From: Candidatus Omnitrophota bacterium
Lineage (GTDB): Bacteria > Ratteibacteria > UBA8468 > MWAK01
Length of the DNA: 30,011 bases
NCBI GenBank assembly: GCA_043797665.1
Contig: JAZDPL010000052.1
Coordinates: forward strand, 1-30,011
Direction: 5' to 3'
The position numbers and the translations under genes were made by a program. Below, piece after piece: positions 1 through 30,011 of the stretch (its first letter is position 1; every line of letters begins with the position of its first letter). The notes beneath the pieces were generated by a model. It made no database searches. It saw nothing but the letters and a program-made list of their open reading frames with translations, and was not told the DNA's origin.

Positions 1-1
1 C

Positions 2-121
2 ACTCCCGGCAAGAATGGCCATCTTCGCAGTCGCACCATGATAAAGAGGATATTGAGTGAGAAAATACACGCCCAGGAGTTACGCAAGCATCTTGATGGC
101 TGGGATGATTTATGGCGTTGA
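2..121 (+). CDS. 3' end of a gene entering from the left edge (unknown product)
   Basis: Open frame TPGKNGHLRSRTMIKRILSEKIHAQELRKHLDGWDDLWR ends at TGA 119-121, converging on the next gene across a small AT-rich hairpin. No family recognised. Confidence 0.4.
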   Translation, partial: TPGKNGHLRSRTMIKRILSEKIHAQELRKHLDGWDDLWR

Positions 122-143
122 TTTTTCTTATTTTAGAAAACGG

Positions 144-413
144 TTAAAACGGTATGGCATCTTTAGCTTCTTTCTCCATTTTCGCAAGCCTCGTATAATA
201 ATCAGGAAATTCAGTAAGATGCGCTAAGGCGATTTTCCCTGTCGTTAAGGAATCATCATTCGTAACATTTGTTGCCGGGTCATGTAAGCCATGCTCTAAT
301 TCTACATCCATTCCCATCCGAAATTGCTCAACATCAAACGCATTCCAACGAACTCCTAATTTCTCGCCAATTTCCTTTGCTTCGCTTGCCGTAAAGTGTT
401 TTTTAGCCTCCAT
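144..413 (-). CDS. DUF5661-like small protein
   Basis: 89 aa with GMDVELEHG ... KIALAHL.E.PDYYTRL motifs; strong SD AAAGGAG upstream. Confidence 0.75.
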   Translation of the reverse strand: MEAKKHFTASEAKEIGEKLGVRWNAFDVEQFRMGMDVELEHGLHDPATNVTNDDSLTTGKIALAHLTEFPDYYTRLAKMEKEAKDAIPF

Positions 414-511
414 TTTCTCCTTTCAATTATCTGTTATGCGGCCTGACCCCTGGATTTTTTCAGATCTTAGTGGACAAAATTGCCTAAATAGATACCGTAC
501 CTTTCCTCTAA

Positions 512-540
512 ATATTATCACCTTGCTGTAGGCAAGTCAA
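512..540 (-). promoter_or_regulatory. sigma70-type promoter for the DUF5661-like gene
   Basis: TTGACT-N17-TAATAT with extended -10 TG. Confidence 0.6.
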
Positions 541-546
541 AAAAAC

Positions 547-568
547 TAATTGCGACTGGGTGGTGGGG
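547..568 (+). repeat. junction direct repeat, copy 1 (TAATTGCGACTGGGTGGTGGGG)
   Basis: 22/22 identical to 2336-2357; related copies at 1132-1152 and 8778-8797. Confidence 0.85.
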
Positions 569-708
569 TAAAAAATAAAAAGCGAATTAGGTGCTCAAAT
601 AGTGTCTGGTCAGGAGTGAAATGTGGTAGAATTGGGAGTAGTAATTGGTTGGAAAAAATAACGTGATTCAGATAAGATAAATATGTTAAAATAACGATTG
701 GGGGAGGT

Positions 709-1125
709 ATGAAATCGACGACCGAATATTTGACGTTCTGTACAAAAGAAAAAAGGACCCTTATCAATATTACCTCCAAGGTGGAAGATGTGGTTCAGAA
801 GAGTGGGGTAAAGGAAGGTTTGTGTTTGGTCAATGCGATGCATATCACAGCCAGTATCTTTATCAATGACGACGAGTCCGGACTACACCGGGATTTTTTA
901 GAATGGTTAGAAAAGCTGGCACCCTATTCAAAGACCGCGTATAACCACAACCAAACCGGAGAGGATAACGGAGACGCCCATCTGAAAAGAACTGTGATGG
1001 GCAGAGAAGTGATGGTAGCAATAACCAACGGTAGATTGGATTTTGGTCCCTGGGAACAGATATTCTACGGTGAGTTTGACGGCTGCCGTCCGAAGAAAGT
1101 CTTGGTAAAAGTCCTCGGAGAATAA
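709..1125 (+). CDS. yjbQ: YjbQ/UPF0047 family protein (secondary thiamine-phosphate synthase-like)
   Basis: [24 protein letters not shown] and [13 protein letters not shown] motifs; SD GGGGGAGGT. Confidence 0.9.
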
Positions 1126-1131
1126 CCCGGT

Positions 1132-1152
1132 TTGCGGCTGGAGGGTGGGGTA
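1132..1152 (+). repeat. junction direct repeat, degenerate copy 2, merging into a G-rich tract
   Basis: TTGCGGCTGGAGGGTGGGGTA vs 550-570 TTGCGACTGGGTGGTGGGGTA (18/21). Confidence 0.65.
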
Positions 1153-1176
1153 GGGTGGCGGGAAAAAGATACTCAT

Positions 1177-2247
1177 TTAACCAATCTTCCTATACCTTAC
1201 GCTTCTTCCAAGACCGAGACGCTCAATCTTCTTAAGTTTCAGGAGTTTATTGAGAGCCTGGTTGACCGTTGGCCGAGCTACCTTGGTTTTTTCGGATATT
1301 TCCCTGGGAGTGGCCTCTTTTACGGTCTGAAGGTATTGCCAGACAGAGAATTGCTTCTGGGATAGGATCTTTTCAATATCTTCTTTGGACAGAAGGTCCA
1401 CCGCCATTTCCGATTGCTTAAAGAATACCCCCAGGAAGAAATCAAGCCAGGGAACAATATCCTCATTCCTGGTTTTGAAGGTCTTCTGGCTTTTTCTCAA
1501 GGCCATGTAGTAGTCTGGTTTATTATCTTCAATCAGTTTTTCATGAGATACATAAGGCATATACAAATAGCCTTCCCTTAATAACAGAAGGTTGGTGAGG
1601 ATTCGGGAAAGACGGCCGTTGCCGTCTTGGAAGGGGTGAATCTTTAGAAACTCAACCAGAAAGTTGGCTATGACAAGAAGCGGGTGGTGTTTTCTTTCTT
1701 TAAGGACATTCTGGGTCCACTCCACCAAATCAAGCATTTCCTTGGGGGTGAGGTAGGCGGGGGTGGTGTCAAAAAGGATGCCGATCGATTTTCCGGCTTC
1801 GTCTATCATCTGAACCTTATTTTCCTGTTTCTTATATTCTCCCCTGTGACGAATATCTTTTTCAACATATTTGAGCATTTCCCGGTGAAAATACTTAATG
1901 GTGCTTTCCGAGAAACGGAGACTTCCCCAGGAATCAAAGACATTCTGGAGGAGCTCGTAGTATCCTTTGACTTCCTGTTTGTCCCGGTCGGAAAACTTCT
2001 GGATGCTGATGCCCCGCATCAGTTTTTCTATGTCTTCATCGGAAAGCCGGGCGCCTTCAATCCGGGTGGAAGCGCCGGTTGAGGTAACCAGAACCGACCT
2101 CTTAAGACGCCCCAGTGCCTGAGGACTAAGTCTTGCCCCGGCTATCCATTGGCCTTTCAGTTCGTCTATCCGGGCGATTTTTGACCAAAGGGACGCGGGG
2201 ATGTTTTGAATCCTTTTCTCAAGCCCGTTATTGTTTTTCATAGTCAT
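1177..2247 (-). CDS. Fic family protein (class II-type) with C-terminal winged HTH
   Basis: Canonical Fic motif HPFQDGNGRLSR; N-terminal inhibitory motif STRIEG; C-terminal TPREISEKTKVARPTVNQALNKL HTH. Confidence 0.9.
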   Translation of the reverse strand: MTMKNNNGLEKRIQNIPASLWSKIARIDELKGQWIAGARLSPQALGRLKRSVLVTSTGASTRIEGARLSDEDIEKLMRGISIQKFSDRDKQEVKGYYELLQNVFDSWGSLRFSESTIKYFHREMLKYVEKDIRHRGEYKKQENKVQMIDEAGKSIGILFDTTPAYLTPKEMLDLVEWTQNVLKERKHHPLLVIANFLVEFLKIHPFQDGNGRLSRILTNLLLLREGYLYMPYVSHEKLIEDNKPDYYMALRKSQKTFKTRNEDIVPWLDFFLGVFFKQSEMAVDLLSKEDIEKILSQKQFSVWQYLQTVKEATPREISEKTKVARPTVNQALNKLLKLKKIERLGLGRSVRYRKIG

Positions 2248-2267
2248 AAGTAATTAATAGGAAAAAG

Positions 2268-2321
2268 TAATCTCATACTTCAACTATATTAGATTATATT
2301 AGATTATGGAAGAAAAGTCAA
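2268..2321 (-). promoter_or_regulatory. fic promoter overlapped by repeated operator-like boxes
   Basis: TTGACT(2321-2316)-N17-TATAAT(2298-2293); TATTAGATTA at 2287-2296 and 2297-2306; inverted copy TAATCTCATA at 2268-2277. Confidence 0.7.
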
Positions 2322-2335
2322 AAGGGAGAGAGAAT

Positions 2336-2357
2336 TAATTGCGACTGGGTGGTGGGG
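2336..2357 (+). repeat. junction direct repeat, copy 3
   Basis: Identical to 547-568. Confidence 0.85.
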
Positions 2358-2436
2358 GGGCACGTCAGACCTCGAAAAATTTGGCTTTCGGGGAACCGCA
2401 AACAGATAAAAGGGAAAGGTATGGTGCCGGCAAAAA

Positions 2437-3146
2437 CTAATAGCCGAAGAAGTTTTCCGTATGTATCTGCTCTCTGCGGACATTTTTCAGGCAGACTTCG
2501 AACATCGCCTTTACCATCCCCGGCGGTCCGAAGATGAGGATTGTTCGGTCCCGGGCATCAGGCATCCTGGTTGCTAATACATTCTCATCGATGCGACCGT
2601 ATAAACATTCAGGGTCTTTCGATTGGTAATCGGTCAGTGTGTAAAAAACCTTCAGGTTGGGATTTTCTTTGCGCCAGCGGTCAATCTCGGGTTTAAAGGC
2701 AATCTCTTCTTCCACCCGGTTTGAATAGAGGAGGACAACGTCGGTCTTCAACTTCCGGTCTGTAATATATTCCAAAATTGAAATTACCGGCGTGATACCG
2801 ATGCCGCCGATTAAAAAACCGATTTTCGGCTGTTCCTTCCGGAAGACGCAGTTGCCCAGCGGACCCTTTAACCAAACATCCTCCCCGGGCTGTGCAGTGC
2901 TTTAAGTCTGTTTGAAAAATCGCTGTCACTCAAGCGCTTGGTGAACTCAAGATAATCCCGTTCCGGCGAAGCTGAGGAGGAAAGATACTTGTTTAACAAC
3001 TGGTTGCCGGAATTGGCCGGGTCGAAGATAACCTGCAGAAATTGGCCGGGAATGAAATTCGGCTTTTGTTCCGGGATGAACCGGAAGCTTTCGACGGTGT
3101 CGGTTCTTTTTACCCGCTCCTTGAATTTTACCTTAAAAAAATTCAT
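2437..3146 (-). pseudogene. FAD/NAD(P)H-dependent oxidoreductase (ferredoxin reductase-like), frameshifted
   Basis: The N-part (F.PGQF, KYLSSSASP) and C-part (KGPLG, IGGIGITP, YSNR, FGPPGMV, IHTENFFGY) join if a 2-bp TG duplication at 2891-2894 is removed, giving about 235 aa. Confidence 0.8.
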
Positions 3147-3177
3147 AGACTAACAGAACCCAAACCTCTCCTCACTC

Positions 3178-3666
3178 CTATCCTTTTCTTTTGGCCAGAT
3201 TCCGGTCCATCACGGCGACAGCTTCGGACCCGGATTTCCCCGCTTTCAGTCCAGCGATAATCCGGGAAACGTTCTCTTCCTCTTCAGACTGTTCCTTGAC
3301 AAACCACTGGAGAAAGGTGAAAGCGGCTTTATCGTCCGCTTCTTTGGAAATACCGCAGAGCCGCTTAATCACCCCGGTTACTTTCTGTTCGTGCCTGTAA
3401 ACCAGTTCAAACAGGCACGGGGATGAAGTGAACTTTACCGGCGGCTGGTCAATCGCCTTCAAAACAACCTTTTCCCCCCGGCTAACCAAAAAATCATATA
3501 TCTTCATCCCGTGCGTCCACTCTTCCTTGAACTGAACCTTCAGCCAGTGCGAGAACCCCGTGAGCGGAATCGAATCGCAGTAGGCGGCCATAGACAAATA
3601 GAGATACGCTGAATAAAATTCTTTGTTTATCTGGTCGTTTAGAGCATCCCGTAATTTTTTGTTCAT
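3178..3666 (-). CDS. ftnA: non-heme ferritin
   Basis: NKEFYSAYLY, EEWTH, HEQKVT and FLQWFVKEQSEEE ferroxidase-centre motifs; SD GGAGG. Confidence 0.92.
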   Translation of the reverse strand: MNKKLRDALNDQINKEFYSAYLYLSMAAYCDSIPLTGFSHWLKVQFKEEWTHGMKIYDFLVSRGEKVVLKAIDQPPVKFTSSPCLFELVYRHEQKVTGVIKRLCGISKEADDKAAFTFLQWFVKEQSEEEENVSRIIAGLKAGKSGSEAVAVMDRNLAKRKG

Positions 3667-3738
3667 TTGACATCCTCCATTTGCCCATCAAAAAGAAACA
3701 TTTTAGCCTGATACCCTGCCTGTATATCTTCAGATTTT

Positions 3739-3773
3739 AGTGGAAACAATCACCTGATTTCAAGTTTGGGGTT
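3739..3773 (-). repeat. shared leader segment (ferritin copy)
   Basis: 32/35 identical to 8658-8692; 3729-3755 is 22/27 identical to 459-485. Confidence 0.8.
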
Positions 3774-3798
3774 AACTTCATTTTCACTGACTAACCAA

Positions 3799-3827
3799 AT
3801 CTTACCACCCCGTCAGGATAATCTCAA
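3799..3827 (-). promoter_or_regulatory. sigma70-type promoter for ferritin
   Basis: TTGAGA-N17-TAAGAT with extended -10 TG. Confidence 0.5.
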
Positions 3828-3912
3828 GCCCAGGATTATTGTGGTTTTGTAGTGAACCCTTATCCTTGGACTGGGGTGACCCCGCTATTTCATTTGTTTT
3901 GATTTCTTATTT

Positions 3913-4572
3913 CTATGTATTTTCACTATGTTTGATTAGTTTTGCTTCCGCCACGTAAACCACATCTTCGGCAATGTTGGTGGCATGGTCGCAAATGCGC
4001 TCTAAATGACGGGCGACCAGGATAAGCGGAATAGCCCGGGGAGCAAGATTGCAATCGCGGCTGATAATCTCAGTCAGTTCCTTGTAAACGGCGTCTTTCA
4101 AAAAGTCAGCTTCATCATCCTGTTTTCTGACGGAACGGGCCAGTTCTCCATCGAGGTTTACGAATGATTTGATACTCTCGTGGATCATATTTTGAGCAAG
4201 GCGTGCCAACTTAGGGATATCAATCAAAGGTTTAATGAGGGGTTGGCCAACTAACTCCAAGGTACGCTGGGCAATGTCAACCGCCAGGTCAGCCATCCGT
4301 TCCAGGTCGGTACCTATCTTCGTCGTCATAACAATCATCCGTAAATCTTTGGCAACCGGCTGGTTGCGAACAATAAAAACAAGCGTCTTTTCGTCGATTT
4401 CGTTCTCTAACCGATCGATACTGACATCTGCGGTGATTACCTCGTTGGCCAGTTCCGGGGAGAGACGTTCCAGAGAAGATACCGCTTTGCTGATTGCCTC
4501 TTCAACCATCCCACTCATTACCAGAATGGTACGTTTCAGTTCTTCTAATTCCAACTCGAAATGCCGTTCCAT
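3913..4572 (-). CDS. phoU: phosphate signalling complex protein PhoU
   Basis: QPVAKDLR, DLERMAD and HLERICDHATNIAE motifs; last gene of the pst cluster. Confidence 0.95.
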   Translation of the reverse strand: MERHFELELEELKRTILVMSGMVEEAISKAVSSLERLSPELANEVITADVSIDRLENEIDEKTLVFIVRNQPVAKDLRMIVMTTKIGTDLERMADLAVDIAQRTLELVGQPLIKPLIDIPKLARLAQNMIHESIKSFVNLDGELARSVRKQDDEADFLKDAVYKELTEIISRDCNLAPRAIPLILVARHLERICDHATNIAEDVVYVAEAKLIKHSENT

Positions 4573-4592
4573 AAAAGCCTCCCTCTTTTTTA

Positions 4593-5348
4593 TTAGCCAA
4601 AACGCCCGGTAATATATCTTTCAGTGCGAGTATCCTGGGGTTTCTCAAATACCTGTCTGGTCTCTCCAAATTCGACTAAATCACCGAGAAGGAAAAAGCC
4701 GCAGGAGTCGGAAATTCTGGCTGCCTGGTCCATATTGTGAGTTACGATAATAATCGTATATGTTATTTTAAGTTCTAACATTAATTCTTCTAACTTTTCA
4801 GTAGCGATAGAGTCAAGGGCGCTGCAAGGTTCGTCTAAGAGTATTATGTCAGGTTTGGTAGCAACTATTCTGGCCAGACAAAGCCGCTGCTGTTGGTCCA
4901 GAGGTAAAGAACATGCATCTTTTTTGAGGATATCCTTAAGGTCATTCCACAGCCAGGTGCTGCGCAGACTCTCCTCTACAACTCGGTCCCATTCTTTTTT
5001 GGGAAGAAGGTTATGTATTTTTAGACCGTATGTTACATTATCCCTGACGGAAAGCGGAAAAGGGTTCGGTCTCTGAAAGACCATCCCGATTTTTTTACGG
5101 AGTGAAATGAGGTCTGTGCTGGTAGCGTAAATGTTATTTCCGGCAATGGTAACCGCACCTTCTGTTTTTACATCTGGAATAAGATCGTTCATACGATTGA
5201 GACAACGTAAAAAAGTTGATTTGCCGCAACCAGACGGTCCGATCAGCGCAGTAATCCGATTCGCCTCAAAGTTTACATTTACATCTCTGAGTGCTTGGAA
5301 AGTTCCGTAGTAAAGGTTGAGACCTTTTACTTCTACTGTACAAACCAT
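4593..5348 (-). CDS. pstB: phosphate ABC transporter ATPase with degenerate signature motif
   Basis: GPSGCGKST, GMVFQRPNPF, LLDEP, VTHNM and YITGRFG; signature reads LPLDQ instead of LSGGQ. Confidence 0.92.
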   Translation of the reverse strand: MVCTVEVKGLNLYYGTFQALRDVNVNFEANRITALIGPSGCGKSTFLRCLNRMNDLIPDVKTEGAVTIAGNNIYATSTDLISLRKKIGMVFQRPNPFPLSVRDNVTYGLKIHNLLPKKEWDRVVEESLRSTWLWNDLKDILKKDACSLPLDQQQRLCLARIVATKPDIILLDEPCSALDSIATEKLEELMLELKITYTIIIVTHNMDQAARISDSCGFFLLGDLVEFGETRQVFEKPQDTRTERYITGRFG

Positions 5349-5351
5349 TTC

Positions 5352-6110
5352 TTATCCGAATTTTCCGGCTATGTAATTTTCAGTCATTTTGTCTTTAGGT
5401 GCAGTAAAAATCTGTTCCGTTTCGCCATATTCCACCATCTTGCCTTGAAGGAAAAAAGCGGTATAGTCAGCCACGCGCGCAACCTGCTTGGTATTGTTTG
5501 TTACCAGGATGAACGAGACCTCTTTTTTAAGATGGATGATAGTTTCTTCTATTTTGGCCGTGGAAATCGGGTCCAGTCCGCTGCACGGATCATCCAGGAG
5601 GATAACCTGCGGTTTTAAGGCAATGATTCTGGCTAAGCATAGACGCTGTTGCTGGCCGCCGGAAAGTTTTAAAGCCGATAAGTTCAGGCGGTTTTGTACT
5701 TCATCCCATAAAGAAGCGGCTTGGAGTCCGTATCTTACCAACCGTTCAAGTTCGGCACGGTTCTTTACTCCCATCAGCCTGGGACCAAAAGTCAGATTGC
5801 GATAGATAGACATTGGCAATGGAATTGGCAGGGCGAAGACCATCCCGATTTTTCTTCTCAGTTCAACAAGATTGATTGATGAGTCAAAAATATCTTTGCC
5901 TTCAAAGATTACCGTCCCTTTTGTTTGATATCCTTCGTCGAACTCAATCAGGCGGTTAAGGAGGCGTAAAAACGAAGTTTTACCGCTGCCCGTCGGACCG
6001 ATGATGCCCAGGATGCTGTTCCGGTTCAGGGAGAGAGAGATTGAGGTTAGAATCGATTTACCGTTATTCCAAAGGGAGAGGTCTTTAGTCTCCAGAATCG
6101 GGTCACTCAT
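5352..6110 (-). CDS. pstB: phosphate ABC transporter ATPase paralogue with degenerate catalytic motifs
   Basis: GPTGSGKTS, LSGGQQQR and YIAGKFG; but Q-loop GMVFALP, Walker B LLDDP and H-switch VTNN. Confidence 0.9.
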   Translation of the reverse strand: MSDPILETKDLSLWNNGKSILTSISLSLNRNSILGIIGPTGSGKTSFLRLLNRLIEFDEGYQTKGTVIFEGKDIFDSSINLVELRRKIGMVFALPIPLPMSIYRNLTFGPRLMGVKNRAELERLVRYGLQAASLWDEVQNRLNLSALKLSGGQQQRLCLARIIALKPQVILLDDPCSGLDPISTAKIEETIIHLKKEVSFILVTNNTKQVARVADYTAFFLQGKMVEYGETEQIFTAPKDKMTENYIAGKFG

Positions 6111-6949
6111 GATTTTTCAATAAATTTATGCATGGCATAATAGGCGAAGGTGTTAATGACAAGTATCATCAAGACCAAAAGTGCGGCTGTACCGTAAGCA
6201 TTCGGCATACTGATACCTTCCCGGGCCAGAATATAAAAATGGACCGCCATGGTCCGGACTGAGTCCATAGCCGAAAGAGGTATCTTCAAAGAAGAACCGG
6301 CAGTGAAGATCACCGCCGCAGTCTCACCGATGGAGCGACCGAACGCAAGCATCACACCGGTGAAGATGCCGGGGAGAGCAGAAGGCAGGACAACTTTTGT
6401 AATTCCTTCCCATTTGGTCGCACCCAGAGAGAGAGCTACTTCCCGGTAATACCGAGGGACTGATTTAATAGATTCTTCGCTGGTTCTGATTATGGTGGGA
6501 AGTACCATGATGGCAAGAGTTAGCCCGCCGGAAAGGATTGACCAACCCATTTTGAGGGTGACCACAAAGAGGACGAAGCCAAAAAGTCCGAAGATGATGG
6601 ATGGAACTCCAGCTAAACATTCGGCACCGAACCTTATGATTGTGGTAAGTTTAGTTTCCTTGGTGTATTCGGTCAAATAGATTGCGGTTCCCACACCTGA
6701 AGGAACAGCGAACAAAAGCGCTACCAGAGGCAACAGGAACGTGCCTAAAATGGTCGGAAAGATTCCGCCTGCTTCACCCATTGTTTTCGGCATACCGAAA
6801 ATGAATTTAAGCCTCAACACCGGTAATCCCTTTGCCAGAATATATCCGAGAATGAAAAGTAAGATGAAGAGTACCAACGCAGCCATAACTCCAAAATAGA
6901 CATCCGTTATCCGTTGTGTTCTAACCGGGTTATATCCAAGTATTTTCAT
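6107..6949 (-). CDS. pstA: phosphate ABC transporter permease PstA
   Basis: AIYLTEY, LAGVPSIIFGLFG, EAA-like loop and GRSIGETA; overlaps pstB. Confidence 0.93.
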   Translation of the reverse strand: MKILGYNPVRTQRITDVYFGVMAALVLFILLFILGYILAKGLPVLRLKFIFGMPKTMGEAGGIFPTILGTFLLPLVALLFAVPSGVGTAIYLTEYTKETKLTTIIRFGAECLAGVPSIIFGLFGFVLFVVTLKMGWSILSGGLTLAIMVLPTIIRTSEESIKSVPRYYREVALSLGATKWEGITKVVLPSALPGIFTGVMLAFGRSIGETAAVIFTAGSSLKIPLSAMDSVRTMAVHFYILAREGISMPNAYGTAALLVLMILVINTFAYYAMHKFIEKS

Positions 6950-7800
6950 TTGGCCGCTTCCTTACATCCCAGCCGGGAGATGTAGGTAGCCATTAAGTTC
7001 AGAACCATGATGAAGATAAAAAGTATTATTCCGGTAGCAAAGAGCGCCTTTTGATGGTCACCGGTGGCATAACCCATTTCCAGAGCGATATTGCTGGTAA
7101 GCGGCCTGACCGGGTCCAGAAGCGAGTGGGGTATATTGAGCGCATTTCCGGCTACCATGATGACGGCCATCGTTTCACCGATGGCGCGTCCCATTCCAAG
7201 AATTACCGAAGCCAGGATGCCATTACGCGCCGCACGCACCACGACAAAAATGGTTGTTTGCCAGCGTGTCGCTCCCATGGAGATAGACGCTTCGCGGAAC
7301 GAGTTTGGAACCGCCTTTAATGAATCGGTAGAGATGCTGACAATGGTTGGTAAAATCATTATTCCCAAAATTATACTTCCAGCCAGCAGGGAAAAACCCG
7401 GTCCGCCTAAAATCCCTCTTATAAACGGAATCAGGATTACCACACCCATAAATCCGTAGACCACCGAAGGTATTCCTGCCAGAAGTTCGATGGCAGGTTT
7501 GAGGAACTTCCGGATTTTGTCACCAGCGATTTCAGCCAGAAATATGGCGCAGGAAAGTCCGGTCGGGACCCCGATAATCAGTGCGCCAATCGTTATCCAG
7601 ACCGAAGAGAGAATCATCGGCAGAATTCCAAATTCACCGTTTGAAGGCGACCATTCTCTGCCGGTGAGAAAATTAAGGATTCCAATCTTAAATATCAGGG
7701 GTAGACCTTCCCGGAAGATGAAAAAGGTTATCACTGCCAAAGACGCAATCGAAGAGAAGGCGATGATCAGAAGCACCTTGCCGGCAAAATTTTTGTTCAT
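6946..7800 (-). CDS. pstC: phosphate ABC transporter permease PstC
   Basis: W.P..G.FGILPMI, ELLAGIPSVVYG and GMGRAIGETMAV. Confidence 0.93.
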   Translation of the reverse strand: MNKNFAGKVLLIIAFSSIASLAVITFFIFREGLPLIFKIGILNFLTGREWSPSNGEFGILPMILSSVWITIGALIIGVPTGLSCAIFLAEIAGDKIRKFLKPAIELLAGIPSVVYGFMGVVILIPFIRGILGGPGFSLLAGSIILGIMILPTIVSISTDSLKAVPNSFREASISMGATRWQTTIFVVVRAARNGILASVILGMGRAIGETMAVIMVAGNALNIPHSLLDPVRPLTSNIALEMGYATGDHQKALFATGIILFIFIMVLNLMATYISRLGCKEAAK

Positions 7801-8639
7801 TGCATAATTTCTATTTTAATTAGACCTTTCTTCGCCACTATATCCTGGCCTTCTTCAGAGAGGCAAAAGTTAATGAAATCTTCAGCCAGAGGGTTATTTC
7901 GGTTTTTCAGAATAAAGAGAAAAGGCCGAAATATTCCGTATCTTTTATCTTTAACCGTTTCTACGGTCGGGAGGATACCATCAATGGCGAGCGGTTTTAC
8001 CCGTTTGTCTACCAGCCCTAACGAAATATAACCGACGGCGTTCGGATCACCGGCCACGATTTCCCTTACGGCTCCGTTGGAATCTTGTACCAATGCCGAA
8101 TTGGAGATTCGCTCACTCTTTTTGGAACCCGGTACCCTCATAACCGTTTCTTCAAAACTTTTTCGGGTTCCGGAACCTTCTTCCCGCGTGACTACGGTAA
8201 TAGGCAGGTTGTCTATTTTGGAAATGCGACCGGCAAAGAGGTCTCTTAATTGTTCACTGGATAAGTCGGCCAGGGAGGAACTAGCGTTAGCGATGATGGC
8301 GATAGCGTCTAAAGCCACCAAGACCTTGGATAATTTTTTCTGGCCGTTAGAATCAGATTCTTCATCAGGTTGAAGTTCTCGCGACGACATGCCAATATCC
8401 GAAACGCCGGTAAGGGCTGATTCGATGCCGGCGCTCGAACCGCCTCCTTGGACGACTACTTTGGCTTCCGGATGCTTTGCAGTATAAGCCTCTGCCCACA
8501 ATTCGGCAAAGGGCTGAACAGAGGTTGAACCGGCAAGGATAAGTTTCTTTCCGGTATGTTTGGCGCACGAACTGAGAAAGGAACAGATAACGATGGTTAT
8601 CAGAAGAGAGGTTGTGGATTTCAGGTGGTGTAAGGTCAT
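7797..8639 (-). CDS. pstS: phosphate ABC transporter substrate-binding lipoprotein
   Basis: Lipobox-like LSSC; GSTSV, GGGSSAG, SSR, REEGSGTR and GYISLG motifs. Confidence 0.9.
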   Translation of the reverse strand: MTLHHLKSTTSLLITIVICSFLSSCAKHTGKKLILAGSTSVQPFAELWAEAYTAKHPEAKVVVQGGGSSAGIESALTGVSDIGMSSRELQPDEESDSNGQKKLSKVLVALDAIAIIANASSSLADLSSEQLRDLFAGRISKIDNLPITVVTREEGSGTRKSFEETVMRVPGSKKSERISNSALVQDSNGAVREIVAGDPNAVGYISLGLVDKRVKPLAIDGILPTVETVKDKRYGIFRPFLFILKNRNNPLAEDFINFCLSEEGQDIVAKKGLIKIEIMQ

Positions 8640-8657
8640 GACAGATTATACTTTGCC

Positions 8658-8692
8658 AATGGAAACAATCGCCTGATTTCAAGTTTGCGGTT
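8658..8692 (-). repeat. shared leader segment (pstS copy)
   Basis: 32/35 identical to 3739-3773. Confidence 0.8.
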
Positions 8693-8734
8693 TGGTGTTG
8701 GTCCGGGTCATTCCCCTTCTTGGACACCGAACAA

Positions 8735-8764
8735 ATGTTAGCACTTTGCCAGAAGACCGGTCAA
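8735..8764 (-). promoter_or_regulatory. distal sigma70-type promoter of the pst operon
   Basis: TTGACC-N18-TAACAT with TG; its GCAAAGTGCTAACATTT resembles GCAAGGTGATAATATTT of the 512-540 promoter. Confidence 0.5.
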
Positions 8765-8777
8765 GGGCTTTTGGGAG

Positions 8778-8797
8778 AAACTAATTGCGACAGGATG
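8778..8797 (+). repeat. junction direct repeat, copy 4
   Basis: AAACTAATTGCGACAGGATG vs 543-562 AAACTAATTGCGACTGGGTG (18/20; first 14 identical). Confidence 0.7.
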
Positions 8798-8916
8798 AAA
8801 GGTACAGAAGAATCAATTTGTTTTTCCTTTTTATCTTCTTCCATTTTTTGTATGATTAATCTATTGCTATTTCACCAGCCTTTTTTAAAGCGATTTTTGT
8901 GTACGAAGCTCGGAAT

Positions 8917-10980
8917 TCATTTCAGTTTTAAATGCGGATTCGTGCGAATTTTTTCCAGTGCCGGCGGGATTTCATATCCCAATATCTCTGCCTGATGAAT
9001 GTCCTTCCATGCTTTATCGAAGTTCCCTTTTGCCATATATGTAATACCCCGGTTAAAATAGATTTCGGCTAAATCAGGGTTGATTTCTACCGCCTGGGTA
9101 AGGATAATAATAGCTTTGTCGTAAGCTCCTTTTTTGCCGTACGCAACCCCCATCTTCCCATAGGCTTTTGCACAATGCGGGTCAATCGTTATCGCCTGGG
9201 TATAATCAGTAATGGCTTTATCGTAGTCTCCTTTTTTTAAATATGAATTCCCTCGGTTGTAGTATGCATCTGTATATCCCGGGTTAGACAGTAGTGTCTG
9301 GGTAAAATCAGCGATGGCCTTGTCGTATTCCTCTTGGCTCTCGTAGACAATGCCCCGGTTATAATAAACAACAAAAATATAATTCGGACTAAGCTTTAAT
9401 GTCCGGGTAAAATCAGCGATGGCGTTGGTATACTCTTTTTTTTGAGAGTAGGCAAGCCCCCGGTTATAATAAGCGTCTGCGTATTGAGGGTTAATCGTTA
9501 TTGCCTGGTTACAATCAGCAATAGCCTGGTCGTATTCTCCTTTTTTTAAATATACATTCGCCCGATTGTTGTAGGAAAAGGTAAATCTCGGGTTAATTCG
9601 GAGTGCCTGGTCAAAGTCGGCAATAGCTTTTTCGTATTCCTGTTGTTCTTCCAAATAGGCAAGCCCCCGGCTATCGTATGCTCTGGCTTTGTTTGGAGAT
9701 TTTTGGACCACATCGTTCCATATGGTGAATTCATTTTTCCAGACACGGTTCCGGTTGTAAGCCATGGTTGAATAGCAGATTACTATTAATGTTAACAATC
9801 CTGTTGTCAGATGGAGTCTTTTATTTCGGAAAATGTAGTAGATAATCACTGGCAGAAAAATGCTGTAGCCGACCATCGGCAAATAAATCCGGTGTTCGAA
9901 GATGACATCCTTAATGGGTACAATACTGGATTCCGGCACCAGGGTAAGAAAGAACCAGAAGATAGAAAAGGAAACGAGGCGGTTTTTCCGGAAGAGGAGA
10001 ACTGCAGTTAATAAAAGCAGTATCAACAGGCAAAGCCCGGCTAATGTTGGCAGGGTAAATAAGGTTTGGGCAATAGGATAGTCATAATCAAGGTTTTGAT
10101 TTACGGGTATCAAAAGGAGCCTTAGGTAGGTGACTATCACCCGGAACTGGGTAAGCAGGTAGGTTCCGGAAGAAATCATAATCGAATCGGATGGGGCCTG
10201 GGTTAAATGCCGTAATTCTCTGAAGTCAATGGAACCGGTTGCCCGTATAGTTACCAGTGTGGCCAACAGGATAATAAAGAACGGGATGATTTGTTTACAC
10301 AATAGTTTACGGTTTGTTTGAAAGAAGCATAACTCGTAGAGTATTAATATAAAAGGCAGGGTGATGGTGATTTCCTTGGTGAACAGTGCCAATCCCGCAG
10401 TCAGGATGGAACCAGCATAGTACCGTTGCCAGCCGGGTGGGGCCGGTTTTTCGGCATACTTCAACCGTGTTTTTACATAAAGGCACAGCGAGGCTAAATA
10501 AAAGAATGTTGCCAGGGATGTTGCGCGCTGGATAATATAAGTTACCGCCTGGGTTTGTACCGGGTGTGCTACAAATATTAATCCGCCAAAAAAAGCCAGC
10601 AGGTTGGCGTATCTGGCAGCCGCTATGTTTTTTATAGCCGGCGAGGAAAAGGTCAGGATGATAAGCCAGCGAACCAGTAATGCTGCACCCAGATGTACGG
10701 CCAAATTAAAGAGATGGTAGCCAGGAAGGGAGAATTGGTGGAAGTGATAGTTGCAGGCGAGGGAGAGAAAAGTAAAGAACCGGGTGGCACAATGATTCCA
10801 GATAACACGCAGGTTCAGTATGTTTCTAATAGCAGGATTGGTAACTATATTGCCGGCGTCATCAAAGTGAAACGAATTCTGGAAGGTGTTGGAATAAATA
10901 AGTATACCTAACAAACATAAAACAATAACTGTAAATATCCGGTTTGTACCTTTTTGGGGAATTTTTGATGGACGGCGCAT
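8917..10980 (-). CDS. TMTC-like GT-C membrane glycosyltransferase with 7 C-terminal TPRs
   Basis: FHFDD motif after TM1, HPVQTQAVTYI, KE and EHRIYLP; many TM segments; seven YYNRG...AIADF...P-type TPR units. Confidence 0.8.
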   Translation of the reverse strand: MRRPSKIPQKGTNRIFTVIVLCLLGILIYSNTFQNSFHFDDAGNIVTNPAIRNILNLRVIWNHCATRFFTFLSLACNYHFHQFSLPGYHLFNLAVHLGAALLVRWLIILTFSSPAIKNIAAARYANLLAFFGGLIFVAHPVQTQAVTYIIQRATSLATFFYLASLCLYVKTRLKYAEKPAPPGWQRYYAGSILTAGLALFTKEITITLPFILILYELCFFQTNRKLLCKQIIPFFIILLATLVTIRATGSIDFRELRHLTQAPSDSIMISSGTYLLTQFRVIVTYLRLLLIPVNQNLDYDYPIAQTLFTLPTLAGLCLLILLLLTAVLLFRKNRLVSFSIFWFFLTLVPESSIVPIKDVIFEHRIYLPMVGYSIFLPVIIYYIFRNKRLHLTTGLLTLIVICYSTMAYNRNRVWKNEFTIWNDVVQKSPNKARAYDSRGLAYLEEQQEYEKAIADFDQALRINPRFTFSYNNRANVYLKKGEYDQAIADCNQAITINPQYADAYYNRGLAYSQKKEYTNAIADFTRTLKLSPNYIFVVYYNRGIVYESQEEYDKAIADFTQTLLSNPGYTDAYYNRGNSYLKKGDYDKAITDYTQAITIDPHCAKAYGKMGVAYGKKGAYDKAIIILTQAVEINPDLAEIYFNRGITYMAKGNFDKAWKDIHQAEILGYEIPPALEKIRTNPHLKLK

Positions 10981-11003
10981 TTAAATGGTATTTTACCCTC
11001 AAT

Positions 11004-12797
<1,794 letters not shown>

Positions 12798-12853
12798 ATG
12801 GTGGATTATATTGAGATTTTTGGGAAATAAGACGTTTCTTTGAAAAGAAAGAC

Positions 12854-12883
12854 TTGCATTTTTCTCTGTATGCATGGTATCAT
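12854..12883 (+). promoter_or_regulatory. promoter of the nusA operon
   Basis: TTGCAT-N18-TATCAT with extended -10 TG. Confidence 0.5.
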
Positions 12884-12934
12884 AAATAGCATAAAAATCA
12901 AAATTTACCTTGAAACAATCATAAACGGATAACG

Positions 12935-14083
12935 ATGCAGTTAAACAAAGAATTAGTGGTTATTTTGGAATATCTGGAGCGTGAACGTGGTCTGGACCGT
13001 CAGACGGTCCTGGCGGCGATTGAGGGCGGTCTTCTTTCGGTTTATCGCAAAAAATTAAAATTGGACAAGGATACCGAACTTCATATTGACCCCCAGACTA
13101 CGGAAATCTATATTGTTGATGCTTCCGGCCAGCGTCGGTCCGTACCGGCGCTTCCTTCGGAAAGGATTGCTGCTGCCAGTGCCCGGCAGATGATAATGCA
13201 GAAGATTCGCGAGGCAGAAAAAGCGCAGCTTTTCGAGGAATATAAAAGTCAGGAAGGAAAAGTGGTGGCCGGTTTGGTTGACCACTATGAAAAAGGGAAT
13301 TTGATTGTTAACTTAGGTAGAATTGAAGGAATCTTCCCGGCATCGGAACTGAGCCGGACGGAAAGACACCGCCGTCGGGGCACCGCGGTTAAAGGAATTA
13401 TCATTGAGGTTACCAAAGAATCTCAGGGTCCAAGAATAGTTCTTTCCGCCTGTCACCCGGCTATCATCTCCGATCTGTTTACTCAGGAAATCCCTGAGAT
13501 TAGAGAAAATATTCTGGAAATAAAAGCGGTCGCCCGGGTGGCGGGAGAGGCATCTAAGGTAGCGGTTGTTTCCAATGATAGCCGGATTGACCCGGTTGGA
13601 ACATGCATCGGTATCCGGGGAACCCGGATCCGGGCAATAATGAAAGAATTGGGTGGGGAAAGGGTTGATATAATCCGATGGCGGGATGATCCGGCGGAAC
13701 TGATTGCGGCTACGCTTTCTCCGGCGAAAGTTCTCAAAGTTGAAGTTTCACCCGCCAAGAAATACGGCCGGGTAATTGTGGCTGATGACCAGTTGGCGGT
13801 GGCGATAGGTAAAAAAGGCATAAACGTGAAATTAGCCTCCCAGATTTCCGGTTTTACCGTTGATATAAGGTGTGAAACCGATCTGAAGTCGGAACAATTA
13901 CCCGCGATAGCCAGCCTGCCCGGGGTGGATGAAGCCCTGGCTAAAAAATTGAACAAAGCCGGTTTTACTTCCTTAAAGAACCTGCTCACCGCTGGCGAGG
14001 AAGATTTGATGAAGGTGGAAGGGATTGATGTCGATAAAGCCAGGGAGTTAATTGAGAACGCGCGTCTTGCCGGCACCGTTTAG
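12935..14083 (+). CDS. nusA: transcription termination/antitermination factor NusA
   Basis: S1 and KH domains (EIPEI, DPVGTCIG.RG.R, AIGKKG.NV.LAS); C-terminal HhH. Confidence 0.95.
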   Translation: MQLNKELVVILEYLERERGLDRQTVLAAIEGGLLSVYRKKLKLDKDTELHIDPQTTEIYIVDASGQRRSVPALPSERIAAASARQMIMQKIREAEKAQLFEEYKSQEGKVVAGLVDHYEKGNLIVNLGRIEGIFPASELSRTERHRRRGTAVKGIIIEVTKESQGPRIVLSACHPAIISDLFTQEIPEIRENILEIKAVARVAGEASKVAVVSNDSRIDPVGTCIGIRGTRIRAIMKELGGERVDIIRWRDDPAELIAATLSPAKVLKVEVSPAKKYGRVIVADDQLAVAIGKKGINVKLASQISGFTVDIRCETDLKSEQLPAIASLPGVDEALAKKLNKAGFTSLKNLLTAGEEDLMKVEGIDVDKARELIENARLAGTV

Positions 14084-14099
14084 GACCCCTTAATTTATT

Positions 14100-15620
14100 A
14101 TGGAAAAAAACCTCCGGATACGTCCTCCAATAGTTACGTTGATGGGCCATGTTGACCATGGCAAAACCTCACTTCTGGATGCGATTCGCAAAAGTAATAT
14201 TACCGCCCGGGAACACGGGCAGATTACCCAGCATATCGGAGCCTATACCGTTGAGGTAAGCGGTAAGAAGATTACCTTTCTTGATACTCCGGGGCACGAA
14301 GCTTTTACTGCCATGCGGCTGCGCGGGGCTCAGGTTACGGATATCGTAATTTTGGTGGTAGCGGTTAATGAAGGGGTGATGCCTCAGACGATAGAAGCGA
14401 TTCATCACTGTCAGGTAGCCCAGGTTCCGATTATTGTGGCTCTTAATAAAGCGGATAAGGGTCGTGACAACATTCCCCGGGTAAAGGCGGAACTGTCCAA
14501 GTATAACCTCCTTACCGAAGACTTAGGTGGTCAGACAGTTTCCGTGGAGACTGTTGCGCCGAAGGGTTTGGGAATCGACAGTCTTCTGGAGGCCGTTATT
14601 CTTCAGTCTGAAATGATGGAGTTGAAGGCGAATTATGGTATTCCAGCCGAAGGTGTGGTAATCGAGACGAAACTGGACCGCGGGTCCGGTCCCAATATTA
14701 CCCTGATCGTTTTGGAAGGGATTCTTAAGCCCAAGCAGTCTTTGCTGATTGGGACGACTTCCGGAAAAGTGAGGGCTATTTATGATGACCACGGCAAGAA
14801 TCTCTCCGAAGTTTCTCCGGGTCTGGCAGCGCGGATAATAGGCGTAGAAGAACTTCCCGCGGTAGGAGCAAAGTTCCGGGTGGTCTCTTCAGAAAAAGCC
14901 GCCCGGGAAATAATTGAGAATGAGAAATCATTAGTATCCACACCTTCTGCGGTGCCTCCCCGGATTACGCTGGAAGAGTTTTATCTGCGTCTCCAGACAA
15001 AAGAGACGAAAGAATTGACAATCGTGCTTAAAACGGATGTGGCCGGTTCCGTCGAAGCGTTGACCGAGAGTCTGCAGAAGATTTCCGTGCCGGAAGTGAA
15101 CCTGAAGTTGATTCATGCCGGGGTAGGTACGATTTCGGAATCAGATGTTCTTTTAGCCAGGTCTTCCGGCAGTATTATCTTAGGATTCAATGTATCAATC
15201 GACGCTAAGGCGAAGACGGCATTACAGCGGGAAAAAGTACAGGTCCGGTTCTATCAGGTTATTTACGACCTTTTAGAAGACGTACGCAAGGCGCTTTCCG
15301 GACTTTTGGCTCCGGAAGTGAAAGAGAGGATGTTAGGGAAGATTTTGGTGAAACAGGTTTTTCATCTTTCTAATGGTCATATTATCGCCGGTTGCAGTGT
15401 TTTAGAGGGCAAAATTCTTCGGGGAAGCAAGACTCGTCTCTGCCGCGGTGACAAGGTGGTGCTGGAAGGTAATATTTCTTCCCTGCGCCGTTTTAAAGAA
15501 GATGTCCGTGAGGTCGCCGCCGGTTATGAGTGCGGGATAGGATTGGAAGGAGCAAAAGATGTAGAGGCCGGTGATATTATCACGGCATTCCAGATTGAGG
15601 AGGTGGGAAGAACATTATGA
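14100..15620 (+). CDS. infB: translation initiation factor IF-2 lacking the N-terminal domain
   Basis: RPPIVTLMGHVDHGKTSLLD, ITQHIGA, DTPGHEAF and SLRRFKEDVREV..GYECGI. Confidence 0.96.
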   Translation: MEKNLRIRPPIVTLMGHVDHGKTSLLDAIRKSNITAREHGQITQHIGAYTVEVSGKKITFLDTPGHEAFTAMRLRGAQVTDIVILVVAVNEGVMPQTIEAIHHCQVAQVPIIVALNKADKGRDNIPRVKAELSKYNLLTEDLGGQTVSVETVAPKGLGIDSLLEAVILQSEMMELKANYGIPAEGVVIETKLDRGSGPNITLIVLEGILKPKQSLLIGTTSGKVRAIYDDHGKNLSEVSPGLAARIIGVEELPAVGAKFRVVSSEKAAREIIENEKSLVSTPSAVPPRITLEEFYLRLQTKETKELTIVLKTDVAGSVEALTESLQKISVPEVNLKLIHAGVGTISESDVLLARSSGSIILGFNVSIDAKAKTALQREKVQVRFYQVIYDLLEDVRKALSGLLAPEVKERMLGKILVKQVFHLSNGHIIAGCSVLEGKILRGSKTRLCRGDKVVLEGNISSLRRFKEDVREVAAGYECGIGLEGAKDVEAGDIITAFQIEEVGRTL

Positions 15621-15973
15621 GTTCTAATGCTCCTAATTGTCTTTTTTGCCGCATGTCTAAGGGAGAGATTCCTTCCCGGAAGGTTTTCGAAGATGATTCT
15701 GTTTTTGCCTTTAAAGATATAAACCCCCAGGCACCCGTCCACATTCTGGTCGTTCCCAAAAAGCATATTGAATCCCTGTCAGCCATTTCTCAACAGGATG
15801 AGGAGATTGTAGGCCACCTTCAATCGGTGATTAGTAAGATTGCGGAAACAAATGTCGGAAAAGATGGCAGTTACCGGGTGGTAATTAATCGCGGGATGGA
15901 AGCCGGACAGTCTGTTTTTCACCTGCACTACCATCTTTTAGCCGGGCGTACGTTCGGATGGCCGCCGGGATAA
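15617..15973 (+). CDS. hinT: histidine triad nucleotide-binding protein
   Basis: CLFC, DINPQAPVH, GQSVFHLHYH and C-terminal WPPG. Confidence 0.92.
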   Translation: MSSNAPNCLFCRMSKGEIPSRKVFEDDSVFAFKDINPQAPVHILVVPKKHIESLSAISQQDEEIVGHLQSVISKIAETNVGKDGSYRVVINRGMEAGQSVFHLHYHLLAGRTFGWPPG

Positions 15974-15984
15974 CCGACACGAAG

Positions 15985-16052
15985 TGTCCCCCTGAGCAAA
16001 GCGAAGGGCCTAATCCACAATTACGATTCTTCGCTTTTGGCTCAGAATGACA
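15985..16052 (+). repeat. TGTC-type REP-like inverted doublet
   Basis: TGTCCCCCTGAGCAAAGCGAAGGG ... ATTCTTCGCTTTTGGCTCAGAATGACA, imperfect inverted arms. Confidence 0.8.
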
Positions 16053-16062
16053 GATACGATTT

Positions 16063-16896
16063 ATGGTAGTAGAGGTCGGGAATATTAAGATTGGTGACCG
16101 GAACCCCTTTTGTTTGATTGCCGGACCCTGTGTGATTGAAAGCGAGAAAATAACCCTGGATATAGCCCACCGGCTCAAAGAAATCTGTACCGGTTTGACT
16201 ATTCCTTTGCTCTTTAAAACTTCTTACGATAAGGCTAACCGCACCTCCCTTCGTTCTTTTCGCGGACCGGGTTTTGACAAGGGATTACGTCTGTTACAAA
16301 AAATAAAAAAGGAATTGGGGTTGTTAATCACTGCCGATGTTCACACCCCTTCTGAAGCCGAACAGGCGGGAGAAGTTCTGGATGTTGTTCAAATTCCTGC
16401 CTTCTTATGCCGGCAGACCGACCTTCTGTTGGCAGCAGGAAAAACCGGGAAAGCGGTTAACGTAAAGAAAGGGCAGTTTCTGGCACCGGAAGATAGCCGG
16501 TATATCGTTGATAAAATAAAGAGCGTCGGAAATAATAAAATATTACTTACGGAGAGAGGGACATTTTTCGGATATCACAGACTGGTGGTTGACTTTTGCA
16601 GTCTTCCGGTGATGGGTCAGTTTGCTCCGGTGATTTTTGATGCTACTCATTCGGTACAGCAGCCGGCCTTAGGTGAAGTGAGCGGCGGCCGAAGGGAATT
16701 TATCCCGTTTTTGATACGTTCTGCCCTGGCAACGGGATGTGCGGGCATTTTTCTGGAAGTTCATCCGGAACCGGAACGGGCTCTTTCCGATGGTCCCAAT
16801 ATGGTTAAGATAAAGGATTTACCCTCTCTTCTAAAGACAGCAAAAGAGATCGATACCCTGATAAAAAAAATGCAAATATCAAAATGGATGTTTTAA
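16063..16896 (+). CDS. kdsA: KDO8P synthase
   Basis: IAGPCVIES, DKANRTS, QIPAFLCRQTDL, KKGQF and DATHSVQ. Confidence 0.97.
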   Translation: MVVEVGNIKIGDRNPFCLIAGPCVIESEKITLDIAHRLKEICTGLTIPLLFKTSYDKANRTSLRSFRGPGFDKGLRLLQKIKKELGLLITADVHTPSEAEQAGEVLDVVQIPAFLCRQTDLLLAAGKTGKAVNVKKGQFLAPEDSRYIVDKIKSVGNNKILLTERGTFFGYHRLVVDFCSLPVMGQFAPVIFDATHSVQQPALGEVSGGRREFIPFLIRSALATGCAGIFLEVHPEPERALSDGPNMVKIKDLPSLLKTAKEIDTLIKKMQISKWMF

Positions 16897-17870
16897 AACG
16901 GGCCCGCGAAATTTTCCAGACTGAGATTTCCGCGATTGACGCTACTTCCAGGGTGTTAGACAAACATTTCGAAGAGGCGGTGAATAAAATCGCTTCCTCT
17001 TCCGGCCGGGTAGTGGTTACCGGGATAGGTAAAAGCGGGATTATCGGCCGAAAGGTTGCGGCCACTTTAAGCAGTACCGGGACCCCGTCTTTTTTTCTCC
17101 ATCCCGCCGAGGCGGTACACGGAGATTTGGGTATGATTGGCCGGAATGATATAGTTATGGCTATTTCCAACAGCGGAAAGACCGAAGAGATTTTACGGAT
17201 ATTACCCGCTGTCCGCAAGATGGGCGCCACGGTTATTGCCATTACCGGCAATCCTGATTCCCATCTGGCGGCGATGGCAGAGATAGTGCTGACCCTGAAA
17301 GTAAATAATGAGGCGGATACCTTTGGACTTATTCCCACCGCCAGTACCACCGCCCTTTTAGTCCTGGGTGATGCTCTTTCCCTGTGTGTGTTGGAGCGGA
17401 AAGGATTCCAGAGAAGGGACTATGCGTTTCTTCATCCCGGCGGTGATTTAGGCGAACGTCTGACTTTACTGGTTGACGATGTTATGCGTAGTGCAAAAGA
17501 GATGCCGGCAATAAAAGAAAGCGAGGATTTTTTGATTGATGCCATCGGGGTTATGACCGCCGGCGATTTGGGGTTGGCGATAGTTACTGATACCGGGGGA
17601 CATTTAGCGGGAATTATAACCGATGGCGATTTACGCCGGTTCCTTTTAAAGAATCCATCTATTGCAGGGGTAAAAGTAGCAGAGGTAATGACCGGAAATC
17701 CTAAGACGATACCCTCGGGGTCACTTACCGCTGCCGCGGTTAAAGAGATGGAAAAGTATGAAATTACGGCTCTGGTTGTAATTAATGACCAACGGCAGCC
17801 GGTTGGGGTGGTTCATCTCCACGGTGTTCTGGGAGGTAAATCTCTTTACGGGGATAAGGGGTTGGAGTAA
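16884..17870 (+). CDS. kdsD: arabinose-5-phosphate isomerase (KpsF/GutQ family, SIS plus CBS)
   Basis: GIGKSG, HPAEAVHGDLG, PTAST, HPGG.LG and two CBS domains. Confidence 0.95.
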   Translation: MDVLKRAREIFQTEISAIDATSRVLDKHFEEAVNKIASSSGRVVVTGIGKSGIIGRKVAATLSSTGTPSFFLHPAEAVHGDLGMIGRNDIVMAISNSGKTEEILRILPAVRKMGATVIAITGNPDSHLAAMAEIVLTLKVNNEADTFGLIPTASTTALLVLGDALSLCVLERKGFQRRDYAFLHPGGDLGERLTLLVDDVMRSAKEMPAIKESEDFLIDAIGVMTAGDLGLAIVTDTGGHLAGIITDGDLRRFLLKNPSIAGVKVAEVMTGNPKTIPSGSLTAAAVKEMEKYEITALVVINDQRQPVGVVHLHGVLGGKSLYGDKGLE

Positions 17871-17889
17871 ATGTGAATAAAAATTTTTA

Positions 17890-18450
17890 TTGCTTCCGGT
17901 TTTATTCCTGGCCGGGATTCTAATGACAATAGTGGGGCATCTGGGAGAGAGGAGACCGGTTCCAGAGATGCCTAAACCGTTTCAAGAAGAGTTGAGCGGT
18001 TTCAGTTACCAGCGTCAGGAGGCAGGGCTGGGTTTGGTATTAACCGGCGAGGCGGCGACTGTTTCTGACGATAAGGATACCGTTATTGCCAATCCCGCAA
18101 CCCGTCTGGAAACTCCGGCCGGTAAAATTATTCTGATAAACACCGCGCCCTCCGGAAATGCCGAACTGGTTTTTGACCCCAAGAGCGGACAGTTAAAGTC
18201 CATGATTTTGAAGGATGGAGTGACTATCATCCGTAAGGACAAGAAAAGTGACCGGGTTGAGTTTACCGCAAAAAGTGACCAGGCCGTCTTTGATTATGCG
18301 ACCCAGGAGGTGATTCTTACCGGACAGCCGGTGCTCTATCAGGGAAGTAATGAATTTCGCGGAGACGTTATCCGGTATTTGCTTAAAGATGGTAAAATAT
18401 TTATTGATAAGAACACCTCTGGCAAGATATATTATGAAGGGAAAGAGTAG
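17890..18450 (+). CDS. membrane-anchored LptC/LptA (OstA-like beta-jellyroll) protein; true start probably GTG 17873 via a frameshift
   Basis: N-terminal hydrophobic helix; AKSDQAVFD...VILTG.PVLYQG.NEFRGDVIRY OstA-like segment; position after kdsD. Confidence 0.6.
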   Translation: MLPVLFLAGILMTIVGHLGERRPVPEMPKPFQEELSGFSYQRQEAGLGLVLTGEAATVSDDKDTVIANPATRLETPAGKIILINTAPSGNAELVFDPKSGQLKSMILKDGVTIIRKDKKSDRVEFTAKSDQAVFDYATQEVILTGQPVLYQGSNEFRGDVIRYLLKDGKIFIDKNTSGKIYYEGKE

Positions 18451-18490
18451 TATGAATGACAGGCACGAGATTTGCTGAATATTTATTAGT

Positions 18491-19351
18491 ATGCTTTATT
18501 CCCGGTTTTTTTTCCTCGGACTCATTCTACTTTTTCCATTCCGGTCGTCCGGACAGGAAGTCTGGGTTAAGATTTTACACAACGGTACCATCAATGAAAT
18601 AGAACTGGAAGAATATGTCTGCGGTGTTCTGGCGGGCGAGATTTCACCTTCCTGGCCCCTGGAAAGTTTAAAGGCGATGGCAGTTTGTGCCCGTACCTTT
18701 GCCCTGAATAAGATTGTGGATAGATTTAACCGTTCCTATCATCTGGCCGATAACTTTTTCGACCAGGTCTACGAAAGCCGGCATTCACGGGTGGAATCAA
18801 TTCAAAAAGCGGTTTCTGATACCAAGGGTGAAGTCGTGCTTTACAACGAAGAACTGGCTCAGGTATATTTTTGTGCCAGTTCCGGAAATTGTACCGCCAG
18901 CAGTTTTTCGGTGTGGGGTAAAGATGTGCCGTATTTGAAAGCGATACCGGATCCGTACAGCAGCCGGGCTGAAAAATACAGTTCCTGGATGCTCGTTTTG
19001 GATACCAGCGACCTTTTGAACCTTCTTCACATCCGGGGAAAGGTTAAGGATATAACGGTGGTAAGCCGTGATGGAAGTGGTCGGGTAAATGATTTGCAAA
19101 TATCAACCAATAACAAGAGTTATCCGTTTTCGGGGAAAAGATTACGGGAATTATTGGGGTTTGACCGTCTGCACAGTACCCTTTTTGAGGTAAATTTTAA
19201 GGGTGAGAAGGTTATCTTTACCGGTCAGGGGTGGGGTCACGGTGTGGGACTTTCCCAGTGGGGAGCCAAAAAAATGGCGGAAGAAGGTTTTGATTACAAG
19301 CAGATACTGGAGTTTTATTTTCCGGGTACGGTGTTAGGGGTTATCCAATAA
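18491..19351 (+). CDS. SpoIID/LytB domain protein (putative lytic transglycosylase)
   Basis: LEEYVCGVLAGE, LKAMAVCARTFA, QVY, GWGHGVGLSQWGA and IL.FYFPG. Confidence 0.9.
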   Translation: MLYSRFFFLGLILLFPFRSSGQEVWVKILHNGTINEIELEEYVCGVLAGEISPSWPLESLKAMAVCARTFALNKIVDRFNRSYHLADNFFDQVYESRHSRVESIQKAVSDTKGEVVLYNEELAQVYFCASSGNCTASSFSVWGKDVPYLKAIPDPYSSRAEKYSSWMLVLDTSDLLNLLHIRGKVKDITVVSRDGSGRVNDLQISTNNKSYPFSGKRLRELLGFDRLHSTLFEVNFKGEKVIFTGQGWGHGVGLSQWGAKKMAEEGFDYKQILEFYFPGTVLGVIQ

Positions 19352-19383
19352 TGTCATTCCTGCGGATAGTAAGCAGGAATCCA
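19352..19383 (+). repeat. TGTCA-type REP-like palindrome
   Basis: TGTCATTCCTGC-GGATAGTAA-GCAGGAATCCA directly after the TAA stop. Confidence 0.85.
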
Positions 19384-19403
19384 ATAGATTGAAAGGGGGG
19401 GGT

Positions 19404-19709
19404 ATGGAGTTAAGGATTACCGTACGTAAAAACGCAGAAGTTTCGCCGGCGTTAGAAGATTATCTCCGAAAGAAAGTGGAAAGGTTGGAACACTTTACCA
19501 ACCAGGAAAGTTTCAGGGTCGAAGCGATTCTTTCCCAGGATCGGTTTCAGAAAGTTTGCGAATTGTTGGTCCACCTTAAAAAGAAGGAGATTTTTGCGCG
19601 AAGCGTGGCGACAGATTTCAATGCGGCGATTGATGAAACCAGCCAGCGGGTAAAGTTACAGATGGAAAAGTATTTTAAAAAGAAAATTAGCGCCAAAAGG
19701 AGGGTTTAA
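19404..19709 (+). CDS. hpf: ribosome hibernation promoting factor (short HPF/RaiA)
   Basis: ITVRKN.EVSPALEDY..KKVERLE ... DFNAAID; ATG 19404 follows a G-rich SD. Confidence 0.85.
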   Translation: MELRITVRKNAEVSPALEDYLRKKVERLEHFTNQESFRVEAILSQDRFQKVCELLVHLKKKEIFARSVATDFNAAIDETSQRVKLQMEKYFKKKISAKRRV

Positions 19710-20173
19710 TGAAAATCACGGAGTTTTTGATTCCGGAAGCAATTATTTCAGGTTTACGCAATTCCGGAAAAGATGGTGTAATCAGGGAAATGATTGAAGC
19801 TTTGGCTAAATCAGGTCAGGTTAAAAATATTTCGCGTACGGTGGAAGTCCTTCTGGAACGGGAAAAATTGGGAAGTACCGGAATCGGACAAAACATTGCG
19901 GTTCCTCACGCTAAAAGCGATGAGGTTAAGACCCTGCTGGTAAGTGTAGGGATTTCGGAGAAAGGAGTTGATTTTGAGTCTCTTGACGGGGACCCGGTCA
20001 ACATTATCTTTTTAGTTATTGCACCGATTGATGCGACCGGACTTCATCTTAAGGTCCTGGCACGGATTGCCCGTCTTTTGAAAGACAAGGTTTTCCGGAA
20101 TTCTCTCCGCGGGTGCAAGACCGCCGAAGCAATTTACCAGACGATTAAGGAGGAAGACGAAAGGGCGGTATGA
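19709..20173 (+). CDS. ptsN: PTS EIIA (Ntr/fructose-type)
   Basis: REKLGSTGIG...AVPHAK, FESLDG.PV and HLKVLARIARL. Confidence 0.85.
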   Translation: MKITEFLIPEAIISGLRNSGKDGVIREMIEALAKSGQVKNISRTVEVLLEREKLGSTGIGQNIAVPHAKSDEVKTLLVSVGISEKGVDFESLDGDPVNIIFLVIAPIDATGLHLKVLARIARLLKDKVFRNSLRGCKTAEAIYQTIKEEDERAV

Positions 20174-21903
20174 ATAGATTGAAAGGAATAGGCGTTTCTC
20201 CGGGTATTGTTATCGGTGCCGCCTATAAAGTTCCGGAACTGCGCCAGTTTGTGCCTGAGACGCGACTGAAACCCGGCGAGAGCGAATCTGAAATCAACCG
20301 CCTGGAGAAGTCTTTTGCCGAGACGGAATCGGAATTGAAGAAAATCAGGGCACAGGTTGTTCAGAAATCCGGTTCTCCTGAAGCCGAAATTTTTAACGTC
20401 GGCATACTTTTTCTCCATGATAAGAAACTTAAAGCCAAGATTTTGGAGAAAATAAAAGAGGGGACCAACGCTGCCCGTGCGGTTCAATTGGTTGTCCATC
20501 AATACAATGAGTCTTTCGGGAAATCAAAAGATGTTTATCTGAAAGACAGGCGGTTTGACTTAGACGATGTGGGCAAACGTCTGGTACGGAACCTTTTAGG
20601 TCTGAAAAGCTACCTGAGCGACCTTAAGGAGAAAGTAATTCTGATTGCTTATAGCCTTTCCCCTTCAGAAACCGCGTCTCTGGACAAAAAGATGGTTTCC
20701 GCTTTTGTTACTGACGTTGGGGGACCGACTTCCCATACCGCCATTATGGCGCGCGCCCTGGAAATTCCGGCGGTGGTTGGGCTGAAAGGGATAACCGGTG
20801 TCGTTGAATCTGACGAAACACTTATTGTTGACGGCCAGTCCGGAGTGGTTATTGTCGCTCCGGATGAGTTTACCTTAAAAGAGTATGCCCGGAGGCAGAC
20901 CGACCTGCGTCGGATACACAAAACCCTTTTACCGTTGAGAGACGTGGTGGCTTCCACTGCTGATGGACACCGGATTAAGATTGGCGCCAACATTGAGTTA
21001 CCTAACGAGGTTACCTCGGTTTTAGCGCACGGTGCGGATGAGATCGGGCTTTTTCGCACCGAATTTTTGTATCTCAACCGGGAGGATTTGCCGACCGAAG
21101 AAGAACAGTTTCGGGTGTATCGTCACGTGGTGGAAAAGGTGAAGACCTTGCCGGTAACCATCAGGACCCTGGACTTAGGTGGGGACAAATTTGCGTCCGC
21201 CCTGGATATTCCGGAAGAAGTTAATCCTTTTTTGGGTTGGCGGGCCATCCGTTTTTGTCTTTCTCAACCGGACCTTTTCCGGACCCAACTCCGTGCGATT
21301 TTACGAGCCAGCGCCTATGGTTCGGTAAGGGTAATGTATCCGTTGGTTTCCGACGTAGAAGAGATAAAGTCAGCCGGTGCGATTCTGGAGGAGGCAAAAA
21401 GAGAATTGCGTGCCGAGGGTAAGGATTTTAACCCGGCTATTCCGGTTGGCGCAATGATTGAAGTCCCTTCGGCTGCTTTAACCGCGTCGACAATTGCCCG
21501 TCACGTTAATTTTTTCAGCATCGGGACCAATGATTTAGTTCAATATACTCTTGCGGTGGACAGAATAAACGAACGGATTGCATACCTTTATAACCCGGCC
21601 CACCCGGCAATTTTGCGCCTCATCGCGGAGGTGCTCAGAGTGGCTCACCAGGCTGGTATTGGAGTGGGAATATGCGGAGAAATGGCTGCAGACCCGGCAA
21701 TAGCTTTTCTTTTAATTGGAATGGGGATTGATGAATTGTCAATGGCACCGCTGGCTATTCCTGAGGTCAAACAGATGACCGTTTCCGTTACTTTTGCCGA
21801 TGCCAAAAAGTTTGCCCAGAAGATTCAGGCTCTGGATTCCACCTCAGAGATAACCTCGCTTTTAAAAGAGCATTACGAAAAAATCTTAAAGAAACAGGGA
21901 TGA
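20170..21903 (+). CDS. ptsI: PEP-protein phosphotransferase (enzyme I)
   Basis: TSHTAIMAR, GLFRTEFL, RTLDLGGDK, NPFLGWRAIR, SIGTNDL and CGEMA; no GAF domain. Confidence 0.95.
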   Translation: MNRLKGIGVSPGIVIGAAYKVPELRQFVPETRLKPGESESEINRLEKSFAETESELKKIRAQVVQKSGSPEAEIFNVGILFLHDKKLKAKILEKIKEGTNAARAVQLVVHQYNESFGKSKDVYLKDRRFDLDDVGKRLVRNLLGLKSYLSDLKEKVILIAYSLSPSETASLDKKMVSAFVTDVGGPTSHTAIMARALEIPAVVGLKGITGVVESDETLIVDGQSGVVIVAPDEFTLKEYARRQTDLRRIHKTLLPLRDVVASTADGHRIKIGANIELPNEVTSVLAHGADEIGLFRTEFLYLNREDLPTEEEQFRVYRHVVEKVKTLPVTIRTLDLGGDKFASALDIPEEVNPFLGWRAIRFCLSQPDLFRTQLRAILRASAYGSVRVMYPLVSDVEEIKSAGAILEEAKRELRAEGKDFNPAIPVGAMIEVPSAALTASTIARHVNFFSIGTNDLVQYTLAVDRINERIAYLYNPAHPAILRLIAEVLRVAHQAGIGVGICGEMAADPAIAFLLIGMGIDELSMAPLAIPEVKQMTVSVTFADAKKFAQKIQALDSTSEITSLLKEHYEKILKKQG

Positions 21904-23000
21904 GAATGCTTAAAATAAAAGGAGATTTTGTTGTCGAGAGCAGTCTGTCTAAGGAACAGAATCTGAAAAAGGCTATCGAAAAATTTGACCTTTCCGGAAT
22001 GTCGGGGCGTTTGCAGGATTTTCCCGGACAAATACGTGCTTTTCAGCATGTACAGGAAACGCCCAAACTAGATTTAAAAAGAGGAACCGTAAAAAAAATC
22101 ATTTTTTCCGGGCTGGGAGGTTCTGCCATTTGTGGTGATTTAATCCGCGATGCCTTTATGGATGTTTTAGAAGTTCCCATTTTTGTCAACCGGGACTATC
22201 ATCTGCCGGCGTGGTCTGATAAGGAAACATTGAATATACTCATCAGTTATTCCGGGAATACCGAGGAGACGCTTTCTGCTTACCGGGAAGTATTGGCGAA
22301 AGGCGCACCCCTTACGGTTATCTGCAGCGGCGGTCGTCTGGCCGAACTGGCAAAGGGGGATGGAACCCCTGGCATAAAAGTTCCTGCGGGATACCCGCCC
22401 CGGACCGCCTTGGGTTACCTTTTTTGTTCCGCGGTCAACATCCTGATGAAAGGGGGTATTCTGCCTCCTTCTTCTCTAAGCAGTGAACTGGTGAAATCCG
22501 TAAAACTGACTGCGGAAGCGATGGATGTACGGATTCATTTCGGGAAGAATCCGGCCCGGCAGTTAGCCTCGGTTTTAAAGGGAAGCGTACCGGTAATTTA
22601 CAGCGCTAATTCGTTAAGTGCGGTGGCAACCCGGTGGAAGACCCAGTTGGAGGAAAACAGCAAAACCCTTGCTTTTACCGGTCTGATGCCCGAGATGAAC
22701 CATAATGAAGTTGTCGGTTGGAAATATCCGCGAATCTTGTTGAAAAGATTGAGCGTAATCTTTTTGCGTGACCGCACGGAAGACCCGCAGATTAAGAAGC
22801 GATTTCCGATTACCGCTGATTTACTTCAACCCCGACGGTTCCTTGTTGAGGTAGAAGGTACGTCTAATAACTTTCTGGTTCGGCTTTTCACCCTGCTTAT
22901 TTTCGGAGACTGGGTTAGTTATTATCTGGCTTTGGAAAATCAGGCTGACCCAACGCCGGTTGACCGTATTACCCAACTGAAAAAGAAACTGGCGGAATAA
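21900..23000 (+). CDS. bifunctional phosphoglucose/phosphomannose isomerase
   Basis: GLGGSAI, SYSGNTEET, PPRTA, RWKTQLEENSK, PEMNHNE and DPTPV..I..LK. Confidence 0.9.
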   Translation: MRMLKIKGDFVVESSLSKEQNLKKAIEKFDLSGMSGRLQDFPGQIRAFQHVQETPKLDLKRGTVKKIIFSGLGGSAICGDLIRDAFMDVLEVPIFVNRDYHLPAWSDKETLNILISYSGNTEETLSAYREVLAKGAPLTVICSGGRLAELAKGDGTPGIKVPAGYPPRTALGYLFCSAVNILMKGGILPPSSLSSELVKSVKLTAEAMDVRIHFGKNPARQLASVLKGSVPVIYSANSLSAVATRWKTQLEENSKTLAFTGLMPEMNHNEVVGWKYPRILLKRLSVIFLRDRTEDPQIKKRFPITADLLQPRRFLVEVEGTSNNFLVRLFTLLIFGDWVSYYLALENQADPTPVDRITQLKKKLAE

Positions 23001-23002
23001 TC

Positions 23003-23067
23003 TGTCATTCCTGCATGCTTTAGGCAGGAATCCATTAGATTCCCGTTTACTACACACGGGAATGACA
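23003..23067 (+). repeat. TGTCA-type REP-like inverted doublet
   Basis: TGTCATTCCTGC..GCAGGAATCCA then GATTCCCGT..ACGGGAATGACA; fills the PGI/PMI-metK spacer. Confidence 0.85.
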
Positions 23068-23081
23068 TCAAGGAGAACAAT

Positions 23082-24224
23082 ATGGAAAAAGGAAAGTATC
23101 TTTTTACTTCGGAATCGGTGACCGAGGGACACCCGGATAAGATCTGCGACCAGATTGCAGATAGTATTCTGGATGAGATTCTGCGTCAGGACCCGAATGG
23201 TCGGGTTGCCTGTGAAACTCTGGTAACCCGGGGTCTGGTTTTTATCGCCGGAGAAATTACCACCAAAGCCCGGCTTGATATTCCAAAAATTGCGCGTGGA
23301 CTGGTCCGTGAAGTAGGTTATACTGACCCGACGTATGGATTCCACTGGGCGGAGAGTTCTGTAATTACAGCGGTTCAGGAACAGTCTCCGGATATTGCTT
23401 TAGGGGTAGATACCGGAGGCGCCGGTGACCAGGGTTTGATGTTCGGTTACGCCTGTACCGAAACGCCGGCGTTGATGCCGTTACCCATTATGTTAGCCCA
23501 TCAATTGGTTCAACGTCTGGCTGCGGTGCGTCGGGAAGGGGTCTTGCCTTATTTACGACCGGATGGAAAGAGCCAGGTGACGGTTCGTTATGAAGACGGT
23601 ATTCCCAGAGAGGTTACCTGTGTGGTGTTGGCCGCCCAGCACAATCCGGGAATTGAGCAGAAAAAGATTCGTGACGATTTAACCCGGGAGATTATTTCCA
23701 AGGTGATTTCAAAGGAGATGTTATCTCCGGAGATGAAGGTTTTTGTTAATCCAACCGGGAGTTTTGTAGTTGGGGGCCCTCAGGGTGATACCGGGGTAAC
23801 CGGCCGGAAGATTATCGTAGATACTTACGGTGGATTCGGTCGGCACGGCGGAGGTTGTTTTTCCGGAAAAGACCCGACGAAAGTAGACCGTTCCGGTTCT
23901 TACCTTGCCCGTTACTTGGCGAAAAATATAGTTGCCGCCGGGATTTGTCAGCGCTGTGAAATTCAAATCGCTTATGTGATTGGCGAACAACAGCCGCTTT
24001 CGTTGTATCTGAATACTTATGGGACCGGGGTTATTCCAGAGGATAAGATTCAGAAATTTATCCAGAATGGCTTTGACCTTTCACCCCGGGGTATTATTAA
24101 GATGCTGGACCTTCTGAAACCCCGTTACCTGAAGACCGCTTCTTACGGACATTTTGGACGTACCGAACCGGAGTTCACCTGGGAACGTATTGACCTGGTT
24201 GAAGACTTCCGTACTTTGTTATAA
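23082..24224 (+). CDS. metK: S-adenosylmethionine synthetase
   Basis: [19 protein letters not shown] and [16 protein letters not shown]. Confidence 0.98.
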
Positions 24225-24228
24225 ATTG

Positions 24229-24278
24229 GTAGGGGTCGGATTTATCCGACCCGCGGGCTTGATGAATCAAGCCCCTAC
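24229..24278 (+). repeat. GTAG-type REP doublet
   Basis: GTAGGGGTCGGATTTATCCGACCC-GC-GGGCTTGATGAATCAAGCCCCTAC; exact reverse complement at 27639-27688. Confidence 0.92.
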
Positions 24279-24293
24279 AGGTTTTGAATATTT

Positions 24294-24956
24294 ATGGTAA
24301 TTGGTCTGACCGGAATTTTCGGGTCCGGAAAGAGCGCGGTCCTGAGATTTTTCCGGCGAAGGGGAGCGTCTACGATTTCTGCAGATAGCCTTGTCCACGT
24401 TCTTTTACGCCAGGAAAATGTAAAGCAAAAAATCACCGCCGGGTTTGGTCCGGGAATTCTTAACAAAGGTAAGATTGACCGGCCGGCACTGGCAAAAATA
24501 GTCTTCAGGAATAACGCAAAACGTAAAATCCTGGAACGGATTCTTCATCCTCTGGTTAAGGCCAGGATTAAAAAGAAGATCGAGTCAAGGGAAAATCCCC
24601 CTCAATCCCCCTACCTTGATGGTAGGGGACCCGCCTTTTGCAAAGGGGGAAGAAGGGGGATTAGAAAAAAATTAGTGGTGGTGGAAGTACCGCTGCTTTT
24701 TGAAAGCGGCTTTACGGACCTCTTCGATTACACTATCTGCGTTTCGGCGCCCGCCGGAACAATTCGTGAGCGGATGCAGAAAAAAGGGTTTTCTGAGGCT
24801 GAAATTGAGCAACGCTGGGCAATCCAATGGAGGCTTTCCGAGAAAGAAAAAAAGAGCGATTCGGTGATTGATAACAGCGGGTCTCTTTTTAATACTAAAA
24901 AACAGGTGGATATTATATTAGAGGTTGCTAAAGGGAGGACAAGATGTCAGAGGTGA
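24294..24956 (+). CDS. coaE: dephospho-CoA kinase with a 23-aa repeat-derived insertion
   Basis: [34 protein letters not shown] and VIDNSG. Confidence 0.93.
24594..24662 (+). repeat. C/G-rich palindromic element inside coaE with a nested hairpin
   Basis: AATCCCCCT..TCCCCC / GGGGGA..AGGGGGATT outer arms; inner CCCCTACC-TTGAT-GGTAGGGG; 69 bp. Confidence 0.85.
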
Positions 24957-26236
24957 GTAAGCAGTTGAATCTCTCGGAATTGAAAGAAACGCCGGTGGCG
25001 GAATTGCAGAAGATTGCCCGTTCTCTTGGTACCGAAAGTGTCTCGGGTCTGAAGAAGCAGGAAATAATTTTTAAAATCCTGCAGACTCAGGCAGAGAAGA
25101 ACGGGCTTCTTTTCGGGGAAGGGGTCTTGGAGGTGTTACTCCCGGAGGGTTTTGGATTTTTGCGCAGTCCAAATTACAATTATATCTCCAGCCCGGACGA
25201 CATTTATGTTTCGCCTTCCCAGATTAAAAAGTTTAACCTGATTACCGGTGATACCGTGAGCGGCCAGATTAGACCACCCAAAGAGGGGGAGCGATACTTT
25301 GCACTCCTTCGTGTGGAAGCGGTAAACGGTGAGAATCCGGAAAGTGTCAGGGACCGGGTTCCTTTTGAAAATCTTACTCCGCTCTATCCAACCAAACGGT
25401 TTCTTTTGGAAACCAAAGCCGAGGAACTCTCAACGCGGGTGATGGATTTGGTTACTCCCATCGGTAAAGGTCAGCGGGGTCTTATCGTTTCACCGCCCCG
25501 GGCAGGTAAGACCGTCATTCTCCAGAAGATAGCGGCCGGTATTACCACCAATAATCCTGAAGTTCACCTCATCGTTCTTCTGGTGGGCGAAAGACCGGAA
25601 GAAGTGACCGAGATGGAGCGGTCGGTAAGAGGAGAAGTTATCAGTGCAACTTTTGACGAACCGCCGGAGAGGCACGTTCAGGTGGCAGAGATGGTTCTGG
25701 AAAAAGCCAAACGGATGGTGGAACATAAAAAAGATGTCGTGATATTATTGGATAGCATTACCAGACTTGCCCGTGCTTACAATGCGATTGTATCCCATAC
25801 GGGGAAGGTAATGTCGGGTGGTTTGGAATCCAACGCCCTGGAAAAGCCGAAACGTTTTTTTGGTGCGGCACGTAACGTGGAGGAGGGCGGGAGTCTTACC
25901 ATCATGGGGACCGCCTTGGTGGATACCGGCAGCCGCATGGACGACGTAATATTTGAGGAGTTCAAAGGTACGGGAAATATGGAGGTTAACCTTGACCGTC
26001 ATTTAGCCGAAAGGAGGACCTGGCCCGCCATTGATATTAACAAGAGCGGTACCCGCCGGGAAGAATTGCTCCTTGACCCGGACGAATTGAAACGGGTCTG
26101 GCTTTTGCGAAAGCTTTTGGCATCTCTTCCGCCGGAAGAGGCGATGTCAATGCTCCTGGACCGTCTGCGGAAGACCGGTTCCAACGCGGAATTTCTCCTT
26201 TCTATCAAAACCGAGGATGTTAACTCCCTTCGGTAA
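24944..26236 (+). CDS. rho: transcription termination factor Rho
   Basis: [43 protein letters not shown] and FKGTGNME. Confidence 0.98.
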
Positions 26237-26250
26237 GCAATAACTCCGTG

Positions 26251-27597
26251 TCATCCGCCCAACTCCTTTTCGGTTTCTGTTATTGCCTCTTCGATTATTT
26301 CTATTCCTTTTGCGGCTGCCTCTTTGCTCATAATAATGGGTGGTGAGAGACGTAAAATATGTCCCGCCGGTACCCACGCCAGGCCCTTGCGGAAAGCTTT
26401 CCGGTAAACCATCTTTCCTGCTTCCTCAAAAGGTTCCCGGGTATTCCGGTCTTTCACCAGTTCAATGCCAAGAAGACAGCCCTTACCGCGGACTTCTCCT
26501 ACGATGGGATGGGATTCTTGTATCTTTTGGAGCAGACCTAACATGAATTTTCCTAATTCTTCCGAATGCCGGCAGAGGTTTTCTTCTTCAATTATTTCAA
26601 TCGAGGCTAAAGCCGCAGCGCAGGCCATCGGATTGCCGCCGTAACTGGTGGAAGCGGATATCTTTTCCAGGCTTTCTTTATACTTATCCGATATCACCAT
26701 CGCGGTTACCGGAAACCCGTTACCGAATGATTTACCCAGGACAAGAACATCAGGGATGGTATTCCAGTGTTCCATGGCAAACATTTTCCCGGTTCTGCCC
26801 ATACAGGTCAAAACTTCGTCCGCCATAAGAAGAAGTCCGTATTTGTCGCACAGAATTCTAATTTTTTGAATCCAGCCGTCCGGAGGAACGATCGAGCCGG
26901 CCCAACCCTGAATCGGTTCCAGGACGATGCCGGCCACCTGGCCGCTGGTCTCGTTTTTAATGACGGTTTCAATATAATCGACGCAGTGAAGATTACATTC
27001 CGGGTAGTTTAGTTTAAAGGCACACCGGTAACAGTACCCTCTGGGCACCAGAAAGAAACCCGGAGCCCGCATCCCCTGGGTTTTGTCCACACCGGCTAAA
27101 CTGACCGCTCCCAGCGTCTTTCCGTGAAAATCCCGGTGGAAGGAAATAAATTCAAATTTATTGGTAGCCGCCCTGATGGCACGTAATCCTGCCTCTACCG
27201 CGGTAGTTCCGCTGTCGTAAAATTGGATGCCGTTAAGGTCGCCCGGAGTAACCGCCGCCAACTTCTCCAACAGGCGGGTTTTGATGGGTGTGGTGAAATC
27301 ATGGCAGTTCATCAGAGTCCGGGCATATTTAGCCACCGCTTCACTTACTTTCGGATGGCAGTGTCCTAAACTGGTAACGTAGATGCCGGAGGAAAAGTCT
27401 AAGTAGGTGTTGCCGTCCACATCGGTCAGAGTAACTCCGCAGCCCTTTTCAAAGACGACCGGAAAGAGTTTGACCTGACTGGAATACCCTTTCATATACT
27501 TACTTGCCCGGTCATGGTATCCTTTAGATTTTGGACCGGGTGGAGTCACTTTAATATCAGGAACCTCCTGTAGATTAACATCTGCCCAGTAACTCAT
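26251..27597 (-). CDS. class III PLP-dependent aminotransferase-family enzyme (GabT-like)
   Basis: DVDGN.YLDF, FHGKT, EPIQG, ADEV...GRTG, GKSFGNG, SYGGNP and VRGKG. Confidence 0.88.
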   Translation of the reverse strand: MSYWADVNLQEVPDIKVTPPGPKSKGYHDRASKYMKGYSSQVKLFPVVFEKGCGVTLTDVDGNTYLDFSSGIYVTSLGHCHPKVSEAVAKYARTLMNCHDFTTPIKTRLLEKLAAVTPGDLNGIQFYDSGTTAVEAGLRAIRAATNKFEFISFHRDFHGKTLGAVSLAGVDKTQGMRAPGFFLVPRGYCYRCAFKLNYPECNLHCVDYIETVIKNETSGQVAGIVLEPIQGWAGSIVPPDGWIQKIRILCDKYGLLLMADEVLTCMGRTGKMFAMEHWNTIPDVLVLGKSFGNGFPVTAMVISDKYKESLEKISASTSYGGNPMACAAALASIEIIEEENLCRHSEELGKFMLGLLQKIQESHPIVGEVRGKGCLLGIELVKDRNTREPFEEAGKMVYRKAFRKGLAWVPAGHILRLSPPIIMSKEAAAKGIEIIEEAITETEKELGG

Positions 27598-27611
27598 ATA
27601 GCCTCCAACAG

Positions 27612-27633
27612 ATAGCGGTGCGATTTATCGCAC
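27612..27633 (+). repeat. single GTAG-like REP (ATAG variant)
   Basis: ATAGCG-GTGCGA-TTTA-TCGCAC; same layout as 29030-29052. Confidence 0.65.
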
Positions 27634-27638
27634 AAATT

Positions 27639-27688
27639 GTAGGGGCTTGATTCATCAAGCCCGCGGGTCGGATAAATCCGACCCCTAC
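27639..27688 (-). repeat. GTAG-type REP doublet, inverted copy of 24229-24278
   Basis: 50/50 identity; its TAG (27687-27685) is the stop codon of the kinase. Confidence 0.92.
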
Positions 27689-28995
27689 AAAGCCAGCAGT
27701 GCGGCGCCTTTAGCAGCCGCTTCGGTTACTTCCGGCACCGAAACTTTCAGTTTAGTGAATTCGGAAAGCATCGGAGCCAGGAGCGGTTCCTTAGCGCCGC
27801 CCCCAACCAAAAACAATTTTTTTATCACCAGTTCGTTTCGTATCTGCTCAAGATAAGCGTTGACTTCATTTACCAGTGCTTTTAATGCCGCCAGGTATAT
27901 TTCTTCCGGTTTACTGGCTAAACTCAGATTCCGGATGGTACCCTTACCCCGACTGAAATAAGGTTCCACCTTTAGTGTTGCCCTTTCCAATCCTATAGAA
28001 AGGGGGACCCGTATTCCCGCGTACTTCCTTTCTGTCATTCCCGCGTGCAGTAAGCGGGAATCCATAGAAAAACGCAAGTTTTTTTTGAGCCAATCCAGTA
28101 CCACACCACCGTCTCCCATCGCTCTCATCAATCCGAAATAATCTTTTTTAAGATGTCTGCCCGGACTCCAGAAGGAATTGGTTTTAAAAACGGGTTTTTT
28201 CGTGCAGACCAGAAGAGCCCAGGCAGTACCGCAGGATATCAGACAGTCACCGGGTCCAACCGCCCCGGCGCCTAAAGAAGCGCAATACTGGTCGTGCCCG
28301 CCGGAAATGACCGGGATACCTTCTTTTAAATTCAATATATTTGCCGCTTCCCGGTTCAGTTTTCCGCCGATGCTGCCGGCGGGTATGAGTTCCGGCAACG
28401 TCTCTTTTTTCATCCGGACGATGTCCAGCAGTTCCTTGTCCCAGTCTCCGGAGTTTATGTTAAAGAAGGAGGTCATACCGGCTGCGGTCTGGTCGATAAA
28501 GAACCTTCCGGTAAGTTTCTGGTTGAGATAATCGGCCACAAAGGAAATTCGCCGAATGCGGTGAAAGGGGACAGGCTCGTTTTTTTGGAGCCATAAGATG
28601 ACCGCTGTCGGACACCAACCTTCGAGGTAATGGCCGGTTTTGCGAAAGAAAAAATCTTTTCCGTATTTAGAATCCAGACCTTTTGCGATAGATTCCGCGC
28701 GGTTGTCAAGCCAGGTTATCCCGGGACCCAGGGGTTTTAAACCTTTATCTAAGGCGACAAAAGTCCCGCCCTGACTGCTGGTGACGATTGCCTCTATTTC
28801 AGGGTGTTTTTGTAAGCGTAATTTTTTAATCGCTTCAACCGCTGATTTCCACCAGTCTTCGGCACGTTGTTCTACCTTACCGGAGAGGAGGTGGAATGTT
28901 TTGGTCGGGCTGGCGGTCCCGGCTACTATATTCCCCCGGTGGTCAAAGAAGAAGGCTTTTGTGTTGGTGGTCCCGCTGTCAATGACTAAAATCAT
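27685..28995 (-). CDS. FGGY-family carbohydrate kinase with a repeat-derived internal segment
   Basis: IDSGTTNTK, EQ....WW, ITWLDNR, GGHDQ, SCGTA, VGGGAK and EAAAKGAALLA. Confidence 0.88.
   Translation of the reverse strand: MILVIDSGTTNTKAFFFDHRGNIVAGTASPTKTFHLLSGKVEQRAEDWWKSAVEAIKKLRLQKHPEIEAIVTSSQGGTFVALDKGLKPLGPGITWLDNRAESIAKGLDSKYGKDFFFRKTGHYLEGWCPTAVILWLQKNEPVPFHRIRRISFVADYLNQKLTGRFFIDQTAAGMTSFFNINSGDWDKELLDIVRMKKETLPELIPAGSIGGKLNREAANILNLKEGIPVISGGHDQYCASLGAGAVGPGDCLISCGTAWALLVCTKKPVFKTNSFWSPGRHLKKDYFGLMRAMGDGGVVLDWLKKNLRFSMDSRLLHAGMTERKYAGIRVPLSIGLERATLKVEPYFSRGKGTIRNLSLASKPEEIYLAALKALVNEVNAYLEQIRNELVIKKLFLVGGGAKEPLLAPMLSEFTKLKVSVPEVTEAAAKGAALLAL
27981..28064 (+). repeat. composite TGTCA-type REP-like element inside the kinase CDS
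   Basis: TGTCATTCCCGC-GTGCAGTAA-GCGGGAATCCA at 28033-28064; 28013-28041 identical to intergenic 29062-29090; extra hairpin at 27981-28004. Confidence 0.85.
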
Positions 28996-29029
28996 CAGTA
29001 ATACTCTCCCTTTTGTCTTGTATTAAACT

Positions 29030-29144
29030 GTAGCGGTCGCATTTATGCGACCTTTCCTGTCATTCCCGCGTACTTCCTTTCTGTCATTCCGGCGGACTGT
29101 GTCCGCCGAAGCTTTAGCGTAGGCGGATAGTAAGCCGGAATCCA
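29030..29144 (+). repeat. mosaic REP cluster (GTAG unit, tandem TGTCA units, nested CCGCC..GGCGG hairpin)
   Basis: GTAGCGGTCGCATTTATGCGACC (29030-29052); TGTCATTCC at 29058 and 29082; TCCGCCGAAGCTTTAGCGTAGGCGGA nested before TAGTAAGCCGGAATCCA. Confidence 0.85.
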
Positions 29145-29146
29145 GT

Positions 29147-29938
29147 TTATATTAGTTGTGCAATTTTTATTTCCAGGCCCAGGGATTTCAGCGGTTCAAT
29201 CTCCTTTTTGGGAATTTTAGAATCGGTAATCAATCTTTTGATTTTATGGATGTCTTTTATCCTGCCGTAAGATATAAGTGCGTCCTGCCCGATTTTTGAA
29301 TGGTCTGCCAGAATGTTGATAACCCGGGATTTCGCCATAACCGCTTCTTCAATGCGCGCACTCGTTAAATCGGTTGTGGTTAAACCAGACGGTCCGGAGA
29401 TACCGTCTACGCCCAAAAACGCCTGGTTAAATGAAAGCCGGTCCAACTCTTCCAGAGAAAAAGGGCCAAAAAAGTCAAAAAGTTCCCGGCGCAAAAATCC
29501 TCCCAGGAGTAAGACCTTAATTCTATTAGCGGTTATAAGTTCGTACACAACCGCCAGGGAATTGGTAACGACCGTAATCCGAAGATTTTTCTTTTTTAAA
29601 ATCCGGCCGAGTTCCAGGATAGTGGTTCCGGTATCAAGGAAGATGGTTTCGTCTTCGTTGATGAAACCTGCCGCTGTTTGCGCAATGATTCTTTTTTCGG
29701 CGAGGTTACGTTGCGTCTTTTTGGTAAAGAAGAATTCCGGAGCGATTTCCGGTTCACGTTTGACCGCTCCACCGTATGCGCGGATAAGAAACCTCTCTCT
29801 TTCCATCTCCTTAAGGTAACGGCGCACCGTAACCTGGGAGACGCCGAGTCTTTTTGCCAGTTCTAACACTGAAACTTCACCGCGGCTGTTGATAACCGAC
29901 CTTATCAGTCCTTTGCGTTTGATACTTGTAATTCCCAT
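29147..29938 (-). CDS. DeoR/GlpR family transcriptional regulator
   Basis: ELAKRLGVSQVTVRRYL HTH, RAYGGA, FLDTGTT, VVTNSL and LADHSKIG. ATG 29938 preferred over TTG 29947. Confidence 0.93.
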   Translation of the reverse strand: MGITSIKRKGLIRSVINSRGEVSVLELAKRLGVSQVTVRRYLKEMERERFLIRAYGGAVKREPEIAPEFFFTKKTQRNLAEKRIIAQTAAGFINEDETIFLDTGTTILELGRILKKKNLRITVVTNSLAVVYELITANRIKVLLLGGFLRRELFDFFGPFSLEELDRLSFNQAFLGVDGISGPSGLTTTDLTSARIEEAVMAKSRVINILADHSKIGQDALISYGRIKDIHKIKRLITDSKIPKKEIEPLKSLGLEIKIAQLI

Positions 29939-30006
29939 ACTTGACAAATATTGTATTATATGTTAACATTTTTGTCAAGTTTGGTTTCGTTATCTTTCAA
30001 AACGAA
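29939..30006. promoter_or_regulatory. overlapping divergent sigma70 promoters and a candidate operator
   Basis: Minus strand: TTGACA-N17-TACAAT. Plus strand: TTGACA(29941)-N17-TAACAT. Inverted repeat ACTTGACAAA/TTTGTCAAGT; TTCGTT-N9-AACGAA at 29986-30006. Confidence 0.7.
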
Positions 30007-30011
30007 CATAA

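Follow-up and report, generated by a model that had tools for sequence, protein, structure and literature searches.

A conserved 28-bp box at the head of promoters lies at the junctions of accessory gene modules in a Ratteibacteria chromosome

Comparison of a 30,011-nucleotide stretch of DNA from a Candidatus Omnitrophota bacterium (the window) with the rest of its genome and with related genomes indicates that a 28-bp element, the box, is a genuine junction where modules get gained, lost and relocated. On its C-rich strand it has the consensus TACCCCACC-N5-GTCGCAATTAGTTT, which often runs directly into a TTGAC-like hexamer, and the order of elements on this strand is gene end, variable spacer, box, sigma-70-type promoter, leader and next gene. 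Its copy number, polarity, association with promoters, flank reassortment and module relocation were all observed. With roughly even confidence, we propose that the box forms a conserved head on promoters and at the same time supplies the shared short homology for module shuffling, making it a chromosomal analogue of the PeSLs (promoter-early stem-loops) of phage T4 relatives.

Four copies of the box, two full and two clipped, were confirmed in the window (Table 1), all on one strand and intergenic, as the initial annotation had stated. The 22-mers at 547-568 and 2336-2357 are indeed identical (22/22; 100 shuffles put the chance expectation at 0.00), and the matches given for 1132-1152 (18/21) and 8778-8797 (18/20) were reproduced; over the full 22-mer each of the latter copies matches at 16/22 positions. 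One clipped copy lost its promoter-side arm to a deletion of ~35 bp, as judged from intact yjbQ-side copies in C71 and L081, while the other has foreign DNA in place of its G-rich arm. A further remnant suspected at 3866-3878 was rejected as a copy, its profile score being under -20 bits on either strand. The motif had not been noticed in the housekeeping part of the window, and this held: between 9000 and 29900 the best profile score on the + strand is -1.3 bits and no box reaches at least 13 bits on either strand. The minus-strand -35 hexamers starting at 540, 2321 and 8764 agree with the claim that three copies lie 6-18 bp upstream of a -35 element. Gene calls in the window were confirmed by Pfam, and a search of the window with Rfam returned 0 matches.

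Table 1. Positions of the box copies, genes, promoters and leaders in the window.
Feature	Position	Strand	Remarks
Sigma-70-type promoter, reused family	512..540	-	also before TPR gene (C33); without box at C9, C22, C92
DUF5661 gene	144..413	-	behind promoter 512..540 and reused leader piece 449-485
Box copy 1, full	543..570	+	46.6 bits; oriented functionally along the minus strand, toward the promoter at 540
yjbQ (UPF0047) module	571..1124	+	gene 709-1125, running opposite to the box; TGTGGTAGAAT at 622-632 resembles an extended -10
Box copy 2, clipped	1125..1152	+	25.7 bits; promoter-side arm lost
fic module	1153..2331	-	gene 1177-2247, promoter 2293-2321
Box copy 3, full	2332..2359	+	40.1 bits
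NAD-binding reductase, frameshifted	2437-3146	-	in other contexts in relatives
Ferritin	3178-3666	-	in other contexts in relatives
Leader (reused segments 3662-3773) with promoter 3799-3827	3662..3827	-	box absent here; this promoter type is joined to a box 17-26 bp away in contigs of one public run
Shared 53-bp segment, not box	3848..3900	.	holds the alleged remnant; 96% identity to G000:C71 and G001:C159
pstS-pstC-pstA-pstB-pstB-phoU operon	3913..8639	-	Pfam
Reused promoter 8735-8764 and leader 8660-8712	8660..8764	-	precedes pstS
Box copy 4, half site	8778..8805	+	14.2 bits; promoter-side arm intact
Gene scrap: membrane-protein 3' end and trailer	8799..8900	-	gene extends further upstream in G001:C46 (96%)
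Membrane/TPR gene	8917..10980	-	Pfam; C33 and C61 have paralogues behind boxes; missing after typA in G001

The genome-wide search proposed in the initial annotation recovered 54 copies at a threshold of at least 16 bits (a Markov-4 null genome yielded 0), forming 25 clusters on 19 contigs with no conserved recombinase adjoining them. A single orientation prevails in 10 of the 11 multi-copy clusters, only 1/54 copies falls inside an ORF of at least 120 aa, and the next gene is co-oriented with the box at 38/43 sites. Among the genomes searched the box is confined to one family, box counts of 44, 18, 7, 5, 2, 2, 1, 0 and 0 having been obtained across the genomes compared, and exact consensus copies are found in two genera whose core genes are ~72% identical. 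Conservation is uneven, with two blocks around a variable 5-bp centre (chi-square p=1.6e-7 over 21 core columns). There is no dyad symmetry and no hairpin (mean folding z of -0.23 to +0.51 over 98 sites, both strands, with DNA and RNA parameters), and the box alone folds to nothing; these and the other 98-site counts leave out 14 loci judged by eye to be chance matches (L047-049, L077, L095-097, L100-102 and L104-107). Tandem att sites of tRNA islands were rejected as an identity for the box: a tRNA gene lies within 3.3 kb of 7/25 clusters (nearest 112 bp) and not of the other 18, and the window has no Rfam match. As to replichore polarity, GC skew is positive at 20/54 sites on these short contigs, and opposite box orientations occur 6 kb apart on C71. 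KOPS- and Chi-like octamers show no genome-wide over-representation (z up to 2.2). In viral contigs the box patterns had 3 and 9 exact matches, the commonest flank had 18 and the commonest promoter family had 0; a second box or flank family was seen in none of the viral-contig profile matches inspected.

A promoter-like pair lies within 30 nt of the box at 55/94 sites (shuffles: mean 0.97, maximum 4), as against 2/97 on the other side, and 38/98 boxes themselves end in a -35-like TTG hexamer. The promoter-side arm has 0.47 mismatches of 10 where a promoter is present and 1.28 where it is not (p=0.0006, or p=0.043 once families are collapsed), whereas the G-rich arm is equally conserved in both situations (1.0 and 0.9 mismatches of 9). 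A dozen promoter families have this single box in common and are reassorted across it; three of them also exist without it (7/13, 8/13 and 11/13 copies).

The strong polarity toward promoters, the behavior of the promoter-side arm and the asymmetric bipartite shape of the box would suit a mere transcription-factor operator of a regulon, with the nearby rearrangements being incidental. However, the box-to--35 spacing varies from 4 to 29 nt and lacks helical phasing, the downstream genes are unrelated, functionally incoherent and different between genomes, and the regions upstream of recA, uvrB and ssb carry no box (best scores below -8 bits). Some boxes sit at yjbQ 3' ends and in non-coding modules, and homology breaks at the box. 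Thus, the link to promoters in the transcription-factor alternative raised by the initial annotation stands, but a pure operator appears very improbable.

The left and right flanks of the box assort almost freely. Site pairs sharing one flank number 87 and 106, and those sharing both number 4, against 2.1 expected under independence, these pair counts not being independent of descent. Homology persists across the box in 10/209 and 10/195 ordered pairs, while over an equal jump toward the box inside the flank it persists in 64/89 and 61/78. Whole modules recur from box to box with different neighbors: the yjbQ module (554 bp, 96.6%, at L081), a zincin module (438/441 bp, 97.5-98%), around which the box is duplicated, and a third module (208/213 bp, 84.7%). 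Comparison of relatives for gain or loss at the motif thus yielded these box-bounded relocations as well as a locus, anchored on C61:81850-82447, that has the appearance of an empty site in one species and of a filled one in the other. For the zincin module, comparison of its two copies points to exchange close to box position 9 on one side and position 27 on the other. Joins to foreign DNA are spread over several places within the box or immediately next to it, the capture joins having -35 microhomology in common. The hycI copy spans 4 bp before the start to 1 bp after the stop, and fic homologues without the box occur in genus g3 (89% and 84%), with homology beginning ~6 bp past the box. Among the matches listed, public-run contigs of relatives at 85% identity gave no empty-site joint such as 568 to 2358, which need not mean that such joints are absent. 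A contig in X11 joins 1130 to 542, but is best read not as a circle but as the yjbQ of a relative with an intact box behind it. Neither a circle nor a transcript was observed; none of the sequencing runs listed was of RNA, and none contained half of the query words.

In light of these observations, we propose that the box heads a family of reusable promoter modules. Recombination between boxes would exploit their short homology, and no scissile bond would be fixed. Such exchange could excise, insert or swap modules of promoter and gene, probably via circles or incoming DNA, leaving genes uncut and each gene with its promoter. ComEC, present in 10/10 genomes searched, allows DNA uptake without singling out this lineage. 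New genes might enter either by a microhomology join at the -35 hexamer, whereby the gene retains its own promoter (fic), or by a join at the start codon, whereby it takes the resident promoter and leader (the hycI copy). The box would serve as a recombination hub because it is the sole sequence common to all modules, and a transcriptional role presumably keeps it conserved. Against this proposal, ordinary recombination by RecA usually needs more than an imperfect homology of 28 bp, yet the flanks are nearly at linkage equilibrium across the box, so something may stimulate exchange there. Also against it are the promoter families that occur without the box, the unphased spacing, the 39/94 sites without a promoter-like pair within 30 nt, the uneven two-block conservation, which is as expected of a protein site, and the exact consensus copies in two genera.

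These two blocks around a variable centre also fit a dedicated recombination or nicking site for a putative host or visiting enzyme, amounting to an integron-like capture platform over many loci with promoter-bearing cassettes, a possible but doubtful alternative. As a lineage-specific system on an asymmetric, non-folding 28-bp site, it would have a putative enzyme nick or recombine the box, repair synthesis join foreign genes at the -35 or start codon, and promoter-bearing cassettes circulate among the ~25 arrays and between genera; we entertain this version equally tentatively. The sharp break of linkage at the box, the indifference of the G-rich arm to promoter presence, the direct orientation within arrays, the box duplication around the zincin module and the almost exact start-to-stop copy of hycI would all favor such a site, whereas the absence of dyad symmetry and hairpin, the varying crossover positions and the enzyme repertoire speak against it. 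Of the six tyrosine recombinases in the genome (86% complete), two are XerC/XerD-like and four are integrases of the island type, at least three beside tRNA genes; the best TIGR02249 score among three island integrases scanned is 64.5, below the integron-integrase cut-off of 265. Among all enzymes of this kind found in the genome, only the C1 integrase lies near a box (1.85 kb), but at 9 loci besides that of G000 its relatives lack a box over 1.5 kb. Searches bearing on oriT- or T-border-like direct repeats, for HUH relaxases or rolling-circle transposases, gave MOBP and MOBQ relaxases (PF03432, PF03389) in 0/5 genomes each and PF04986 in 0/10, with the control of the latter likewise matching nowhere; Tn3 transposase was found in 0/10. 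The genome further encodes 2 Y1 matches, 2 IS110, 2 large serine recombinases and 1 reverse transcriptase in a DGR-like locus, and no conserved recombinase or transposase is linked to the box. Resemblances to the nick sites of relaxases, the inverted repeats of Tn3, attI, UP elements and ECF promoters served as leads only.

The box with its commonest upstream flank could instead be what is left of one end of an extinct non-autonomous element or island, once with an outward promoter, whose copies now recombine passively. One upstream flank family, dominant in g3, indeed occurs at 21/98 sites and almost never without a box (7/8 occurrences have one, the eighth lying beside a decayed box), many spacers hold island-end scraps and tRNA-like pieces, and the -35-like hexamers at box ends recall those often carried by insertion-sequence ends. 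Yet there is no inverted partner end, hairpin or linked transposase, no target duplication was seen at the filled-versus-empty site L030 / C17:1933-1992, and the exact consensus is retained across the two divergent genera. This origin seems unlikely. As for the integration scars suggested in the initial annotation, the box is supported as a junction for module gain, loss and relocation, but not as one target, because there are 25 clusters on 19 contigs; nor are site-specific att scars demonstrated, because inferred crossover positions vary and no conserved recombinase is linked.

If the box is a promoter head that doubles as shared homology, a cellular chromosome might arrange its accessory genes like large phages do, as self-expressing modules joined at a short shared box, with no integrase found. 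This would represent a route of gene gain overlooked by integron and island finders. The hycI and fic cases may be snapshots of cassette birth, respectively a start-to-stop copy behind a resident promoter and a join at the gene's own -35; to our knowledge, cassette birth is an open question for integrons. Should a dedicated enzyme exist, it would constitute a new recombination system.

Within the literature covered, with subscription papers and bioRxiv supplements outside its scope, no description of the box was found, including in the passages covered of 10.64898/2026.06.07.730766. REP, MITE and IS-end identities were rejected, there being no palindrome, inverted partner end, target duplication or cognate transposase. 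The box resembles XerCD dif/pdif sites in its length of ~28 bp, variable centre and delimitation of gene modules; however, it has neither arm of the organism's own dif-like site, which is separate, single-copy and conserved in 5/5 genomes, and boxes are direct rather than alternating. Like integron cassette arrays, box clusters hold tandem co-oriented accessory genes (toxin-antitoxin, DarT-DarG, Fic and small unknowns) between repeats, with one case of an ORF captured nearly from start to stop, but the box lacks a hairpin, its cassettes carry promoters, many loci are involved and no integron integrase was found. Nor is there the invariant GTT of attC, the G of the sole GTT-like position being present in 25/54 copies; the statement that the motif is neither palindromic nor attC nor dif is hence borne out. 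Putative mobile promoters are highly similar promoter regions before non-homologous genes, with an unknown mode of movement, and come mostly in pairs (PMC3575422), whereas here a dozen promoter families reassort across one box. The CUP (conserved upstream repeat) operons of IncN plasmids are co-oriented and begin with a repeat that has a promoter and a putative site for a regulator, and recombination between the repeats rearranges the region (PMC5371602); they differ in occupying a plasmid leading region with few long repeats and a named regulator (PMC5371602), as against 54 short boxes in 25 chromosomal clusters with no regulator identified. The PeSL cassettes of the T4-like phages RB49/phi1 (PMC2839356) differ in residing in phages and in having a stem-loop terminator, which the box lacks; what the modules share here is a box of 28 bp that is not itself a promoter and that precedes many unrelated promoter families, and mini-circles, a PeSL feature, were not observed. 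PeSLs are repeated intergenic elements with a sigma-70-like promoter that flank accessory ORFs in variable regions and undergo homologous exchange at variable crossover points, with no integrase found (PMC2839356). The box likewise recurs with a sigma-70-type promoter in variable regions. As in PeSLs, insertions, deletions and replacements are bounded by the box.

The box is a junction, and the box system is a real, lineage-specific module-junction system. The genome-wide search that the initial annotation had proposed, conducted with a profile made from near matches and mapped against genes, yields 54 copies scoring at least 16 bits, grouped into 25 clusters, in the source genome (G000); an equally long Markov-4 null genome yields none. 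A single orientation is kept in 10 of the 11 multi-copy clusters, and one of the 54 copies coincides with part of an ORF of at least 120 aa. Read on the C-rich strand, the box is followed by a co-oriented gene at 38 of 43 sites and preceded by one at 37 of 52. Among the 115 ORFs scanned, box-adjacent accessory genes are mixed (Fic, DarT-DarG, ParE, HicA, nucleotidyltransferases, ankyrin, TPR, nitroreductase and pilin-like), and the core genes preceding accessory genes at boxes include gyrB, uvrA, purA, glyQ and hisF. Across nine genomes of the family, a box pattern with 2 mismatches allowed matches 44, 18, 7, 5, 2, 2, 1, 0 and 0 times, the low counts being partly spurious because reversed-pattern controls reach 0-3 matches. 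A stricter pattern gives 0 matches among 32 genomes from other families of the class; an exact scan of a species-level genome collection recovers 6 box loci, from 2 genomes. Viral matches were rejected as chance-like in appearance.

In the window itself, the motif claimed at 547-568 and 2336-2357 is matched at 22/22 in both places (chance expectation 0.00 in 100 shuffles). Those near 1130 and 8780 are genuine copies, yet clipped on opposite sides and 16/22 each, and the supposed remnant at 3866-3878 falls away, as it scores below -20 bits and belongs to another shared segment. The gene identities given earlier agree with our analysis, as does the proximity to promoters: three boxes face minus-strand -35 hexamers.

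The flanks of the boxes are reassorted. Among 1485 pairs in the source genome (which, like the box-crossing pairs below, are not independent events), 2 share both flanks, 33 the upstream flank alone and 41 the downstream flank alone. A pooled set of 98 non-redundant sites (19 bits or more; source genome, relatives and metagenome loci, after 14 loci were discarded by eye as chance) comprises 11 upstream and 12 downstream flank families, with 4 pairs having both flanks in common versus 2.1 expected under independence. With the box masked, roughly 5% of ordered pairs stay homologous from one side of it to the other; an equal jump inside a flank keeps homology in 72-78% towards the box and 31% away from it. 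Modules also recur box-to-box beside different neighbours, namely the yjbQ module (554 bp, 96.6%, joined upstream some 30 bp before the box is reached), the zincin module (441/438 bp, 97.5-98%, two copies in the species of the relative G001) and one non-coding module. At the locus anchored on contig C61, the source genome shows flank, box and promoter in succession; G001, with flank and promoter of matching families (81% and 86% identity), carries box, zincin module and second box between them. This is the empty-versus-filled pattern sought by the initial annotation, with the identity at family level only. Also in G001, a box joins a C22 gene to the carA promoter region, and a module different from that of the window follows typA. 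The suggested comparison across relatives finds the window's fic, reductase, ferritin and pst scattered, each in another context.

In the box, a variable 5-bp centre separates two conserved blocks (p=1.6e-7 for column heterogeneity, 54 own copies), and no fold was found for it. A promoter-like pair lies within 30 nt after the box at 55 of 94 sites versus 0.97 in shuffles, and on the opposite side at 2 of 97; the spacing ranges from 4 to 29 nt and clusters around 4 and 17-20. The promoter-side arm is more strongly conserved where a promoter follows, and conservation of the other arm is indifferent to promoter presence. Promoter families known from boxes are found without a box too, and reused leaders, scraps of island ends and pieces of genes occur in the spacers. 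Beside this association stands the reading of the box as purely an operator, which we regard as very improbable. Our best reading, held at about even odds, is that the box forms a conserved promoter head and provides the common short homology through which modules would be exchanged. Its main weakness is that so complete a reassortment would have to rest on little homology, 28 imperfect bases.

Alternatively, the box could be a site recognised by a dedicated enzyme, either the host's own or a visiting one, which we consider possible but unlikely. Against it speak the variable crossover positions and the lack, among the searched families, of a conserved recombinase beside the box. No fixed crossover point is apparent at the box: variants at its upstream end accompany the upstream flank, variants at positions 23 and beyond accompany the downstream one, individual pairs place the exchange at differing positions, and foreign DNA adjoins half-boxes at several positions. 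Among the tyrosine recombinases, some are XerC/XerD-like and the others island-type integrases; genes for IS110, Y1, serine recombinases and reverse transcriptases do not occur beside boxes, and searches for two relaxase families and Tn3 came back empty. This search covered only named families in an 86% complete genome, which leaves room for an unlisted or visiting enzyme. That the box is the relic end of an element appears improbable.

New genes seem to have entered in several ways. Box-less copies in genus g3 match the fic gene and its promoter at 89% and 84%, against only 73% for pst; this homology starts some 6 bp beyond the box, where the -35 context is shared. The promoter of a TPR gene meets the box at a common GTTTTGAC, and the hycI copy, spanning 4 bp before the start to 1 bp after the stop, sits behind a resident promoter and leader. 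These look like microhomology joins; we infer the direction of each gene transfer. Illegitimate joining during natural transformation is known as one route (10.1101/2023.11.22.568220), and ComEC is present.

Coordinates of boxes and associated features (G000, source genome; G001 and G005, relatives; C, contigs; L, metagenome loci)
Location	Feature	Observation
Window 543..570, 1125..1152, 2332..2359, 8778..8805	Box copies	
Window 540, 2321, 8764 (-)	-35 hexamers	
Window 1-141	141-bp overlap with end of G000:C56	Upstream on C56 (by eye): type I restriction subunit-like gene, toxin-antitoxin-like pair, and 172-aa nuclease-like ORF stopping at about window 121
Window 2437-3146 (-)	NAD-binding reductase	Broken by frameshift near 2870-2890 (either pseudogene or assembly error); G005:C28 homologue (82%) covers its whole stretch
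Window 11004-12875	typA	78-81% to genus-g3 homologues; neighbouring nusA 72-73%; on separate contigs in g3
C61:81850-82447	Anchor of empty/filled locus	
G000:C40:1-740, C64:8926-9675	Two diverged box-spacer-box-promoter-DUF502 copies	At contig ends, unlike upstream genes; either paralogues or strain alternatives
L008:757-2484	DarT-DarG pair	Box-bounded module behind purA
L030:3300-5360	2-kb insertion in G001	HicB-like and EVE-like ORFs (by eye) and box; G000 site box-less; both genes headed by a second, island-end-like repeat
L084:1560-3727	hycI	Native gene internally deleted between short repeats; intact copy two modules downstream, fused 4 bp before start to reused promoter and leader
G000:C90:17085, C44:24663	Insertion sequence	Appears to lie directly behind box with 12-bp target duplication, and to split hisF-anchored array between contigs
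G000:C49:12661-12684	Separate dif-like site	Single; conserved in 5/5 genomes searched
G000:C79:58128-59063, C17:9926-10846	XerD-, XerC-like genes	Catalytic domain in genus g1 exceeds that of other relatives by about 13-28 residues
G000:C50:5469-10036	DGR-like locus	Large ORF, Avd-like small ORF, template-repeat-like region, 347-aa reverse transcriptase
G000:C43:36000-37300, C34:2100-3300	Two IS110-family elements	Ends abut ribosome-binding-site-like sequences

Literature searches found no description of the box, and its membership in attC arrays, pdif modules, tRNA att arrays or REPs was rejected. The PeSLs of T4-type phages are, according to PMC2839356, promoter-bearing repeats that undergo homologous exchange at variable points, with mini-circles and no integrase. 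The box has no stem-loop and is therefore not a PeSL member; in the way it works, it resembles the PeSLs (PMC2839356), the CUP repeats of IncN (PMC5371602) and putative mobile promoters (PMC3575422).

Follow-up and report, generated by a model that had tools for sequence, protein, structure and literature searches.

Complementary motif changes in tandem PstB paralogues suggest a single-site ATPase in a bacterial phosphate importer

Why would a phosphate import operon carry two adjacent genes for its ATPase, neither of which encodes the full set of canonical motifs? This question is raised by a stretch of 30,011 nucleotides from a Candidatus Omnitrophota bacterium (assembly GCA_043797665.1, contig JAZDPL010000052.1), hereafter the window. 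Open reading frames and profile matches give the gene order pstS-pstC-pstA-pstB-A-pstB-B-phoU on the minus strand (Table 1). Overlaps of 4 nt join pstS, pstC, pstA and pstB-A, a gap of 3 nt separates the two pstB genes, and phoU follows 20 nt further. TIGR00972 is the best family for PstB-A despite the score below its cut-off, and the two PstB proteins share 43-46% identity. The best PDB match of PstS is the phosphate-binding protein 4gd5 (E 2e-51), and the phoU gene is the only one that a tblastn search found in the genome assembly. By residue mapping, PstC retains Arg205 and Glu209, which correspond to Arg237 and Glu241 of the membrane phosphate site in E. coli, and PstA retains Arg205 and Glu209, which correspond to E. 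coli Arg220 and Glu224; the phosphate-binding Arg residues of the E. coli membrane domain are described in PMC12976172. In operons that carry a pair of this kind, the phosphate-site Arg was present in 130/131 PstA proteins (one has Lys) and in 103/103 PstC proteins. Since these Arg residues are kept both in the window and in the paired operons, the substrate is very likely phosphate, and ATP-driven phosphate uptake is predicted for the operon of the window.

Table 1. Genes of the pst operon in the window and the motifs read in its two PstB proteins
Feature	Position	Strand	Evidence
pstS, phosphate-binding protein	7797..8639	-	TIGR02136, 200.7 bits, just below cut-off of 206.6
pstC, permease	6946..7800	-	TIGR02138, above cut-off
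pstA, permease	6107..6949	-	TIGR00974, above cut-off
pstB-A, cis-degenerate ATPase subunit, 252 aa	5352..6110	-	TIGR00972, 322.6 bits, under cut-off of 343.2
PstB-A A-loop LSLWNN (Tyr to Asn15)	6063-6080	-	motif reading
PstB-A Walker A GPTGSGKT (Lys44 and Thr45 kept)	5976-5999	-	motif reading
PstB-A Q-loop GMVFALP (Gln to Ala93; next residue Leu94)	5826-5846	-	motif reading
PstB-A signature LSGGQ, intact	5652-5666	-	motif reading
PstB-A Walker B LLDDP (catalytic Glu to Asp174; Asp173 kept)	5586-5600	-	motif reading
PstB-A switch VTNN (His to Asn205)	5493-5504	-	motif reading
pstB-B, signature-degenerate ATPase subunit, 251 aa	4593..5348	-	TIGR00972, 359.9 bits, over cut-off of 343.2
PstB-B signature LPLDQ (Ser-Gly-Gly changed)	4893-4907	-	motif reading
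phoU	3913..4572	-	TIGR02135, above cut-off

The surroundings of the operon can be described briefly. The upstream neighbour of pstS (8917-10980, minus strand) encodes a membrane protein of 687 aa whose C-terminal part contains TPR repeats, and a Fic-domain protein and a non-heme ferritin-like gene (1177-2247 and 3178-3666, minus strand) lie 3' of phoU. At 2437-3146 (minus strand) an FAD/NAD-binding oxidoreductase is seemingly split into ORFs of 92 and 112 aa in different frames, of which only the second matches Pfam NAD_binding_1, and which possibly represent one frameshifted gene. A scan of positions 3600-9000 for promoters and terminators returned hits at chance level (10 vs 8.7; 6 vs 6.3). 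In the single RNA run that was found, a fraction of 0.06 of the words was present, and the contigs were mostly fragments of other organisms.

An earlier note on this DNA had proposed that the two paralogues are degenerate in complementary ways. Base-by-base reading and alignment to E. coli PstB confirmed all motifs that it named, at both pstB genes. The cis motifs of PstB-B are canonical, namely LNLYYG (Tyr14), GPSGCGKS, GMVFQRP (Gln92), LLDEP (Asp172-Glu173) and VTHN (His204). PstB-A had been described as having lost its cis residues apart from Walker A; the losses are real, but Walker B Asp173 is kept as well. The D-loop Asp is also retained in PstB-A, the replaced catalytic Glu aligns with E179 of E. 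coli PstB, and positions 3 and 5 of its Walker A motif do not follow the PstB consensus. The acidic residue in the LPLDQ signature of PstB-B occupies the position of CFTR Gly551. When the composition of each composite ATP site is taken as given in a review (PMC7756269), all five changed motifs fall, as had been claimed, into one composite site of an A/B heterodimer. A random placement of five changes among the ten motif slots that two sites offer would put all of them into one site with a probability of 2/252 or about 0.008 by hand arithmetic; the conservation across phyla described below is a stronger argument than this value. Assembly error was ruled out, because the identical Ala / Asp-Asp / Asn plus LPLDQ arrangement recurs in four further genomes of the family.

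We consider it likely that PstC and PstA carry one PstB-A and one PstB-B, that the core of PstB-B together with the signature of PstB-A hydrolyses ATP, and that the other site serves as a hinge without hydrolysis. The active site would be built from the A-loop, Walker A, Q-loop, Walker B Glu and switch His of PstB-B and the LSGGQ of PstB-A. The altered site would consist of the PstB-A P-loop and the LPLDQ of PstB-B and is predicted to be without ATP hydrolysis. It would retain the holders of Mg and of the beta-phosphate (Lys44, Thr45 and Asp173). The side chains responsible for contacting or activating the gamma-phosphate (Gln, His and, in the window, also Glu) would be missing, and the acidic side chain of the PstB-B signature would sit where the gamma-phosphate would be. 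With Gln and His gone and Lys, Thr and Asp kept, such a site would suit ADP or a loosely held nucleotide better than occluded ATP, and it most likely serves as a non-catalytic hinge or latch holding either of these while the other site drives transport. In an A/A or B/B homodimer both sites would be defective, and this would account for the joint retention of the two genes. We infer a physical heterodimer, the inactivity of its altered site and of both homodimers, and the kind of nucleotide at the altered site.

To what extent this arrangement is shared was examined site by site in 149 pairs, of which 129 were complete and 122 remained under 90% identity (range 45-90%, median 60%), with 42 canonical PstB proteins as controls. 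All 42 controls had the Gln, His, Glu and S-G-G-Q. On the predicted active site, the B half retained the A-loop aromatic, Walker A Lys, Gln, Asp-Glu and His in 122/122 pairs each, and the A half retained the S-G-G-Q signature, likewise in 122/122. The altered site presents a different picture. The Q-loop position of A was Ala in 113 pairs, Ser in 7 and Asp in 2, and was never Gln. The switch position of A was Asn in all 122 pairs and never His, and position 4 of the B signature was Glu in 108, Asp in 12, Tyr in 2 and Gly in none, thus acidic in 120/122; these two counts hold partly by construction, as the pairs were chosen on switch Asn or acidic signature, and their unbiased equivalents are those of the reciprocal scans below. 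Positions 2-4 of the B signature were variable over the 122 pairs, some B proteins reading LSGEQ. All 122 pairs keep the Walker A Lys and Ser/Thr and the Walker B Asp of A at the altered site. Positions 3-5 of the A Walker A deviate from the PstB consensus across the 122 pairs, and novel residues have become fixed in A, namely Ser at Walker A position 5, a D-loop Gly and a Lys three positions after the switch (106/122). A subgroup of largely Desulfobacterota-like loci (L034, L038, L073, L085, L094, L095 and similar ones) has Lys at Walker A position 4 of A, often Ser in the Q-loop of A and LTEEQ as the signature of B; the six loci named have no adjacent phoU.

The remaining two of the five changes are distributed differently. 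The catalytic Glu of A was retained in 119/122 pairs, and the three Asp variants are all from the family of the window. The A-loop of A was still Phe or Tyr in 92/104 readable proteins, and its aromatic residue was lost (Asn or Gly) in five genomes of the window's family. Of the five defects listed in the earlier note, three (Q-loop, switch His and signature) are therefore family-defining, but the change from Glu to Asp and the loss of the A-loop aromatic are extras of the window's lineage. Given the retention of Glu and of the aromatic residue elsewhere, the comparison identifies these two changes as additions that one lineage made to an older core of three. Since Glu is kept in 119/122 pairs and a His-to-Asn change in the active site of MRP1 is described as leaving transport wild-type-like (review PMC7756269), the altered site outside the window's lineage may be slow rather than dead. 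The word dead is best justified in the window's lineage, where both Glu and the A-loop are changed as well.

Homology searches were run with each of the two subunits. Among the best 120 of 7571 matches to PstB-A (query included), Q-loop Ala, switch Asn and LSGGQ were found in 120/120 each, and the catalytic position was Glu in 114 and Asp in 6. Among the best 120 of 7996 matches to PstB-B, Gln, Glu and His were present in 120/120, and signature position 4 was acidic (Glu or Asp) in 117, with Tyr in 2 and a single Gly. The closest named homologues among the best matches bear the source labels Omnitrophota, Ratteibacteria and TA06. A search of 60 relatives recovered the four same-family genomes mentioned above and two further genomes with Ala / Asp-Glu / Asn plus LSLEQ. 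Three family members showed no visible pair: the first encodes just one PstB, a canonical one, the second has a B-type gene alone near a contig end, and the third gave no match. No match of more than 60% identity to PstB-A was found in 146 plasmid records, and the nine of these records that were read are all canonical.

Whether the degenerations co-occur in tandem pstB pairs, a check that the earlier note had proposed, was addressed with two exact-pattern scans, each anchored on one half of the pair only. Neither scan yields a prevalence figure, and all counts hold among the matches listed. The GTDB scan, anchored on switch Asn, returned at least 117 loci, 80 of them with flanks. Among the matches listed, the Q-loop residue of these 80 could not be read in 4; the other 76 had Ala (69) or Ser (7) and none had Gln. 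A second pstB lay next to the A-type gene in 76/80. Among the same listed matches, the partner had a residue other than Gly at signature position 4 in 74/74 readable cases (Glu/Asp 72, Tyr 2, Gly 0). The four loci without an adjacent second pstB comprise two at a contig edge and two from Elusimicrobiota. The metagenome scan, anchored on the acidic signature, returned at least 120 loci, 80 with flanks. Among the matches listed, the upstream neighbour was visible in 66 of these 80 and carried switch Asn in 66/66, while 13 loci were cut by contig ends. The remaining metagenome locus, L211, has a chimeric A/B reading frame and no partner in view; at L211:2363-3364 (minus strand) an A-type N-terminus is fused to a B-type PstB at a shared LNRMND-like stretch, the result of either deletion or misassembly. 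A complementary partner was thus present in every readable locus of both scans.

A precedes B in 142/142 pairs. In the two Elusimicrobiota genomes, pstC-pstA-pstB(A) stands apart from the B-type gene and both types are retained (L061 with L273; L064, titled Endomicrobium, with L270). Their detached B-type genes have the signatures LTLEQ and LSLEE, and that of L270 adjoins phoU. Phylum labels were available for 95 of the at least 117 A-type loci of the GTDB scan and numbered at least 22, led by Planctomycetota (24) and Omnitrophota (16). On comparative sequence evidence the pair of PstB-A and PstB-B is real, selected and widespread.

In phylogenetic trees, A (82 sequences) and B (76) each formed one clade among 43 other PstBs, with a support of 0.45 for B. 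When 16 diagnostic columns were removed from a subset of 61 sequences, the A and B clades each received an SH-aLRT of 96. The two clades probably arose once, and the pairs are for this reason not independent events. Free trees do not join A and B, while the constrained tree was 12.3 log units higher with a p-AU of 0.63, so that the sequences neither show nor reject a single common duplication behind the two. The window's own genome contains a second pst cluster (G000:C21:69949-72576) with pstC-pstA-pstB, which has neither pstS nor phoU alongside. The single PstB encoded there shows LSLGQ as signature, with the fourth-position Gly intact, the Q-loop GLLSQKP, the Walker B GDEP and the switch THI, and in the tree it stands apart from clades A and B on a long branch.

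An A-type gene might be taken for a decaying duplicate whose complementarity to its neighbour is coincidental, as PstB-A scores under the TIGR00972 cut-off and, in comparisons within the family, has a somewhat higher dN than pstA (0.155-0.285 vs 0.11-0.20). We give this reading practically no credence. Median dN/dS was 0.10 for A, 0.085 for B and 0.083 for pstA in 21 close pairs (one duplicated), with maxima of 0.24 for A and 0.32 for B; identical substitutions are fixed across the 22 or more phylum labels; and the fold of PstB-A is intact in its AlphaFold2 model (pLDDT 94.5; TM 0.94 and rmsd 1.2 Å vs E. coli PstB 9k3x_C). Motif conservation and dN/dS together refute decay: the earlier note had named canonical orthologues with relaxed dN/dS as the sign of it, and we found conserved altered motifs and a dN/dS of about 0.1. 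A decidedly unlikely alternative is that the two subunits are unequal and the pair not obligate, one homodimer (likeliest of PstB-B), or one subunit with a canonical PstB, doing the transport and the other being accessory. E. faecalis offers a precedent, in which pstB2 is reported to be required and excess PstB2 to replace PstB1 (PMC12096839). Some B proteins retain Ser and the first Gly of the signature, as in LSGEQ, and of 16 genomes with both genes that were examined, all of them draft assemblies or incomplete MAGs, 10 (including that of the window) contain a further PstB, while none was found in the other 6; mixed dimers of A or B with a canonical subunit are therefore possible. However, a B homodimer would place an acidic residue against the gamma-phosphate in both sites, in the window with Pro in place of Ser in addition, and among the matches listed an A partner accompanied every B gene whose upstream neighbour could be read (66/66). 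The core proposal of the earlier note, a selected complementary degeneration on one composite site that implies an asymmetric heterodimer, is strongly supported by these comparative data.

If the heterodimer is accepted, its altered site could be a regulatory sensor rather than a hinge, the acidic signature opposing closure on ATP or selecting ADP, so that energy charge would gate uptake or Pho signalling. The residue at B signature position 4 is specifically acidic (120/122, with the selection of pairs noted above) and not free to vary, and at the equivalent position of CFTR the changes G551D and G551E, though not G551K or G551S, are reported to make the site inhibitory by repulsion of the gamma-phosphate (PMC4178940). 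The invariant Lys, Ser/Thr and Walker B Asp of A and the newly fixed residues of A would also agree with a sensor. We nevertheless regard it as unlikely. The loss of the A-loop aromatic in the window's lineage is more in keeping with weak binding of nucleotide than with a tuned sensor, a degenerate site of Pdr5 carries LNVEQ and such sites are mainly structural or hinge-like according to a review (PMC7756269), and phoU was adjacent, in the fetched downstream DNA, in just 86/130 loci. This last count neither supports nor excludes signalling, and the earlier suggestion that the altered site serves PhoU signalling is left without support. A bolder reading, to which we assign a low but appreciable probability, is that these operons represent a widespread undescribed class of type I importers, in which a conserved Glu/Asp replaces the gamma-phosphate, as a naturally occurring equivalent of CFTR G551D, and lets the site distinguish ADP from ATP, so that energy charge gates an uptake of one ATP per cycle in energy-limited, mostly uncultured bacteria.

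Covariation between the subunits was consistent with the heterodimer as the preferred reading, at the level of a hint. The top inter-subunit signal, rank 1 of 26,244, links Leu94 of A (the residue after the Q-loop position) with position 3 of the B signature (z 10.3), two positions that we presume, from the general geometry of ABC dimers, to lie face-to-face. On 111 loci the signal had a z of 9.9, compared with 7.5 and 5.7 for the best pairs with PstA. A94 was Leu or Met in 73/77 cases in which B position 3 is Leu, and Lys in 7/11 cases in which it is Glu. In a phylogeny-aware test the supported branches offered between 1 and 5 independent pairs, which is too few, and p was 1, so that the covariation is suggestive only as a sign of contact. 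Covariation at Walker A (z 6.2) was not above a PstA control column (z 6.6), and a salt bridge between a basic residue at Walker A position 4 of A and an acidic residue at signature position 3 of B was unsupported in the covariation data. Comparison by eye of the PstA and PstC coupling-helix consensus between paired and canonical operons revealed no clear diagnostic residue.

In the literature searched, which took in only some subscription papers, we came across no account of such a complementary pair of PstB proteins. Type I importers have been described as homodimeric two-site motors, and PMC3971661 treats the question of one or two ATP per substrate as open. A natural and selected single-site Pst pump would offer a direct test system for this question, and also for how the PstB positions under PstA and PstC share transport and Pho signalling. 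The lineage of the window has the most altered version seen, and the additional changes in its A-loop and catalytic Glu make it the clearest candidate for a site that has lost all activity. For genome annotation, the A-type and B-type pstB genes of lineages such as Omnitrophota, Planctomycetota and Elusimicrobiota are probably halves of one motor and not redundant copies.

How does the pair relate to known systems? The E. coli PstSCAB transporter shares with the window the operon, the fold (TM 0.94) and the phosphate-binding Arg of PstA and PstC. It contains a PstB homodimer (PDB 9k3x, 9k3y, 9k3s; PMC12976172) and thus one PstB twice with two canonical sites, whereas the two paralogues of the window can form only one canonical site. 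The tandem pstB1/pstB2 of Firmicutes, as in E. faecalis (PMC12096839), resembles the window in that a pair of neighbouring pstB genes separates pstA from phoU, and PstBA and PstBB of B. subtilis have been modelled as a heterodimer (PMC11466899). In the Firmicute pairs, including those of Niallia, Latilactobacillus and Listeria, both paralogues are canonical and fall outside clades A and B; membership of the window in this group was ruled out, as its paralogues are non-canonical. PstB2 of E. faecalis is moreover reported to be able to work without PstB1 (PMC12096839), unlike the obligate pair predicted for the window.

In exporters and channels with a degenerate site (TM287/288, TAP1/2, MRP1, CFTR, Pdr5; PMC7756269), as in the window, deviations are confined to one composite site. 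The Glu-to-Asp change of TM287/288 and MRP1 also occurs in the window, and an acidic fourth signature residue is found in Pdr5 as well, whose LNVEQ is the nearest known signature to the B type (PMC7756269). Exporters have membrane-fused ATPase domains, while the window encodes separate PstC and PstA permeases and a binding protein. Across the family, the PstB pair has lost the Q-loop Gln and switch His and acquired an acidic signature while usually keeping the catalytic Glu (119/122), unlike degenerate-site exporters. The Pst importer of the window would thus probably work like the asymmetric exporters without belonging to them. The earlier note had called asymmetry with one dead site typical of exporters; degenerate sites are indeed common there (PMC3971661, PMC7756269), but importers with one such site are known too, namely sugar and nucleoside importers with the fused ATPase domains of RbsA and NupO (PMC11466899, PMC13739795). 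These share with the window the combination of one consensus and one degenerate site in an importer (PMC11466899, PMC13739795). RbsA and NupO carry two domains in one chain, the second Walker A being without Lys, and are type II according to the B. subtilis paper (PMC11466899). The pair described here differs from them in having separate genes, in the window 3 nt apart, with the Walker A Lys in both subunits of 122/122 pairs, and in serving a type I PstC/PstA permease.
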